Of a DNA stretch of 64,000 bases, positions 1 through 64,000 are shown in pieces. The stretch is from a virus, in the IMG/VR virus record IMGVR_UViG_3300037575_000021, positions 1-64,000 of that record, one strand, 5' to 3'. How positions within the stretch are numbered: the first letter of the stretch is position 1; every line of letters starts with the position of its first letter. Under the pieces are notes generated by a model. That model saw only the letters and a program-made list of their open reading frames with translations. It ran no database searches and was not told the origin of the DNA. The position numbers and the translations under genes were made by a program.

Positions 1-1246
1 CAGCTTTGTGAGCTGCCTCAGCATCAACCCAAGTAGTATAAGTTTCCAGTGGCCCAACATATAGGATATCTCCTTGAACTTTACCAACGTGAACAAGGAA
101 AGTCTTACGACCAACCCCGTTAGTATTGCTACAACGTAGGCCTACGTGGAATGACTCACCAGCTAAGCCAGTTGTATCCCATGTAACAGCACCAGTTGTG
201 GGATTAACTTGAACATCATCGTGCCCAAAGTCTTTGTACCATCTAACGGATCCAGCTGCAGTTGGGTTAGATAACTGAGGTGAAACGCTCATGGTTCCAT
301 CAGTAACTACAAACTGTTCAGTGATGTCTAGGATTACTGGGTAGTCTTCAGCTGTCTCGTTTACAACATTGATTGTAATAGATGCATTAGCTGTCTCACC
401 GTTGCCATCATCACCAGTAACACTTAGAACTTGTTGACCTAGAACAGATGAACTGAAAGTAATCTTGTTACCGTTCTGAGTGAAGTCTGTACTACCTGTG
501 ATTGTATAGGTAACACTGTGACCATCCTGATCGATTGCAGGCCCCACGGTGATAGTCTTAAAGGTATCAACCGGGATAGTATGACCTTGGTTAGTCAGGA
601 CTGGTGGGTTATTAGCAGGGGCAGCTGTAACACTGACGGTTACAGTTCCGGTATCAGTCCCACCATTACCATCATCAACGGTTACGTTTAGGGTTTGTTG
701 GCCCACAACAGCTGAGTTGAAAGTCAGGACATTCGCGTTTTGAGTGAAGTCTGTGCTACCAGTAACAGTGAAAGTTAATGGATCAGCTTCAGTGTCAGTT
801 GCTGATAGGGTGATAACTAAATCAACACCTTGGACAACCGTGTGACTACTCTCTACGAATACCGGAGCAGTGTTACCTCCTCCACCTTGTTTCCAAACAG
901 TATTACCAAAGTGGGCATCCAACTTGGTTTCAATTTGAGCACCAGTATCAGAACCTCCACCACTAGAGATCCAGTTTTCATTCTCAAAGTATTCAGCTAA
1001 AGCTTTACTAATTTCTTCACCCTCTCTCCACAGAGAACTTTTAGGCTCTGGGACTGGGGCGGGATTCTGAGGATTGTACGTAGTCATGTACTCCTCAATT
1101 ACCTCTCGTGAATAAGCCCTGAGTACTTCCTCAGGGACTTCCACGTAATCAGAGGTGATGATATGGCCTTCCTGTAAATCGGTTAGATCATCATCAAACG
1201 AGAAGGACTTCAAATACTTCCCTGATTTGTGGTAGAATATTCTCAT
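1..1246 (-). CDS. Virion protein with tandem Ig/cadherin-like domains (runs off the window edge; missing from ORF track)
   Basis: Manual translation MRIFYHKSGK... from ATG 1246 after GAGG; two repeats of N.PV...TFT.TGSTDFTQN.N..TF.S...GQQ.L.VT.DDGNG. Confidence 0.75.
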   Translation of the reverse strand, partial: MRIFYHKSGKYLKSFSFDDDLTDLQEGHIITSDYVEVPEEVLRAYSREVIEEYMTTYNPQNPAPVPEPKSSLWREGEEISKALAEYFENENWISSGGGSDTGAQIETKLDAHFGNTVWKQGGGGNTAPVFVESSHTVVQGVDLVITLSATDTEADPLTFTVTGSTDFTQNANVLTFNSAVVGQQTLNVTVDDGNGGTDTGTVTVSVTAAPANNPPVLTNQGHTIPVDTFKTITVGPAIDQDGHSVTYTITGSTDFTQNGNKITFSSSVLGQQVLSVTGDDGNGETANASITINVVNETAEDYPVILDITEQFVVTDGTMSVSPQLSNPTAAGSVRWYKDFGHDDVQVNPTTGAVTWDTTGLAGESFHVGLRCSNTNGVGRKTFLVHVGKVQGDILYVGPLETYTTWVDAEAAHKA

Positions 1247-1255
1247 GATTACCTC

Positions 1256-1885
1256 TTAAGGGGTCTGTAGAACACCCCTAGTGATTGAATTTAAGTCGGC
1301 TAGAATAGCATCTACTTCAGCTTCGGTAGTAGCTACATCTAGAGCGTCCTTGGCTTCCCATGCATATCTTGCAATATTCCCTGTAAAGATATTTACGCCG
1401 TTGCCAAGATAGAAAACCGAAAGGGTATCTAAACTATAAACAATATTGGACTCCGCTCGGAATGGAGTCATAAAGCTATGGTTAGCTAAATCCTTTTCAA
1501 GGGCGGCTCTTGTAACCAACCCTTGAATTGCAACGAGGTCGTTAAAGCTTCTCGTCTGAACAATATCAGGTACGTTCCCGGGAAATATAAAGGACATACC
1601 CTCTTCTAGTTTTATCTGCTTCCATTCCTCAACTGCTTCGTAGGCGACATCCTTGTACTTCACGAAAGCGTCATCTGATGCTACGGTTGCAACATCAGCT
1701 GGTATCTCTAGAACTTTGTTCTGTGCATCTGTATCGTTGACTACTAGGTAGGGCCAATAGTCTCTTACAGTTTGTTCATTTGGTTCAGGTACTAAGATGT
1801 AATCCTCAGGGATGGATTCTATATCCGTTCTAAGGTTATGATAACCAAGTACCTTCTTTGTAGTTAAATCATATTGTACGTGCAT
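1256..1885 (-). CDS. Tail fibre assembly-like protein (DUF4376-like C-terminus)
   Basis: Follows the fibre gene; C-terminal FRAESN...AKDALDVATTEAEVDAI pattern. Confidence 0.6.
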   Translation of the reverse strand: MHVQYDLTTKKVLGYHNLRTDIESIPEDYILVPEPNEQTVRDYWPYLVVNDTDAQNKVLEIPADVATVASDDAFVKYKDVAYEAVEEWKQIKLEEGMSFIFPGNVPDIVQTRSFNDLVAIQGLVTRAALEKDLANHSFMTPFRAESNIVYSLDTLSVFYLGNGVNIFTGNIARYAWEAKDALDVATTEAEVDAILADLNSITRGVLQTP

Positions 1886-1887
1886 TA

Positions 1888-4296
1888 CTATCCTCCGAAC
1901 CTATAAGATATGAAATCTAACAGTCCAGTGCCTTGAGTTACTTCTGCAGTTGGTAGATTCAAAGTGTTACTAGAGTAAACAAAACGTCTCACCGATACGT
2001 CCCACCTAACTGCAGTGTGCACCCAGATATTTGTGGAGACCTCACTGGCGAAGAACACAGCGTAATGGTCTTCAATACCATCTACTATAGTCATTGAGGC
2101 GTTAGAGCTGGCCCCTCCGGGTGGGGTTGTATTGATGATGTACTCACCGATGTTAACCCCATTGGAATCAACTATAGGAAAGTCCAAAGAACTCTCATCA
2201 ACAAATCCAGCACTACCATCCCAGATTTGGAATGGTTGAGTCATAACTGCAGGACTCAGTGCAGCAATTTGCTTCCCTGCCTCAATAGCATAGGTGAAAG
2301 GCTTAAACCCAAAGTTGAAAGTTACATCAACAATATCTGCAGTTAGGTTCGTTGCAACAAAACTTGTTGTCCAGTTGGATGCATCACCTACACCTACCAC
2401 TCCAACTTGTTGAGAGTGAATAGTACCTGTACCGTTAACCTGTGCAAAGACTGTAACGTTGTTAGCATCATCTCGTGTTGTCCAGTACCTAACAGTATCA
2501 CCACTTGATAATACACCCGCAAAAGTGGCTAGAGCACTTATAAACCTACCTCTTGGCCTTGTTCCCGAGGTGACCTCGTAGATAGTAATATTTTTGGCGT
2601 TAGTCCCTATAGCAAAACCACGAGACCAGATTGGGCCAGAGGATTTAGGTGAGCAAATGATAGTGGTTATGGCGTTGTTTGAAGTACCAATGCTATCGTA
2701 CTCAACCTCGAAGTAAGTCTCTATTGGGATCATGTGCTTACTTTGAGCATAAACATTCCCAGCGGCACTTGAGGATCTAAAGATCCTTCCGAAGTCTCTA
2801 ACCACTAAGTTAGATGAGGCAGCTGTATTAGTTAAAGCGTCATCAAGAATATTGAAGTTAGAGTTGTAGTTGGTTGGGGATGTTAAGACTTGACCATTAA
2901 CGGTGAATGTTAGGTCACTTGTCGTATTTGTTACATCAAGGATCTTGGTTGAGGGGAGGTATTGGAAATCAAAATTAGGAGTTGAAAGGTGTACACCATT
3001 CGCCTCTTGACTTGTATCACCAGCACCTGTTCCAACAGCAATAGCATTAGCGCCTTGTGAGTTACGACCAGCTCCATTACCGATAGCTACTGCACTCTCA
3101 CCTTGAGTATTCTGACCAGCGAAGAACCCTATACCTACGGCATTATTACCTTGGTCATCTTCAGCTGCTAGGTTACCGATAGCTACACTGTTTATACCCT
3201 GAGTATTTTGCCCCGAGTCTGTACCAATAGCAACCGCACTACCGCCCTGTGAGTTACGTCCACAATCGTGACCGATAGAAACAGATCTTACACCTTGGCT
3301 AGTCCCACCAGCAAAATCACCAATGGCTACTGAACTTTGCCCTTGACCTGAGTTGGCGGCATTAGCACCTATAGCTACTGTGTTGACACCTTGAGAGGTA
3401 CGCCCAGCCTCATTACCAATACCTACCTTAGTGATGTCTTTAAGGACTTTAGGTGAAACATATACAGTGTCAGATGTACCAGCGTCCATATCTGCAATTG
3501 AGGCTGGAGTTCCTCCACCACCCCCGGCATCAACCCAAGAGCGAACACCTGCAGTTGTAGATGACAGGACTTGCCCATCTGTTGCTGGTAACCCTAAGTC
3601 ATCCTCTTTCCCCTCCAAAGCTGCCTGAGTTGCAGTGGAGATTGGCTTGTTAAGGTCAGATGTATTATCAACTTGATCTAAACCTACATCAGTTTTTGTT
3701 AGGTTAGAAAATTCTAATCCAGTCTCACCTACATTAACCCTAACAACTTGCCCTGAAAAGGTCGCATAGTTATTAGGTGTATCTGTAAGCTCTGTAAATG
3801 TCTCAGCGCCGCCTCCCCCAGTGACAACAGACCACCCACCATCTTGACGTGCATACTGTTGACCATCGATGGGTGCCTCATCTAAAGCATCAACCCACTC
3901 GGTCTCGTAATCGTTATCTGTTAACTTAGCTAAGTGCTGACCTGTAGTACCACCTGAAGGTAGACCTCTTTCTTTAATGAGATCCTCCACTGGTGAGCTT
4001 AGTGGTTCACTTAAACTAAGTAATGTTAATAGGTCAATCGGTGTTCCGTCATTAACGATACCGAGACCTAGTTTAACTCTAGATTCCTCTGTGGAACCTT
4101 CATCTATAATCCCTCTGATTGAGAATTGGTAAGAACCATTCTCTAGGGTGAAATCGTAAAGAGCATTTGTTACAGGGAATTCACTGATTGATTGGGGAAC
4201 TGTAACGGTGTTCCCCTCAATGTGTCTAGCTTCAATGACACCAGTGAAATTAGTCCCTGCAGGGTACTCTAAAGATCCTACAATTTGTCTACTCAT
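1888..4296 (-). CDS. Tail fibre / receptor-binding protein with YadA-like beta-roll repeats
   Basis: Fibre motifs DEAPIDGQQYARQDGGW and KTDVGLDQVDNTSDLNKPISTATQAAL; about nine 16-aa xxSQGxxSVAIGxxAG repeats. Confidence 0.8.
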   Translation of the reverse strand: MSRQIVGSLEYPAGTNFTGVIEARHIEGNTVTVPQSISEFPVTNALYDFTLENGSYQFSIRGIIDEGSTEESRVKLGLGIVNDGTPIDLLTLLSLSEPLSSPVEDLIKERGLPSGGTTGQHLAKLTDNDYETEWVDALDEAPIDGQQYARQDGGWSVVTGGGGAETFTELTDTPNNYATFSGQVVRVNVGETGLEFSNLTKTDVGLDQVDNTSDLNKPISTATQAALEGKEDDLGLPATDGQVLSSTTAGVRSWVDAGGGGGTPASIADMDAGTSDTVYVSPKVLKDITKVGIGNEAGRTSQGVNTVAIGANAANSGQGQSSVAIGDFAGGTSQGVRSVSIGHDCGRNSQGGSAVAIGTDSGQNTQGINSVAIGNLAAEDDQGNNAVGIGFFAGQNTQGESAVAIGNGAGRNSQGANAIAVGTGAGDTSQEANGVHLSTPNFDFQYLPSTKILDVTNTTSDLTFTVNGQVLTSPTNYNSNFNILDDALTNTAASSNLVVRDFGRIFRSSSAAGNVYAQSKHMIPIETYFEVEYDSIGTSNNAITTIICSPKSSGPIWSRGFAIGTNAKNITIYEVTSGTRPRGRFISALATFAGVLSSGDTVRYWTTRDDANNVTVFAQVNGTGTIHSQQVGVVGVGDASNWTTSFVATNLTADIVDVTFNFGFKPFTYAIEAGKQIAALSPAVMTQPFQIWDGSAGFVDESSLDFPIVDSNGVNIGEYIINTTPPGGASSNASMTIVDGIEDHYAVFFASEVSTNIWVHTAVRWDVSVRRFVYSSNTLNLPTAEVTQGTGLLDFISYRFGG

Positions 4297-4648
4297 TAGG
4301 GCCTCTAAGTTTCTTTAGTTCCTCTTTTGCCTCATGATATCCCTGAGTCTTAGCAATCTCTAAACGTATATACAGAGTGTCCTCTGATAGTTGCTTAAGG
4401 TACTGTTTTAACTCTCTCATATCTTCTTTAAGAGGATCTAAATTATCCTGTATCATCTCTCTAGTTCTAGCCTCTGTCATAGCTTCAGCCTCTAGTTTAG
4501 TGATCCTAGCTGAGTGATCATCCACTGCCTCGCGTGTCTTCTTTCTTTCCCAAGAAAACCACCCCGCAAGGGTGGCTAACAGGACAGAAAGGAAACCCAC
4601 AAAAAGCTCAGCTAAGTGATTGCCATCTCCGTCAACCATGTCACTCAT
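4289..4648 (-). CDS. Membrane-anchored coiled-coil protein, possible holin-like
   Basis: One N-terminal TM helix followed by a coiled coil. Confidence 0.4.
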   Translation of the reverse strand: MSDMVDGDGNHLAELFVGFLSVLLATLAGWFSWERKKTREAVDDHSARITKLEAEAMTEARTREMIQDNLDPLKEDMRELKQYLKQLSEDTLYIRLEIAKTQGYHEAKEELKKLRGPNE

Positions 4649-4651
4649 TCC

Positions 4652-5053
4652 TTATAGTTTATTTTTGACTAGCCAATCTACGTTGCCGTCACCTGAAGAG
4701 ACATTAATTGTGAATTGGGTTGAACTATCATTAGTAACCCACACATTGCCAAGGTTGGCTTTAGGGGTTACTATAACTTGATATGTTGTGTTTCCTTGAT
4801 CAGGGATTGTTACTACTGCTTGGCTTGAAACTGTGCTCTCTGTTCCTGATAGGTCAGAGTCACGGAAGAATTCAATCCAATCAGATATGAGATCCAGTTC
4901 ATAGTTTAAGTAAGGCCTGATCAAGGCTTCATTTCTGTTTACACCTGACAGCTTGAAGGATGCTGTAGGCTCTACCTTATTGGGTGCACCAGTAACAGGA
5001 TCGTTCTGATCCTGTGATGCCCATTCAGGTAGTAATATTGGAGGTAATGCCAT
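4652..5053 (-). CDS. Tail fibre/baseplate attachment protein
   Basis: PEWA...NKVEP...G...YLNY...WI motif typical of myovirus fibre N-termini. Confidence 0.55.
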   Translation of the reverse strand: MALPPILLPEWASQDQNDPVTGAPNKVEPTASFKLSGVNRNEALIRPYLNYELDLISDWIEFFRDSDLSGTESTVSSQAVVTIPDQGNTTYQVIVTPKANLGNVWVTNDSSTQFTINVSSGDGNVDWLVKNKL

Positions 5054-5056
5054 TAA

Positions 5057-6622
5057 CTAGCTCCCGATAATGTAAGGGTAAGGTTTGAGGATACTGTATA
5101 GAGTAAATAAAGATCCATTCGTAGCATAGGCCAACCCGGTTATGGGGTCGAATGTCTCCAGTAGGCTCCCAGATCCCGTCTTATATCTCTGTACGGTGTG
5201 GATAATCTCATTAGGTGAACCAGCTCCACTCAAGGTAGGGTTAAATATCTGCATCTCAGTTACACCCCATTCAGTGTTAGTACTGGAACTTACCAGTTCG
5301 GCTTTACCGTGTATGTAAATGTATAGATACCCTCCTCTATTAGTCACAGTAACGTCATCAGCATTATCACAAGTGTATCCAACTATTCCTGACTCTAAAT
5401 TAAGCAGAGTGGGAGTACCTATTGTATTAATATCCCAAGGAGTAGATAGTGTGCATTCTGATAATTGTTCCAATGATGATTGTGTACCAACTGAATAGAG
5501 GCGCGTCCCATCCTCATTGAAATTCATCCCACCTAGATCATTTACCCCAACAGCCTTAATACCATTTTCTGTTATGGTTGATATATCCCATGGAGTAGAT
5601 AAGTCATATTGATAGATGAATGATTGAGACATGACATATAACTTAGTTCCGTCTGGTTTGTAGAGTAAACGGTCCATAGATGATGATGAGTTAAGTATCT
5701 GATATGTCTGAGTTAATGTACTGGTGGACAGATCATAAGAAGTCCCTAGTGATACCTCCCAGAAATAGAACACATTACTTGGAGAGGTTAATCTGCCAAA
5801 TACGATAGCGTCTTGACCCTCATTGAAGAATACAAAACCCCACGAGACCAGATTGGCTATGAAGTTCATCCTACCTTGTGAGTGCAGGGTAGGGTTCTTC
5901 ATATCAACCGTAGTCCATTCCCTAACTCTTGTGCCTATGAAGTCATTAATAGTAGCTGCATCTGGGAATTTATCGGAAGCTCCGGATGCCATCTCTGCAG
6001 GAGTAGCTTTCTCAACAGCACCAAGAGATGATGTTGTAGCTGGTTGCTTAATGTTATTATAAGCTGTTGCTGGGCTAGTCACATCAGACAGGTTATTAGA
6101 CTCAAGTAAATATCTCGCATCTGCCTGAGATGTTGTAGGAACATCACTTGCCCCTGTCCCCGTGTTAACAACCGCCGCCGTACCTAATCCAAGATTTGAC
6201 CTTGCAGTCACCACATTTGTAAGATCACTCAAGTTATTAGCTTCAAGTAAATATCTTGCATCGTTTGCATCATTATCCCTGAAGTCTGGACCGCCAGTCC
6301 CTTCGTTCTGAGTTGCTAGTGTGCCAAGGCCTAGGTTGTTTCTGGCAACTGTTGTGTTAGTAAGATCGGAGAGGTTATTAAGCTCCTCTAGATACTTAGC
6401 ATCACCTTCTGATTCACTTAGGACACCTAAGTTAGCCCTAGCGGCGGCATCATCGGTTAAGGATAGTAGGTTGTCATCCTGTCTTAAGTATTTTGTATCA
6501 AGGTGAACCTCTAAGGTAGCCACCGTCGATTTTTTGTCTTCTACGCCTTGTCTTACATGAAGAAGGTCAGAGTCTGCAATAGCGACAACGGCGGGTAAGT
6601 CTGGTAATTCAACATCTGCCAT
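5057..6622 (-). CDS. Tail fibre protein with repeats and a C-terminal propeller-like domain
   Basis: Four YLxxxNNLSDL..AR.NLG-type repeats; repeated LSTPWDI motif. Confidence 0.7.
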   Translation of the reverse strand: MADVELPDLPAVVAIADSDLLHVRQGVEDKKSTVATLEVHLDTKYLRQDDNLLSLTDDAAARANLGVLSESEGDAKYLEELNNLSDLTNTTVARNNLGLGTLATQNEGTGGPDFRDNDANDARYLLEANNLSDLTNVVTARSNLGLGTAAVVNTGTGASDVPTTSQADARYLLESNNLSDVTSPATAYNNIKQPATTSSLGAVEKATPAEMASGASDKFPDAATINDFIGTRVREWTTVDMKNPTLHSQGRMNFIANLVSWGFVFFNEGQDAIVFGRLTSPSNVFYFWEVSLGTSYDLSTSTLTQTYQILNSSSSMDRLLYKPDGTKLYVMSQSFIYQYDLSTPWDISTITENGIKAVGVNDLGGMNFNEDGTRLYSVGTQSSLEQLSECTLSTPWDINTIGTPTLLNLESGIVGYTCDNADDVTVTNRGGYLYIYIHGKAELVSSSTNTEWGVTEMQIFNPTLSGAGSPNEIIHTVQRYKTGSGSLLETFDPITGLAYATNGSLFTLYSILKPYPYIIGS

Positions 6623-6659
6623 CAGAATGTCTCCTTAAAAATTAATTAAAGGGTGCCTA

Positions 6660-7931
6660 TCACACCCGTAAAGTTTCTGCTAGTACGTTGTACTCATCCC
6701 CCTCGGAAGGGTCTAGTTCAGCTAAGAATCCCATACTGACGTTTCCAGTTGAGTCAACAATATTGGATACAACTAAATTAGATTTAGTGCCTAATCCATC
6801 ATCCGTGACAATCTGATCCCCTGTATCGGTAATTAAGAACCTACGGAGAATCTCCAACTCAACCGAGACTAATGGGTCACCAGCCTCTGGTATGAATGTC
6901 ATAGTCCTTGCCACACCAGCTGAGGAGATCTCAGATAGAAGTGCATGGAGTGCAGGACTTTCATTATCCTGAACCTCTACGTGAATATCTGCAGGGTAGT
7001 GCTCGTGAAGTTTAACATATTTGTCTGTGCCATCAGACACTTTGGCTGGGTATCCCGAGGTTTTTCCTCCAAACGCTGCCTGTACATAGCACTGAGATCC
7101 TATACTTGGCGCTCCCTCAAAAACCGCCCCATCATCAAAGAAAACCTCAAAGTCAATATCTGTGGCGGCTCTGTAGGCAGTCATAGTTGTTTCAAATAAC
7201 TTAAAACCATCCTGTAGATCAGTTACTTGCCAGACCTGATTTATAAGTCCCCCACCACCTCCGACCAAAGCACCTGTCTCCATATTAAGAGAAACTGATC
7301 CTAAATCTCCAAGGCTATCAGTGAACTCTAACCTCAGCGCATTATCATTTGTAATTGACTTGGCAACGATAGCGATTGAGAATTCATCCCCTATATTAAC
7401 AGCATCACTATAGGTGCTACTTATGATAGTCCCTGCGCCGAGAAGGTTATAAATTATTGTGGTCAGGCCAACAACAGGATATCCCACTGGGTTTAAAACC
7501 TCTTGATTCTCCATGGTCATGAATAACAAATTAGTATTCCAACCTTCTGGATTATAAGGGTTCCCCATTGTATTTATGAGATTGGGGTAGCTTACAGATG
7601 GACCTAGTGAATTTCTAACAATGCTTAAAATATTATTGATTGTCCCATTAGCACTATTAGCTGTAATACGATTTCTAAGAGCTGCTCTATAAAGCTCATC
7701 AGATTTACCCTGACGGCTTTCACCAACCAATCGACCGATCACATCAAGTTGTCCACCAACAGCTGTGTCTAAATCGAAAGCTGAGTTAACTTCAAAAGCT
7801 AAGTCCTCAACTTTCTGAGTCTCTTGTAGGAAAGCATCAAGTGTTCCCACGATATTGGGCTTGTCCTCGAACTGCTCTATTACACGACCAAGGCCAACCT
7901 CAACAGAATTTTTTAAAACTGGTTCTGCCAT
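6660..7931 (-). CDS. Baseplate wedge protein (DUF2612-like) with inserted domain
   Basis: DLDTAVGGQLDVIGRLVG..R...DELYR..L motif; follows baseplate J. Confidence 0.75.
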   Translation of the reverse strand: MAEPVLKNSVEVGLGRVIEQFEDKPNIVGTLDAFLQETQKVEDLAFEVNSAFDLDTAVGGQLDVIGRLVGESRQGKSDELYRAALRNRITANSANGTINNILSIVRNSLGPSVSYPNLINTMGNPYNPEGWNTNLLFMTMENQEVLNPVGYPVVGLTTIIYNLLGAGTIISSTYSDAVNIGDEFSIAIVAKSITNDNALRLEFTDSLGDLGSVSLNMETGALVGGGGGLINQVWQVTDLQDGFKLFETTMTAYRAATDIDFEVFFDDGAVFEGAPSIGSQCYVQAAFGGKTSGYPAKVSDGTDKYVKLHEHYPADIHVEVQDNESPALHALLSEISSAGVARTMTFIPEAGDPLVSVELEILRRFLITDTGDQIVTDDGLGTKSNLVVSNIVDSTGNVSMGFLAELDPSEGDEYNVLAETLRV

Positions 7932-7940
7932 AAGTCCTCC

Positions 7941-9383
7941 TTAGACTTGAACTGTGTAAACATCCGCCAAGTTGAATGAAGACACCTGTGAATCGGAAAT
8001 AGAGATCTTAGCCTCTGACCAACTGCCCGGGTTAGGAACATCACCAGATGATGCTAGTATTTGCATCTCAACGGTGATATCGTTAAGACCAGATACTGCA
8101 GCATAAATAGGGCCGTAGAATCTTTTAGGGATAACATCCTCACCGATACCCAACGCATTACCTGCCTCTAGGACGGCTTGAACAATATCGTCTGGGCCAG
8201 TTGGTGGGAATAATTCCTCATCGTATAGATCGTAAGTAACACGGGTAGCAATAATGATATCGTCCGGTCTAGAGAAACTAATTGCTCTTGGTGTTTCTGT
8301 TTGGTCAAGAACGTTAACAGTGATGTCACCGAACGTTTGAATACCTGCAGGCTTCTCATTAAAGATTGCCCTAGCAATGTCACCATCGACACCACCTTCA
8401 ACAATCACTTCATAACTGTGTGGGGGTCTACCCTCTCCATCTACGACATCAGATAAGTTTTCAACTAGTAGAACGGCTGATACACCCTCTACGTTGGCAA
8501 CTGCAGAGATATTAGCTGGGACAGTACTACTACCAGCAAGCTGAGTTGTTTGTGAGGCCCTCTCACGTAGTTCCTCATCTGTTTCTTTATCACGACCAGT
8601 TGTAAAACTTAGTGGGTTAGTTGTGGAATCCAGTCCTGAAACCGATGAAACAATTTGTGTCAATGAGTTAGCTGGGGCGCGTATATCACCTGTAACAGTT
8701 GCCTGAGTGAACACAGATGCCGTTACAGACTCTACAAGTAGGAATGTAATAGCTGAGACAGCTATATTATCCTGATTAAGTGTAAATACCCTAAGCTGAT
8801 CCCCTACGTTCTGAGCTTCCCAAGTTCTGCCAGATGGTAGATTTATCTGGGCCACTAACCCGTCAACGATCTCTGTAACCGTTGCTGCACCACTTGATGT
8901 ATAACTAAAATCGTTCCCATTAACTTCAATAGTATAGAGCGTGTTATTCAGTACAGATGAAACCGAGTAGGTAACTTCCTTACACGATGAAGGTGCAAGT
9001 GTTAATGCAAATCCAGTTTCAAATTGATCAAGTGAAGATGGGTTGGCAACTAAAGTCCCTTGAGGGATTACCGTACCATCGGCTCCAGTGAAATCCTGAT
9101 CACCTGAAGTTCTGGCTGCATCTAATCGAGTAATACCGATCAGTGCCACTAGTCTATCAAGAGCAGCACCTTCAGCTTTCGCTATATCGAAACTATCGTA
9201 GATAGCTTGAAGTAATGCTTCCTCATCTGCAATCTCTGCACCGATGATTGCCACTAGTTGACCTAGTAGGGTATCGTTATCGAATACGAGAGATGTGTTT
9301 AAATTTGTTACTAAGCTATCCTGAATATCTGCTTCTACTTCAGGAAAACGTCTTATGGTTAAGCCTTCTTCAGTGATGGCCAT
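7941..9383 (-). CDS. Baseplate J/gp47-like wedge protein
   Basis: AEGAALD, GRDKETDEELRER and PPHSYEVIVEGG motifs. Confidence 0.9.
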   Translation of the reverse strand: MAITEEGLTIRRFPEVEADIQDSLVTNLNTSLVFDNDTLLGQLVAIIGAEIADEEALLQAIYDSFDIAKAEGAALDRLVALIGITRLDAARTSGDQDFTGADGTVIPQGTLVANPSSLDQFETGFALTLAPSSCKEVTYSVSSVLNNTLYTIEVNGNDFSYTSSGAATVTEIVDGLVAQINLPSGRTWEAQNVGDQLRVFTLNQDNIAVSAITFLLVESVTASVFTQATVTGDIRAPANSLTQIVSSVSGLDSTTNPLSFTTGRDKETDEELRERASQTTQLAGSSTVPANISAVANVEGVSAVLLVENLSDVVDGEGRPPHSYEVIVEGGVDGDIARAIFNEKPAGIQTFGDITVNVLDQTETPRAISFSRPDDIIIATRVTYDLYDEELFPPTGPDDIVQAVLEAGNALGIGEDVIPKRFYGPIYAAVSGLNDITVEMQILASSGDVPNPGSWSEAKISISDSQVSSFNLADVYTVQV

Positions 9384-9742
9384 TAAGTAACCTCCAATCC
9401 TTCTAGAGTGACTACCTCACCACTATCTGTAATAGCGGAGAAGTTTACGGTATAAACCCTAGTCCCCGCATCAAGCGAAGATTCGAATTCTGTTATTGAT
9501 TGGATGCCATCAGTTCCAACTATGATTTCAACCACAGCTGCATCTAGCATCCCTTGAGTTCCCTTGCTGAAAAGTAATTCTCTAGGAACTCCGAAGTTGA
9601 TATCCTTGAACCACTCACCTGAGATAGTACTCAAAGATATTTGTAATCTTTGTCTAGTAGACTCTTGAATTGTCCCCAGTAAAGGGATCTGACCATTCTC
9701 GATGATTAGATCACCTGAATCGTCTAAAGCGATATCTGTCAT
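9383..9742 (-). CDS. Baseplate sheath initiator (gp25/gp46-like)
   Basis: DIALD..GDL...QRL...GEWF.D..FG motif and position. Confidence 0.75.
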   Translation of the reverse strand: MTDIALDDSGDLIIENGQIPLLGTIQESTRQRLQISLSTISGEWFKDINFGVPRELLFSKGTQGMLDAAVVEIIVGTDGIQSITEFESSLDAGTRVYTVNFSAITDSGEVVTLEGLEVT

Positions 9743-10251
9743 GATATTCCTCCTACAAGAGGTAAATTAACTGGTGGAGGCCCTGCAGCAAATTCTACCC
9801 AGTTAACTACGATCCCTGAGATAGCTGTTTCAATAGCTGATGCTATATCAGTTGCCTTACTATCAATATCACCACCAACATTATTAAATACTGATGTCAG
9901 TGATGTTGTCAGGGCTGGCCCAACGGTTGAAGCTGTGATGGTGATTGGTGGAATTACCTCATCTAGGGTTGTTGGCTCCCCCGGGTCGCCAGTGGCAATC
10001 CCACCAGCTCCGTAGTATTCCATAATAGCTGTGGCCCACTGAGTTGCAGCTGCTGAGGCTGTGCCCGGGACAGCAAGCTCAAAACTAGAACCTGCTACAG
10101 ATGAGCTGTATAGAACAGCTCCGTCCCCATAGTCAGCTGGCTGAAGGTAATTATTAATAGCTGTAGCTATTAGGGTTGCTGATGCTGAGGCATCCTCGCT
10201 ATTAGTTATGGCAGTCTTAATATCTGCCTCTAAGGTTGTCCCTAATGGCAT
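9739..10251 (-). CDS. Baseplate-region hypothetical protein
   Basis: Coupled ORF between spike and gp25-like genes. Confidence 0.6.
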   Translation of the reverse strand: MPLGTTLEADIKTAITNSEDASASATLIATAINNYLQPADYGDGAVLYSSSVAGSSFELAVPGTASAAATQWATAIMEYYGAGGIATGDPGEPTTLDEVIPPITITASTVGPALTTSLTSVFNNVGGDIDSKATDIASAIETAISGIVVNWVEFAAGPPPVNLPLVGGIS

Positions 10252-10260
10252 TTAAGCCTC

Positions 10261-10941
10261 CTAATTAGTCTTCGCATAGGTTGATAAGGTTGTTGGTGGC
10301 ATCGGGCTTATAGGAGGCCCTGAAGGCCCTACACCTGTTGGGTGCGTATGTCCATCAAAGTAAGTCTTGAATGCATCACCAAGAACTAACGCCTCAGCTG
10401 CACCTTCACCGATCTCAACAGCTGATGCTGCATTGATCACAATCTTACCGTCCTTCTGAACCTTGATTTCTGATTCAGTCTCACCAATACCATTCCTTAG
10501 AGATAAGTTCTCAGTATCAACCTCAGGAGAGTTAACTGAAGTGAATAGCCCGGGTAGTGCTACAGCGTCTGAGATGCTGTGCTTCCTACGACTAAATGGA
10601 GTCTGAGTATTCATACCATCCGAGGATAGAAACTCCTCTATGCTCCTCATAGAGAAGACTAGGAGGACTGTATCGCCCGGGGCCAATGGAAAGCTAACCA
10701 TAGCTCCTCCACCAGCTGGGAAGATCACGGGAACCTCTGGGAGGATAGGAGTCTCATAAGCAGACCCATCACTCTCCACTCGGTTAACTAAAGGTTTAGC
10801 ATCGATAACCACTTGGGTTCCAACCTTACCAACTTTCTCAACCTTAGCTGGCATAGCTGTGTAAAGATTCGTCATCAGGTTGGCGAATGTACCCCTAACA
10901 ACATCTTCAAATGTTAATTTCATTATGGGATCCTCTGACAC
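10261..10941 (-). CDS. Baseplate central spike (Gp138-like)
   Basis: VPVIFP.GG...FPL.PGD.VLLVF, RKHSISDAVALPG and C-terminal HTH metal motif. Confidence 0.9.
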   Translation of the reverse strand: MSEDPIMKLTFEDVVRGTFANLMTNLYTAMPAKVEKVGKVGTQVVIDAKPLVNRVESDGSAYETPILPEVPVIFPAGGGAMVSFPLAPGDTVLLVFSMRSIEEFLSSDGMNTQTPFSRRKHSISDAVALPGLFTSVNSPEVDTENLSLRNGIGETESEIKVQKDGKIVINAASAVEIGEGAAEALVLGDAFKTYFDGHTHPTGVGPSGPPISPMPPTTLSTYAKTN

Positions 10942-11924
10942 TCAATCTCTGTATCCCAAGCATCACCTCTGAAGTTCAACTTGTGAGAAACTGATTGAAT
11001 TTTATAGTCACCTTGGTAATCTCCAAACTTAACTTTAAGAGTTGTATTGGTTGTGATGTTACCGTTTAGGAATGTTGTGAGTTTAATACCTTGTGGTTTA
11101 GATGCCTTAGAGAATGTAGAGGTTGAACTCTTATCGTCATTCTGGCTAATAACACCTTTCACATTGGTTTCGATAATATCTACAGATTCAATTAATCCAT
11201 TTTGTTCCTTGGGGTGAACGTTTAGTTTCCCCAATGTTATATACCATCCGTAATCTATCTCGTTGCATACTGCAGATAGTGAAGCGGATAGTGACCCTTC
11301 CCTGACAAGTGCTCTTGTTATTGCTTTCGAGGTACGTTCGTTTACGGTGAAGTCACCTTGAACAATACCTTTTGAAACAAACTGGGAAATTAAATCTGAA
11401 AGAATATTTTCGTAGGTTGTGTTTTTAGGGTAGGTCTTAAAGTATTTTGCATTCTTTAAGATGTTAGCTCCATCACTGCAAACCAGTGTGGTTACATAGT
11501 CGGGGCCAACCCTTTCTGTAGATACCTTAACGACTTGACCTGTGTAGATAGCCGGAAGGGCTTCATCTTTTTGATAGCCAGCTCTCAGAATAACTGAGGA
11601 CTCAGCTGTAATAAAATTAATGGTCGTGTCACTAAGGTTAAAGACTTTGATGACAGCTGGTTGAGAATTCTTACCAGCTGGTGCGATATTATAATCTATC
11701 GATGCCTCGATCTGAAGATCAGTCAAGGTTATAGCCCCCGAAGGAACTGTTGAGTAATCTGAATAACCTGAATCAGATCCTCCCCCCACAACAACATCTG
11801 AGCTATCATTCTGAGTTAAAGAACTCGGAGCAGGGGGAGCAGTTTCTGTGTTCTGTGTGGACTTCAAAAGGTTAGCCGGACTACCAATTACCAATTCATA
11901 TTTATGAATGAAAGCATTAGCCAT
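10923..11924 (-). CDS. Baseplate hub protein
   Basis: I.VFNLS, LRAGY and Y.I.SV.H.L.FRG..W motifs; position. Confidence 0.8.
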   Translation of the reverse strand: MANAFIHKYELVIGSPANLLKSTQNTETAPPAPSSLTQNDSSDVVVGGGSDSGYSDYSTVPSGAITLTDLQIEASIDYNIAPAGKNSQPAVIKVFNLSDTTINFITAESSVILRAGYQKDEALPAIYTGQVVKVSTERVGPDYVTTLVCSDGANILKNAKYFKTYPKNTTYENILSDLISQFVSKGIVQGDFTVNERTSKAITRALVREGSLSASLSAVCNEIDYGWYITLGKLNVHPKEQNGLIESVDIIETNVKGVISQNDDKSSTSTFSKASKPQGIKLTTFLNGNITTNTTLKVKFGDYQGDYKIQSVSHKLNFRGDAWDTEIECQRIP

Positions 11925-11926
11925 TT

Positions 11927-12265
11927 TTAGAGTCCTAGTTGTTCAATCTCTTCTAGTGTTAAGTATAAGAGTTCGTAGTCTTTACCAATCCCGAAATTAT
12001 CTCTTCCGACTGGATCAGATGTTTCTTTTAGCCTAGCACAGAACAATTCTCCGTCTGGGAAATCCTGCAGGCAATACCTACCAGTTAGATCATAGTTCTC
12101 AATAACTTTCACACTGTTGATTACATCAGATCCTGATAGACTTATGTTTATGTACCAACGGGATGATCTTTCATTATAAGAGATCTCAAAGATATAACTA
12201 CGTCCCGAAAGGGATACAACCTGTCTACTCCAAGCTGTATCAGGGATAAATACACTAACTGCCAT
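11927..12265 (-). CDS. Baseplate-associated protein
   Basis: YNER..RWY motif; between tube initiator and hub. Confidence 0.65.
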   Translation of the reverse strand: MAVSVFIPDTAWSRQVVSLSGRSYIFEISYNERSSRWYINISLSGSDVINSVKVIENYDLTGRYCLQDFPDGELFCARLKETSDPVGRDNFGIGKDYELLYLTLEEIEQLGL

Positions 12266-12266
12266 G

Positions 12267-12875
12267 TTAGCCTCCTGTCACTTGTTGGGTTCCCTCTCCG
12301 ATCTGCCTTAGAGACCAATCCAATAAATCTTCCTGTTCAACCGTTTGAGTTGTACCAGCACCATTCTGAAGATTACTTGCATCATTCTGGAAGCTAGGGT
12401 CAGCTGTTGGTTGTGCAGTCACCTGTGCTTGGTCAGCAAATTCAACCTTAGTAGCCGAGAGATCTACGAATAGGTCTCCACTGCCCGGGCCAGATCTCTT
12501 ACTGATCTGCACTGAGGTTATGATGCAGTTCTGAAGAGGAGTTATTAAGTTCTTAGGTTCACCGAAGCCCCCTAAGGTGGGAGTTTGGAACATTGTAATC
12601 GTAACAGGGGTAGCGTTGTCCTTGATATCCTGAAGGTTAACTATGTAATTCTCAGGGGCAATAACAAACTCAGAGTTAGAACCCTTAGCTTTCACCCTTG
12701 TCAGAATGCCCGAGATAGTCACTGTGTCTTGATTCTGGATAACGTGGTCAACAACAGATCTACCACTCTCAATAGGGTTACTTGTAAGAGTACTTGATGT
12801 TGTGTATTGAGTACTAGTAGTGGCATCGAGTTGGTAGATAAGGCCTGTAACAGAATCTGTTATAAAAGTAGCCAT
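12267..12875 (-). CDS. Tail tube initiator / Dit-like protein
   Basis: T.NPIESG..V.DH motif; follows tape measure. Confidence 0.75.
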   Translation of the reverse strand: MATFITDSVTGLIYQLDATTSTQYTTSSTLTSNPIESGRSVVDHVIQNQDTVTISGILTRVKAKGSNSEFVIAPENYIVNLQDIKDNATPVTITMFQTPTLGGFGEPKNLITPLQNCIITSVQISKRSGPGSGDLFVDLSATKVEFADQAQVTAQPTADPSFQNDASNLQNGAGTTQTVEQEDLLDWSLRQIGEGTQQVTGG

Positions 12876-14866
12876 TATTGTACTGCCTCCATTGAAGGTA
12901 CTAATTGATTCTGAATAGCGGTCTCTACCACACGGGTAGCAGCCTCTTCATCTAACCCATTAGCGTTAACTTCGATATTTACCTGTCCGATGCTTCCGCC
13001 TCTACGTCTATTGAACCTTTCCCTTTGTTTAGACATAGCTACTCTGGATGCTTCAGCTCCACTAGCTTTTAATCTAGCGGCGGCTTGCTCATTACCAAAC
13101 AGGGCTCTAACCCCATCTACAACGGATCCGATGAAGTCGCTAAGTCCTCTCATGAAATTAGGGAATGCATCCTCAAGGGCCTTGTTCAAGGCGTCCCCTA
13201 TCATAGTCCCAATATTAAATGCGAAAGCTAATAGGAAGGCTTTGACAAAGAATCTTCCAAACGTCTTACCTGCTGATAGTCCTCCTGACTTCATAAGTCC
13301 GAACAACTTCTTACCTGTGAATATGGTTGCAAGGGATGTCCCTATAGCTAGAAGACCTTTTAGTGGGCCATCTTCCATACCAGAGATCTTATTCAAAGCT
13401 CTTTCTAAAATACCAAAAGGTAAAACAATAACACCTGCAAGTATTTTAAATAGTCCAATAAGAACCCTCACAGCTCTCCCTAGAACACTCAACTCCTTAA
13501 CGCCTTTCTTAGTCATATCGGAGATATCTGACATAGATCCTGTCACAGTATCTAAAAGGATACCAAACGGCCTGATGATTTGGGTAAGGGCCCTTATAGC
13601 TATACCTAAACCACTTAGAGCCGCACCAACAATCCTACCAATTGATCTGAATGTTGGGGCCAATTGATCAACTGTTGCTCTTAGGTCATCAAAGAAAGAT
13701 GTTAATCCCTCACCAAGTCCTTCATCGAATGCCTGAGATATGTTGATCTGATAGGCTGTAGATAATCTTTGTAGAGAAACACGAGTAGTGTTCAGAGAGG
13801 CTGTAAGTGCTCCACCTTCCCTAGCAGCTATCCTTAGCTGTTTGGCAAACTTAGGTAGGAACTCTGTAGAGATAAGCTCTCCGTTCTCAAGCATCTTAGT
13901 TAGTTCTGGGATTGTTGCTCCAACAGCTTTAGCAGCTGTAGATAGAGCAATAGGCATCCTATCACCTAATTGTTGCTTAAGTTCTTCACTGGTCACTGTA
14001 CCTTTAGAAAGGATCTGTGTGAACGCTCTGAAAACACCGAAGGTATCTTCAGCTGATAGGCCAAATGCCGCCGAAGCCTCAGAACCTGCAAGGAATATTT
14101 CCTTGGTCTGCTCCATTGAGAGGCCAGCATTATTAGCGGATACGGCTATTTGCTGGAAACCTTTAGCACTTGTGCTTAATTCACGACCAAGATTCATCGA
14201 GGTCTCTTTAACGAACTCGAAGTCTTTTGCAGCCTGTTCAGTAGATCCAGAGGCGGCTAATAAAGATGCTCGCATAGATTCAAAATCCATACCAGTTCTA
14301 CCAGCTCCACCTGCTATCCCTACAGCCGCAAAAACTGATAGGTAGCTTCTTGCTAGGTTTCTAGCAGAATCTCTGGCAGAGTTCATAGCGAAGGTCTGAG
14401 CCTTGAAAGCTCTCGATGCCCTATTGCTCTGCTGTACCGTTGTTGTAAGTTGATCGTTAACCAGTCTTAATTGGTTAGTTATCTTTGAGAAGTCACCTGC
14501 AGTAGATGCCTTCTTAATAGATGCTGACAGTTGATTAAACTGTTGTTGGAATTGCTTAAGTTGTGCTTTTGATTCAGGAGTTCCTAGTACACCAAGTCCA
14601 CGAGTTGCTTTTCTTCTAGCAATCTCTAGGGATGATGCTACTCGGTTTCTCCTGATTTGAATTCTTTCTGCAGCTTTAGCTGCTCTCTCTTCCTGACGAA
14701 GTTGATCAGCAAAGAAAGTTTTAGAGGCTTTCATCCGAGCTTCTTGGGTTCGTTGAGCTTTAGCACCAATCCTTCCCATTTTAGCTTCTATGTTAGAAAG
14801 CCCTTTATCGACCTCACTAGAGTCAAAGCCAAGCTGTAGGATAAAATCCTTAATAGTCATTGCCAT
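12875..14866 (-). CDS. Tape measure protein
   Basis: QILSKGTVTSEELKQQLGDRMP tape-measure domain; Ala/Gly-rich helices. Confidence 0.92.
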   Translation of the reverse strand: MAMTIKDFILQLGFDSSEVDKGLSNIEAKMGRIGAKAQRTQEARMKASKTFFADQLRQEERAAKAAERIQIRRNRVASSLEIARRKATRGLGVLGTPESKAQLKQFQQQFNQLSASIKKASTAGDFSKITNQLRLVNDQLTTTVQQSNRASRAFKAQTFAMNSARDSARNLARSYLSVFAAVGIAGGAGRTGMDFESMRASLLAASGSTEQAAKDFEFVKETSMNLGRELSTSAKGFQQIAVSANNAGLSMEQTKEIFLAGSEASAAFGLSAEDTFGVFRAFTQILSKGTVTSEELKQQLGDRMPIALSTAAKAVGATIPELTKMLENGELISTEFLPKFAKQLRIAAREGGALTASLNTTRVSLQRLSTAYQINISQAFDEGLGEGLTSFFDDLRATVDQLAPTFRSIGRIVGAALSGLGIAIRALTQIIRPFGILLDTVTGSMSDISDMTKKGVKELSVLGRAVRVLIGLFKILAGVIVLPFGILERALNKISGMEDGPLKGLLAIGTSLATIFTGKKLFGLMKSGGLSAGKTFGRFFVKAFLLAFAFNIGTMIGDALNKALEDAFPNFMRGLSDFIGSVVDGVRALFGNEQAAARLKASGAEASRVAMSKQRERFNRRRGGSIGQVNIEVNANGLDEEAATRVVETAIQNQLVPSMEAVQ

Positions 14867-15177
14867 TATCTGCTTCCTTTATCAAGAGCTTTCATCTTCT
14901 CCTCGTGATCCTTGTGTGCTGCTGTGTCAATGGCTTCCATACAATCTATATATTCTTTATATTCAAGAAGCTCTGGCAACGTCATCTCATATCTGAGGAA
15001 ACGGATAGTCTCTTTATTGTATTTACTTCGGTATATTGTGTAGATATACCAATCTAATGAGGTAAGAGAACAAGTCTTTTCTATTTGTCTGAGGACTCTT
15101 CCAGATCTGGAGTTGGGGTTGTTAGATTCTCCATCAGGCTCATTAAACGGGTCTGAAAACCGCTCTCGGTAAAAAAA
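14866..15177 (-). CDS. -1 frameshift extension of the tail assembly chaperone (gpGT-like)
   Basis: T TTT TTT at 15177-15171; the -1 frame is open to a TAA overlapping the tape measure ATG. Confidence 0.8.
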   Translation of the reverse strand, partial: FFYRERFSDPFNEPDGESNNPNSRSGRVLRQIEKTCSLTSLDWYIYTIYRSKYNKETIRFLRYEMTLPELLEYKEYIDCMEAIDTAAHKDHEEKMKALDKGSR

Positions 15178-15566
15178 CTTTCGAAGTTCTCCCTTAGTGC
15201 AAATTCCACTAACTGGATCATACTCCCGTAGTTACCTCTGAAGTGTGTATCGAAATTAATTTTCTTACCGTCAACCTCAACATTATTCAGTAACGCTGAA
15301 ATTAACTCTGCTACGTCAACCTTATCAAGTTGAGTAGATAGAAGGGTGGCTAAGTCAGAGAACGTTTTAGGTGCTCCGTGAAGTAGCTCATCGTGACGAA
15401 GACCATCAAAGCTTGCACCAATCGATGGCGCTAAAAGCTTACTGATCTCTAAAGACATTTTAAGACCAACTGTTGCAGGCAGAAGATGAAGTGTGTAGGT
15501 CACACCGTTGATCTCCTTAGTTGAAATACCTGCTTGTTTATTTATATCATTTATATCGAAAGACAT
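15081..15566 (-). CDS. Tail assembly chaperone
   Basis: Between tube and tape measure; FDTHFRGNY...FALRENF motif; slippery site. Confidence 0.85.
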   Translation of the reverse strand: MSFDINDINKQAGISTKEINGVTYTLHLLPATVGLKMSLEISKLLAPSIGASFDGLRHDELLHGAPKTFSDLATLLSTQLDKVDVAELISALLNNVEVDGKKINFDTHFRGNYGSMIQLVEFALRENFESFFTESGFQTRLMSLMENLTTPTPDLEESSDK

Positions 15567-15602
15567 ATTCTCTCCTTATAGAGGGGGCTATGCCCCCATC
15601 AA

Positions 15603-16091
15603 TTAAATGTTAGCTTCTACGAAGTTGTTAACTTGATCTACGATATCAGCCGTAGCTTCACCAACACCTTTAGGTACTGCAGTGAACACCATGTTCTCAA
15701 CGAAGAATGTAAAGGTACGAGCATTGTTAGAAGTACCTAGAGTTCCTTCACCGATTGATTGTAGGTGGGCGTTGTTAGATAGAACCAGAGTCGCACCAGA
15801 TGGATCAGAGATCACAAGAGGTAGACGAATAGGTGTGTCACTTGCACGTTGTGCAGCGTAAACACCAGCTAGGCGCTTAGCACCTGCAGAGGTATCCATT
15901 AAATCAAAAGCTACTGTACCAGTTTGATCTGGGCTCAGAGCTAGAGCAACTTCACCATCGGCTCCAACTGTAGGAGCTGAGAAGTCAGAGTTATAAGTAA
16001 TAGTAATGAAACTATCTTCTGCGTAGCCGTCAATAGGTAGGCCACCGAAGTTACTTACAACTTGTCTACTTGAGTATGTTACGTGTGCCAT
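15603..16091 (-). CDS. Tail tube protein
   Basis: GYAEDSFI...VGADGE motif; follows sheath. Confidence 0.85.
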   Translation of the reverse strand: MAHVTYSSRQVVSNFGGLPIDGYAEDSFITITYNSDFSAPTVGADGEVALALSPDQTGTVAFDLMDTSAGAKRLAGVYAAQRASDTPIRLPLVISDPSGATLVLSNNAHLQSIGEGTLGTSNNARTFTFFVENMVFTAVPKGVGEATADIVDQVNNFVEANI

Positions 16092-16103
16092 GTATTTCTC
16101 CTA

Positions 16104-17429
16104 TTAACCTTCAGAGATTGTTAGAACGCCGTTGAACACAGCTTCATGGATAGCACCAGCAAGGAAAGCAGTGAACTGAACGTTACGTAGTACACGAGCT
16201 TGTTTATCAGCTGCTGGGATCTCTGTGATCAATGGTGGGTTAGTTTCGTAAGACTCTAGGAAGTTAGAATCAACGAATGGTTGAAGTGCTGCAGATAGTC
16301 CAGAATCGATCTGAGAAATACCAGAAGCAGTGTAAGGGATCTTACCACCTTGCTGGTTGATAATCAGACTAGAAATTCTTTCAGTGATACGCGCGGTCAT
16401 TGTGTCACGACCACGGATAGTATCAATCCACTCTCCACTTTCAACTTTACCCGGGCGAGTTACTGGAACTCCACCAACAAGAGCAACCATATTGTATCCG
16501 TAAGATAGAACATTAGTTTGCTGGGTAGATGTTAGTTTGTTACCTGTACGTGGGTCTTTAGACTCAGCGAATAGGCTTAATTGGTTACCAGCCCAAGTTA
16601 CAGCATTCTCATCTGGAGCGTATGGTGCATTAACACCGATCCACTGAACTTCAGGGAAGTTAGCTGAATCTTCATGCCATAGAGTGATTGTACGATCCTT
16701 AGTAGGGGTGCTACTTGAAGGAGCGTCAAGGATAGCTGTATCTGAAGAAGCTTGGAAGAAAATACGATTCATAGCTTCAACTGCTGTAGATAGCTCACCA
16801 CGGAATACTGAATCTTCTTCTGCAGCGATGAAGTAGAAGTCTTCATCTTCTTCAAGGATTGCATTAAGAGCATCAGATCCTGTCTCAGTACTTGTGTAGG
16901 TATCTGCTAGGTTCTCAAGACCAGTGATAGAGAATACGTCAGAAGAGGTATTAGCTGTGATCTGTAGAGTTGCTGCAGCACCAACACCAACTACTGTTGC
17001 TGTGATGTGATCTGTTACTGGGGTAGCTGCATCGATATCAGCTTTAAGTGCAGTTACAATCTCTTCAGCTGTGTCTGCAAGTAATGCTGTGTAGTTAGCA
17101 GTTACGGAATCATTGTCGTTAACTGTTACAGTAACTTCATAAACTGTGTTCTCTGCAACATTCTCTGGTGTCAGGATAGCGTCTGAATCCCTACGTCCAA
17201 CCTTGAACAGTGGGCCTGACGGTGTATTAGCAAAGAATGCTGTTGCTGCTAGATATGGATCAGAAGTTGTACTGAAATCAGCTGCTACATCCTGCACACT
17301 TGCATAAGACCTTACACGACTTAGGTAAGCACTGTGCGAGGCAATAAACATCGGTGTACCAAAACCAGCTCTACTTACAGTTGTTGTCTGTAGGCTGATG
17401 TTGACTGTGGCTACTGGATTTAAAGCCAT
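16104..17429 (-). CDS. Tail sheath protein (DUF3383-like)
   Basis: GEWIDTIRGRD, KIPYT..GI and LAGAIH motifs. Confidence 0.9.
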   Translation of the reverse strand: MALNPVATVNISLQTTTVSRAGFGTPMFIASHSAYLSRVRSYASVQDVAADFSTTSDPYLAATAFFANTPSGPLFKVGRRDSDAILTPENVAENTVYEVTVTVNDNDSVTANYTALLADTAEEIVTALKADIDAATPVTDHITATVVGVGAAATLQITANTSSDVFSITGLENLADTYTSTETGSDALNAILEEDEDFYFIAAEEDSVFRGELSTAVEAMNRIFFQASSDTAILDAPSSSTPTKDRTITLWHEDSANFPEVQWIGVNAPYAPDENAVTWAGNQLSLFAESKDPRTGNKLTSTQQTNVLSYGYNMVALVGGVPVTRPGKVESGEWIDTIRGRDTMTARITERISSLIINQQGGKIPYTASGISQIDSGLSAALQPFVDSNFLESYETNPPLITEIPAADKQARVLRNVQFTAFLAGAIHEAVFNGVLTISEG

Positions 17430-17437
17430 TATGTCTC

Positions 17438-18013
17438 CTAGTTAATTGTTCCACTCATAGGGAGCGGGTTAGTGTCTTCATCACTTCTAAATACATCACC
17501 AGTGTATTCAACACCTTTAATATCTGTAGAAGTAATATCTTTAACATCTGTAATTGCAAATGTCAGATTGAATGAACTACTCTCGCTATATGAGGTTGAA
17601 AGCAGTTGTGGAATTTCAATTATGTCATCGGTTACTCTTACCTGACCTGAGGTTTCAGATCTAACTCTTTCAAGGATAACGTCTGTACTAAAGAAAAATT
17701 CTAGATCCTCTGCTATCGCCTTGGAGTTACCTCCGAATACGGTATAGTTGATAAGGATCTCTTTAACATTCTCGTACCTAATGGTATTATCATCAGGCAT
17801 AGATTGTTCAATTAGATATCCACCGGGTCTTCCTGTTGTCAGGATGTCTACGGTGACATATGGGAAATCTGGTTTAGGTCCGGGCTTAGTCTTAGCACCA
17901 GTTTGCCTAGAACGAATAACGGAAGGGTAAGAACCTGATGTGCTCAACTCTGAACCAATAGTGTCACGAGCAATACCAATAAATGTTCTATAAACTTGAT
18001 CATAATCTATCAT
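17438..18013 (-). CDS. Tail terminator/neck protein
   Basis: P.PDFPYVT motif; upstream of sheath. Confidence 0.7.
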   Translation of the reverse strand: MIDYDQVYRTFIGIARDTIGSELSTSGSYPSVIRSRQTGAKTKPGPKPDFPYVTVDILTTGRPGGYLIEQSMPDDNTIRYENVKEILINYTVFGGNSKAIAEDLEFFFSTDVILERVRSETSGQVRVTDDIIEIPQLLSTSYSESSSFNLTFAITDVKDITSTDIKGVEYTGDVFRSDEDTNPLPMSGTIN

Positions 18014-18381
18014 TGGTCATCATTCTCATTCTTATCTTTACGGACTAAAACAACCTCATAGTGATCGATTGAAAGTGTAGTCTCAATCCAAGGATCAGAT
18101 TCGACTGTCACATATACATAACCGTCAATGGTTGTCTCGTAAGCTTGTGTATTTTCAAGATGGTTTGTTGTGAAGATAGGAGACCTAGTGAAGAACACCC
18201 TAGCATCTGTAGATGAGACACCTTCAGGTAGAACATCTCTCTTGGTTCCTAATCTGAATGGTTGAAGTGATCCTTCGACATCAAACTCATGCTCGAACCC
18301 ATCAACGTAAAGACCATCTTCATCGTAGAAGCCCTCTTCGAACTTCTTAAAGGTGAGTGTCTTAGCTTTTAATAATCTCAC
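18010..18381 (-). CDS. Head closure/stopper protein
   Basis: GSLQP...LPEG motif; position. Confidence 0.7.
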   Translation of the reverse strand: MRLLKAKTLTFKKFEEGFYDEDGLYVDGFEHEFDVEGSLQPFRLGTKRDVLPEGVSSTDARVFFTRSPIFTTNHLENTQAYETTIDGYVYVTVESDPWIETTLSIDHYEVVLVRKDKNENDDQ

Positions 18382-18866
18382 TTCTTAATCTCCTCATCGA
18401 TAGAGTTTCTGTAGGCTAGGTTATCCCTAAGCTCTCCAGAGTCCACCAGAGGCTCATCACGACCTTTAATACGGATAGTGGTGGGACTATTAGATGCAAG
18501 GGCTGAAGTATCTCCAAATAAGCTCTGAAGCTCTTTCTGGTAGTACTTACCAATGGTATCTAGTAGTAGTTTAGCATCAGCTCTGCCAGCTAAGTTACTT
18601 GACCAATTGCGGATAGCGCTCTTAACTCGCATAGACTTCTGAGGCTTGGCCCCGAAGGCTGTTATCTGAAAGACTGGTCTCTTAGGGATATCATCAGTCC
18701 CAAACTCATGAATAGCCATCAGGGCTGGGAACGAGAGGCCAGAGGTGTGTTGCCCCTGACCTGCAAAGTAACCTATCTGGATATTCTCACCATCAATGGA
18801 TTTAACGTTTGCTTTTATTCTGTTAAGAGTGTTCCCCTTCTTAACTATCTTTGCTGTAAATCCCAT
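18378..18866 (-). CDS. Neck/tail completion protein
   Basis: AIHEFGT..IPKRP and NSP.TI..KG...PLVDSG.L motifs. Confidence 0.8.
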   Translation of the reverse strand: MGFTAKIVKKGNTLNRIKANVKSIDGENIQIGYFAGQGQHTSGLSFPALMAIHEFGTDDIPKRPVFQITAFGAKPQKSMRVKSAIRNWSSNLAGRADAKLLLDTIGKYYQKELQSLFGDTSALASNSPTTIRIKGRDEPLVDSGELRDNLAYRNSIDEEIKK

Positions 18867-18876
18867 GGTGGGCTCC

Positions 18877-20433
18877 TTATGCGACTCTCCAGATCTCTAT
18901 GTTTGTGAAATACATAGTGGCCTGAGTACCACCAGTCTCTGGGGCATAATCAATATCAATATTAAGAACGCCGGATCCAGTGAAATAGTCAAAACCTTGG
19001 AAACTCTCTCGCTGCTCAGAACCGCCATCCCTAGCCCTTTTGCGGTAATCTTCTCCATTGAAGAGGATTGTCGTATCGTTGACTTGGGCGCGAATTAGTA
19101 TATCGCGGGTACCTCTGTCAAGGTTGTGCAAAGTCATTACACCGATTCGATAAGTACCTGAAGGTAATGATGGGGTTGTTAATCGCTGGGCTTGCTGGAA
19201 GCTTGTAGACGTAGTAGATCTAACTGTGCCGTCTGACTCTGCCTGAAACTCAGTTCCAAACACGGGTAGTGCATCATCAACATATTTCTTAGTGGCGGGC
19301 TCATAATCTGCATCTGGTGTGAACGGCGTAGTATTATCCAGTTCCAGAACATCAGCCTTATCAGCTTTACTATCTAGATCTGAACTCAGTGCAACATTCT
19401 CAAATGTCGCCAGCTGAACGTCAGCCGTGTTGTATATAACTGTCTGACCAGCCAATGGACCAGCTGTCTGAAGACCACCAAAAAGATCTATACCGGAGGC
19501 TTTAACAAAAATGTCCTGATTATTCGAGATAAGGACATCATTACCAATATCGATGCTAACCTCTGTTCCGATTTGACCTGCAGTGATTGTGTGGTAAGTG
19601 TCGGCAATCTGAGGGGCTGTGTCGTCAGTCCCTAGGAAGATCTCGACTCTTAGGTTACCGGCTTCGGCTGGTCTAAACGAATAACCAACAAACAGTTCAT
19701 CGTTAGTTGTTGCTACTGTATAGGTCTGTGGTGCCGGTAGTTGCGTATCGAAAACGTTTGTAAGTGGGAGGGTTATCCTAGATCCAAGGTCAACTACTCT
19801 TGGGATACTAGAGCCCGTGTCATTATAAGATTGGATAGGAATCAATGCAGTATTCCCACCAGCCCCTGTGAATCCAAGAACCTGACTGGCAGAACTTATT
19901 TTAGCACCATCCTGACCAAGCAAGATAGAACCAGAACTAACCTCTTTAGATGATAATCTCCAAAGGGTTGCGTCATAGGATGCTGGTGCAGTTTCACCGC
20001 CCCAGATAAACGTAGATTCAATATCGTTACCTACATTAACTACAACAGGTAAGCCACTTTCAAGTAGACCTTCGTTTGGGGATGCTCCGAAGAACGCATC
20101 GCGCGCTGCTTTAGATGCGAAGAAGTAACTGTTACCTGTCGCTCCAGCTGGTCCTGTTTCACCTTGGACACCCGTAGCACTTGAATTATCCAACCAAACG
20201 GTACCACCAGAATCTCTTACTTGGAAAAGGGCTACTTGGTCAGGGCCATCGGAGTATTCTAATCTAATGTTCAAGCTTATGTCGTTGTCGTACGCTGTAA
20301 TCCAACCGGGATTAGCAGTATCATAGTTATCTCTTGCAGTTTCCGCTGCTGCCCTATCAGCGCCTACAAATACATTTTGAGGAGGGCCAAGGGTAAATCC
20401 GCTAGGCGCTCCAGTAGGAGGTAGAATAGGCAT
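18877..20433 (-). CDS. Putative head/neck fibre or decoration protein
   Basis: Short Gly-X-Y run GVQGETGPAGATG; ATKKYVD fibre motif; lies in the neck module. Confidence 0.55.
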   Translation of the reverse strand: MPILPPTGAPSGFTLGPPQNVFVGADRAAAETARDNYDTANPGWITAYDNDISLNIRLEYSDGPDQVALFQVRDSGGTVWLDNSSATGVQGETGPAGATGNSYFFASKAARDAFFGASPNEGLLESGLPVVVNVGNDIESTFIWGGETAPASYDATLWRLSSKEVSSGSILLGQDGAKISSASQVLGFTGAGGNTALIPIQSYNDTGSSIPRVVDLGSRITLPLTNVFDTQLPAPQTYTVATTNDELFVGYSFRPAEAGNLRVEIFLGTDDTAPQIADTYHTITAGQIGTEVSIDIGNDVLISNNQDIFVKASGIDLFGGLQTAGPLAGQTVIYNTADVQLATFENVALSSDLDSKADKADVLELDNTTPFTPDADYEPATKKYVDDALPVFGTEFQAESDGTVRSTTSTSFQQAQRLTTPSLPSGTYRIGVMTLHNLDRGTRDILIRAQVNDTTILFNGEDYRKRARDGGSEQRESFQGFDYFTGSGVLNIDIDYAPETGGTQATMYFTNIEIWRVA

Positions 20434-20723
20434 TATGTATTATCCTGTACGCTAAGAGGGGCATCAGTGTATCTTAATGACTTAGCCCAGACTGTATTTT
20501 CACCTACAGTGATAATCTTTACAGAGGTACTATTAGGTGAAATACTTAAGATCTCTCCATCATTAGACGAGGCTGATGGTTGTGATGCAGCAATCTGCAG
20601 GAGAATAGGGGAGGTTGATTTGTTTGAAATAACTAAAGCAGTTCCTACAGCTATTCCAGAGAGTGTGTTGACATCCGAGTAGGTGGTGTTACTTACAAGG
20701 ATATCAGGTATAGTATCGCTCAT
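20433..20723 (-). CDS. Small virion-associated protein
   Basis: GGAGG RBS; coupled to the next gene. Confidence 0.6.
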   Translation of the reverse strand: MSDTIPDILVSNTTYSDVNTLSGIAVGTALVISNKSTSPILLQIAASQPSASSNDGEILSISPNSTSVKIITVGENTVWAKSLRYTDAPLSVQDNT

Positions 20724-20747
20724 TATTCCTCCAAAAGGAAAGTATTA

Positions 20748-21179
20748 TTACAGGAATAAATCAGATGTGCACGTACAATCGTTAATAACGAACTTCTCGC
20801 TTGGGTTGATCTTAGCGCCGATAGCTCTGCTTGGGCTGTAACCACCGCCCGGTAAAAGAGGGCAGATATCAGCTAAGGAATCAAGATAATCATCCCAAGC
20901 TACTCGACTAATCTCACCGTAGTTTTCTTTCTCTACGCCGCCAACCTTCTCTCTCTTTATGTTCTGTTCGTCAACTGCATACTTAGACTTGTTGAGTAGT
21001 GCAACTGATTTCAGTGTTTTACAAAGAGCCTCACTGTAATAGATATCGTCATCAGCTGGGATTTGATAATCAACAACATTGTTAATGATCATCATCATTT
21101 CGGTGTCGGTGAGGACGTTACCATCAGGAAGGAAGACCTTAGCATCGGCTAGAAGTTGTGCTCTATCTATTACTGCCAT
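20748..21179 (-). CDS. Head-tail adaptor
   Basis: Follows the major capsid gene; REKVGGVE motif. Confidence 0.65.
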   Translation of the reverse strand: MAVIDRAQLLADAKVFLPDGNVLTDTEMMMIINNVVDYQIPADDDIYYSEALCKTLKSVALLNKSKYAVDEQNIKREKVGGVEKENYGEISRVAWDDYLDSLADICPLLPGGGYSPSRAIGAKINPSEKFVINDCTCTSDLFL

Positions 21180-21205
21180 AATGGCTCCTTATTAGAATTC
21201 TTTTT

Positions 21206-21233
21206 AAACAAAAATGCCGCCCCGAAGGGCGGC
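21206..21233 (-). terminator. Intrinsic terminator after the major capsid gene
   Basis: GCCGCCC-TTCG-GGGCGGC followed by ATTTTTGTTT. Confidence 0.85.
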
Positions 21234-21250
21234 TGTTAGTTCGCTAACTA

Positions 21251-22372
21251 TTAAGGAGTAGTAGTAGTTAGGTGACGAACTAGCTGTGGGTTCACCAACA
21301 TTGGTAGAACGTTCTTCTCAGTCCACAGGGTAACACCGTTACGATCATCTTCTTTAGACCAACCGTATGCAGTTTGTGCAGTAGTGTTAACGTACTGACG
21401 AGTTTGAGCTGGAGCAAATACTTGCTTCATGAACGTCTCAGCACCAACTGGGATCATGTAAGCATCATCATCAGCGATTAGCTTAGTACCAGTGATAGAG
21501 GCACTGTAACGGATGTAGCGTAGACCATCGTGTGAATCGAAGTACTGGTAGTTGAAACGACCAGAACCAGAACCGAAGCTAGACTCAGGAACACCCATAG
21601 ATGCTAGGTCTAGACCACCACGCATTTCACGGTTCAGTGTTAGTGAACCACCACCACCTTGTTGCTTCTCAACTAGAAGACGTTGGTTGAAGAAGTTCTT
21701 ACCACAGATAACAATAGGCATTGTCATTGTGTTCATAGTCTTCTCAACATCTTGCTCTAGGAAGTCAAGCTGTTCAGCGAATGCTTGGAAGTGGTCAATA
21801 GTGTTGTTGTCCAGATCCATATTGATCTTAGCAGGACGTGCACTACCAATGATGTCAGTATAGAAGTTGTACTGAGGCATTGGGCCTCCACGAGTGATGT
21901 TTGTATCACTTGTTAGTAGTTGAGCAAACGCCAACTCATCAAATAGTTGCCATGCTTTCTGGCTCTTAGCATTCATTTGAGAAACAAGGTATGCTTCATC
22001 CATTAGCTGATCAGTAGTACCCGGGATTCTACGGTTAGCGTAGTCTTTTGGAGCTACATTAGAACGGATACCGAAGCTACCTACTTCGTAGATTAACTGA
22101 CGAGGCTTGTCTTTTTGTAGATCGTTACCGAACTCATCAAAGCGCTTACCACTTGGTAGCTGTACAGTGTGATCTAGTTCATCATACTTGAAAGTGTTAG
22201 TTTCAAGCATAACTTGGTTTGTTGTACCACCTAGTAGAGCAGTCAGAAGGCCCGGAGCAACTTCTTGGCGCTCAACAATAGGGGTAACATCTTGTAACTC
22301 GAAAGAATTCTCATTAGAGTGGCTTAACGCCTTATCGAATTCTACATTACTTTCAGAAATCTTAACAGTCAT
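21251..22372 (-). CDS. Major capsid protein
   Basis: 373 aa; lambda gpE-like C-terminus (FAPA...YVNT...E.NVLP...P); follows decoration gene. Confidence 0.85.
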   Translation of the reverse strand: MTVKISESNVEFDKALSHSNENSFELQDVTPIVERQEVAPGLLTALLGGTTNQVMLETNTFKYDELDHTVQLPSGKRFDEFGNDLQKDKPRQLIYEVGSFGIRSNVAPKDYANRRIPGTTDQLMDEAYLVSQMNAKSQKAWQLFDELAFAQLLTSDTNITRGGPMPQYNFYTDIIGSARPAKINMDLDNNTIDHFQAFAEQLDFLEQDVEKTMNTMTMPIVICGKNFFNQRLLVEKQQGGGGSLTLNREMRGGLDLASMGVPESSFGSGSGRFNYQYFDSHDGLRYIRYSASITGTKLIADDDAYMIPVGAETFMKQVFAPAQTRQYVNTTAQTAYGWSKEDDRNGVTLWTEKNVLPMLVNPQLVRHLTTTTP

Positions 22373-22390
22373 ATATCTTTACTCCCTGTA

Positions 22391-22882
22391 TTAAGATGTG
22401 TAAGTTGGGCTAACAACTTCAGCGTTGTCGATAACCATGATTCCAGCTTTCTCTAGAGCTTCCTCATAGATAGCTTGGTTAGGGGCACTGATAGTAGCAC
22501 CTGTGTAGTCAATTCCATCACGAACAACACCAGCGTTGTTTGCACCACGGAAGAATACAGTTACATCTTCAGTAGCTAGGTCTACATCACGGTTGTTGAA
22601 ACCAGCACCGAATGCTGTACCAACGATAATAGCTACAGAGCCATCGTTCGGTAGGCCAGAACCAGTACTACCGATTTCACCAATGTTAGTGTCAGCAGCA
22701 ATCTGCCAAGCTCCAGCTGTACCGTTATAGATCAATGGGATACCCATTGGCTGAACAGTTGTAGCTGCAATAGCAGGGGTAATGCTAGCAAAGTTAAATT
22801 GCATAGCGTTAGTGTTCTCAAAGGTATTTACGCCTTTAACAACATCTGTAAAATACTTACGACCAGTATCATTAACAGGCAT
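22391..22882 (-). CDS. Head decoration protein
   Basis: Size and position between scaffold and capsid. Confidence 0.65.
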   Translation of the reverse strand: MPVNDTGRKYFTDVVKGVNTFENTNAMQFNFASITPAIAATTVQPMGIPLIYNGTAGAWQIAADTNIGEIGSTGSGLPNDGSVAIIVGTAFGAGFNNRDVDLATEDVTVFFRGANNAGVVRDGIDYTGATISAPNQAIYEEALEKAGIMVIDNAEVVSPTYTS

Positions 22883-23598
22883 TATTTAGCTCCTTTTTGT
22901 AGGTCTTGTTGTTCCATGATTTTGTCAATCAGGCTTTTCTCAACGTTATCAGCTTCAGGTTCACCACCTTCACCAGCTTCAGCGTCAAGAGCTTTTTGAA
23001 GATCAGTGTCAGCTGTTTCTTTGCTGTCTTTAGCTTCTTGATTTGCTTTCTCTACAGCCTTCTCAACTTTAGCTTCAGCTTGAGCTACTAGAGCGTCAAA
23101 AGCTTTAACGATAGTTTCAGAAGCTTCAATACCAGCAAGTACGTCAGCAACCTCACCAGTTAGTTCAGCTTCAAAGCCGTAACCAGCAAGAGTGCCTTTA
23201 GCCTTCTCAACAGCATTCTCATGTCTAAGAGCTGCGATTTCAGCTTGTAGGTCTTTTACGATTTGATCAGACATATCATCCGTTCCTTTATCATTTGTCT
23301 CTCCCCCGATGTCATCACCCGTAGCAGGGGAAGAGGGGGTGTTTGTTGCATCCGCTTTAGACTTATCTAAAGCAGTATGTTCTTCTCCGATTTGATCTAG
23401 AATAGCTTGTTGCTCTTTTGTTAGAGGCTTCTTATCATTCTTTGCTTTAGCAAGAACCATATCATTCTCTAAGCTGCAAGCTCCACCCTGTGACCAATCG
23501 GTATAGGTAATTTCTGCACCTTTAAAGTCAAAGTGAACACCTTTAAGTACTCTCTTTGCCTTAGGTTTCTCAACTGCGCTTGATAGTAAATTAGACAT
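22882..23598 (-). CDS. Capsid scaffolding protein
   Basis: Acidic, Ala/Glu/Lys-rich coiled coil after the protease. Confidence 0.7.
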   Translation of the reverse strand: MSNLLSSAVEKPKAKRVLKGVHFDFKGAEITYTDWSQGGACSLENDMVLAKAKNDKKPLTKEQQAILDQIGEEHTALDKSKADATNTPSSPATGDDIGGETNDKGTDDMSDQIVKDLQAEIAALRHENAVEKAKGTLAGYGFEAELTGEVADVLAGIEASETIVKAFDALVAQAEAKVEKAVEKANQEAKDSKETADTDLQKALDAEAGEGGEPEADNVEKSLIDKIMEQQDLQKGAK

Positions 23599-24553
23599 CA
23601 GTTAACTCCTCAATCTCAGTAGCCTTAGCTCCGATACTGATTCCAGCAAGCTCTCCACTCTTACGTAGTTCCCAAGCAGTTTCGTTATGGAATTTAACTT
23701 CGATAAGTGGTTGGCCTTCACGGATATCAGTCTCACCAATAGTGCAATCCTCCTCAGCGACCCAAGCCTTGACAACAGAGAAAGCGTCTGTCTTATGCTT
23801 ATGGAATAGTCCATGTTGAAGAGTTTCGGATTTAATAGCTTTGTTTAAACTATTAACCATAGCAACTGTATCTTCTAGGGAAATAGTATCTCCAACTCCA
23901 TCAACATCATCAGGATGGATGTAAAGTTTTTCGATAGCTATCATTTCCTCTTCTTTGAACTGTTTGATTACAGTCTTACCTGAATCATTAGTTCCACCGA
24001 AGTGTTTGTTGAAGAAATTAAGAAGGCCTTTCTCAGTAGTCAGGTCATTCTCTTCTTCTACAACTCGATACTCAGTAAGTCTTACAACTTCTTCTGGGTT
24101 ACCTGTGATCTCTGCAGACACTCCAGAGTAAGTATAATTAACTCGGAAAGTCTTATATCCTTCATCAGTATAGATCTCGAAGTAAACATAACTGTCATCG
24201 GTATCCATAAGGTAAGGATAAACCTCAGGGTATTCTGAGCGAATAGCACTTGAGATAATGCTTCTCTTATCATTATCTGTATTCTTCTCAACATCTGAAT
24301 CTACAGACTTAATAACGTCTGGTAGCTCATTGCTAGGGAAGAACTTTTTATAAGCAGCTCTAATCTTTCGCTTAGCTGTAGCTTTAGCTGAACCACTTAG
24401 GTCTGTCTGATTGAATCTAGCAACTGCATTTTGCACATGAGATTTATCATGGATTGGAAATTTCCAAGTGGAGGTCTTTGAAGGATCCCCCACATAAGCA
24501 AAATCAGAAGCTGGTAATGATTCACCAGAACCAATCTTCTTTGTCTTAGCCAT
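23591..24553 (-). CDS. Prohead protease (XkdF-like) with an extra N-terminal domain
   Basis: C-terminal PDDVD..GD...LFH...W...KSGELAGISIGA. Confidence 0.8.
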   Translation of the reverse strand: MAKTKKIGSGESLPASDFAYVGDPSKTSTWKFPIHDKSHVQNAVARFNQTDLSGSAKATAKRKIRAAYKKFFPSNELPDVIKSVDSDVEKNTDNDKRSIISSAIRSEYPEVYPYLMDTDDSYVYFEIYTDEGYKTFRVNYTYSGVSAEITGNPEEVVRLTEYRVVEEENDLTTEKGLLNFFNKHFGGTNDSGKTVIKQFKEEEMIAIEKLYIHPDDVDGVGDTISLEDTVAMVNSLNKAIKSETLQHGLFHKHKTDAFSVVKAWVAEEDCTIGETDIREGQPLIEVKFHNETAWELRKSGELAGISIGAKATEIEELTDV

Positions 24554-24555
24554 AG

Positions 24556-26154
24556 TTAGTCCTCTAATGATATGGCAATCGTTTCACCACTCTCAGGATC
24601 GATAGCAAACATAATTCCATCTTCTTCTCTATCAAGAACAAGACTCTTAGCTACGCCACCATTCTCTGAGTTGGTCGAGCTTGATGCACCACCTGATTGA
24701 GTATTACCCGTACCAGATGTACCACCACTCTCTCCACCACGGCTTGTATCACCGTCATCAAAAGTTAACTCATCAATACCATCCGTTGGTAAGCCAGCCT
24801 TTTCATAAAGAGATGTAAGAGCCTCTTTAGTAAGACCTCCAACAGACTTCATTCTTTGAACAGCTTTAGAAAGAACGTCAAGATCAAACTCATCAGGATC
24901 CACAGGCTCAAATACTGGCATGTCTTCCCAATCAAGCTTAATGTTGTTGGCTTCTAGGATTGTAGGAACAAGTTGGTTGTTAATCAGATCTGTCTTCCAC
25001 AATACGTTGCGTTGAACGTACATAGCGTGTGTGGATGTCTGACTAGTACTAAGCGCATAAGAACCTGTAGAGTCCTGACCTAATAGTAGGAACCCAGATC
25101 CAAATACGTTGTAAATACTTTTACGTTTTTGATCAATGATATCTGATGTTTTGTACTGCTTACCACCACCGTCGATACCTTTGAATTGAATATCGTAGTC
25201 TTGGGTTTTGGTTGTAGGATCTACATCAGATGACAGAACTATATAGCTTGACTCACCAGCGTGTAACGCTGCAGCATCCTCTTGAAGGGCTGTATACTCA
25301 GCTGCCTCATCAGGATATGTGCCCGGGTCATTAGCTCTCTCAATCAGCTGGGAAGGAACTCTAAGCACTAGAGCACCACCGAGGTCTTTACTGACACCTA
25401 CAACTTCATACTTCTCAATAAGCTTCTTCTCTAACCAAGCATCGTAGCAATGCATAAGGGGAGAATCACCTTGAGGGTTATTATTGGTAGGATTGTAAAC
25501 GCTGTGGAGTAATTGTTCTGACTTGATAAATGGGTAATTAGCTTGCTGCAGGGCTGCTGTATCTAAGCTTGTTAATCCCTGAGCGAAATCAGTCATCTTA
25601 GGATTTCTATTTTTCTTAAGGTTTGGCTTTTGAACAAAACCGATAACCTCACGAAACTCTTTATCCCAGACCCATCCGTAAACGGACTTCTGATCTCTTG
25701 GTGCTAATTTCTTAAGAACTCTGAAGCCTTTGTAAGGCCCTGAGTTACGTTTTTCTGTAACAATATTCAGAAGGGAGAAACCGTAAACGATATCTGTGTT
25801 TAGGTTATTAATAGCCTGAAGCCAAGTGCCAGAACTCAAATTGCGAATATTGTAGTTAAGGAACTTAGCAACTTCCTCACTTATTGCTGATCCACTATTG
25901 GAAACAAACTTCCCACCTGAGAGTGCCATAAGCACTGGTAGATTAGTAACGTCTACAGAGTTAAACACTGCATCGTCAGCCATCATATTATCGAAAGTAC
26001 AGAGTCTACGTGGCATAGTAAGTTCAGTTCTACGTGTATCCTGAATGAACCTACCACTTGTTACTATTCGTGGCTGGCCTTTCTCACGATTGGTGATAGG
26101 CCTAACCACAGTTTTGCTTCCAGAGGTTTCAGCTTTATTGATATCTTCTGACAT
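24556..26154 (-). CDS. Portal protein
   Basis: 532 aa; YGFSLL, LAPRDQ, NP.G.SPL and GSYALS motifs; follows terminase. Confidence 0.9.
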   Translation of the reverse strand: MSEDINKAETSGSKTVVRPITNREKGQPRIVTSGRFIQDTRRTELTMPRRLCTFDNMMADDAVFNSVDVTNLPVLMALSGGKFVSNSGSAISEEVAKFLNYNIRNLSSGTWLQAINNLNTDIVYGFSLLNIVTEKRNSGPYKGFRVLKKLAPRDQKSVYGWVWDKEFREVIGFVQKPNLKKNRNPKMTDFAQGLTSLDTAALQQANYPFIKSEQLLHSVYNPTNNNPQGDSPLMHCYDAWLEKKLIEKYEVVGVSKDLGGALVLRVPSQLIERANDPGTYPDEAAEYTALQEDAAALHAGESSYIVLSSDVDPTTKTQDYDIQFKGIDGGGKQYKTSDIIDQKRKSIYNVFGSGFLLLGQDSTGSYALSTSQTSTHAMYVQRNVLWKTDLINNQLVPTILEANNIKLDWEDMPVFEPVDPDEFDLDVLSKAVQRMKSVGGLTKEALTSLYEKAGLPTDGIDELTFDDGDTSRGGESGGTSGTGNTQSGGASSSTNSENGGVAKSLVLDREEDGIMFAIDPESGETIAISLED

Positions 26155-26167
26155 CAGCTACCTCTTA

Positions 26168-26611
26168 TTAAACTTTACCAGACTCTCTGATGATCTTTTT
26201 GATCTTCATCGGGGCCTTAACATTCTCAGGAACCTCTACACCCAGCTCCTCGGCATAGGCTAGAAGATCATCCTTCTTCTTAAGGGAGCCTAGTTTAGAC
26301 TGGGGTGCTTCCTCTGCAGGGGCCTCAACCACTTCTTCGACTTTCTCTTCAACTGAGGGAGCCTCAGCTACAGGAGTCTCAACTTCAGGTGTTTCCACGG
26401 AAGTCTCTTCTACTTGAGCATCTTCAGGAAGAACTAGAACAGCCCTGCCCATGAACCCCATGTAGTTTCTCATAGTTGCATCGATACGTTTTGTGCTCTC
26501 ACTAATACGGTACCCATCAAGGATAGCGGCTTGAATATCTAGAAAGAACTGACGTTCATGGATAGCACCAACGCCTTTATTTTCAATAACTAAACGAGTA
26601 GGTTTACTCAT
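26168..26611 (-). CDS. Hypothetical protein with acidic linker and HeH-like C-terminus
   Basis: KKKDDLLAYAEELGVEV motif. Confidence 0.6.
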   Translation of the reverse strand: MSKPTRLVIENKGVGAIHERQFFLDIQAAILDGYRISESTKRIDATMRNYMGFMGRAVLVLPEDAQVEETSVETPEVETPVAEAPSVEEKVEEVVEAPAEEAPQSKLGSLKKKDDLLAYAEELGVEVPENVKAPMKIKKIIRESGKV

Positions 26612-26613
26612 AC

Positions 26614-27813
26614 TTAGCTCCTCTCAACTTTGTTCTTAGAAATAACATCCTTAGCATAGGTGTCACTTCGTTTTTGATTTCGTTTAACAACCCGTATACT
26701 CCGGGCCTGTGTCAGGTAATTGAATGCACTAGCCATAGCATCCACCCAATCATCTTTCTTAGTGCGCGTACTTCGTTCACCGTCAAACTTCTCAAGCTCA
26801 TCGTAGAGCTTATTGAGGGATTGTTTGTTCTTAAAGGTGCTTTCAACTACACGAACCAACCCAGCCTCAACAGCACTTGCGAAAGGCTCAAACCTTGATA
26901 GTTTGTTTTGGGTATTAGGGACTGGATCTTGTTTAGGTCTTAAACCCTCAGCTAGGAGTTTCTTAGCAGACTCTGCGAACTCAACCTTACCAGCTGCACC
27001 GGGGTCAATCGGAAGGACTATAGCACAATCTTCACCATCGTAATGGCCTTGCTGAGCTATGATCTTATCCCTCTCACCGGGGCGCTTTCTGAATCTTCCA
27101 TACTCTTCACGACCCTTCTCAGTGTTAGATTCAACGTGGTCACCAACTAAGTAGTAGAACCCATCAGGGCATTTACCTAATTTAGCACAAGCTGTGAAGT
27201 CAGGATGTTTCTCTTGAGTGGTAGGTTCTTGTGAAGCCTTATCCCATCCTCGTGCCCATACGGCATTGAAAGGAATGTTAGGGACTTTAACCATGTTCTC
27301 ACGTCTGAAGTAATTAGCTCCTTCAGCTCTTACGTTCCAGTTACCATGAAGTAGCTGAGCTTTATCTACAGGGCCTAGACCTTCTAGGAAAGCTTTGTAC
27401 TCAGGGTTGTTCTTCATCATCGGCGGATTATCGTAGATAGTCGCAGAGATGAATGTGAAACTAAGGATAGCTGCTTCCCAATCCTCTTCAGGTATATCAA
27501 ACCTTTCAGCTAACTCCTGACGGGTCTCACCCCAAAAGAAGTCACCTTCACGTCTGATAAAATAACGAACTACACCATCCCTCTCAGGAATCGGATAACC
27601 TTCATCATCAAGGTGCCAATCGATCAACTCTCTGATCTTATGATCACTATCAGGGTTACATGACATAACCATACGGGAAGGATATTCAGATTCTGAACGG
27701 AGACGAGACATCATATATTCAAGCTGTGACCATTCGAACTGGCAAGCCTCATCTACACCTATAAAGGTATACTGGAGACCCTGAATATTTAGCTTATCTT
27801 TTTCGTATTCCAT
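26614..27813 (-). CDS. terL: Terminase large subunit, exon 2
   Basis: Walker B FIGVDEA, coupling motif SCNP, nuclease motifs RGWDKA and KDDWVDA. Confidence 0.92.
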   Translation of the reverse strand: MEYEKDKLNIQGLQYTFIGVDEACQFEWSQLEYMMSRLRSESEYPSRMVMSCNPDSDHKIRELIDWHLDDEGYPIPERDGVVRYFIRREGDFFWGETRQELAERFDIPEEDWEAAILSFTFISATIYDNPPMMKNNPEYKAFLEGLGPVDKAQLLHGNWNVRAEGANYFRRENMVKVPNIPFNAVWARGWDKASQEPTTQEKHPDFTACAKLGKCPDGFYYLVGDHVESNTEKGREEYGRFRKRPGERDKIIAQQGHYDGEDCAIVLPIDPGAAGKVEFAESAKKLLAEGLRPKQDPVPNTQNKLSRFEPFASAVEAGLVRVVESTFKNKQSLNKLYDELEKFDGERSTRTKKDDWVDAMASAFNYLTQARSIRVVKRNQKRSDTYAKDVISKNKVERS

Positions 27814-28753
27814 CATTATATTCACACATAGGCGCAACCCTATATGCCGCCCATTGTAGGGCTGCTACACGTCACCGTGTAGATTAGACTATATCATAAT
27901 CCCAATATAGGACTCTTACCTTTTCCACCACCATAAGCTTGTGGTGTACTCCCTTACGGGATAGTCGTTGAACGTTTACCAATCAAGGTGGGATGTGAAG
28001 TGCTTAAACGTTCTTCTCGCTCTTATATCTGAAACCACTGCATATCTGCAGTTAAACAGAGTAGCTACTTCCTTTGTTGAAAAACCCTCAGAGAACTTTT
28101 TGCATATAGCGTTAACCTTCGTAATCGTCAGGCTCTTAGATCTACTACGGGAACTCCAGTTATACTCTTGTGAGATATACTTAAAGTTCTGCCCGCTCTT
28201 TATTGCACCTACGGTACTTGTGGGGCAGTTGAACACTTCCGCTATTTCACTAGTCTTAACCCCATCTTCCAACATCTTGCAGATTGAGTGGACTTGTTCA
28301 TCCGTCAAGTTTCTTTTTGGATTTAGTCCTGTTCTTACTGCATGTAGGCTGTTTTCTTGGGGGGTTGACCACTCAAGATTAGACCATCTATTATTAGATT
28401 TGTCACCATCTTTGTGATTGACTTGAAGACTCTCATAATCATCTACGGGACTATAGGCTAGAATCACTAGTCGATGAACATAGAATGTTTTCCTTTTCAA
28501 TCCAACAGTTACGTATCCGTCACTTTTTAGATGTAACGTTAGAAATCTATTGGACAATATTGAGAACACCTTACCATCACTAGTTACGCAATACTCTGGG
28601 TATCCTATATGTTCTAGGTTTTTCATAACTTACTCCATTTGTTTCAGTTTATCTTGATTAGTACTTCGCTGCTGATAATCTCACAAATATGAGACTTCCC
28701 AGCAATTAAATAAGTTTTCGACACATATTACTATGTGAAGGCACATTAATCTT
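27814..28753 (-). ncRNA. Group I intron in terL (940 nt)
   Basis: P AATTGCTGGGAA, Q TATCAGCAG, R GTTCAACGACTA, S ATGATATAGTCT; P9 hairpin; 5' exon ends in U pairing IGS GUGC; terminal G; splicing restores the frame KWQH-MEYEKD. Confidence 0.9.
27976..28626 (-). CDS. Intron-encoded HNH homing endonuclease
   Basis: YCVTSDGKV, VHRLV and VNHKDGDKSNN..SNLEW motifs; tandem C-terminal HTH-like repeats. Confidence 0.92.
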   Translation of the reverse strand: MKNLEHIGYPEYCVTSDGKVFSILSNRFLTLHLKSDGYVTVGLKRKTFYVHRLVILAYSPVDDYESLQVNHKDGDKSNNRWSNLEWSTPQENSLHAVRTGLNPKRNLTDEQVHSICKMLEDGVKTSEIAEVFNCPTSTVGAIKSGQNFKYISQEYNWSSRSRSKSLTITKVNAICKKFSEGFSTKEVATLFNCRYAVVSDIRARRTFKHFTSHLDW

Positions 28754-29080
28754 ATGCTGCCACTTCATAGAAGCGCCACTTGGAAAACGACAAGTTAGGT
28801 CATTCGACCTGAAAGTTGGCCTAATAGAGTCATCTAACTCATTGTACATATTGAAAGCGGTATCGAATATACCGCCCTGCCCCTTTATCTGGGGGGTGGT
28901 TCGCCTAAACATGATGATAGTTGTTTTACTATCATCTATATACCTCAGGGGTAACATTTGGAGAAGGTAGGATTTCCCCGATCCTGCAGCTCCGCCGATA
29001 ATACATATCTGAGCGTCACTGTTTAAAATCATTTCTTGCTTGGCTGAGGCTGGGCCCAACGTTTGAACTTCTTCAGACAT
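28754..29080 (-). CDS. terL: Terminase large subunit, exon 1
   Basis: Walker A GGAAGSGKS; FRRT. Confidence 0.92.
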
Positions 29081-29085
29081 CTAGG

Positions 29086-29295
29086 TTACCTCTTGTTTGC
29101 TACCTCGAAGTGCCCTTCTGGGCCGAAGTATTCTAGGGATTCGACATTAACTGCTAGAAGTGATGCACACTTACCTTCTTCATTAGGTGCGTTAGTAAAG
29201 TGGATCAGTGCTCCGTCTGCTTGGGCACGTTCTGCTTCAACAGTCATAGGGTTAAGCCCTTTAAGCTTAACTATGTATTTGATTTTGTTTGACAT
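29086..29295 (-). CDS. Small hypothetical protein
   Basis: 69-aa ORF directly upstream of terL. Confidence 0.6.
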   Translation of the reverse strand: MSNKIKYIVKLKGLNPMTVEAERAQADGALIHFTNAPNEEGKCASLLAVNVESLEYFGPEGHFEVANKR

Positions 29296-29330
29296 TTTGG
29301 TATGATATTTGATATGATATTTAGAAATGC

Positions 29331-29364
29331 AAAAAGGGAGACCCTCAATGAAGGACTCCCTTTC
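29331..29364 (-). terminator. Intrinsic terminator downstream of terS
   Basis: AAAGGGAGTCCTTC-ATT-GAGGGTCTCCCTTTTT. Confidence 0.7.
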
Positions 29365-29469
29365 GTGTTTTGAATTTTATGATGGCCACTCTTCCATGCC
29401 CCATAAACGTAGCTGCAGGGCTGCTTATGCAGTCAGCTACCTCTCCTCAGACTTCTAAGAAAACTAACC

Positions 29470-29838
29470 CTAGGTCATACTCAGTGAGATGACTTTACCA
29501 GTTGGCTTCTTGTCTGAGCTTTCCTCAGGTGGGGCCTTCTGGATACCATTTTGCTTCTCATCGTTCAGAACGACTGTATATGTCATATCTATAAGTTTAA
29601 TAGAAGCTTTAAGCTGGGTCTCCTCCTTGTCAGCATTCCTCATCAATGAGACGAGCTTTTGAATGGCTTCAGGAGCGTTTTTCTTTAAGAGTTCTTTCAG
29701 AGCGGGGTCTGATGGGAGCTTGTTCTTGCTGCCTAGTGGTCTACCTCGTCTATTAATCCCATCGGGATTTGAGGCAAAACCTTTCTTGGATTTATCATCC
29801 GACATTAACTTCTCCATGGTTGCCTTAGCGATCTTCAC
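29470..29838 (-). CDS. terS: Terminase small subunit-like protein (true start probably ATG 29805)
   Basis: GF..NP.GIN..GRP.GSKNK motif; upstream of terL. Confidence 0.7.
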   Translation of the reverse strand: MKIAKATMEKLMSDDKSKKGFASNPDGINRRGRPLGSKNKLPSDPALKELLKKNAPEAIQKLVSLMRNADKEETQLKASIKLIDMTYTVVLNDEKQNGIQKAPPEESSDKKPTGKVISLSMT

Positions 29839-29912
29839 AGATGACTGTAGCGAGCTACGTAACGCTGTAGCGCGAGATCGATCACCTCCTTAGTTAGAAG
29901 GTTACTAAGATC

Positions 29913-29988
29913 TGGTAGCGGTAGCTGGATTCGAACCAACGATCTACAGGTAATGAGCCTGTCGAGATGACCACTTCTCTATACCGCA
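29913..29988 (-). tRNA. tRNA-Met(CAT), initiator-like (1:72 mismatch)
   Basis: Cloverleaf; ACAGG-CTCATTA-CCTGT; CCA end. Confidence 0.85.
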
Positions 29989-30056
29989 TCAAATAGGTTG
30001 GAGACCGACCTGCTAGATTAAACTAGGCGGGGGGCCTGTGTGTCAGTCTCCAAATA

Positions 30057-30116
30057 TGGTCGGGACTGATGAATCGAACATCATCAGGCTGATCAACACC
30101 TGTCCATTTAATCCCG
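30057..30116 (-). ncRNA. D-armless tRNA-like RNA
   Basis: 7-bp acceptor stem plus ACCA, TTCGATT T-loop, anticodon-like stem, no D arm. Confidence 0.6.
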
Positions 30117-30121
30117 TTAAT

Positions 30122-30206
30122 TGGTGGGGCCGGTAGGAGTCGAACCTACACAGTGTGGTAGCGTCTCGTTTACAGCGAGGTGGGCTCTCCAGTGCCCAGC
30201 GTCCCC
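30122..30206 (-). tRNA. tRNA-Tyr(GTA)
   Basis: CTGTAAA loop; long variable arm; CCA. Confidence 0.9.
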
Positions 30207-30230
30207 TTAATTTCTTAACCTTATATATTA

Positions 30231-30258
30231 AGTATACCATACTTTCTGGATTTGTCAA
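30231..30258 (-). promoter_or_regulatory. Sigma70-type promoter (TTGACAAATCC family)
   Basis: TTGACA-16-TATACT with TG extension. Confidence 0.75.
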
Positions 30259-30285
30259 CCCCCTAAGGTAGAAATAATTTAAAAT

Positions 30286-30362
30286 TGGTCGGAAATAAAG
30301 GATTCGAACCTTTGACCCCATGCTCCCAAAGCATGTGCGCTACCAGACTGCGCTAATTTCCG
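30286..30362 (-). tRNA. tRNA-Pro(TGG)
   Basis: CATGC-TTTGGGA-GCATG; CCA. Confidence 0.93.
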
Positions 30363-30368
30363 ATAATA

Positions 30369-30445
30369 TGGCGGTCTCACCGAGGATCGAACTCGGAACT
30401 CAGGATTGACAGTCCTGTGTTTTATCCATTTGAAACTATGAAACC
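30369..30445 (-). tRNA. tRNA-Asp(GTC)
   Basis: CAGGA-CTGTCAA-TCCTG; CCA. Confidence 0.92.
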
Positions 30446-30452
30446 TAAATTT

Positions 30453-30523
30453 TGGTGGAGACATAGAGAATCGAACTCTACTCGAAAAGGTGCAAGCCTT
30501 CCTCAGCATCCATGACTATCCCC
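30453..30523 (-). tRNA. tRNA-Ala(TGC), atypical D arm
   Basis: CTTGCAC loop; G3:U70 pair; CCA. Confidence 0.8.
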
Positions 30524-30528
30524 GGATA

Positions 30529-30603
30529 TGGCACGGCTACTAGGACTCGAACCCAGACCAAAGGAGTAGAAATCCCATGTACTATCCCTTATACTATAGC
30601 CGT
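30529..30603 (-). tRNA. tRNA-Arg(TCT)
   Basis: TTTCTAC loop; T-loop; CCA. Confidence 0.88.
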
Positions 30604-30609
30604 ATTATT

Positions 30610-30685
30610 TGGTATCGCTACGGAGGCTCGAACTCCGAACGCAAACTTGAAAGGCTTGTGTTTTAACCAGTTAAACTACAGCGAT
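30610..30685 (-). tRNA. tRNA-Glu(TTC)
   Basis: CAAGC-CTTTCAA-GTTTG; CCA. Confidence 0.9.
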
Positions 30686-30694
30686 ATTGTTCTT

Positions 30695-30763
30695 TGGCTC
30701 CCCGTAGAGGATTTGAACCTCTAGTTTTCAGCTTCGTAGACCTATACCATCCAGTGCCGGGGA
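30695..30763 (-). tRNA. tRNA-Arg(ACG), degenerate D arm and anticodon stem
   Basis: CTACGAA loop; intact T arm, acceptor and CCA. Confidence 0.65.
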
Positions 30764-30773
30764 ATTAAATTCT

Positions 30774-30849
30774 TGGTGCTTACTCATGGAATCGAACCAT
30801 GGACATCTGATGTGTAAGAACAGTGCTCTCCCAACTGAGCTAAGTAAGC
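30774..30849 (-). tRNA. tRNA-Val(TAC)
   Basis: CTTACAC loop; canonical D and T arms; CCA. Confidence 0.9.
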
Positions 30850-30905
30850 GTAAATACTCTTAAGGATAACCTCAGCTATGCTTAAGAATACTCGTGTAAA
30901 CAACT

Positions 30906-30979
30906 TGGTGGGGCTACAGAGATTCGAACTCTGATTGATCGGTTAAAAGCCGAATATTCTACCATTGAATTATAACCCC
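30906..30979 (-). tRNA. tRNA-Lys(TTT)
   Basis: TCGG-CTTTTAA-CCGA; CCA. Confidence 0.92.
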
Positions 30980-30981
30980 AT

Positions 30982-31119
30982 TCAAATATCTACGTCATCA
31001 CGACGCTTCTTGTGTTTTACCTCGCCACTCTTTGAGGCCTTCTTACGGTCAACATGGACTGCTGAGCGGTTAAAAGAACCTACATGTTTAGCAACGAGGT
31101 TGCGTTTTGTGTGTTTCAT
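30982..31119 (-). CDS. Small basic protein (45 aa, MKHTKRNLVAKH...)
   Basis: GGGAGG RBS and its own promoter upstream; not in ORF track. Confidence 0.7.
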   Translation of the reverse strand: MKHTKRNLVAKHVGSFNRSAVHVDRKKASKSGEVKHKKRRDDVDI

Positions 31120-31158
31120 AACAACCTCCCTTAGTTGCTTTCTTGACTTTATATATCC

Positions 31159-31186
31159 AGTATAACACGATTTCTGGATTTGTCAA
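31159..31186 (-). promoter_or_regulatory. Sigma70-type promoter (TTGACAAATCC family)
   Basis: TTGACA-16-TATACT with TG extension. Confidence 0.75.
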
Positions 31187-31205
31187 GTATTAATTTAAAA
31201 TAAAT

Positions 31206-31280
31206 TGGCCAAGGGGGACAGATTTGAACTGCCATTGCAAGGATTTGGAGTCCTGCCGAATACCATTAACTCACCCCCTG
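31206..31280 (-). tRNA. tRNA-Trp(CCA)
   Basis: AGGA-CTCCAAA-TCCT; CCA end. Confidence 0.85.
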
Positions 31281-31284
31281 AATT

Positions 31285-31360
31285 TGGTGTACCCTGATGG
31301 AATCGAACCAACGCAACCCAGATCTTCAATCTAGTGCTCTACCTGCTGAGCTAAGGATAC
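31285..31360 (-). tRNA. tRNA-Phe(GAA)
   Basis: CTAGA-TTGAAGA-TCTGG; CCA. Confidence 0.92.
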
Positions 31361-31366
31361 AAAATA

Positions 31367-31440
31367 TGGTGCCTAACCACAGAATCGAACTGCGAATAGC
31401 TGATTACAAAACAGCCGTTATACCATTTAACTAGTCAGGC
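31367..31440 (-). tRNA. tRNA-Thr(TGT)
   Basis: TTTGTAA loop; CCA. Confidence 0.9.
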
Positions 31441-31453
31441 ATTAAAACTTATA

Positions 31454-31530
31454 GGGGTGGCCTCACGGATTCGAACCGAGGACATACCAGACTCACAATC
31501 TGATGCAATTGACCACTCTGCCAAGGCCAC
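31454..31530 (-). tRNA. tRNA-His(GTG), CCA not fully encoded
   Basis: TCAGA-TTGTGAG-TCTGG; C73 discriminator. Confidence 0.88.
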
Positions 31531-31598
31531 ACCTATAAGCTCTAAATAAGAACTCCCACGTAAGTTTAAAACTAAGAGGCGGGAGCCGTGTTAATTAT

Positions 31599-31672
31599 TG
31601 GTACTAGGTGATGGTAACGCTCCACCGTCGCACCGTTATCAGCGGTGTGCTCTACTTTTGAGCTAACCCAGC
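31599..31672 (-). tRNA. tRNA-Ile(GAT), atypical T loop AGCGTTA
   Basis: CACCG-CTGATAA-CGGTG; CCA. Confidence 0.85.
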
Positions 31673-31683
31673 ATTATTCTTTA

Positions 31684-31721
31684 TGGAGCGGGCCTATGGA
31701 TGCACATAGGGATCGTCCCGC
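31684..31721 (-). ncRNA. tRNA minihelix-like element ending in TCCA
   Basis: GCGGG/CCCGC-TCCA plus a CCTATG-TGCATC-CATAGG hairpin. Confidence 0.5.
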
Positions 31722-31830
31722 ATAACCTCACCTCACGGTGGCATCTAAATGTCTGGTGGAAGGCACCTTTACAGTATGTAAGTGTCTCACCGTTATCTTC
31801 ATAAGACCTTCACTTATCACCAGACAAATA

Positions 31831-31907
31831 TGGCAGGGGTGACACGATTCGAACGTGCGATCACGGGATCAAAACCCGATGCTTTAGGCCAGCTAAGCTA
31901 CACCCCG
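31831..31907 (-). tRNA. tRNA-Gln(TTG)
   Basis: CGGG-TTTTGAT-CCCG; CCA. Confidence 0.9.
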
Positions 31908-31918
31908 ATAAAACTGTT

Positions 31919-31992
31919 TGGAGTCCAGTATAGGATTTTAACCTATCTCTCAAGGGTTGCAGCCAAGCGCATAGTCACTCTGCCAACTGGAC
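31919..31992 (-). tRNA. tRNA-Cys(GCA), mismatched anticodon stem
   Basis: CTGCAAC loop; U73; CCA. Confidence 0.8.
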
Positions 31993-32000
31993 ATAAACTT

Positions 32001-32097
32001 TGGCGGAAGCGTAGAGATTCGAACTCTAACACCCTTTCAAGGATCGACGGTTTTCAAGACCGCTGCCAGTACCCAGACTCTTTTGGCTTACACTTCC
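32001..32097 (-). tRNA. tRNA-Ser(TGA), enlarged D loop
   Basis: GCGGT-CTTGAAA-ACCGT; long variable arm; GCCA. Confidence 0.9.
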
Positions 32098-32108
32098 TAA
32101 ATTTTAAA

Positions 32109-32186
32109 TGGTAGGCCAAGGCTGATTCGAACAGCTCCTTCTACCGTTTATGAGACGGTGGCTTTAACCTATTAAGCTATTGGCCC
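32109..32186 (-). tRNA. tRNA-CAT (Ile2 or elongator Met)
   Basis: ACCGT-CTCATAA-ACGGT; CCA. Confidence 0.85.
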
Positions 32187-32188
32187 AT

Positions 32189-32264
32189 TGGTTGTCATGA
32201 GTGGAATTGAACCACTATCCTCTTCCTTATGAGGGAAGCGCATAAACCATTCTGCCACATGACA
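32189..32264 (-). tRNA. tRNA-CAT (Met or Ile2)
   Basis: CTTCC-CTCATAA-GGAAG; CCA. Confidence 0.85.
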
Positions 32265-32265
32265 T

Positions 32266-32508
32266 TTAACTTCTGGAGACAACATTGGTTTGTTGCCAGT
32301 TAGACCAGACCTCTACGGACTTGATCTTAGTTGGAGAGTATCCACTATAATCAAAGGGATCTTTCGGGCCTTTATCGGCTTCCCTGAACTTAATATCAAC
32401 CTCTACAGAACTGTATGGAACCTGTGCCTTAGTGGCAAAGTCATTTTTAATTAATTCAATCACATCTCCCTGTGTAAGAGTTGTGGACTTAACTGATTTT
32501 ATTTCCAT
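32266..32508 (-). CDS. Hypothetical protein within the tRNA cluster
   Basis: GAGGAGG RBS; 80 aa. Confidence 0.7.
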   Translation of the reverse strand: MEIKSVKSTTLTQGDVIELIKNDFATKAQVPYSSVEVDIKFREADKGPKDPFDYSGYSPTKIKSVEVWSNWQQTNVVSRS

Positions 32509-32534
32509 ACAATCCTCCTCGAATTCTTAACTTT

Positions 32535-32619
32535 TGGTGCTCCCAGAGAGACTCGAACTCTCACACCCGAAGGTACTGGAATCTAAACCCAGCGCGTCTA
32601 CCAATTCCACCACAGGAGC
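32535..32619 (-). tRNA. tRNA-Leu(TAG)
   Basis: CTGGG-TTTAGAT-TCCAG; variable arm; CCA. Confidence 0.92.
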
Positions 32620-32620
32620 T

Positions 32621-32696
32621 TGGAGCATCTAGAGGGAATCGAACCCTACTCACTATGGCTTGGAAGGCCAAGGACTAAACCCGTTAGCTTAGATGC
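32621..32696 (-). tRNA. tRNA-Gly(TCC)
   Basis: TGGC-CTTCCAA-GCCA; TCCA. Confidence 0.9.
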
Positions 32697-32740
32697 TTTT
32701 AAAGAGACCCAAGAAGGGTCTCATAAGTCCCAGTATGGGA

Positions 32741-34207
32741 CTAGAACGAATAACGTTCTTTGTTAACTGTCTCCAACATCATATCAATTGGCGTTACGTT
32801 CTTGCAAGACAAGATTGAACGCATGATAGCTGGTGAGAAACCACTTACTAGTGCAGCCCCTTTGTCATTAACAGTCACAGAGCTGTTACCCTCACGAGCT
32901 TTAATGTTCCAGAAGATGATATCAGGTAGTTCATATCCAGCTTCTTGGTATGCACTACTTGCGTACTGTAAGGCTGTCTTATTCCACTTGCCAGCATCGT
33001 GACGACCACCGTATCCGTAAGAGTTGCCACCTGTACATGAGTCAAACTCCATGTCACTTAAGATCAAGATCTTAGTTGGCATTTCCTCTTGAGGAACTCC
33101 TGCTCGTACTGCGTTGTCAAGCACTGTTTGGAACGCTTTGGCGATATCAGTATTCATACCCCAACCAGAACGTTTGCACTGAAGCATACGATCATACAGG
33201 CTCCCGTTCAACTTAACGAGTTGTGGGCTGCCAGAGAACGTTAAGAATGTATCCTTAAACTTACCTTCAAGTCGTTCTGAGATGTATAAGCCTAAGCTCA
33301 CAGCTACATCCATACAGGTAACAGTACCGCTTCCGCCTGCAGAGCAACCCATAGATCCACTCACATCTACCATTGGTAGGATTCGTTCATCAGAACCTCC
33401 TAGGTAATCTGGTAAAGCATCCCACTGAGCATTAGCCGCTTGTGACTCACCACGTACCATAGACTTCATGATATCGTATGGGTAAACAGCTCCAGCGTTG
33501 ATCTTAACTGACTTAGCAATTTCAGGATCTTTGCTAGTCAATGCATCTAAGTATGCACGGTAACGATCTTCGCAGTTACGTAAGAATGCTTTCTGATAAC
33601 GTGCTGAAGCAACTGAAGGTAGCTTCGAGAAATCGATAGAATCGAAATCCTTAGCTGATAACTTCTGCTCAACTGTATCAGACAAGTTCTTAAGGGCTAC
33701 ACGCCACATCTTAGGTGTGATGTATCGACCTGTAACTTCCTGAACGTGCTTACGAAGCCCGTTAGCAATTTTCTTCTGACGAGGCATCCACTTGGCACAC
33801 AGACCATCTTTAGCCTCTAATGCTGTACGGATCATCTCGTATGCAGCATACTTTGTCTTTTGGTTGGTGAAGACCAATAGGTCATCCCAACGACCAACCT
33901 CAGGAATCAAATGCATGAAGCGTAGAACCTGCGAAGGATCTGTCTTGTCTAGGTACACTAGGAAATCACGGAAAAGTTGGCGTTCACCAGCTCCACCACG
34001 AACGTCTCGTGCCCATAGCATGATTCGGGTTGCTAAATCCTTGTCGCCAGCGTTGTAGGCTGAAGACATAAGATTTACGATATTCTTACCACGAGAGGCA
34101 CCCACTGCTCCAAATAGATCTACACATGGATCCATTGAAGATAGGTTAGTTTTGCCACCGTTGGCTGTGCGGCCTTCTGTATTAAAGGCCTCCATTAATG
34201 ATGTCAT
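32741..34207 (-). CDS. Ro60/TROVE-like RNA-binding protein with C-terminal vWA domain (DUF2828-type)
   Basis: RDVRGGAGER, GRWDDL and AKWMPR in the helical region; MIDAS DVSGSM, LSDMEFD, IIFWN and VSGFS. Confidence 0.85.
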   Translation of the reverse strand: MTSLMEAFNTEGRTANGGKTNLSSMDPCVDLFGAVGASRGKNIVNLMSSAYNAGDKDLATRIMLWARDVRGGAGERQLFRDFLVYLDKTDPSQVLRFMHLIPEVGRWDDLLVFTNQKTKYAAYEMIRTALEAKDGLCAKWMPRQKKIANGLRKHVQEVTGRYITPKMWRVALKNLSDTVEQKLSAKDFDSIDFSKLPSVASARYQKAFLRNCEDRYRAYLDALTSKDPEIAKSVKINAGAVYPYDIMKSMVRGESQAANAQWDALPDYLGGSDERILPMVDVSGSMGCSAGGSGTVTCMDVAVSLGLYISERLEGKFKDTFLTFSGSPQLVKLNGSLYDRMLQCKRSGWGMNTDIAKAFQTVLDNAVRAGVPQEEMPTKILILSDMEFDSCTGGNSYGYGGRHDAGKWNKTALQYASSAYQEAGYELPDIIFWNIKAREGNSSVTVNDKGAALVSGFSPAIMRSILSCKNVTPIDMMLETVNKERYSF

Positions 34208-34237
34208 GATTGACCCTCCTATTTATATTGAGTTTAT

Positions 34238-34266
34238 ATGGTAACACATTTTGTGTTGGTTGTCAA
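34238..34266 (-). promoter_or_regulatory. Sigma70-type promoter for the Ro60-like gene
   Basis: TTGACA-17-TACCAT with TG extension; AGGAGG RBS downstream. Confidence 0.7.
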
Positions 34267-34272
34267 TAGGTT

Positions 34273-34339
34273 CTGAGCAATTTTTGCTTTTCAAGGCTTC
34301 CAATAGTTTTGAAAATAGTATTTTTGCTGAAGTTGCTCA
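34273..34339 (-). ncRNA. CAGCAA-motif Y-RNA-like unit A
   Basis: TGAGCAA-CTT-CAGCAA...TTGCTCA-G. Confidence 0.6.
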
Positions 34340-34356
34340 TTAGTTCTAAATTGTAT

Positions 34357-34421
34357 CAGGGCAAATCCTAAACGTAGTTTGATTAAAAGTCAAATGTTTT
34401 GGGTATTGCTGTAGTTGCCCT
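34357..34421 (-). ncRNA. CAGCAA-motif Y-RNA-like unit B carrying a Lys(UUU) anticodon arm
   Basis: AGGGCAA-CTA-CAGCAA...TTTGA-CTTTTAA-TCAAA...TTGCCCT-G. Confidence 0.7.
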
Positions 34422-34477
34422 TTAAGTATTTATCTAGTATAAGCCCTCGTGGGAAGACCTATAGTGGATAATTAAGT

Positions 34478-34568
34478 CAGGCTAATTTGTTTGCACCATT
34501 GCAATCTCCAAAGTTGGCTGGAAATAAAGGAATCGAACCTCTAAAGTTATGTTTGCTGTAGTTAGCCT
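34478..34568 (-). ncRNA. CAGCAA-motif Y-RNA-like unit C (reduced permuted tRNA)
   Basis: AGGCTAA-CTA-CAGCAA, T arm, acceptor hairpin with CCA, D-like hairpin, TTAGCCT-G. Confidence 0.7.
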
Positions 34569-34579
34569 TTAAATTGTTT

Positions 34580-34716
34580 CAGGTTCCTGTTGTTTGCGTC
34601 TGCTGCTCTACCAACTGAGCTACCCCTTGTCAATGTAAGTTTAAGTGGTCAAGGGGGCTGGACTCGAACCAGCGACCAACAGTATCCATTAGCATTATTG
34701 TTGCTGCAAGGAACCT
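34580..34716 (-). ncRNA. CAGCAA-motif YrlA-like unit D (circularly permuted tRNA)
   Basis: AGGTTCCT-TG-CAGCAA, T arm, CCCCTTG-ACCA, loop, CAAGGGG, D arm GCTCAGTTGGTAGAGC, AGGAACCT-G. Confidence 0.8.
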
Positions 34717-34738
34717 TTAAATCTTTATCTTGGTGCCC

Positions 34739-34766
34739 ATTATACATACTTTGATGTAAAAGTCAA
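34739..34766 (-). promoter_or_regulatory. Sigma70-type promoter for the small-RNA array
   Basis: TTGACT-16-TATAAT about 20 nt upstream of unit D. Confidence 0.7.
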
Positions 34767-34784
34767 GCACTTTTTAAATTAATT

Positions 34785-34870
34785 TGGCGGAAGATATAGG
34801 ATTCGAACCTATGCACCGTTTCCGATGTACTCCTTAGCAGGGAGCTGCGTTACCACTCTGCCAATCTTCC
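34785..34870 (-). tRNA. tRNA-Ser(GCT)
   Basis: GCTCC-CTGCTAA-GGAGT; variable arm; GCCA. Confidence 0.92.
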
Positions 34871-34878
34871 TGAAATCT

Positions 34879-35010
34879 CTATTCAGACTTCCCTTTCTTC
34901 TTGGTTGTATCCTTCGGCTTACGTCGATAGTTAACGCCAGCGTTAGATTTATCTCCCCAAGAATGGGAAAGGAATATGTACTCAAATTCTTTTTGGTATG
35001 GTCTTGACAT
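34879..35010 (-). CDS. Small basic protein (43 aa, MSRPYQKEF...)
   Basis: GGAGGA RBS; not in ORF track. Confidence 0.55.
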   Translation of the reverse strand: MSRPYQKEFEYIFLSHSWGDKSNAGVNYRRKPKDTTKKKGKSE

Positions 35011-35103
35011 AATTTATCCTCCGTCTGATTGTAATATGCATAAATAAACCTATTATCTATGATTATAGCCCTAATATATCTTTTTATACATATTAGGAAT
35101 ATT

Positions 35104-35179
35104 TGGCTGGCATAGCTGGACTCGAACCAGCATACGTCTGATTAACAGTCAGGTCGCCTACCTAGTAGCGCATATGCCA
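35104..35179 (-). tRNA. tRNA-Asn(GTT)
   Basis: CTGA-CTGTTAA-TCAG; GCCA. Confidence 0.9.
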
Positions 35180-35349
35180 ATAAATCTTCTCCCCTGAAAA
35201 ACTGGTGGGCTTTGCGCCCACCGAAAGCAATGTTCAAGAATAAACATTACAGAGGAGGGTACTCTTTAGCCCTCAAAGGCTTAAGGATAGACCCAGCTGT
35301 TCTGGATATATTCCTAAACCCTCTAAGATTTCCGAAGATATATATATTA

Positions 35350-35377
35350 AGTATATCACAATTTTTGGATTTGTCAA
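35350..35377 (-). promoter_or_regulatory. Sigma70-type promoter heading the tRNA operon
   Basis: TTGACA-16-TATACT with TG; 31-bp block repeated at 35741-35771. Confidence 0.75.
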
Positions 35378-35722
35378 CCCCTAAATTGAAAATAATTTCA
35401 CTTTTCCTTCATATAAGGCTTTCGCCTTCTTTCCCCACCAATAGGGATCCCCTCCGGGGAAGGTCTTACTATAAGGTATAACCATTAGTAATCCTTGCGG
35501 AGCTATTAGCTATCCTAATAGGATCTACCTTATGGGTTAAACCCTTAAGTCTATATAACTAATTCAATTAATAATCTATTCAAATCAATAACTTAAAGGT
35601 AACAACCCTTAAGGTTTAACCTATTTGATCGATCATTTGTGATTGATTAAGTGAATTAAGCTTAGTCTAAATAGTCATCCTTAAATGGAGAGCCTTTAAG
35701 TAATAACCCATAAGTGTATACC

Positions 35723-35751
35723 ATTATAGCATACAAACTAGGATTTGTCAA
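35723..35751 (-). promoter_or_regulatory. Consensus sigma70 promoter
   Basis: TTGACA-17-TATAAT with TG extension. Confidence 0.8.
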
Positions 35752-35882
35752 CCCCTAAATTGAAAATAATTCAAAATTAATTCGATGTGAGCATGTTACA
35801 TGGCTTTATCCTCCGTGTCAAGTCTTGACATCTACTGGGTTATCTGTTAGTCTCTTACCTCCTAACTAAGAGGAGGATTGGA

Positions 35883-36302
35883 ATGAGAACAGCTATTATA
35901 GTACTATTATTGATAATGTCAAGCAATTTATTTGCATCAGATGACAACTTTGAGCTTCACCTAGGACTGAAGACATACCATGTTGACAGATCCCCTAATG
36001 AGGATGGGTGTCTCAACGAGAGTCATGATCTAATTGGTATCAAATACGAGTACTCGATAATGGGAACCTATAGGAATACCCATTGTCGGAGGTCGTTCTA
36101 CGTAGGGGGATCCTACCAGATAACGGACAGGTGGGGTGTCGATGCAACCATTGTTAGTGGGTATCCTAAAAAGATGCATAAAATAGGTAGCTTGGTTGTA
36201 TTCGCATTCCCAACCTATACCGTGGGGAACGATAAGGCGGCGGTTAGGTTTATAGTAATCCCCCATATATTGACCGGAGCTGGTCTAATCATTAAATTTT
36301 AG
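35883..36302 (+). CDS. Secreted small beta-barrel outer-membrane-like protein
   Basis: Signal peptide, amphipathic strands, C-terminal Phe; paralog of 56377-56826. Confidence 0.6.
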   Translation: MRTAIIVLLLIMSSNLFASDDNFELHLGLKTYHVDRSPNEDGCLNESHDLIGIKYEYSIMGTYRNTHCRRSFYVGGSYQITDRWGVDATIVSGYPKKMHKIGSLVVFAFPTYTVGNDKAAVRFIVIPHILTGAGLIIKF

Positions 36303-36310
36303 GAGGTATT

Positions 36311-36568
36311 ATGAGTAAAGAGAGTGTTGGGGAGTTCCACGTAGAGGTTAAGAGATTCTACATACCCTTTAAGTTCAATCTTGAGTGTCCCTCATGTGGG
36401 TACATAAATGGGGTGGATCTAGAAGATCGCTATCTATCTTACCCGGTGGCAAACAAGGTTGTGGAAGATGCGGCTTGCTGTGAGGAATGTTGTGAGGAGA
36501 TCCCTTACAATCTAACCCTTAAGATTGATGTTGAGGTTAGTAGTGAATGTGTTGTTGACAGTGAGTAG
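36311..36568 (+). CDS. Zn-ribbon hypothetical protein
   Basis: CPSC...CEEC motifs; AGGAGG RBS. Confidence 0.65.
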   Translation: MSKESVGEFHVEVKRFYIPFKFNLECPSCGYINGVDLEDRYLSYPVANKVVEDAACCEECCEEIPYNLTLKIDVEVSSECVVDSE

Positions 36569-36612
36569 TATCCTGTGGTAGCCTAGAGAAAACTAAGAGG
36601 AGGGTTTATTAA

Positions 36613-37086
36613 GTGAAAATAGTTAAAGGTAACCTAATCGATATGGCCTTCAATGGCGACTTCGATGTGATCATTCACGGTTGTAATTGCCAGTGCCGGA
36701 TGAAGAGTGGTATAGCTAGAGAGATTGCTGAACGCATTCCAGAGGCTGTGGAGGCTGATAATGAAACTTCGGTAGGGGATGCATCTAAATTGGGCGGCTT
36801 TACATTCGCCCATGCCTTAGATGACTTTGGTTTACCAGTCTTTACGGTTATTAATGCCTATACCCAGCTTCGCTACGGGACAGACTCCCGGAAGGTTGAC
36901 TATGATGCTGTTAGAGCAGTATTTAGGAAGGTAGCTAATAGGTTTGGGGGAGGGTATATACCTTTCCGTATAGGCTACCCTAAGATAGGTGCTGGCCTTG
37001 CTGGTGGCGACTGGGATATCATATCTAAGATTATAGATGAGGAACTTGAAGGGCTTGATCATACACTTGTGGAGTTTGACGGATGA
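36613..37086 (+). CDS. Macrodomain (ADP-ribose processing) protein
   Basis: HGCNC...M.SGIA, NAYTQ and PKIGAGLAGGDW motifs. Confidence 0.92.
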   Translation: MKIVKGNLIDMAFNGDFDVIIHGCNCQCRMKSGIAREIAERIPEAVEADNETSVGDASKLGGFTFAHALDDFGLPVFTVINAYTQLRYGTDSRKVDYDAVRAVFRKVANRFGGGYIPFRIGYPKIGAGLAGGDWDIISKIIDEELEGLDHTLVEFDG

Positions 37087-37304
37087 TACAAGTGATACCT
37101 TACACCTATGAGAAAGATGAATATGGGTACACCAACGGAACTCCAGACCCACGGAAGGTTATAGCTAGGAAAGGAGATATGGTAGTCTCCCATGGGGTGT
37201 GCACAGAGACAGGTCATAATGTCTGTCTCCCTTGTGACCCTTGGCGGGAGTTCACCCGTGAGCACTGTGTTCGTTTTCCTGATGGGTGGTACTTGAAAGC
37301 ATGA
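37083..37304 (+). CDS. Hypothetical protein
   Basis: Coupled ORF in operon. Confidence 0.55.
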   Translation: MIQVIPYTYEKDEYGYTNGTPDPRKVIARKGDMVVSHGVCTETGHNVCLPCDPWREFTREHCVRFPDGWYLKA

Positions 37305-37567
37305 GTGTACTTTATAATAAGGTTTTCCATCACATAGATCTTGGGGAGGTTAATGTATCTGCCCTGTATGATGCCCTTAAGGATGCCCATAACATAGCCT
37401 TTAAGACTTGCCGGAGGGTTACCTTCCAGTGTGCTGGTGTGTATGTTCACATCACGAGGTATACGAAAGAGGAGGACTTCATGAGGATAGCGCGGAAGGT
37501 GGTTGGGAAATCCCAAAACGGGAGGAATGGTAGGCATGTTTATTGCCCAACATGGGAAAATGCTTGA
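37286..37567 (+). CDS. Hypothetical protein
   Basis: Coupled ORF in operon. Confidence 0.5.
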   Translation: MVLESMSVLYNKVFHHIDLGEVNVSALYDALKDAHNIAFKTCRRVTFQCAGVYVHITRYTKEEDFMRIARKVVGKSQNGRNGRHVYCPTWENA

Positions 37568-37620
37568 CATTTGACTAAAAGTGTGTATACTACGCACGTT
37601 AAATTTAAAGGAGGAAAAGA

Positions 37621-38079
37621 ATGAGTGACTTTATAATGGGGTTGGCAGTACTTACTTGGGCGCTATCCCCTGCCATCTTTCTGGTGTGTGTCTTGATAAG
37701 TTGTGGATGGAACTGGACTGTGGATTTCATCAATGATGATGTTTACCCTGAGTTTGCAGCTGAATGGCCAGAAAAGGTGATAGATATCTGTGAGAGTAAT
37801 ATAGGTATGCAGGCACTCTCTACGCTAACCTTAATAGCGTGCCTAGCATGTGTTCTCCTTGGACTTCCATTGTATTTATTAGAGTTTGATGGAACTCCTT
37901 ACGAGTTCATAGTGGGCACTGGTGGCGTGTTTGACTGGGTAGCTTACCCTATATCTGTATTACTAGCATATACGGCATTTATTTTTTCAGCGAGGGCAAT
38001 AGTCCGGTTGGCTAAGGCAACCAAGGAATTGAAGAATAAATTACAGAATCACATTAACGACCCGAACGGGCATAAATAA
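37621..38079 (+). CDS. Membrane protein, HIND-x-x-x-H family
   Basis: Three TM helices; upstream TTGACA-16-TATACT promoter; C-terminal HINDPNGH. Confidence 0.7.
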   Translation: MSDFIMGLAVLTWALSPAIFLVCVLISCGWNWTVDFINDDVYPEFAAEWPEKVIDICESNIGMQALSTLTLIACLACVLLGLPLYLLEFDGTPYEFIVGTGGVFDWVAYPISVLLAYTAFIFSARAIVRLAKATKELKNKLQNHINDPNGHK

Positions 38080-38089
38080 GAGGAGTAAA

Positions 38090-39082
38090 ATGACAAGAGT
38101 AGTTCCAATTTGTCAAGAGAAAACTGATTCCTACGTAACACTCTATCCGGGGGCAGAGGATTTTGCAGACCTGCAGAATGAGAACTTCTGGCCTTGGACT
38201 GAGTACAACGTAGAGAAGGACATCCATGAGCTTCACACAGAATTCAGTGAGGCAGAGTTGCATGGAGTTATCACAACACTTAAGCTATTCACCCACTATG
38301 AGGTGGTTGCTGGTAGTGAATATTGGGGTGGTCGTTTTAAACGTATGTTCCCACGACCTGAGTTCCAGCGTATGGCATCAGCCTTTAGTAATATCGAGCT
38401 GAACAGTCACGCTAAGTTCTACAATGAGATTAACAACCTTCTAGGACTATCAACCGATGAGTTCTACACAGACTATGTGAATGATCCAGTGCTTAAGGCT
38501 CGTATGGATTTCATTGAGGAAGTTGTGTGCCACGAGGATGATCTTATTTCTCTTGGTGCTTTCAGTATCGTTGAAGGGGCTATCCTTTATAGCAACTTCG
38601 CTTTCCTTAAGCATTTCCAAGCTAACGGTAAGAACAAACTAACCAATGTGGTTGCTGGTATTAACCAGTCAGTTCTGGATGAGAACATCCACTCGATGGG
38701 TGGGGCATGGGCGTTTAAGACTTTGCTTGCTGAAAGACCTGATGCCGATAGGGTATATCTTGAGTCACAGTTTAAGCAAATCACGGATGCCATCCTAGAT
38801 CACGAATCTCAGATCATTGATATGATCTTCGAGAAGGGGACCATCCCGGGCGTAACAGCCACACAGTTAAAACACTTCGTTGAGTCTCGTTTAGACCTAT
38901 GCCTTGAGCAGTTAGGTTTTGAGAAGGTGTACAAACCTAAGTACAACCCAATCGGTAAGTGGTTCTATGATAACATCACGGGTAGTCAGTTCCACGACTT
39001 CTTTGTGAAGGTTGGTAGTGAGTACAAACGTGGGTGGAATAAGAAAGCATTTGTTTGGAAGTTGCCTGAGGAGGAAGTATGA
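38090..39082 (+). CDS. nrdB: Ribonucleotide reductase class Ia beta subunit
   Basis: FWP..E, ExxH (ELNSH) with radical Tyr, VEGAILYSNF and DENIH motifs. Confidence 0.93.
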   Translation: MTRVVPICQEKTDSYVTLYPGAEDFADLQNENFWPWTEYNVEKDIHELHTEFSEAELHGVITTLKLFTHYEVVAGSEYWGGRFKRMFPRPEFQRMASAFSNIELNSHAKFYNEINNLLGLSTDEFYTDYVNDPVLKARMDFIEEVVCHEDDLISLGAFSIVEGAILYSNFAFLKHFQANGKNKLTNVVAGINQSVLDENIHSMGGAWAFKTLLAERPDADRVYLESQFKQITDAILDHESQIIDMIFEKGTIPGVTATQLKHFVESRLDLCLEQLGFEKVYKPKYNPIGKWFYDNITGSQFHDFFVKVGSEYKRGWNKKAFVWKLPEEEV

Positions 39083-40791
39083 CAGATCAGTGGGAAGAAT
39101 TAAGTAAAGAGCGCAAGAAGCTCCAGAGTGAAGGTCATCTTCCTGATTGGTTCACTACTCAGGGGTGGCAAGCCTTCAAAGAGAAGATGCTTTACCAATC
39201 GATAGGTTACCGTGGCCACTGTGAGCGTATTGCTCGTACACTGGCACAGTGGGCACCTAAGACTCCTGCACCTTTCTGGGTAGATCCAGATATGACGTGG
39301 GAGAAAGCATTCTTTAATGTTTTATGGTCTGGAAAGCTTGTACCAAGCTCGCCTGTGGCTTGTAACACAGGGACAGATCGTGGCTTTTCAGTTAGTTGCT
39401 CTGGTGGTTACGTTGGAGATTCTATCTCTAGCTTCTACGAGCGATTGGGTGAAGGGGCTAAATTATCTCAGACAGGTTTTGGGATTTCGAGTTATCTGGG
39501 AGATATCCGTGAACGTGGAGCACCGTTCAGCAATGGCGAAGGAAAAGCATCGGGTATTCTCCCAGTCCTAGATGACTTCGTGACAATGGCAGGTAAGGTG
39601 TCACAGGGCGGAGCAAGACGTGGTGCATGGGCAGGTTATATCCCGATGGCCCATGGCGATTTCTACGAGAGTGCTATGTTCCTGAAGAACAACCCGGATG
39701 ATTGTAATATCGGGTGGAATGTCTATGACGAGGATATCAATAAGCTGAACCAAGCAGATCCTGACATGACTGATCGTTTCCAAGAGACGATGCTTGTTAA
39801 GGCTATGACTGGTAAGGGTTACTTCATGTTCCCTGATAAGGCTAACCACTTGGCACCTCCAGCGTTGAAGCGTTACAAGACTCCTATTCGAGCAAGTAAC
39901 CTTTGTACTGAGATCATGTTGCCACAGGATGAGGACTACACCTTTACGTGTGTTCTATCGAGCCTGAACCTTGCAATGTTTGATGAGTTGACTCCTGAAG
40001 ACATCTTCACATCTATTGTATTCTTGGATTGTGTTGCTGAGGATTTCATTCAGAAGGCCAAAGATGTGCACGAGTTAAGACGTGCAGTGGACTTCACTCG
40101 TGATTTCCGAGCATTAGGTCTTGGGGCGCTGGGTTTCCACACGTACTTGCAGCGTAAGAGTATTGTTCTTGGTAGTGTTCAGAGCTTCCTTGAGAATACG
40201 AAGATCTTTAATAAGATCCGTACCAATGCTGACTATGCAACTGAGTGGTTAGCTGAGGTTCAGGGCGAACCATTACGCTGTGAAGGTTTAGGTGCTCGTA
40301 ATGCAACACTGTTAGCTATCGCCCCTAACACAACATCCGCATTAGTGGGTGGCTCTGTTAGTCAGGGGATTGAGCCAGTGTTTAAGAACACTTACACACA
40401 AGGGACAGCTGCAGGTGAGATGCTCCGTATTAACCCAGCGTTGATTGAGTTAATGCAAGAGAAAGGGATCTACAATAATGATCACATCAAGGAAGTTCGT
40501 GATGCTGATGGTAGTGTCCAAGAGGTAGATTGGTTAACGGAACATGAGAAGGCAGTCTTTAGGACTTTCCCTGAAGTTCCTCAGGAAGCTTTAATTGATC
40601 TGGCATCTGCACGTACACAGATCGATCAGTGGCAGTCATTGAACCTAGCTTTCTCTTCGGATGCATCTGAGGAATACATTGCTTCAGTTTTCCAGAAAGC
40701 TTTCCTTGACAAGAACATCAAAGCTGTGTATTACTCGCGTATGAGCAAGGCCGCAAAGGCTAGCAGTGGTGAGTGTATCGCTTGTGAATGA
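39079..40791 (+). CDS. nrdA: Ribonucleotide reductase class Ia alpha subunit (no ATP cone)
   Basis: SNLCTEI, CVLSSLN, AIAPNTTS, VYYSR and C-terminal CIACE. Confidence 0.95.
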   Translation: MTDQWEELSKERKKLQSEGHLPDWFTTQGWQAFKEKMLYQSIGYRGHCERIARTLAQWAPKTPAPFWVDPDMTWEKAFFNVLWSGKLVPSSPVACNTGTDRGFSVSCSGGYVGDSISSFYERLGEGAKLSQTGFGISSYLGDIRERGAPFSNGEGKASGILPVLDDFVTMAGKVSQGGARRGAWAGYIPMAHGDFYESAMFLKNNPDDCNIGWNVYDEDINKLNQADPDMTDRFQETMLVKAMTGKGYFMFPDKANHLAPPALKRYKTPIRASNLCTEIMLPQDEDYTFTCVLSSLNLAMFDELTPEDIFTSIVFLDCVAEDFIQKAKDVHELRRAVDFTRDFRALGLGALGFHTYLQRKSIVLGSVQSFLENTKIFNKIRTNADYATEWLAEVQGEPLRCEGLGARNATLLAIAPNTTSALVGGSVSQGIEPVFKNTYTQGTAAGEMLRINPALIELMQEKGIYNNDHIKEVRDADGSVQEVDWLTEHEKAVFRTFPEVPQEALIDLASARTQIDQWQSLNLAFSSDASEEYIASVFQKAFLDKNIKAVYYSRMSKAAKASSGECIACE

Positions 40792-41324
40792 TAACGAGGC
40801 CTCCGGGCCTCTTACAGGAGGGAATAATGAGCCTAGTCTACGTATTAAGTGACCTTCACTTAGGTCACAAAAACATTTGTAATTTCCGAACACAGTTCTC
40901 TACGGTAGAGGAACATGATGAGTTTATCCTCGACAATTACCGCTCAGTTATCACCAAGAGGGATACTGTTATCTTTCTCGGGGATGTTGCCTTTACAAAG
41001 GAGCGCCTTGAGGATGTTAAGTCCCTTGAAGGGAATAAGATCTTAGTGTGCGGTAATCATGACACTGAACGTGGGATTGATATGAAGTACTTGACAAATT
41101 GCGGAGCCTACAGTAAAGTGTACTCTATGTGGTCACGTAAAGGTTGCTGGTTAACTCATTGCCCAGTCCATCCTGATGAGTTACGTGGGAAGTTTAACAT
41201 TCATGGGTATGTTCATAGTAATACCTTGGATGATTCACGTTACTTCAACGCATCTATGGAGAACATTGATTATAAGCCTAAGAAGTTCATTGACATCTTA
41301 GAGGAATTACGGGAGGCAAAATGA
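40788..41324 (+). CDS. Calcineurin-like metallophosphoesterase
   Basis: SDLHLGH, LGD, GNHD, THCP and HGYVH motifs. Confidence 0.9.
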   Translation: MITRPPGLLQEGIMSLVYVLSDLHLGHKNICNFRTQFSTVEEHDEFILDNYRSVITKRDTVIFLGDVAFTKERLEDVKSLEGNKILVCGNHDTERGIDMKYLTNCGAYSKVYSMWSRKGCWLTHCPVHPDELRGKFNIHGYVHSNTLDDSRYFNASMENIDYKPKKFIDILEELREAK

Positions 41325-42130
41325 AAAGTGAGTTTAAGGTACACATTGACGGGAAGCTTGTAGATTTCAACATGCTCACGTTTAATGGAGGGGAGGAGCA
41401 TGTAAAATTATCTACGAACTACATAGAGTACCATGCTGAGATCCAAGCATACATCCGAGATTCTGCAGGTATTATGCAATTAGCTCTAGTAAAGGATGCT
41501 ATTGATGGTATTAACTGCGATAAGATCCCAGTATCGCTTGTCTTACCTTATGTTCCTTACGCAAGGCAGGATAGGCGATGTGAGTGCGGGGAGGCGTTCA
41601 GCTTGAAAGTCTTTGCGCGGATACTTAACGGTATGAACTTTGATTCCGTTTTTATCAGTGACGCGCATAGTGATGTGGCACCCGCACTGATTGATAACTG
41701 CACTAATATCAAGCAGTCCACAATTTTCACCAATTCGAATGTTTTTGCCAATGGATTCCATTCAGATGATACCCTATTGTGCTCTCCAGATGGTGGAGCT
41801 TTGAAGAAAATCCATTCAATCTCTAAGATCTTCAATAAAGATGTGATCGAAGCCACAAAAGTTCGTTGCACAAAGACTGGACAAATATTAGAGACTCGTG
41901 TACACTGCGATAGCCTTGAAGGTAAGAATGTGTGGATCATTGATGACATTTGTGATGGTGGTCGTACATTTGCTGAGTTGGCGAAGGTGCTGAAGCAGAA
42001 AGATGCTAAGCAGGTTAATCTTTGGGTTACCCACGGGATCTTTGCAAACGGTAAGCAGTACCTATACGATAACGGTGTAGATAATGTCTATGCCCGATAT
42101 GATTGGACAAATGAAGGGGGTGTATTATGA
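41321..42130 (+). CDS. PRPP-synthetase-like protein (Adps-type)
   Basis: PYVPYARQDR, DAHS, SPDGGA and IIDDICDGGRTF motifs. Confidence 0.9.
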   Translation: MKSEFKVHIDGKLVDFNMLTFNGGEEHVKLSTNYIEYHAEIQAYIRDSAGIMQLALVKDAIDGINCDKIPVSLVLPYVPYARQDRRCECGEAFSLKVFARILNGMNFDSVFISDAHSDVAPALIDNCTNIKQSTIFTNSNVFANGFHSDDTLLCSPDGGALKKIHSISKIFNKDVIEATKVRCTKTGQILETRVHCDSLEGKNVWIIDDICDGGRTFAELAKVLKQKDAKQVNLWVTHGIFANGKQYLYDNGVDNVYARYDWTNEGGVL

Positions 42131-42759
42131 AGAAAATTATTACAGTTTTAATGTTAGCAGTTGCTCTTGTGGGTTGTGGTAATGACTCAAGCTGGAGACT
42201 ATACAGTAAGGCCACACCAGAGGAGAAGGAAATCCTAAAGACATCCTTCTTCGACACTCATCCTAATATAGATCATTTAAATAGGTCGGTAGTCAAGGCT
42301 ATAAACTCCCGTCAGGTAAGACCTACAAATGGTCACAAGTCTTTATGTGAGTTCAAAGAGTTAGTGTCCTTATCAACATCTCGAATGGAGGCAAGCAATA
42401 AGTATAAGATCACCATTAAAGATGCATACAGGATGCTTTATAAAAAGGATTTCGATGAGGTATGTTACGGTAATGGAAATAAACCGGAGCTTGCACCTGA
42501 AGAGATTCACGAGGAGCAGATTGCTGAAGAAGTCCCCGCGCCTGAACGTGAGAGTGTGGTGACCATTGAGGAGGACATTGCAGTTCTGTCACCTGAGATG
42601 ATGCACAACCTCAAGGGTGCAATTAAAAGCTGTCCACGAGCAAAAGATAAATATATGTCCTTGACAGAGCAAGGGGAGTTGCTTACAGTTAACTTCTACA
42701 AGAAGATGAGTGGAATTATCCACCGCTGTCAAGTAATGGAAATTGAAAAAGTATTATAA
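42127..42759 (+). CDS. Lipoprotein
   Basis: Signal peptide with lipobox LVGC. Confidence 0.75.
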   Translation: MKKIITVLMLAVALVGCGNDSSWRLYSKATPEEKEILKTSFFDTHPNIDHLNRSVVKAINSRQVRPTNGHKSLCEFKELVSLSTSRMEASNKYKITIKDAYRMLYKKDFDEVCYGNGNKPELAPEEIHEEQIAEEVPAPERESVVTIEEDIAVLSPEMMHNLKGAIKSCPRAKDKYMSLTEQGELLTVNFYKKMSGIIHRCQVMEIEKVL

Positions 42760-42768
42760 GGAGGAAAT

Positions 42769-44496
42769 ATGCAAGCATTGAATTCAACAGATTTTTATAA
42801 GACTGGCCACGGATCCATGATGGAAGAAGGTACGAATCTAATCTATTCGAACTTTACTCCACGTAGTTCTCGTTTGGCTCAAGTTATTCGAGACCAGTAT
42901 GATGACTGCATCGTATGGTTTGGCCTTCAGGGCTTCTTAAAGGAAGTCTTCATGAAGGAATGGCGTAATGATTTCTTCGGCGCACCTAAAGAGTATGCCG
43001 TTGAACGTTACAAGCGCCGAATGGACACATCATTAGGCCCGGGCAAGGTTACCGTAGAACACATTGAAGCTTTGCATGATCTTGGCTATCTGCCACTAGT
43101 GATTAAGTCACTACCAGAGGGTGCCCGTGTCCCTATTAAGGTTCCAGCGTTTACAATCTACAACACTCACCCTGATTTCCCGTGGCTAACAAACTATGTG
43201 GAGACACTATTGAGCTGTGAACTTTGGAAGCCATCTACAACTGCGACTATCGCGTTTGAGTACAAGAAGCTTCTAATGGAATACGCTGTTAAGACTGGCA
43301 CACCTGAGGAGTTTGTAGCTGTTCAAGGTCATGACTTCTCGTTCCGTGGAATGTCTGGTCGTCACGATGCAGCATCAGCTGGTGGTGGTCACCTGTTAAG
43401 CTTTATCGGTACAGATACTATTCCAGCTATTGACCGCATGGAGCAATACTACAATGCTCACTCATCCGAGGAAATGATTGGTTGTTCTGTTCCAGCGACT
43501 GAGCACATGGTTATGTGTCTTGGCCAGAAGGATACTGAAATCAATACCTTCAAGCGTTTGATTAAAGATGACTACCCAACAGGTATTATCTCAATCGTAT
43601 CTGACACTTGGGATTTCTTCAAAGTAATCACTGAATACACGGTTGAACTTAAGGATGATATCCTAGCACGTCAACCTGATGAGTGGGGCTTATGCAAGAC
43701 GGTGTTCCGTCCTGACAGTGGTGATCCAGCTGATATTCTTTGTGGTATTGAGATTAAGGATTACACTGGAAGAGTTTCTGATCTAGATGAGGCAGAGGAC
43801 TGGTTCCTAGACGAGCTGGTTGAGAAAGAACGTGAAGAGGCAGGCCACGGTGAACAGGGTGATCAAAGTCCGTATGGATACTTCAAGTTCGAAGGCAAGA
43901 CCTATAAGTTGGTAGCAGAGATTTTCTGGAACCGCTACGATAAGCAATACTACTTTGCTGATGAATGGTCAGTTGATTCCTGTGAAGAGGTTGAACTGAC
44001 ACCTCAACAAAAAGGTGCTGTAGAGTGCTTATGGGAAGTATTCGGTGGAACTGAGACAGAGAAAGGCTACAAGATGCTTAACGATAAAGTTGGTTTAATC
44101 TATGGCGACTCTATCACTTTAAAACGTGCCAAGGATATCATGGAGCGTTTAGAAGCTAAAGGTTTCGCATCTGGAAACGTTGTATTCGGTATTGGTTCAT
44201 ACACTTACCAGTACGTGACTCGTGATACCTTCGGATTTGCTATGAAGGCAACCTACGCTGAAGTAGATGGGATGCCTCGTGAGTTGTTCAAGGATCCGAT
44301 AACAGATTCTGGCGTTAAGAAATCAGCTAAAGGTTTATTGCGTGTAGAGCTTGACAATGGCAAATACGTTATGTATGATCAGCAAGATTGGTACGGGGAG
44401 TCCCACGGGGAACTCAAAGAAGTGTTCCGAAACGGACAATTAGTTAAAGAAACTTCTTTACAAGAGATCCGAGATCGGTTAAACTCCTACCTGTAA
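42769..44496 (+). CDS. Nicotinamide phosphoribosyltransferase-like protein (Namat-type)
   Basis: TDFYK, HDFSFRG, SVPATEH, VSDTWD, RPDSGDP and IYGDSIT motifs. Confidence 0.93.
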   Translation: MQALNSTDFYKTGHGSMMEEGTNLIYSNFTPRSSRLAQVIRDQYDDCIVWFGLQGFLKEVFMKEWRNDFFGAPKEYAVERYKRRMDTSLGPGKVTVEHIEALHDLGYLPLVIKSLPEGARVPIKVPAFTIYNTHPDFPWLTNYVETLLSCELWKPSTTATIAFEYKKLLMEYAVKTGTPEEFVAVQGHDFSFRGMSGRHDAASAGGGHLLSFIGTDTIPAIDRMEQYYNAHSSEEMIGCSVPATEHMVMCLGQKDTEINTFKRLIKDDYPTGIISIVSDTWDFFKVITEYTVELKDDILARQPDEWGLCKTVFRPDSGDPADILCGIEIKDYTGRVSDLDEAEDWFLDELVEKEREEAGHGEQGDQSPYGYFKFEGKTYKLVAEIFWNRYDKQYYFADEWSVDSCEEVELTPQQKGAVECLWEVFGGTETEKGYKMLNDKVGLIYGDSITLKRAKDIMERLEAKGFASGNVVFGIGSYTYQYVTRDTFGFAMKATYAEVDGMPRELFKDPITDSGVKKSAKGLLRVELDNGKYVMYDQQDWYGESHGELKEVFRNGQLVKETSLQEIRDRLNSYL

Positions 44497-44497
44497 G

Positions 44498-45127
44498 TTG
44501 ATAGGCCCTTCGGGGCCAACCGTTTTAAATAACAGAGGAGAAATAAATATGGCTGAAACAATTTTAATTTTCGGTTTAATTCTTATCTTTGGTCTTTGCT
44601 GGCTATCGGAGATTGTCCGACTAGTTGAGCAGGACTATAAGTTCAAGTATAAAGATCGTAACTTTTATGGTATGACTGCTTGGACGTACACAATGAGCCA
44701 CTCGACTATGGGATTCTGTGGACTAGTGTGGGGATCGTTCCTGATGTATTTGACACTAGGAGGGGTATTTTCACTAGTATCCTACTTCTTGATTTCAATC
44801 ATCTTAGGATGGGCTCAGGTATTCCTGACAGGGACTCTACCAACCGCTGAGTTAGCCATTGTAGGTATGGGTCTATCACTCTTACTGCTAATAGCTGTAG
44901 TTACCAATTACCTATTTGTTGGCTTAAAGTACCTATGTACTGAGTACGCCTTACCTTACATCGGAGATAAAGCTCCAGTTTTGGCAGGTAAGGTCGGTGA
45001 AGTAACAGGTAAAACAGTATGCCAGACAGGTGTAGCCAAAAAGATTAACTCTAAGTGGGAAGCTTTTAAGTTAGCTTACAAAACCCACAAAGAGAAGAAC
45101 TGCCCAATTATTGACACTGAATACTAA
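44498..45127 (+). CDS. Membrane protein (start probably ATG 44549)
   Basis: Several TM segments; C-terminal K.K.CP.I. Confidence 0.65.
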   Translation: MIGPSGPTVLNNRGEINMAETILIFGLILIFGLCWLSEIVRLVEQDYKFKYKDRNFYGMTAWTYTMSHSTMGFCGLVWGSFLMYLTLGGVFSLVSYFLISIILGWAQVFLTGTLPTAELAIVGMGLSLLLLIAVVTNYLFVGLKYLCTEYALPYIGDKAPVLAGKVGEVTGKTVCQTGVAKKINSKWEAFKLAYKTHKEKNCPIIDTEY

Positions 45128-45329
45128 GGAGGTAGATATGCGTAAGCTTAAATATTTCCTGATCCTTATGACTATCCTAGGGATTGCTGTACTGATCAAA
45201 CTACTTTGGTTTTTCAAATGGGTTCTATTAGCAGCTGTGGTACTTTACGTTTCTTACAAGGTGCACACAACCTACGTTAAACTGAAGGATCGCTGGCAAG
45301 CACGTAAGAAGAAGTGGGGTTGGGTATGA
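45111..45329 (+). CDS. Small membrane protein
   Basis: Hydrophobic; AAGGAGG RBS before MRKLK. Confidence 0.65.
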   Translation: MTLNTKEVDMRKLKYFLILMTILGIAVLIKLLWFFKWVLLAAVVLYVSYKVHTTYVKLKDRWQARKKKWGWV

Positions 45330-45802
45330 TGTTAGATATTGGATCTATATTATTTATGGTGGTATTATTCTTACCAGTGTCCATCCCACTAGTGGTTGGT
45401 GTAATGTATGCCCTTAATTTCCTAATTAGTTATGTAACTGCAGGGGATTATGATGAGGTATTTATATGCAACACTGAGTGTTACGGATCTAAGAAGTTTA
45501 AGGGTATTAAGGTTTTCGGTAAAGATGTTGAAATGTTCACTGATTTTCAGGGCGCGGCTATTCTCATCTCTGTAATGATCTGCACCCTCTATTTTACAGG
45601 CGTACATAAGGCCAATCAGGAAGCCGGTGTGAATATTGTTTTCAATAATTTCACTGGAACTATGGGCTGCCTTATGTTATTATTCCTTGCCATCTGGGTA
45701 GTGTTATTCTTCCTACGTACAACCTACGTTACAGGTAAAAAGGTTAAACAGATTAAAAATCATCTAACGGATCATATTAATGATCCTAACGCCCACAACT
45801 GA
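45314..45802 (+). CDS. Membrane protein, HIND-x-x-x-H family
   Basis: Three TM helices; C-terminal HINDPNAH. Confidence 0.7.
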   Translation: MGLGMMLDIGSILFMVVLFLPVSIPLVVGVMYALNFLISYVTAGDYDEVFICNTECYGSKKFKGIKVFGKDVEMFTDFQGAAILISVMICTLYFTGVHKANQEAGVNIVFNNFTGTMGCLMLLFLAIWVVLFFLRTTYVTGKKVKQIKNHLTDHINDPNAHN

Positions 45803-45816
45803 AGGAGAAATAAAAT

Positions 45817-46374
45817 ATGTTTACAGAACTATTAGCTTCATTTATCACACTGGCATCTATGCTCTTAGGGCCTGCCATGGCAGTGCTATTTATTAGCTCA
45901 CTCGTAGCGGAGTTACTTACAAGAGGAGTTACTGATGGTGATTATAAGGGCCTTTTCTTCGTCTGCAGTAACCACTTTGATAATAAGTGGACTTTCCGAC
46001 TCTTCGGTAAGACCTACATTGACGAGGTAAGCTCTATAGGTTACTTCATGTTGACGTTCTTAATGAATATTATCAGCATACCTTTCTGGGTATTCATGTC
46101 TGAGGAAGGTCTTGATCTTACTAATCCAGTATCTCTATTCCTTGCTGATATCCTATTAGTGGTTCTTATTGTAGCAGGTAACTACTACTTCGCTAAGGCG
46201 CTGTACAAGTTAGTCAAGAAGGTTCGAACTCTTAAGGAAGTCCTTAAGACTCACGTTAATGATAAGGATGCACACTCATCTTCATCTAAGTCTGGTGAAA
46301 CTGTCTACCGCGAGACTGGTGATCGCGTGACAAAAGAAATGCGAGACGAATTCAAAAAGCGTTTCGATTACTAA
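45817..46374 (+). CDS. Membrane protein, HIND-x-x-x-H family
   Basis: Three TM helices; HVNDKDAH. Confidence 0.7.
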   Translation: MFTELLASFITLASMLLGPAMAVLFISSLVAELLTRGVTDGDYKGLFFVCSNHFDNKWTFRLFGKTYIDEVSSIGYFMLTFLMNIISIPFWVFMSEEGLDLTNPVSLFLADILLVVLIVAGNYYFAKALYKLVKKVRTLKEVLKTHVNDKDAHSSSSKSGETVYRETGDRVTKEMRDEFKKRFDY

Positions 46375-46390
46375 TCTCTGATTAAACATT

Positions 46391-46418
46391 AAGGCCCTTC
46401 GGGGCCTTTTCTCGTTTT
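46391..46418 (+). terminator. Intrinsic terminator
   Basis: AAGGCCC-TTCG-GGGCCTT followed by a T-rich tail. Confidence 0.85.
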
Positions 46419-46481
46419 AGGGTATTGACTTTTATCATAGGATGCGCCATTATTGCCTGATGAGAATTAAAGGAGGACTAT

Positions 46482-47831
46482 ATGCCAAGACCCGTACATG
46501 AAATGCCGCTTTTTGATCCCGGTATCGCAATAAGGGAGTCACTACGTGACGTACAGATACGTAACACCCATTTCAATAGTAAGGGGCACTATTGCCCGCC
46601 TATCCCACACAGAGAGTGCTATAACCTACGTGGTATTGATTTCCATGTCTATCCTATTGGCCCCGGGAGAGGTGTTCGCTTCATGGGTAGAGACTATGAC
46701 CAGTTCTCCCTCTGGAAGCCCTCCGATTGGAGAGGGTTCCTTTATAGAGAGGTTGGGCTACCTACCTCACTTAACCTCAGGGTTAAGGATCATTGTATTT
46801 TTGCTGCCCGCATCCTAAGAAGAAAGCCATCAACTTTAGTTAATGGATTTAATAAAGCTATGTTAGAGGTTTGGGTGGATCCTATTAGACCTCTAGTAGA
46901 GAAGTACTGCAGTATGATTGGATACAGACGTGGCTGGGATGTTAATCTGGTTAGAGCACTGTGGGAAAGATTAGATGAAGTGAGTCAAGCGCTGGAGGAT
47001 AATCAGGAGAGTTTAGTCCCTTTTATCCTTCAAGATCATGACCTTAAACAACTCAAGGACTCACTCAGTAAGAAAGGTTGGAAGAAGTTGTGCAATAACT
47101 CAATATCGAGAAACCAACGATTAGCGATTGCAGACACTTGTGAGGTAGGGGAATATATTAACATACCCACGACATTATTAAGACAGATATTTAATAAGAA
47201 CCACCCCATGATGAAGCCAGATATGGAGAGCATCGACTGGTTCCTTAATAACTACAAAGGGCACACAACCCTAGATCAGAGATCGGAAAGATTACGTATG
47301 ATGACCATCTACAAGGATACCCAGAGAATGTCTGTACAACTTGGGGAGGATTTTAATCCAAAATGGTCTTATCGTAGGATATCGGAAAAGCACGAAGAGT
47401 TTACACGAGCTATACATAGGAGGCATTACTCCGATGATGTTTTCCCTTGGACTACACTCCTACCGGAGGAGGTTAAAAAGGTTGAGCATGAGGACTACAC
47501 AGCTACCCTTTTAGATAATGCTCTAGCTATTCGTGAGGAGGGTGATTCCATGGGGCACTGTGTTGGATCCTATGCCGTAAGAAGTTCAAATGCTGATTAT
47601 ATGGTTTACTCCATAACCAAGGGTGATGAACGTGTGAGTACATTAGGGATAAACGTTGACAACCACATCAGTAAGGAAGAACACAAACCGAGGGCACTGA
47701 GGGGTGGATATCGATTCAATCAGCACTACGGTAAATATAATTCTTATGTTACTGATGAGGATGTTAAAACTCTTGAGTCAAAAGTCCTCATGAAGCTTAA
47801 AAGTATGAGCGAGGGATTTGAAGATGAATGA
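46482..47831 (+). CDS. PcfJ-like domain protein
   Basis: EEG..MGHCVGSY motif near the C-terminus. Confidence 0.8.
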   Translation: MPRPVHEMPLFDPGIAIRESLRDVQIRNTHFNSKGHYCPPIPHRECYNLRGIDFHVYPIGPGRGVRFMGRDYDQFSLWKPSDWRGFLYREVGLPTSLNLRVKDHCIFAARILRRKPSTLVNGFNKAMLEVWVDPIRPLVEKYCSMIGYRRGWDVNLVRALWERLDEVSQALEDNQESLVPFILQDHDLKQLKDSLSKKGWKKLCNNSISRNQRLAIADTCEVGEYINIPTTLLRQIFNKNHPMMKPDMESIDWFLNNYKGHTTLDQRSERLRMMTIYKDTQRMSVQLGEDFNPKWSYRRISEKHEEFTRAIHRRHYSDDVFPWTTLLPEEVKKVEHEDYTATLLDNALAIREEGDSMGHCVGSYAVRSSNADYMVYSITKGDERVSTLGINVDNHISKEEHKPRALRGGYRFNQHYGKYNSYVTDEDVKTLESKVLMKLKSMSEGFEDE

Positions 47832-48123
47832 AGAGAAAGAAACTCTTGTTTTAGTCACTGGGGGCAGATCAGCTACCATTGTTGTTGATATGCTCGAAAA
47901 GGAAGGGTATGATGTTAAAGTTATCGATGACCAATCCCACATAGAGGGACTTGAGTGCGAAGCTTTAATCTTCGATGATGATATCGGAGGGCCAAGTAAA
48001 ACACAGGGTCAACTCTGTGCAGAAATACTTAAATCCTCGGGGGAGACTTATATGTCACCACGAAGAGGATACCAACGTGGGAAAGGTAAACGTAAAAAGA
48101 AATGGGAGAGCCCTTACGGATGA
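47818..48123 (+). CDS. Hypothetical protein
   Basis: Coupled ORF with basic tail. Confidence 0.55.
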   Translation: MKMNEEKETLVLVTGGRSATIVVDMLEKEGYDVKVIDDQSHIEGLECEALIFDDDIGGPSKTQGQLCAEILKSSGETYMSPRRGYQRGKGKRKKKWESPYG

Positions 48124-48620
48124 AGATTAGCAGGATTGACCTTATAGGTTTGAATGGCGCAACAGCTGAACATTACGAAGTTGTTGACAAACAGAAAGAA
48201 ACGTGTATACTTACAGAAAATCAAAAAGAGGAGGCCCAAATGAATTTATTACAAAAAGCTCTACTGAAGATTGCTAAGTTCTGTGTAAACCGATTAGATA
48301 ACTATGAGGTTTCGTACATCACAGATGAAGCAATGGGTGAGCTGGAAGACCGCGCCGAAGACATTATCCGTTCATACAATTATGGACCTAAATACGTCAA
48401 TGTGATCTACGAACAGTTAGGAATCACAAGTTATCAAATTAAAGACACTGATCGATTGGTTGAAGACCTAGGTGCTGACAGCCTAGATTTGATCGAGGTG
48501 ATTATGGCTCTAGAGGAAGAGTACGGAATTGAAATCCCTCATGGATTTGAAGAGAACATGATGGGTGCCACCGTTGCGGATGTAGCTCGTATTGTTGAAG
48601 GCCTAGGAGGTGAAGAATGA
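48102..48620 (+). CDS. Acyl carrier protein domain protein (likely start ATG 48240)
   Basis: LVEDLGADSLDLIEVIMALEEEYGI phosphopantetheine site; internal promoter and GAGGAGG before 48240. Confidence 0.85.
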   Translation: MGEPLRMKISRIDLIGLNGATAEHYEVVDKQKETCILTENQKEEAQMNLLQKALLKIAKFCVNRLDNYEVSYITDEAMGELEDRAEDIIRSYNYGPKYVNVIYEQLGITSYQIKDTDRLVEDLGADSLDLIEVIMALEEEYGIEIPHGFEENMMGATVADVARIVEGLGGEE

Positions 48621-49066
48621 TGGGGAGATGTACACAACTAGCTTGGAAGATTGCGGTTGATTCTCATGGTGATCAGATGTATGGGACTAAGCCCTATGTC
48701 CACCACCTACTTCAAGTGTTTGAAGGAATTAAGCGAAGCGCGAAAGCTTACAACCCTGCAGGTGTTATCTTAGATGAGGTTTGTGCTGTAGCCATCCTTC
48801 ACGATGTTTTAGAGGATACCGATATGACAGCGGATAAGTTAGTCATTGCTGGATTACCGGGAAACGTAGTGAGTTCAATCATCACCTTGACAAAATACAA
48901 GGATGAGAGTTATGATAGGTATATCTCAGGTATCAAGAAAGATACTATGGCTCTTATGGTCAAACGTGAGGACACTATGAAGAACCTTACTCAAAGCCAG
49001 AAAGAAGGTAACAACAAGCGAATCATTAAGTATTCCAACCAATTGAAACTACTGTACGAGGTGTAA
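48617..49066 (+). CDS. HD-domain small alarmone hydrolase-like protein (SpoT/Mesh1 type)
   Basis: H.DQ...PYVHH, AILHDVLEDT and VK.ED...NL motifs. Confidence 0.8.
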   Translation: MMGRCTQLAWKIAVDSHGDQMYGTKPYVHHLLQVFEGIKRSAKAYNPAGVILDEVCAVAILHDVLEDTDMTADKLVIAGLPGNVVSSIITLTKYKDESYDRYISGIKKDTMALMVKREDTMKNLTQSQKEGNNKRIIKYSNQLKLLYEV

Positions 49067-49067
49067 T

Positions 49068-49277
49068 TTGGATCTAAAACGTATCAATGACCATTACAAC
49101 ACAATTGCCAGTAAGGTCGCTGGCAGTACATCCCGCTCACAAGCGGAAAATAAATTACAGAACCACGTACACAAGCATGACCTGCCAGATATCTTTCGTG
49201 TTGTTCACAAAGGTAATGGATTCGAGGTTAGCGTTGATACGGAGTTCCAACGAGGAGTGGAGAGGTTGAAAGGGTAA
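49068..49277 (+). CDS. Hypothetical protein
   Basis: Fills operon gap; TTG start. Confidence 0.45.
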   Translation: MDLKRINDHYNTIASKVAGSTSRSQAENKLQNHVHKHDLPDIFRVVHKGNGFEVSVDTEFQRGVERLKG

Positions 49278-49849
49278 TGGAAGTTATAGCTTTACTTTTA
49301 GTATTGGCCATACCAATAGGTATACCCATCGCATTTGCCATCTTGTGTGAGAGAGATAGGATGGCTAACTCACCAAAATCCCCTGAGGAGCCAAGGGAGA
49401 TATTTCTACCACCAACATCTTTCAGAAAAGATATAGGTGAACCGATCTATTTCCTAGGTGAGAGAATTACCGAAGAGATTGAACTCTTCGAGTGGGCAAC
49501 TAGAGAGTTGGATAATTGGGGTTACTCGTTGATAGATCACATGAGTAGATCGTCAAGTGCCATCTTTAAGCGGAACCATACAATGCACATGAGCCGCCAT
49601 TGGTTTTTGGAATTCAAGGATATACCTTTTGGTTTTAATTGGTTTATCCAGAGAGATAATTCTCGTTACAATGATGGAGCGGAATATACCTGTAATGGAC
49701 TAACAGCTGATGAGGCTGAGTACCTTTACACCAAGTTCGAGGAATTGAAATCAGTTGAGGGTAATTTCGCTATGGCACGATCTCGGAGAACCCACAGGCT
49801 CAAGATTAATAAGTCTTATGGGCTAGAGGATCCTGATGGAGCTTGGTGA
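49277..49849 (+). CDS. Membrane-anchored hypothetical protein
   Basis: N-terminal TM helix. Confidence 0.6.
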   Translation: MEVIALLLVLAIPIGIPIAFAILCERDRMANSPKSPEEPREIFLPPTSFRKDIGEPIYFLGERITEEIELFEWATRELDNWGYSLIDHMSRSSSAIFKRNHTMHMSRHWFLEFKDIPFGFNWFIQRDNSRYNDGAEYTCNGLTADEAEYLYTKFEELKSVEGNFAMARSRRTHRLKINKSYGLEDPDGAW

Positions 49850-49909
49850 TATACTTTACGTGATTATACTTATGAGTTTAATGTTAATAATTTTTACGAA
49901 CCCAGATCA

Positions 49910-50107
49910 ATGGTAGATTATAAAGAACCACCTTGGAATTTAAAAACTGAGGGAAGTACAACAACATTCGGAGCCCCTAGGTTTGCTTATTGCTTTTCCT
50001 ACAAAGGGACTCGTTTCTGCAGCGAACTAACGTGGCACACTGAGTCGTTGGCCTTGTCTGCAGGTGAGAGGATTATTAAGGAGAAATTTGATGAAGGTGG
50101 GGACTAA
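49910..50107 (+). CDS. Hypothetical protein
   Basis: ORF in operon. Confidence 0.5.
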   Translation: MVDYKEPPWNLKTEGSTTTFGAPRFAYCFSYKGTRFCSELTWHTESLALSAGERIIKEKFDEGGD

Positions 50108-50285
50108 GGTTACTTACCGGGTGTTCAGATCTTACCTTAAGATCAAGAAAATTGAACAAGATAAAGCTCTCTTAGAGCCAGATACGTTAGACCCACTGGA
50201 GGAATTCCTTAAGAAGCCTTTCTGGGCTAAACTGGATACTCTTAACATATACAAGAGGGCACAACGGAAGAGGAAAGTAATATGA
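50064..50285 (+). CDS. Hypothetical protein
   Basis: ORF in operon; AGGAG RBS before MKVG. Confidence 0.55.
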   Translation: MRGLLRRNLMKVGTKVTYRVFRSYLKIKKIEQDKALLEPDTLDPLEEFLKKPFWAKLDTLNIYKRAQRKRKVI

Positions 50286-50551
50286 TTGTTAAAGGTGTAC
50301 AAAAGGCTGAGGTTGAGGTCTCTGTTAATGTGAGAGAATTTCTCGATGCTTTAAGTCACAAGCTCGTAGGGGTGTCCCTAAACGCCCTTCAGGTAAACGA
50401 GGAGGGGAAGCTTCAAAAGGAAGAATTATCTAATTACCACAGGGGTGAGTACGATTGGGTTGATTGTGAATATCAAAACCCTACCCGTATTCGTAGGGTT
50501 AAACTCTTACAGGATCTTTATGAGGAGGCCAAGGATGCAGGGCTTAAGTAA
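50282..50551 (+). CDS. Hypothetical protein
   Basis: Coupled ORF. Confidence 0.6.
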   Translation: MIVKGVQKAEVEVSVNVREFLDALSHKLVGVSLNALQVNEEGKLQKEELSNYHRGEYDWVDCEYQNPTRIRRVKLLQDLYEEAKDAGLK

Positions 50552-50921
50552 GGGGGTAAAGGTCGCAGATGTAGTGGATATCTATGCACTATCTGCACCA
50601 AAGAATGAGCGCGAGACTGAGATCCGACGTTACTACGAAGATCGTCTTGTAGCCGAGAGTAATACTAAAGGGTGCGGGTGGTATGGATCCAATGGATCAG
50701 TCGGTAAGGTTCAAGCTTTAAAGTTGACATCTGTAGACGGTAGTGTACAATACTTTCTGATGAGTGATGAAGTGGACATTAATATTGAAAAGCACACACC
50801 GGAGGATGTTGAGAGGCTCGCAAGAGAAGAAAAACGCAAAGCTCTTAGGAAGTTAACTCCTCAAGATATCGAGGCCCTAGGTCTTGATGCTCTAGAGGAT
50901 GAATTAAAACAGGAGATTTAA
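50445..50921 (+). CDS. Hypothetical protein (true start probably downstream)
   Basis: C-terminal KALRKLTPQDIEALGL. Confidence 0.6.
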   Translation: MSTIGLIVNIKTLPVFVGLNSYRIFMRRPRMQGLSKGVKVADVVDIYALSAPKNERETEIRRYYEDRLVAESNTKGCGWYGSNGSVGKVQALKLTSVDGSVQYFLMSDEVDINIEKHTPEDVERLAREEKRKALRKLTPQDIEALGLDALEDELKQEI

Positions 50922-50924
50922 AAA

Positions 50925-51329
50925 ATGAGGATGAGAGGGAAGCTCCCTATCTTCAGTTACAGGGACACGTTCAGCCTTGACTCTACCCTAGCACCAATCA
51001 TAGCTGCAGGGTTAAGGAAGTTCAAGGATACCATCTCCAGCACTGAGTGGGGAGGCTATCCCAACGGGTTCGATACTGAGGAAGAGTGGCACGAAGTACT
51101 GGATAAGATGATCTGGTCTTTCGAGAATGCCGACTTTGAGATTGGTCTTCCACCTGAATATTGGGAAGAGACTAAGGGTATGAGTCTCGTGGATACACTT
51201 AACCGGGGTAAGACACCTAACCAAAAAGCTATCTGGGATGAGTACATGAAGAACTGTGAAGCTCATCAAGAGAGACTGGTGGAGGGGTTTGACCTGTTCG
51301 CTAAACACTTCCAGAGCTTGTGGTGGTAG
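50925..51329 (+). CDS. Conserved phage hypothetical protein
   Basis: DTFSLD.TLA.II, W...LDKMIWSF and GFDLF...F..LW motifs. Confidence 0.7.
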   Translation: MRMRGKLPIFSYRDTFSLDSTLAPIIAAGLRKFKDTISSTEWGGYPNGFDTEEEWHEVLDKMIWSFENADFEIGLPPEYWEETKGMSLVDTLNRGKTPNQKAIWDEYMKNCEAHQERLVEGFDLFAKHFQSLWW

Positions 51330-51330
51330 G

Positions 51331-51675
51331 ATGAAGACAATCATAGCTGGTGGTAGAGACTACTACCTAACAGAAAGTGATATAAGCAAGCTCGATACCT
51401 TACACATCACCGAGGTGGTTGAGGGAGGTGCTCCGGGAGTTGATAGATGTGCATTCCGATATGCACACAAGAAAGGACTGAAGTGCACAACCTTCAATGC
51501 TATGTGGCAAGAGGAAGGGAGAGCTGCAGGGCCTCTCCGAAACAGGAAGATGGCAAACTACGCAGAGGCTGTTGTGCTATTCCCGGGAGGAAGGGGCACA
51601 CAGTCGATGTACAACGAAGCCGTTAAGGCTGGATTAAAGATTTACGATTACAGACAAACAACAGAGGAGAAGTAA
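51331..51675 (+). CDS. SLOG-family (DUF2493/YspA-like) protein
   Basis: IIAGGRD, GGAPGVD, AAGPLRN and FPGGRGT motifs. Confidence 0.85.
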   Translation: MKTIIAGGRDYYLTESDISKLDTLHITEVVEGGAPGVDRCAFRYAHKKGLKCTTFNAMWQEEGRAAGPLRNRKMANYAEAVVLFPGGRGTQSMYNEAVKAGLKIYDYRQTTEEK

Positions 51676-51677
51676 AT

Positions 51678-52031
51678 ATGTTAAACACTTACGTACTACA
51701 CGCAAACAATCAGGTTGCTCACAAACAATGTGGCTCAGCAACATTCCGTATGGTAGTTGGCCCAGACAACACCATGTCTATGTCTATGGCGGTATGCTCT
51801 AAGAACGATCAATTCTCACGTAAACTTGGTCGTGGCATTTCAGCTGATCGATTAACATTCGGTAAGGAAGTTGTTAAGGGTTATTACCACCCATCTCTAG
51901 CTATGCGATTCAACGTAGAGCTGGCACTTATGGACTTCCTAAAGGCCAATGAGGATAGTAAGAACACACCTGAGTATCGCTTAGTTGAAAAAGCTAAGCT
52001 GGCACTTGACGGTTACACAACTTACACCTAA
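51678..52031 (+). CDS. Small hypothetical protein with a CS..D.F...GR motif
   Basis: GAGGAG RBS; followed by a terminator. Confidence 0.7.
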   Translation: MLNTYVLHANNQVAHKQCGSATFRMVVGPDNTMSMSMAVCSKNDQFSRKLGRGISADRLTFGKEVVKGYYHPSLAMRFNVELALMDFLKANEDSKNTPEYRLVEKAKLALDGYTTYT

Positions 52032-52036
52032 TATCA

Positions 52037-52056
52037 GGCCCTTCGGGGCCTTTTCT
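52037..52056 (+). terminator. Intrinsic terminator
   Basis: AGGCCC-TTCG-GGGCCT-TTT. Confidence 0.8.
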
Positions 52057-52279
52057 GTATGGAGATCCAGAAATGGGAATAGATATTGAGGGCGGCATGA
52101 TTGTAGGTGCCGAGGGGCATGAGATCAATAAGCCAGATGGGGGGGGATCACCTAGAGCCCCTGTGTGTGAACTACAGGAATACATACAGAAGTTTTAAAG
52201 ATACCACTGTGACCTTGACAAACTGCAAGGTTAAGTATTATGATGGTAGCATACGTAAGAAATACGGAGGGAGACCACA

Positions 52280-52531
52280 GTGAAATGGCTTAAGAAACTA
52301 CTCAACATCCACGATTGTGAGTTCGAGGACTACAAACCAATGGAGCCCATTGGCATTACCATGGGGTGGAGCATGAAGCCCACCGTTGAGTACAAATCCT
52401 TCGAGAGATGTAAGCATTGCCACAAAGAAAAGGTGAAGACAGGATGGATCTTCCATAAAGACCATACCCTCCACCCAGAGAACTATGACGAAGAGGGCAA
52501 ACCTCTAAGCAAATTTAAACCGACTAAGTAG
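52280..52531 (+). CDS. Hypothetical protein
   Basis: GGAGG RBS; CxxC. Confidence 0.6.
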   Translation: MKWLKKLLNIHDCEFEDYKPMEPIGITMGWSMKPTVEYKSFERCKHCHKEKVKTGWIFHKDHTLHPENYDEEGKPLSKFKPTK

Positions 52532-52539
52532 GAGGCACC

Positions 52540-52731
52540 ATGAGCGATGACTCAGAGTACAATGATGGATATCACCAAGGGTGTGAAGATACCTCTCAGG
52601 AATACAAAGGGATTGTATCTAGCATCCTAGATGATCAAATAAAAGATATTGAGCTTAAAATAGATGAGCTAAAAGTGTCGGCTTATCACCTTACTCAAGT
52701 TAAGAACCAAATACTAGGGAGCATGGAATGA
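52540..52731 (+). CDS. Hypothetical protein
   Basis: AGGAGG RBS. Confidence 0.6.
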   Translation: MSDDSEYNDGYHQGCEDTSQEYKGIVSSILDDQIKDIELKIDELKVSAYHLTQVKNQILGSME

Positions 52732-53069
52732 ACTTCAAAGAAGCAATACGTGAATGGTTTGATGATAAGCGATTTCCTATTAGGACAGAGCCTATCCTCA
52801 ACCTGATACACCAGTGCTTTGAGGAACTGACCAGTAAGCGTAAAGTATGGATGATCACTACTACAGTTAACGATTACAATCAATATGGTGAGTATATCGG
52901 AGCTATATACATAACAAAGCCAACCTTTAGTGAGATTAAGTCACTAAATATCTTCACGTCTAGGTATGATCTGGATGACTGTATTAGTAAGCTACTGGAG
53001 GAGGGTGAAGTTATGCGGGGAGATACCACTTACTACCTAGATGAAGTAGAACAAGGAGAATCACTATGA
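52728..53069 (+). CDS. Hypothetical protein
   Basis: Coupled ORF; NDYNQYGEY motif. Confidence 0.6.
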   Translation: MNFKEAIREWFDDKRFPIRTEPILNLIHQCFEELTSKRKVWMITTTVNDYNQYGEYIGAIYITKPTFSEIKSLNIFTSRYDLDDCISKLLEEGEVMRGDTTYYLDEVEQGESL

Positions 53070-53521
53070 CAGAACAAACACACAAACAAGAATTAACCAT
53101 CACCGTAGATGTGCCTGATGGGTACAAGGCTGTTGATTATCGAGCACCTAGAGAGGGAGAGCTATACCTCACTGGTTGTGGGCGTGCACACACAGCATCT
53201 GATGACTATAGGAGCACCCGTTTCCCCATCCTTAAGAAGGAGATATCCCGAACCATCACTATCCCCGAGATAGAGATCAAGGTTGAAGATGCTCAGATAT
53301 TATACCATCTAATCAACCTATCCTTTAATGATAAACAGCGAGTTCTCTCCAATTACGGTGTGGATATCACAGGGGTATATACTACCGGAGGGATCTACAA
53401 AACTGTGGGCGAGAGGTTAAGCCGCATTCTGGAAGAATCCTACGGGATCGATTTGGCCTGCGGAGGAAACGCTCGGACTAGAATCCTCACAATAGAGGAA
53501 TTGGAGAACTCTAATGATTGA
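53066..53521 (+). CDS. Hypothetical protein
   Basis: AGGAG RBS; coupled. Confidence 0.6.
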   Translation: MTEQTHKQELTITVDVPDGYKAVDYRAPREGELYLTGCGRAHTASDDYRSTRFPILKKEISRTITIPEIEIKVEDAQILYHLINLSFNDKQRVLSNYGVDITGVYTTGGIYKTVGERLSRILEESYGIDLACGGNARTRILTIEELENSND

Positions 53522-53819
53522 ACACGGAAAGGAAGCACTAGAGTCTGCCCTAGCCACAGAGTCAAACATCAAGTTTAGACGTGACCTATTGGATATCCAG
53601 AACTCCCCTGACCTGATAGAAAAGGCTGAGTTCTACCTATCCAACTATCAACTAGCTCTATCAAGTGCCTTCAGCATCTACTACACTACTGAAGGTGATA
53701 AGGCTAGGAAGTCTAGGATACTCCTGAACCGAGTCCATGTTATCTCTGTCCTAGAGGCTATACTCGAAGAAGCTAAACGACCATACAAAGACCCAGAATT
53801 TGGGTGCCTAGCACCATAA
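53514..53819 (+). CDS. Hypothetical protein
   Basis: GGAG RBS; coupled. Confidence 0.6.
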   Translation: MIEHGKEALESALATESNIKFRRDLLDIQNSPDLIEKAEFYLSNYQLALSSAFSIYYTTEGDKARKSRILLNRVHVISVLEAILEEAKRPYKDPEFGCLAP

Positions 53820-53835
53820 CCAAGAGGAGAACCAA

Positions 53836-54120
53836 ATGACAGAACATGATGTAACCCAAGACACAATAGGTCTAGGTGAGCCGGGTGTACCTCCAAACCT
53901 CTATAATGCATTGCTTAAGGAGAATGAAGCACTAGAGTTGGGTCTACTAGGTCTCACTCGGATCCTCGCGCAGGTTGGCTTTATCATTGCTACCAAAGAG
54001 ATCAAGGATGAGGATGATGAAGCTATACTTAAGCTTATCAACGAGGGAGGCAAGGAGGTAAAAGAGCAACTCATTAGTTTCCAAGCCGAATGTGATAAAC
54101 TTCGAGGTAAGACTGAGTAG
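53836..54120 (+). CDS. Hypothetical protein (last gene of the plus-strand block)
   Basis: GAGGAG RBS. Confidence 0.6.
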   Translation: MTEHDVTQDTIGLGEPGVPPNLYNALLKENEALELGLLGLTRILAQVGFIIATKEIKDEDDEAILKLINEGGKEVKEQLISFQAECDKLRGKTE

Positions 54121-54833
54121 CCCTGTGAGGCTCCCTGAGGGCCTCTCTACTCACCCACACAATCACCTTACCCAAACCTTAAAACCTCTCCTGTAGCCAT
54201 ACAGGCCCACCTAGCGCCATCCCCGCACCTATACCTACCAAAATATCCCACCAACAAGTATAAATACTGTAAAGAAATAACCCATATTAGCATCCCCTTA
54301 ATTTAGCAACCCCTAATTCACTACACCCTAATGTTCATCAACCATACAGGTCATTTCCTGTCCGATATTCCCCCACCAATTTCAGACCCTTCTGTACCCA
54401 TCTAATAGTAAATTCCATAATTAAATACCGTAAAGGGCCTGAGAGGCTCTGTACGTCCCTCTACGAGGTGTTCATACCTCTAGGAGTCCCAATACATCAA
54501 CCCTGTAGAAAATATCCATAGGAGTCCCTGTGGGGCTTCTGTGCGTTTGTGGGAAAATATCTGTGTGGGTGGACTTAAAGGGCCATACCGATTTGTGTTT
54601 TCCTGTAAAGTTGCTCCCGAGGTGCTTAACACAGCGCCTGCCACCCATCTGTCAAGCGAATAATCTCAAAATATCCATAAAGTATAACAACCCTCTAGCC
54701 TTAGAACCACGGGGCATAACGGCAATAAGTGTGCCAATAATTAGGGTACGTACTTCCGATAATTAATATTATCGGAAATTGGTAGAGACTTTTTAGGAAT
54801 AAGTACAATAATCGTTATAACTCATAGGTTTAT

Positions 54834-54852
54834 GCTAATGATTATCACTATC
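54834..54852. promoter_or_regulatory. Fur-box-like site
   Basis: GCTAATGATTATCACTATC; 16/19 match to GATAATGATAATCATTATC. Confidence 0.5.
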
Positions 54853-54900
54853 AGGGAAAATAATTAAGAAAAGGCTTGACAAAGAGAATTCGATGTGTTT

Positions 54901-54971
54901 AACCCGAAGGGTAACAGAAAGGGTAACCCCAAGGGTAACACAAAGGGTACACAAGGGGGAATAACACAAAG
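54901..54971 (+). repeat. Short iteron-like direct repeats (AAGGGTAAC)
   Basis: About 12-nt periodic AAGGGTA(A)C units. Confidence 0.6.
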
Positions 54972-55314
54972 CCCTCGACCATTGGCATGGTCTCGGTCTA
55001 TGCCCTGTGTGTATGTATAGTTATACCTTAAGGTGATGCTGAAGGGTCATGCTAGCAGGGCCTAGGCTTATGATAATAAGCCGTTAAGATAAGCACCCAC
55101 CATATAAGGCCCTTTCATGTAAGCGCCTATTGTAAGTGTCTTATGGTAGGTGTATTGAGTAGGGTTATTTATTTGATTAGGGCTTGACACTAAAGGCCCC
55201 AACCCGTAAGCTAGTCACTGTAAGATAGGGAAGGTAGGCTCATACTGTAGGGTTAGACTGTAACGTATAAGTAATACTTTATTGATTATAGCATGGAATT
55301 ATATAAAAGTCAAT

Positions 55315-55333
55315 GATAATAACAACCATTATC
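55315..55333. promoter_or_regulatory. Fur-box-like site
   Basis: GATAATAACAACCATTATC; 16/19 match to consensus. Confidence 0.5.
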
Positions 55334-55494
55334 ATTAGCATTTTCTTCCAAACCACTACACCAAGCCTTAACAGTTGTCAATACCTAAATGTTTATACAG
55401 TACCGTTGTTTAAGCTCCTGTAAGGCGCTCTGAGAGGTGTTTGGGACTACCCCCTTGTAATGGTATTCCTTAAGGGAGAACTCCCTACAGACCT

Positions 55495-55749
55495 TTAGTA
55501 TTCATACATAGGGGCAGTGTACCCCCAAAAAATGTACACATCAGCTTTATAGCTCTCTTGCTCTAGTAGGTTTAGCACCTTCAGTACGCAATACTTTTCT
55601 AGAGCTTCTTCATAATCTACTTTTGCAGTGTATCCCCTACTTTCTAGTTGCTTTTTAATTTCTAGTAGTAGGGTGGTCGCTTGCTCTTGGTTTTGATCTC
55701 CTGCTTGCTTGAAGGTCATTAGAAAAGCTTTTAAATCTTGTTCTTCCAT
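55495..55749 (-). CDS. Hypothetical protein
   Basis: Own promoter TTTACT-16-TATAAT upstream. Confidence 0.6.
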   Translation of the reverse strand: MEEQDLKAFLMTFKQAGDQNQEQATTLLLEIKKQLESRGYTAKVDYEEALEKYCVLKVLNLLEQESYKADVYIFWGYTAPMYEY

Positions 55750-55934
55750 GTTTTCGCCCTTGGTTGTTTTCTTAACTGTATGACTAACATTATACAGACA
55801 AAAACCACAAAGTAAACATTTTGTTTAAATTAAATCATACCTAGAGCAAGGGCAGCACCTAGGGCGCTTATTACCATTCCAGCTATAAAGAAAAGGGTTA
55901 TAAGCAGTATTAAGACTGAGTGTTTCATAGTGGG

Positions 55935-56366
55935 CTATTCGTCGTGATACCTTGGTAAATGGTAACATTCAATAATGTGATGCTCTCCTCTTTCATCCAT
56001 AACCAAGTAAACGTCAGCATGGTCTCTAAAACCTGTATAAACCACAGTATCCAATTCCTCAGGCTCTATGAAGATTACCCCACCAATATTGAGAGATACT
56101 TGGTCTGTCTCTTTGTCATAGAACCATTCGTCGTGACCATCAAAGCCATAAACCTCTACGGTGTCTATGCTTATTCCATTTAGGGGTATTCCCTCTTCTT
56201 CCTCATATTCTGTACCTACAGAGCACTCGTCTATTAGTTCAGATAGGGAAAGTCTAGTTTCTTGCTTTGGGGTGTAAACCTTGACATGTTTCCCTTTTGA
56301 TTCATCCCAAAAATGGGCTAATGTGTTAGTGCTTATTACTAGGGTAATCAATGCTAGTGATTTCAT
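55935..56366 (-). CDS. Secreted acidic hypothetical protein
   Basis: Signal peptide; GAAGG RBS. Confidence 0.65.
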   Translation of the reverse strand: MKSLALITLVISTNTLAHFWDESKGKHVKVYTPKQETRLSLSELIDECSVGTEYEEEEGIPLNGISIDTVEVYGFDGHDEWFYDKETDQVSLNIGGVIFIEPEELDTVVYTGFRDHADVYLVMDERGEHHIIECYHLPRYHDE

Positions 56367-56376
56367 GGTGTTTCCT

Positions 56377-56826
56377 TCAGAATTCTAGGTTTAGTGGTAC
56401 ATGGAAGCTCACACCGACTAGAGACTTAGGGATGTACATAAAACGGGTGCTTAAGTAGGTGCTTACGGGTACAGTGTAGGACAAATGGGGGAAGGCTAGT
56501 ATTCTTTCATGGTTATATTTTACGTACCCAGTGGCTAGGGCTAGGCCTGCCTTAAGTTCACCATATTTACTTTTATGGAGTCCATATTCTTTACCTAGGT
56601 AGAATGACTCCTCGCATACTGTGTTTTTATACCTTCCGAATGAGTACCCATTGTAAGTGACGCCTATTAGGTTGTGGGTCTCGTTGAAGCAATCATCTCC
56701 TATTTCTTCTTTTACATAACTTCTATGACCTGACCATAAGCCTAGGTCAATTCCAAACCCCTCTAATTCATAAGATAGGGATGGTAGTGAGAATAGTGAA
56801 GCTAGAACAAATAGGTAGTATTTCAT
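56377..56826 (-). CDS. Secreted small beta-barrel outer-membrane-like protein
   Basis: Signal peptide; C-terminal Phe; paralog of 35883-36302. Confidence 0.65.
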   Translation of the reverse strand: MKYYLFVLASLFSLPSLSYELEGFGIDLGLWSGHRSYVKEEIGDDCFNETHNLIGVTYNGYSFGRYKNTVCEESFYLGKEYGLHKSKYGELKAGLALATGYVKYNHERILAFPHLSYTVPVSTYLSTRFMYIPKSLVGVSFHVPLNLEF

Positions 56827-56930
56827 TATTGCTTACCTTTGTTTAAGTGTCTGTATAGAAGTTCGCCTAAAAAACAACCTAATCCGAAAACTATCAGCGC
56901 CAATGCTAATACTACTGAGACTAAGGCCAT
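56826..56930 (-). CDS. 34-aa membrane micropeptide
   Basis: GAGGA RBS; MALVSVVLALALIVFGLGCFLG...; TAATG coupling to the next gene. Confidence 0.65.
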   Translation of the reverse strand: MALVSVVLALALIVFGLGCFLGELLYRHLNKGKQ

Positions 56931-56942
56931 GTTTAATTCCTC

Positions 56943-57017
56943 TTATTGGAATACTGCCAATGCAGCGAATCCAGCAAAGCTAAAAGAGATAATTTCACCA
57001 ATGATTAGTAATTCCAT
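56943..57017 (-). CDS. 24-aa hydrophobic micropeptide
   Basis: GGGAG RBS; MELLIIGEIISFSFAGFAALAVFQ. Confidence 0.55.
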   Translation of the reverse strand: MELLIIGEIISFSFAGFAALAVFQ

Positions 57018-57030
57018 GGTATCTACTCCC

Positions 57031-57105
57031 TTAAGCTGCTAGGCAAAGTGCACAAGTAACGATCACTGGAAGGTAGATGAATTTGAAAGCGAATGAAGTG
57101 GCCAT
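57031..57105 (-). CDS. 24-aa hydrophobic micropeptide
   Basis: AAGGA RBS; MATSFAFKFIYLPVIVTCALCLAA; promoter just upstream. Confidence 0.55.
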   Translation of the reverse strand: MATSFAFKFIYLPVIVTCALCLAA

Positions 57106-57190
57106 GTGGGCGATTCCTTTTGTTTGTTGAATGTCTATAATTCAATAATAAAGCATCCTACTTTAAAGTCAAACATTTTGTTTAATATTA

Positions 57191-57421
57191 TTATGATTTT
57201 TTAAGGTTTATTTGGAACTTCTCTAATGTCTCCAATTCTTTAGGGCTTACTGTCATAATGTGGCCATTTACTAGGGCTATCCAGTAGCACCTATCAATCA
57301 ATCCTTTGACTCTTTGGCAGATATTGGAGGTGTACCCCAAATCCTTACCAAAATTGGTCACTTTCCCATGTCCTTGGTAATTCTTGTTAAGGTAAGCCTG
57401 TACCCTCATTAGTCGAATCAT
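57191..57421 (-). CDS. Hypothetical protein
   Basis: GAGGT RBS. Confidence 0.6.
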   Translation of the reverse strand: MIRLMRVQAYLNKNYQGHGKVTNFGKDLGYTSNICQRVKGLIDRCYWIALVNGHIMTVSPKELETLEKFQINLKKS

Positions 57422-57510
57422 ATTTAATACCTCAAATAAAAAAGGGGCTGGTAGTTGTCAGGGAGAGAACCAGCCCCTAAGTAATGGCCCACATGGCCAA
57501 ACCTTAAAAT

Positions 57511-57786
57511 TTATTTAAACTTAATACGGTCTTTATTAGCTTCGATTGTTTTAGGCCCAATGCGGTAAACCTTATCAAAATCCTCAAAAGTTTTAAAAGG
57601 ACCATTCTTTTCACGGTATTGCACGATTGCCTTAGCAGTCTTAGGGCCAATACGCTCTAGTGTGTCTAATTGCTCAACCGTTGCCGTGTTTACATTTACT
57701 GGGCCATCCTCAGCAAATACAGGGTTAAAGATTAGGCTTGATAGCACAAGCACAAGGCCAGAAAGTAATACATTAAGTTTTTTCAT
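57511..57786 (-). CDS. comEA: ComEA-like exported helix-hairpin-helix DNA-binding protein
   Basis: Signal peptide; VNVNTAT.EQL..L..IGPKTAKAIVQYREKNGPF...V..IGPKT. Confidence 0.9.
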   Translation of the reverse strand: MKKLNVLLSGLVLVLSSLIFNPVFAEDGPVNVNTATVEQLDTLERIGPKTAKAIVQYREKNGPFKTFEDFDKVYRIGPKTIEANKDRIKFK

Positions 57787-57893
57787 GGTTTAGTTTCCTA
57801 TTTTGGTTTGAATTGGGCCAGTTTCCCGCCCCGTCACTTTCAATATAGGACACCCCAAAGTTAAAGCAAGTAAATTTGTTTAAATTTTTAAAA

Positions 57894-58508
57894 TTATTTA
57901 TCAATTAGCTTTGTCACTAGCTCTGTATGCTCAAAAGCTAGTTCTCCCGTGAGCTTATGCATATTACTGTTAGGGGTTAATAACACTAGCGTGCATAGCC
58001 AATCGGTGCCCTGAGAGTTAGGCCCTAGGTTCTTGGTCAATTCCCTACAGTATTTTTCGTTGTACTCAGGCTCTATTGAGTTAGTCCTATGGAATCCAAA
58101 CAGGCTAGTTCTATACGCTTCCCTTTCTTTAAAGTTTGTGTATATCACTAGGCAGCTAGAAAGGCATTGACCCTCAGGGGCAACCCTTACAGGTAGACCA
58201 GTATTAGAGAGTAGTTCAGCTATTCGCCTAGCCTCGTTTATTGACCCTCCTATTGAGTCTATTTGTATTACATCTATTTCACTGGTTAGGCCCTTCTCTA
58301 ACTTATCCTTAATCCTCTTATATGTTCCTTTCTTTATTTCACCTATGGGGATATTAAGAATGTTGCCATTCCCTCTAAAGTCTGGCTCTAATTTCTCAGG
58401 TGTGAAGTAAGGAACTTTAAACCGACCCCCTTTATATTCAGGGAAAGGATTAACTATTATCACCCCAACGAATAGAGCCGCTAGTAAGTTCTCTAAGGTC
58501 TCGTTCAT
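57894..58508 (-). CDS. Membrane-anchored ClpP/crotonase-like protein
   Basis: IDSIGG, CLSSC and FGFH motifs; N-terminal hydrophobic segment. Confidence 0.65.
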   Translation of the reverse strand: MNETLENLLAALFVGVIIVNPFPEYKGGRFKVPYFTPEKLEPDFRGNGNILNIPIGEIKKGTYKRIKDKLEKGLTSEIDVIQIDSIGGSINEARRIAELLSNTGLPVRVAPEGQCLSSCLVIYTNFKEREAYRTSLFGFHRTNSIEPEYNEKYCRELTKNLGPNSQGTDWLCTLVLLTPNSNMHKLTGELAFEHTELVTKLIDK

Positions 58509-58958
58509 CTGGTACTGCCTCTAATTTCCGAACCCTTTAATGATAGCCTATTAGCCTATATTGACTAAAAATTAAGCAAAATGACAAGGGATTGACATTA
58601 ATTAGCGCCCTATGACTAAAGTCAGATAAAAATACATAAAAAGTGTCAAAAAGGTGTTGCAAGTTAGAACGAGCCACTTTATAGTTACAAACAACAAAAC
58701 GGAATAAGGAACTAATCCAAGCAATACGGAAATTATAAGAAGTACGGAAGCGGTCTAGCCCAATCGATAAACTAATTAAGAACAAATACCAAATAAAAAT
58801 AGTTCGCAGTTAGTTTTAATTTCCAAACTTAAAAACGCTTATCAATTAGCTTTGTGTTTCAAGAATGCGAATGACTATCATTTATCTTTCTAGATGCAAA
58901 CGCTTCTCACTCAGGAACCATTCCTGATCCTGTATAAAAACGGAAGTCAAACTCTCAG

Positions 58959-59030
58959 ATGAAAAAGTCAATTGGGTTCGAAAATTTACGTCAACTTTTC
59001 AAATGAAAAAGCCAATTGGGTTCAAAAATT
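58959..59030 (+). repeat. Degenerate two-copy 44-bp repeat related to the 46-bp array
   Basis: ATGAAAAAG(T/C)CAATTGGGTTC(G/A)AAAATT at 58959 and 59003. Confidence 0.65.
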
Positions 59031-59150
59031 CTCAAATGTTAAAACCACCCATCTGGTTATTATAGATGAGCAAGAGCCTCCATTATTGCTTTCCCTTCTG
59101 CCACTCTTCCACCGTATCTATAATAAGGTGATTTGGTGGGGTGTCAAGCT

Positions 59151-59555
59151 TTAAAGGTAGATAATCTCTTGATTATATTCAATTGTTCTAGTTATAGGAT
59201 TATATAGGAAATTGCTTGTTAGTGGGTTGGTGCCTAGTTCAGTCTCTATACATCCGTATAGGTCAGAAAATTCTAGCAAGGGCTCTAATAGCTTATCATG
59301 CTTAGGCCTCCAAAACATATTCCTTTCCCTATCATTACATAGTAAGGTGAAAAAGTCCACACCTTCGGATATAAAGGTAAATGTGCCCATTCCGCTAACG
59401 TACTCTAGGCGTCTCTTGGGGAACCTTCCAGCCCAGTACTTAAAGACATCTAGTAGGGCACTGTCTAATTGCCTCATTATGTCCTTGTGTAGCCTCTCAT
59501 TCTGGGCTTTGATATTCTGTAGGATTGCTTCCTTCATAGTGCACCCCCTAGGCAA
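59151..59555 (-). CDS. Hypothetical protein
   Basis: Minus-strand block; coupled. Confidence 0.6.
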   Translation of the reverse strand: MPRGCTMKEAILQNIKAQNERLHKDIMRQLDSALLDVFKYWAGRFPKRRLEYVSGMGTFTFISEGVDFFTLLCNDRERNMFWRPKHDKLLEPLLEFSDLYGCIETELGTNPLTSNFLYNPITRTIEYNQEIIYL

Positions 59556-59806
59556 GCTGAAGAGATAAGGCCCCTAAATGAATCGGTTTGGCCATAGCCT
59601 GACCATGCTAGAAGGTGCTCTTTAATGTTTCTCCCTGTCTGGTCTACAATGATTAAACCTTGTGTTGTATTGCGTACAGCTAGGAAGGCATGACCTTTGC
59701 GGTTAAGTACATGTTCAATTCCCTGTTTTCTAGCCTTCACAATAGCTTTAAGAAGGTTAGCCTTAACGGTTCTGTTCATGTGGGAGCGGTTGAAAGCAAA
59801 AGCCAT
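59534..59806 (-). CDS. Hypothetical protein
   Basis: AAGGA RBS; own promoter. Confidence 0.65.
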   Translation of the reverse strand: MAFAFNRSHMNRTVKANLLKAIVKARKQGIEHVLNRKGHAFLAVRNTTQGLIIVDQTGRNIKEHLLAWSGYGQTDSFRGLISSACLGGAL

Positions 59807-59845
59807 GATTTTAGTCCTTTGTTGGTTTGTTTAGCTTATGGGGTA

Positions 59846-59874
59846 ATGATAAAGGCCCACTAGGGGCCTGTCAA
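59846..59874 (-). promoter_or_regulatory. Sigma70 promoter with hairpin spacer
   Basis: TTGACA-GGCCCCTAGTGGGCCTT-TATCAT. Confidence 0.75.
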
Positions 59875-59883
59875 TAGTTTATT

Positions 59884-60171
59884 TTAGATTTTGTTTAAAT
59901 CTTCTAGGTCTAATTCAATGCATATATGTGTGGTGCTTGCCTCTACCCACTTATCAGTGCAACGCATACCACGGGGTAAGGTGTGCTCTAGCTTCCGTAC
60001 AAGGTGTTTGTACTTATAGCTAATGGGTTGGCCTGCCATTTGCTTGATGGCGCGCTTACGTTGTCTAGAGTACTCAGCAAAAGGGTTATATTGCCCCCTG
60101 TGAAGGTGTAGGTGCAATAAGTGGGTTTGAGAGGCTTTTGATTGTTTCATGCTCATAATAGGAACCATCAA
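59884..60171 (-). CDS. Hypothetical protein
   Basis: Downstream of a hairpin promoter. Confidence 0.55.
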   Translation of the reverse strand: MMVPIMSMKQSKASQTHLLHLHLHRGQYNPFAEYSRQRKRAIKQMAGQPISYKYKHLVRKLEHTLPRGMRCTDKWVEASTTHICIELDLEDLNKI

Positions 60172-60201
60172 CTAATTGGACTTTATGTTTAAGAGGGGGT
60201 A

Positions 60202-60230
60202 ATAATAAAGGCCCCTTCGGGCCTTGTCAA
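60202..60230 (-). promoter_or_regulatory. Sigma70 promoter with hairpin spacer
   Basis: TTGACA-AGGCCCGAAGGGGCCTT-TATTAT. Confidence 0.75.
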
Positions 60231-60553
60231 GGGTTTATCTCCCTTAACCTAAAACTAGGGCGCGGGTCGTTTAACTTCCATCCTGAATTATTACCGCCAA
60301 CTTTAAACAAGGCCCTTTTGGGGGCTGCATTAATCATTTGGTACTTACTGCGCCCTATAACCCCTTTGTGGGACTCAATCCCAAGCGCTACCCCGTGATC
60401 GATATAGACAATAGTATAGGTAGTCTCGTTAAAACTTCCTACATTATTTGCATAAATACGCCCAACCTCTAAATCCCTAGCCGTATCAAATTGGGAATAA
60501 TATTCCTCAAATGTGCACAAGCCGTCTAGTGCGTTACTATAAGTGAACCGCAT
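60227..60553 (-). CDS. Hypothetical protein
   Basis: Coupled ORF. Confidence 0.6.
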   Translation of the reverse strand: MRFTYSNALDGLCTFEEYYSQFDTARDLEVGRIYANNVGSFNETTYTIVYIDHGVALGIESHKGVIGRSKYQMINAAPKRALFKVGGNNSGWKLNDPRPSFRLREINP

Positions 60554-60554
60554 T

Positions 60555-60806
60555 TTAGAAATCCTCTATATTGAGGGCACTGTATGACAATTGGTAGCAA
60601 GTGCCTTGTGAATCGTCTAGGTCGTTGGTCTCTGAATGGCCTATATTTTGATAGTCATTAGGGACTAAAGAACTAGCGCCCTCTTTGCTTAGGGCCTTTT
60701 CGTACTCCTGCCATGTTTCCACCTCTTTAGGCGTTAACTGACTGGTGTTACCGTCAAAGATTGCATTTAGGTATTTTTTAGGGACTACACGTTTTAGAAT
60801 TGCCAT
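60555..60806 (-). CDS. Hypothetical protein
   Basis: GAGGA RBS. Confidence 0.6.
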   Translation of the reverse strand: MAILKRVVPKKYLNAIFDGNTSQLTPKEVETWQEYEKALSKEGASSLVPNDYQNIGHSETNDLDDSQGTCYQLSYSALNIEDF

Positions 60807-60998
60807 GGCTCTATTATCCTCTGTGATTCACGTCACAATTATTTTCATTCCACTCATAAGTGGATTTTGGGGTTTGGGTTGGTTTGTTAGCTTTGCGGTC
60901 TCTAGCTCGCTTTAGGGCGGCTTCTTGACGTTTGGTAGCTTTTGATTTGAAAATGCACATTGTTTGGTTCTCGTTGGTTCGTTTCAAAGTATGTACAC

Positions 60999-61027
60999 AT
61001 AATAAAGGCCCACTAGGGGCCTGTCAA
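60999..61027 (-). promoter_or_regulatory. Sigma70 promoter with hairpin spacer
   Basis: TTGACA-GGCCCCTAGTGGGCCTT-TATTAT. Confidence 0.75.
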
Positions 61028-61035
61028 TAGATTAT

Positions 61036-61551
61036 TTAAAATAATTTAACTATTTTATTTTTCATATCTTCCCCTAAGTGGGTTAGTCCGTAGGAGCCAT
61101 TAGAGGCCTTTCTTTCAATATAGCCTCGACTCTCAAGAAGTGCCGCCCCTGTCTTGCTATGTATACCGAAGGCTTTTTCTGGGGCAAGGATGCAGGCTAT
61201 ACCACGGTAGCCGTAATCAGTGGCGAATTCTGAAGCAGTTAGGCGCTTTTCATTGCCCTTTTCTGGTTTTATATCACTTATGGGTGTCTGTCCCTCATCA
61301 TCTACAATTTGTTCAAGGGTAATAAAACCCCTGTTAGTGACTACACCAGCACAAACACCAGTTAAACTAAAACATGATTTCATGGTGTCGATAACCTCTA
61401 AGAGGTCAAAGGCCCCTGTAGTGTTTCCCCCTTCGTCAGTCACACAGTCCACAGTTGAAGGGGTAGTGTATACCGCATTTTCCTCTAGGGCTTCGTTATA
61501 GGTGCCATAGTCGCCAGTGTTAAACATTGAAATGTTGTAATAGGTGCTCAT
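61036..61551 (-). CDS. Hypothetical protein with possible winged-helix C-terminus
   Basis: AGGAGG RBS; LESRGYIER...YGLT..GE. Confidence 0.65.
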   Translation of the reverse strand: MSTYYNISMFNTGDYGTYNEALEENAVYTTPSTVDCVTDEGGNTTGAFDLLEVIDTMKSCFSLTGVCAGVVTNRGFITLEQIVDDEGQTPISDIKPEKGNEKRLTASEFATDYGYRGIACILAPEKAFGIHSKTGAALLESRGYIERKASNGSYGLTHLGEDMKNKIVKLF

Positions 61552-61562
61552 GGTTTACCCTC

Positions 61563-61709
61563 CTACAGGTAACGGTTTTGTTTGTTCTTACGGTTATCAC
61601 GGAAAAGCTTAGCAGCTTTACGTTGTTTCTTGCTCAAGTTTTTATGATTATTTGGATTATAATCTTCGTTCTCAATTTCTACAGTGTTTAAGTTTTGAGC
61701 GTTTTTCAT
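61563..61709 (-). CDS. Small basic protein (48 aa, MKNAQNLN...)
   Basis: AGGTG RBS; not in ORF track. Confidence 0.55.
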   Translation of the reverse strand: MKNAQNLNTVEIENEDYNPNNHKNLSKKQRKAAKLFRDNRKNKQNRYL

Positions 61710-61737
61710 ATAGTCACCTTTTTGGTTAGTGGTTTGT

Positions 61738-62007
61738 TTAGTGTGTTGTTATTTTAAGGAAGTTATCCTCAAGTGTTAACACTTTACCGTTATTTAATTC
61801 TAGTGTTTTTGCTTTTGATTGCTTCATAAGAGAAGCAACCCGAAAGACTGCGCCCAGTAGGTTATCAGTGTCAACGCCTTGACAATCTAGGTCAAAAACT
61901 GCCGTTTCCATTAGGCCCTTGGCGGTCTCTAGCTCGATCTTGGCGCACTCTAAAGAGTACGCCTTTTCGGCTTCTTTTTGGGCTTTTCTTTTACCGAAAC
62001 CAAACAT
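61738..62007 (-). CDS. Hypothetical protein
   Basis: TAATG coupling. Confidence 0.6.
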   Translation of the reverse strand: MFGFGKRKAQKEAEKAYSLECAKIELETAKGLMETAVFDLDCQGVDTDNLLGAVFRVASLMKQSKAKTLELNNGKVLTLEDNFLKITTH

Positions 62008-62717
62008 TATGCCGCCGCCTTATATTCATCTTCGCTTACTTCATAGCTAAGGCAATCAAAAGCAGCCTTTTGGATGCAGTGGTCTAGGGTAATGGATTGG
62101 CCACATGCTTGGCGTCCCCAATACTCATTATTTAGTGTCACTTCGTCTTTCAACCAGTACACAATGTCAGGGCATAGGAACCACTGATAAACCTCTGGGT
62201 AATGCTCATAACAATCTAGACTTTCTAACTCGTCAATAATGTCCTGCACCTCTTGGCGCTCATCATATAATTCGTCTGAAACTTCAGATAAAAATTCTTC
62301 GTAGTCCTCTATATATGTAGAGAAATCAATAGGGCCAGCCTTGCGGCGTTCTTCGTAAGACTCGACCCATAACTGGTGCAAATCGTCCTCATTATCAGGG
62401 TCAGGCATAGAGTCAAGTTTTTCTTGATACTCTTCTATTTTCTCGTCTCTTTCTTCCTCTGTTAGTTGGAAGTGCTCACCCTCTAGCTCAATTTCACCCC
62501 AGCTTTCATCTAGCCCACAATCTTCACGGGTAAAAGGTGCATCCTGCCCATGCTCTGTGTGTTCCATGCTTAAGATAAATTCAACCTCTGTGGTCATGTT
62601 GTAGCATTGGCGGGTTCTTACAAATTCATCGGCTATTTCTTGACGTTGGGAGCCATTTAGCTTATCGAAAGATTCAACATAAAGAACTGGCTTATTTGGT
62701 AGGTTGATTTTAAACAT
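62007..62717 (-). CDS. Highly acidic early-type protein
   Basis: Asp/Glu-rich core; EVYQWF...YWGRQ..GQSI.LD motif. Confidence 0.7.
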   Translation of the reverse strand: MFKINLPNKPVLYVESFDKLNGSQRQEIADEFVRTRQCYNMTTEVEFILSMEHTEHGQDAPFTREDCGLDESWGEIELEGEHFQLTEEERDEKIEEYQEKLDSMPDPDNEDDLHQLWVESYEERRKAGPIDFSTYIEDYEEFLSEVSDELYDERQEVQDIIDELESLDCYEHYPEVYQWFLCPDIVYWLKDEVTLNNEYWGRQACGQSITLDHCIQKAAFDCLSYEVSEDEYKAAA

Positions 62718-62755
62718 TTTGTTTACCTTTTAGGCTTTGCTTTGAATGTGTTTGT

Positions 62756-62784
62756 ATTGTGGCCCCTTAGTTGGGGCCTGTCAA
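62756..62784 (-). promoter_or_regulatory. Sigma70 promoter with hairpin spacer
   Basis: TTGACA-GGCCCCAACTAAGGGGC-CACAAT. Confidence 0.65.
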
Positions 62785-62798
62785 GGGTTTATTTTAAA

Positions 62799-63383
62799 TT
62801 ATTTTTCAATTTCTAAATGATCCCATTGCTCAGGGCAGCCTTTTATATTATCCCAACTAGATTGGTAATCATACTCATTTTCTAAGATTTTGTAGATATG
62901 TTTCATAAATTCTTTACAAGCAATAATCCAAAGGGATTCTGTAAAGTTCTCACTAACCCAACCGTAGGTATTTCTTGAGTCTTCAAAATCAAACACAGTA
63001 CAATTTTCATGTTGATAGTGCCCTGAATGTGACACTTTAAAAGTAATTGAGTAGAAATCTTGTTGGCTTAATCGTTGTAATCGTTCCGCTAGTTGGTGCA
63101 ATTCCTCCCATTCTGGGTACTCTTTTTTGATGCTAGCTAGTGCCCCCTTTTTGTACACGTAATTACCTGTAAAGTGTGCCCCGTCCCCTTGCGACCAAAA
63201 ACCAGAAAAGTTTATATTAACTTTTGAGAATCCTATACGCTCTAAAGCCTCTTTTATATTTTCAATAGTGCACCAGTACCAATCCTCAGTAAGAGCGAAT
63301 TTTTCTTGATTGGCTTCAAAGTATGCTTTTTGTTCTGATTTTGATAATTCAGAGAATTTATAAAAAGTGCGAGTGAGTGGCAT
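62799..63383 (-). CDS. Conserved phage early-type protein
   Basis: YKFSELS, FSGFWSQGDGA and IYK.LE.EYDY motifs. Confidence 0.7.
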   Translation of the reverse strand: MPLTRTFYKFSELSKSEQKAYFEANQEKFALTEDWYWCTIENIKEALERIGFSKVNINFSGFWSQGDGAHFTGNYVYKKGALASIKKEYPEWEELHQLAERLQRLSQQDFYSITFKVSHSGHYQHENCTVFDFEDSRNTYGWVSENFTESLWIIACKEFMKHIYKILENEYDYQSSWDNIKGCPEQWDHLEIEK

Positions 63384-63663
63384 AGCGGCCCCCTTTGGGC
63401 TTTGTGGTTAAGATGGTGATAAGTCTACATGATAGGGTTTAACTGTCAATACTTTTACAAAGTATTTTAAAATAATTTATAAACCAATTAGCCATATATA
63501 GAAGGAAGACTTTAATAAAAATAATTTCAGAAAGTACTTGCATTGTGTGGTGGCCCATGTACAATGGGAACCATAGAGGAAACGAGCGGGAACACAGAAA
63601 CCGGAGTACAAGGGTCAACCCTGCCTGTCGTTCTGGTTCTATAGGGAGAGTGATGCCAAGATC

Positions 63664-63878
63664 TGAAATGAAAATGCTAGACCGTTTCAAAAATTTTAAC
63701 GTCAAAGTTTGAAATGAAAATGCTAGACCGTTTCAAAAATTTTAACGTCAAAGTTTGAAATGAAAATGCTAGACCGTTTCAAAAATTTTAACGTCAAAGT
63801 TTGAAATGAAAATGCTAGACCATTTCAAAAATTTTAACGTCAAAGTTTGAAATGAAAATGCTAGACCATTTCAAAAAT
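63664..63878 (+). repeat. 46-bp tandem repeat (4 full copies plus one partial)
   Basis: TGAAATGAAAATGCTAGACC(G/A)TTTCAAAAATTTTAACGTCAAAGTT at 63664, 63710, 63756, 63802 and 63848. Confidence 0.95.
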
Positions 63879-64000
63879 CTAAGAGCTATTGCAACGGAAA
63901 CCACGAAGGGGTGCTGTAAAACCCTGTATTTATAGGCTTTTCTCGTGATTGCCACTCTCTAAGCTTAGCAATAATGTACAGACGGTAACCATTAATCGAT

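What the first reader, a model, noticed from the sequence alone, without database searches (positions are those of the whole stretch)
34357..34421. Isolated tRNA-Lys(UUU) anticodon stem-loop displayed on a Y-like RNA: candidate nuclease decoy
Seen: unit B carries TTTGA-CTTTTAA-TCAAA (34394-34378), a perfect 5-bp stem with the 7-nt Lys(UUU) loop. It is close to the enterobacterial tRNA-Lys arm (GUUGA-CUUUUAA-UCAAU) and unlike the phage's own tRNA-Lys stem (TTCGG/CCGAT). Established: tRNA-Lys(UUU) is the target of the anti-phage nucleases PrrC and PARIS AriB. Inference: the phage pairs a host-like decoy arm with a divergent, possibly resistant, functional tRNA-Lys.
Basis: partly seen in the sequence, partly recalled or inferred. 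Interest (0 to 1): 0.82.

Follow-up and report, generated by a model that had tools for sequence, protein, structure and literature searches.

The report
Lysine anticodon-arm mimic on Ro60-partner RNA
A 95-kb phage makes a ~65-base RNA that carries a copy of the lysine tRNA anticodon arm on a conserved "handle" next to a Ro60-shaped protein gene; many phages share this RNA type, which I did not find described, and it may act as bait for proteins that read tRNA anticodons.

Summary
The hairpin TTTGA-CTTTTAA-TCAAA lies at 34394-34378 on the minus strand, inside a 65-nt unit at 34357-34421. It is the third of four tandem "handle" RNAs between a sigma-70-like promoter and a gene whose product is predicted to fold like Ro60 (Pfam DUF2828 plus a vWA-like domain).

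The hairpin is not a chance match. The unit belongs to a widespread phage RNA family with a covarying 7-bp terminal stem, CAGCAA, a second helix with a conserved A.A mismatch, and a terminal 5-bp/7-nt hairpin. In a scan that left the 17-nt hairpin free, all 51 distinct members had a perfect stem and a C-U-NNN-A-A loop (UUU 36, UCU 14, UGU 1). The stem took four covarying forms. So the anticodon-loop signature is selected, but the stem's likeness to enterobacterial tRNA-Lys is not required.

The host is unknown, so "host-like arm plus resistant phage tRNA" cannot be judged. The nuclease-decoy function is plausible but untested.

Rfam has no match for this RNA type, and seven paper searches found no description of it. 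This scan has noted the same kind of system on at least 159 other genomes.

The parts
34739..34766 (-). sigma-70-like promoter TTGACT-16-TATAAT that reads into the RNA array
   Evidence: 11 of 12 consensus matches. It sits directly after tRNA-Ser.
34581..34716 (-). Unit 1: handle (AGGTTCCT..CAGCAA) carrying a circularly permuted tRNA-like body (T arm, acceptor-like hairpin with CCA, D arm)
   Evidence: Rfam YrlA scores 43.5 bits at 34597-34681, below the gathering score of 69, and covers only the tRNA-like part. Handle detection.
34479..34568 (-). Unit 2: handle carrying a T-arm-like hairpin and two small hairpins. Close relatives have a different permuted tRNA-like unit at this position.
   Evidence: Model R1 scores 21.7 bits.
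34429..34475 (-). Spacer hairpin of 11 bp between units 2 and 3
   Evidence: Fold z = -4.0. Three compensatory pair changes in L009/L010. No U tract.
34357..34421 (-). Unit 3 (the finding): 7-bp terminal stem AGGGCAA/TTGCCCT, CT, ACAGCAA, helix 2 (CC-A-AAAC / GTTT-A-GG with an A.A mismatch), then A, the anticodon-arm mimic and CTAC
   Evidence: R1 scores 57.5 bits. Identical in two relatives whose protein is 95% identical.
34378..34394 (-). Anticodon-arm mimic TTTGA-CTTTTAA-TCAAA (5 bp, 7-nt loop, 'anticodon' UUU)
34274..34339 (-). Unit 4: handle carrying a hairpin whose loop holds TATTGGAA. This (U)AUUGG payload recurs in KVP40-like phages and a cyanophage.
34238..34266 (-). Second promoter-like site TTGACA-17-TACCAT just upstream of the protein gene
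   Evidence: The relatives read TATTAT at the -10 hexamer.
32741..34207 (-). Gene for a 488-aa Ro60-fold protein (Pfam DUF2828 + DUF7788; PHROG 850 'RNA-binding protein')
   Evidence: AlphaFold model with pLDDT 75. The best 12 chains Foldseek lists from the PDB are all Ro60/TROVE over the full length, probability 1.0, TM 0.39-0.58.
30906..30979 (-). The phage's own tRNA-Lys(UUU), anticodon arm TTCGG-CTTTTAA-CCGAT

Best explanation
Unit 3 is one of four co-transcribed partner RNAs of the phage's Ro60-fold protein. These RNAs share a handle (a terminal stem plus single-stranded CAGCAA) that most likely binds the protein. Each carries a different payload. The payload of unit 3 is a mimic of a tRNA anticodon arm with the lysine anticodon UUU. 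It sits on a second helix, with one A before the arm (where N26 lies in tRNA) and 3-4 bases after it (where the variable loop lies). Shown here: the anatomy, the conservation, the covariation, the constraint of the loop to C-U-NNN-A-A, and the linkage and co-orientation with the protein gene. Inferred: the ribonucleoprotein presents the arm as bait to a factor that reads anticodon loops. The most likely such factor is a host anticodon nuclease of an anti-phage system, so that the factor is titrated, trapped or handed to a partner. The stated confidence covers this whole bait reading. That the unit is a real member of a conserved anticodon-arm-display RNA family I put at about 0.9. That the target is specifically a defence nuclease I put at about 0.3.
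For: 1) Anatomy and promoter.
2) Ro60 fold of the neighbouring protein.
3) The pattern CAGCAA-N(4-30)-TTGACTTTTAATCAA finds 89 viral contigs, nearly all with the same unit and with covarying stems.
4) Covariation on 109 distinct sequences: 93.5% of cells paired against 75% in shuffles, all 13 pairs with double changes, score 0.448 against 0.145 (0 of 500 shuffles reach it), slid controls 0.03-0.08.
5) With helix 2 fixed and the hairpin left free, 51 of 51 distinct members have a perfect 5-bp stem and a CU-NNN-AA loop, with four covarying stems and anticodons UUU, UCU and UGU.
6) In 80 loci fetched through the protein alone, all 106 model hits lie on the gene's strand. Among 99 distinct units, 15 CU-NNN-AA hairpins were seen against 0.08 expected, maximum 2 in 300 shuffles. 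A census by handle alone gave 13 non-Lys anticodon-type loops against 2.2 expected for all anticodon-type loops, Lys included.
7) Of 129 loci fetched through RNA patterns alone (mean 8.8 kb), 56 hold the Ro-like gene, and strict units split 34 to 0 for the gene's strand.
8) Cultured carriers are Aeromonas phage LAh_8, Vibrio phages EniLVp02 and PhiImVa-1, and Pseudomonas phage Milchi. PhiImVa-1 carries GCU, UUU and CAU arms in one array.
9) Bas63 gp130, a Ro60-like protein just upstream of that phage's tRNA genes, counters the Ppl defence system (PMC11482910). Felix O1, which I take from memory to be the same genus as Bas63, has a 44%-identical homologue followed by handle RNAs.
10) PARIS AriB recognises the anticodon stem-loop of tRNA-Lys (PMC11464382).
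Against: There is no evidence here of transcription, processing, protein binding or nuclease interaction. The stem is not fixed to any tRNA-Lys sequence, and the same stem carries UCU, so a nuclease that reads stem sequence (AriB cuts between residues 40 and 41) is not an obvious target for the whole family. Many units in the same arrays carry payloads that are not anticodon-like, such as permuted tRNA bodies, (U)AUUGG loops and A-rich linkers. Felix O1 has no anticodon-type unit in the 9 kb examined, so the system does not depend on anticodon arms. The one published phenotype concerns Ppl, an uncharacterised ATPase plus PHP-domain system that the authors propose degrades phage and host DNA, not a known tRNA nuclease. 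The covariance model was trained on CUUUUAA loops, so its ranking favours similar loops; searches do not share this bias.
Confidence: 0.45

Rival explanations
1. The arm is a true tRNA mimic, but its target is a host tRNA-handling protein rather than a defence nuclease. Candidates are an anticodon-loop modification enzyme (t6A37, i6A37 or wobble-U enzymes) or a synthetase that reads the anticodon. The ribonucleoprotein would recruit or titrate that protein.
For: Nearly all displayed anticodons end in U36-A37 or A36-A37. From my own knowledge, not tested here, these are the contexts of t6A and i6A: UUU, CUU, UCU, UGU, GUU, GCU, GAU and CAU in the first group, and UGA, GUA, GCA and CCA in the second. 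YrlA, the known tRNA-like Y RNA, is modified by tRNA enzymes (PMC4201824).
Against: AT-rich composition alone favours U or A at position 36. No benefit to the phage is evident, and there is no experimental hint.
Confidence: 0.2
2. The hairpin is only a stabilising or generic protein-binding element, like the small pyrimidine-rich loops of YrlB-type Y RNAs. Its likeness to tRNA-Lys would then be incidental to AU-rich sequence.
For: Chen et al. [quoted passage not shown] The stem is not fixed, and other units carry unrelated payloads.
Against: The loop keeps C32, U33, A37 and A38 in 51 of 51 cases while the three middle bases switch between real anticodons. Loops with purine-containing anticodons (GUU, GAU, GCA, GUA, CAU, GCU) occur on the same scaffold, so pyrimidine richness is not the constraint. 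The stem is always 5 bp and the loop always 7 nt.
Confidence: 0.15
3. The arm serves RNA repair or surveillance. It could be a sentinel substrate whose cleavage signals nuclease attack, or a platform that brings damaged tRNA to repair or decay enzymes, as proposed for bacterial Ro60 with Y RNA and the Rtc operon.
For: Ro60/Y RNA systems are linked to RNA decay and to the RtcB repair operon (PMC4201824; PMC7790460 listed; PMC7824862). Vibrio phage EniLVp02 has an RNA ligase gene beside its array.
Against: This 95-kb genome, estimated complete, has no RtcB and no Rnl2-type ligase. No mechanism links a free hairpin to repair.
Confidence: 0.12
4. The unit is a decaying remnant of a tRNA-Lys gene that happened to fuse with a handle, and it has no function of its own.
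For: Arrays sit inside tRNA clusters and swap payloads quickly. Unit 2 differs between relatives whose protein is 95% identical.
Against: The unit is conserved in at least 89 contigs with compensatory changes in three helices and an invariant loop frame. It is identical in the close relatives while neighbouring units changed.
Confidence: 0.04

Closest known systems
Ro60 (Rsr) with bacterial and phage Y RNAs YrlA/YrlB (Rfam RF02553; Chen et al. 2014, PMC4201824)
   Same: A Ro60-fold ring plus vWA protein is encoded next to small RNAs whose 5' and 3' ends pair in a terminal stem. At least one RNA per locus mimics tRNA, and several RNAs occur per locus.
   Different: The protein falls in Pfam DUF2828/DUF7788, not TROVE. 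The handle (stem plus CAGCAA) is not matched by the YrlA model, which aligns only to the tRNA-like part of unit 1 and stays below threshold. YrlA mimics the D arm, T arm and acceptor stem and lacks an anticodon arm. Unit 3 is the converse: an anticodon arm alone.
Bas63 gp130, a Ro60-like counter-defence protein against Ppl (PhageMaP preprint, PMC11482910)
   Same: A phage protein of Ro60-like structure lies directly beside the tRNA cluster. Its authors guessed that some neighbouring 'tRNAs' are Y RNAs. Felix O1 (which I take from memory to be the same genus as Bas63) has a 44%-identical homologue followed by handle RNAs.
   Different: No partner RNA was defined there. The defence countered is not known to cut tRNA. 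I could not fetch Bas63 itself, so the link runs through Felix O1.
Phage tRNAs that escape anticodon nucleases (T5 tRNA-Lys against PARIS AriB, PMC11464382; anticodon-loop variants, van den Berg et al. 2023, cited)
   Same: Both concern the contest over tRNA-Lys(UUU) and its anticodon arm. This phage also carries its own tRNA-Lys with a different stem.
   Different: Those are functional replacement tRNAs. Unit 3 cannot be charged or decode, so it could only act as bait.
Class I RNAs of Dictyostelium (PMC7919456)
   Same: They are about 60 nt long, with a short covarying stem joining the two ends, a conserved 11-nt motif next to the 5' strand and a variable remainder. The RNA ends in C-UGU, and phage units end in C-UGU(U). 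The reported invariant C6, C9, A10 and A11 fit CAGCAA.
   Different: They are eukaryotic, the known binding protein is an RRM protein, and the paper's text does not print the motif, so identity could not be checked.

Membership tests
Ro60/Y RNA ribonucleoprotein (YrlA/YrlB type) | Adjacent gene for a Ro60 protein (HEAT-repeat ring plus vWA domain) | tested here: met
   The AlphaFold model has pLDDT 75. The best 12 chains Foldseek lists from the PDB are all Ro60/TROVE, full length, probability 1.0. Sequence alone gives only Pfam DUF2828/DUF7788 and E = 0.047 to PDB TROVE chains.
Ro60/Y RNA ribonucleoprotein (YrlA/YrlB type) | The RNA reaches the Rfam YrlA (RF02553) gathering score | tested here: not met
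   Unit 3 has no match even at E <= 10. Unit 1 scores 43.5 bits against a gathering score of 69, over model positions 23-89 only.
Ro60/Y RNA ribonucleoprotein (YrlA/YrlB type) | Terminal stem formed by the 5' and 3' ends, carrying the protein-binding module | tested here: inconclusive
   The terminal stem is present and covaries (99.4% paired, 5 of 5 pairs with double changes). The conserved module, single-stranded CAGCAA, differs from the described Ro-binding helix.
Ro60/Y RNA ribonucleoprotein (YrlA/YrlB type) | Physical association of the RNA with the protein | not testable with these tools
   Only genomic linkage is available: 106 of 106 hits on the gene's strand, and 56 of 129 RNA-fetched loci hold the gene.
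   R1 scores 57.5 bits, E = 5e-10. All elements are visible.
tRNA (RF00005) | Cloverleaf with acceptor, D and T arms | tested here: not met
   ARAGORN and Rfam call no tRNA at 34357-34421.
Decoy of an anticodon nuclease (PrrC, PARIS AriB and others) | The arm equals the host tRNA-Lys arm | tested here: inconclusive
   It matches E. coli lysT at 15 of 17 bases and matches some Clostridia and Kapaibacterium tRNA-Lys genes at 17 of 17. The host is unknown, family members use other stems, and the 15-mer core is rare in the class containing Oceanimonas (G001's class) (6 of 201).
Decoy of an anticodon nuclease (PrrC, PARIS AriB and others) | Binding, cleavage or inhibition of the nuclease, and protection of the phage | not testable with these tools
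   This needs bench work; see the decisive next steps.
Dictyostelium Class I RNA | Short terminal stem, 11-nt motif beside the 5' strand, and 3' CUGU | tested here: inconclusive
   The stem, the position of the motif and the C-UGU end agree with the description in PMC7919456. The motif sequence is given only in a figure. No such Rfam family appeared among the matches.

The most novel reading that the evidence does not exclude
Phages use a Ro60-like protein as a display platform for exchangeable tRNA parts. The anticodon-arm units would be programmable baits, retuned by one- or two-base changes of the 'anticodon' (UUU, UCU, UGU, GUU, GCU, CAU and others) to neutralise whichever anticodon nuclease the local hosts deploy. 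This would be a general RNA-based counter-defence against tRNA-cutting immunity.
Probability: 0.3. Interest if true: 0.88.

Novelty: new variant of a known kind. Interest (0 to 1): 0.72.

Why it matters
Cutting tRNA anticodon loops is a common bacterial defence against phages. The known phage answers are repair enzymes and replacement tRNAs. An RNA that shows only the anticodon arm, mounted on a Ro60-like protein and conserved across phages of Aeromonas, Vibrio and Pseudomonas as well as many uncultured phages, would be a third kind of answer.

It would also give the widespread phage "RNA-binding protein" (PHROG 850, found in 711 phage records) a defined set of partner RNAs, and it would extend Ro60/Y-RNA biology. 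In addition, genome records annotate related units, those that carry whole tRNA bodies on the handle, as odd or pseudo tRNAs, and that annotation could be corrected.

The idea is directly testable in cultured phages such as LAh_8, PhiImVa-1, EniLVp02 and Milchi.

Tried and rejected
- **Promoter reading:** the scan flagged TTGACT-17-TAGGAT inside the hairpin. The -10 hexamer is not conserved, and the variant stems (TTAGA, TTGAA) destroy the -35 hexamer, so this is rejected.
- **Terminator:** no U tract follows the hairpin, and no terminator-like site was found.
- **Coding:** the minus strand of the array has no ORF of 40 aa or more.
- **Closer relatives:** P0002 led to no close locus in IMG/VR. 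The only near relatives, with 95%-identical protein, have an identical unit 3 and so give no information.
- **BLAST against cultured phages:** the whole array matched only a tRNA-like piece in Bacillus phage G. Short queries did find carriers.
- **BLAST of the arm against E. coli genomes:** no match. I read lysT directly instead.
- **Host assignment:** the tail sheath is 37% and the terminase 57% identical to their best matches, both in phages of enterobacteria. That is too distant to name a host.
- **Bacterial genomes:** the Lys-unit pattern mostly hit true tRNA-Lys genes. The few real units lay on short contigs of metagenome bins, so they give no host link.
- **First regex census:** it was noisy, with 84 hits per strand in shuffles, and was replaced by stricter filters and a covariance model.
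- **Bas63:** I could not fetch it because my guessed accession was another phage. Felix O1 was used in its place.
- **Literature:** seven searches found no description of these RNAs.

Full report
**What is there**

The window comes from a 95,313-bp IMG/VR virus record that CheckV estimates as complete. On the minus strand it has 18 tRNA genes at 29913-32619 and two more at 34785-35179. A 488-aa ORF lies at 32741-34207.

Between tRNA-Ser and this ORF there is a near-consensus promoter, TTGACT-16-TATAAT, at 34766-34739. Four tandem units follow it. Each unit begins with a 7-8-bp strand, then 1-3 bases and CAGCAA. Each ends with the complementary strand followed by G.

- Unit 1 (34581-34716) carries a circularly permuted tRNA-like body. 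Rfam's YrlA model aligns to this part only and scores 43.5 bits, below its gathering score of 69.
- Unit 2 (34479-34568) carries a T-arm-like hairpin.
- Unit 3 (34357-34421) is the finding.
- Unit 4 (34274-34339) carries a hairpin with TATTGGAA in its loop.

**The observation**

The hairpin TTTGA-CTTTTAA-TCAAA is at 34394-34378 on the minus strand. A match to the E. coli arm with at most 2 mismatches occurs once in the window, against 0.02 expected. E. coli K-12 lysT reads GTTGA-CTTTTAA-TCAAT. The phage's own tRNA-Lys reads TTCGG-CTTTTAA-CCGAT.

**The protein**

Pfam gives DUF2828 plus DUF7788, and PHROGs gives family 850, "RNA-binding protein". Sequence similarity to solved TROVE proteins is not significant (E = 0.047).

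An AlphaFold model built from 27 homologues has a mean pLDDT of 75. With Foldseek it matches Ro60 proteins over its full length. These are Ro60 of Thermus phage phiLo, Deinococcus Rsr, and frog and human Ro60. They fill the best 12 listed chains, with probability 1.0 and TM 0.39-0.58. Only vWA domains follow them. "Ro60-like" is therefore justified by fold.

Homologues occur in 711 phage records from many host genera.

**The unit is a member of a conserved family**

The pattern CAGCAA-N(4-30)-TTGACTTTTAATCAA found 89 stretches in IMG/VR. Nearly all show the same architecture:
- a terminal stem that differs in sequence but stays paired (GGATGC/GCATCC, GGATAG/CTATCC, GACAC/GTGTC; here GGGCAA/TTGCCC);
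- CAGCAA;
- a second helix interrupted by an A.A mismatch (TTT-A-TAC / GTA-A-AAA; here CC-A-AAAC / GTTT-A-GG);
- one A, then the hairpin, then 3-4 bases (ACC, CCC, CTAC).

These units often lie directly after the CCA end of one tRNA gene and before the next.

I built a covariance model (R1) from 44 units. On 109 distinct matches, 93.5% of cells pair against 75% in shuffles. All 13 pairs show changes on both sides. The covariation score is 0.448 against 0.145, reached by 0 of 500 shuffles, and sliding the partners gives 0.03-0.08.

**Is the hairpin an anticodon-arm mimic or only a hairpin?**

Three tests avoid forcing the answer.

(a) I fixed helix 2 of the commonest subfamily and left the 17 bases free, using CAGCAA-N(3-10)-TATACA-N17-ACCGTAAAA. 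This gave 74 stretches and 51 distinct sequences. All 51 have a perfect 5-bp stem and a C-U-NNN-A-A loop:

| Stem | Anticodon | Distinct sequences |
|---|---|---|
| TTTGA/TCAAA | UUU | 22 |
| TTTGA/TCAAA | UCU | 9 |
| TTAGA/TCTAA | UUU | 8 |
| TTGAA/TTCAA | UUU | 5 |
| TTAGA/TCTAA | UCU | 5 |
| TTCAA/TTGAA | UGU | 1 |
| TTCAA/TTGAA | UUU | 1 |

(b) In 80 loci fetched through the protein alone, the model found 106 matches, all on the strand of the protein gene. Among 99 distinct units there are 40 hairpins of 5 bp with a 7-nt loop, against 9.6 expected. Of these, 22 have Y-U-NNN-R-N loops (0.64 expected) and 15 have C-U-NNN-A-A loops (0.08 expected, at most 2 in 300 shuffles). The anticodons are UGU, UCU, UUU, UGA, CUU, GUA, GCA, UUC and UAU.

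(c) A census that used only the handle gave 13 non-Lys anticodon-type loops, against 2.2 expected for all anticodon-type loops, Lys included.

Cultured phages show the same pattern. Aeromonas phage LAh_8 has the Lys unit just upstream of its "RNA-binding protein" gene. Vibrio phage EniLVp02 and Pseudomonas phage Milchi have it in their tRNA clusters. Vibrio phage PhiImVa-1 has, in one array, the same scaffold with CTGCTAA (GCU), CTTTTAA on a TAGA/TCTA stem, and CTCATAA (CAU).

The frame of an anticodon loop (C32, U33, A37, A38; a 7-nt loop on a 5-bp stem) is therefore under selection. The three middle bases change between real anticodons.

**What the data do not support**

The stem's likeness to the enterobacterial tRNA-Lys arm is not a conserved property:
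- About 40% of Lys-loop members of the best-sampled subfamily use other stems.
- The very stem of unit 3 also carries UCU, although E. coli tRNA-Arg(UCU), as I recall it, has an unrelated stem.
- The host of this phage cannot be named. The best matches are 37% (tail sheath) and 57% (terminase) identical, both in phages of enterobacteria.
- True bacterial tRNA-Lys genes with the core TTGA-CTTTTAA-TCAA exist in several phyla, some with exactly TTTGA/TCAAA. But the 15-mer was found in only 6 of 201 evenly sampled genomes of the class containing Oceanimonas (G001's class), against 116 of 201 of a Clostridia class.
- Phage-encoded true tRNA-Lys(UUU) genes in the fetched loci (n = 60) have very diverse stems, and only 2 have TTGA/TCAA.

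**Linkage with the protein**

Of 129 loci fetched through RNA patterns alone (mean 8.8 kb), 56 contain the Ro-like gene. Strictly defined anticodon-arm units split 34 to 0 for the gene's strand.

In this genome the model hits only unit 3 (57.5 bits) and unit 2 (21.7 bits). No RtcB and no Rnl2-type RNA ligase is encoded.

In two relatives whose protein is 95% identical, unit 3 is identical and unit 4 differs by one base. Unit 2 is replaced by a different permuted tRNA-like unit, and further units stand where the window has tRNA-Ser and the promoter. The arrays are therefore modular.

**Function**

Nothing here shows function. The only experimental lead is a preprint in which Bas63 gp130 counters the Ppl defence system (PMC11482910). 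Gp130 is structurally Ro60-like and lies next to that phage's tRNA genes. Felix O1, which I take from memory to be the same genus as Bas63, has a 44%-identical homologue followed by at least four handle units between its tRNA genes. None of these has an anticodon-type loop.

PARIS AriB recognises the anticodon stem-loop of tRNA-Lys and cuts between residues 40 and 41 (PMC11464382). PrrC cutting tRNA-Lys is established knowledge that I did not re-check.

I rank the readings as follows, with the rivals at the values filed in the rival list. Bait for a factor that reads anticodon loops comes first at 0.45; within that, a defence nuclease is the most likely target, at about 0.3. Next come titration or recruitment of tRNA-handling enzymes (0.20), a generic hairpin (0.15), repair or sentinel roles (0.12), and a functionless remnant (0.04).

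**Novelty**

Rfam has no match for units 3 and 4. Seven literature searches found no description.

The nearest known system is Ro60 with YrlA/YrlB (PMC4201824). YrlA mimics the top half of tRNA, whereas this unit mimics the anticodon arm on a different handle and sits beside a different sequence family of Ro60-fold proteins.

The scan's own index lists 178 earlier notes on at least 159 genomes describing the same kind of system, so this is a further, well-resolved member. One of those notes pointed to Dictyostelium Class I RNAs. The published description fits the handle: a short terminal stem, an 11-nt motif beside the 5' strand with invariant C6, C9, A10 and A11, and a 3' C-UGU end. The motif itself is not printed in the text, so identity could not be checked.

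**Limits**

There is no evidence of expression or binding. The covariance model favours loops like its training set.

Noticed in passing
window 34429-34475 (minus): An 11-bp hairpin lies between units 2 and 3 (fold z = -4.0). It has three compensatory pair changes in the close relatives L009/L010 and no U tract. It may be a processing site.
   Followed up: partly
window 34274-34339 (minus); L186 1207-1269; L187 1205-1266: A second recurrent payload class consists of hairpins whose loops read (U)AUUGG, AUGG or UUGGUAU. The last resembles the G18-G19 part of a tRNA D loop. The class is present in window unit 4, KVP40-like Vibrio phages and Synechococcus phage BUCT-ZZ01.
   Followed up: partly
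L011 3395-3637 (Cronobacter phage S13); L189 ~1353-1476 (Vibrio phage EniLVp02): Full tRNA bodies have their anticodon loop replaced by a long hairpin bearing GCAAAC...CAGCA, which is the handle in permuted order. The records annotate the two in S13 as tRNA-Ser and tRNA-OTHER (121 and 113 nt). The EniLVp02 body has no annotation in its record.
   Followed up: partly
L009 2004-2101 and L181 7701-7803: Units in which the handle replaces the acceptor stem of an otherwise complete tRNA body (D arm, anticodon arm, T arm). L009 has loop CTATTAA and L181 has loop CTTCTAA.
   Followed up: no
L297 3871-4700 (Salmonella phage Felix O1, record 23870-24700): At least four unannotated handle units (AGAAGACC..ACAGCAA..GGTCTGG) lie between the tRNA genes just downstream of ORF42, the 'RNA-binding protein'. 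One carries a permuted tRNA-like body.
   Followed up: partly
L009/L010 compared with window 34479-34800: Relatives whose Ro-like protein is 95% identical have a different unit 2. They also have four more units where the window has tRNA-Ser and a promoter. Payloads are exchanged quickly while units 3 and 4 stay fixed.
   Followed up: partly
window 32624-32697 (minus): A tRNA-like sequence scores below the tRNA cut-off (27.5 bits, and 33 bits to the tRNA-Sec model). It lies between tRNA-Leu and the end of the Ro-like gene.
   Followed up: no
L245, L262, L292, L079: Contigs from bacterial metagenome bins and viral contigs carry a tRNA-Lys-like anticodon arm and T arm with no recognisable D arm upstream.
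   Followed up: no
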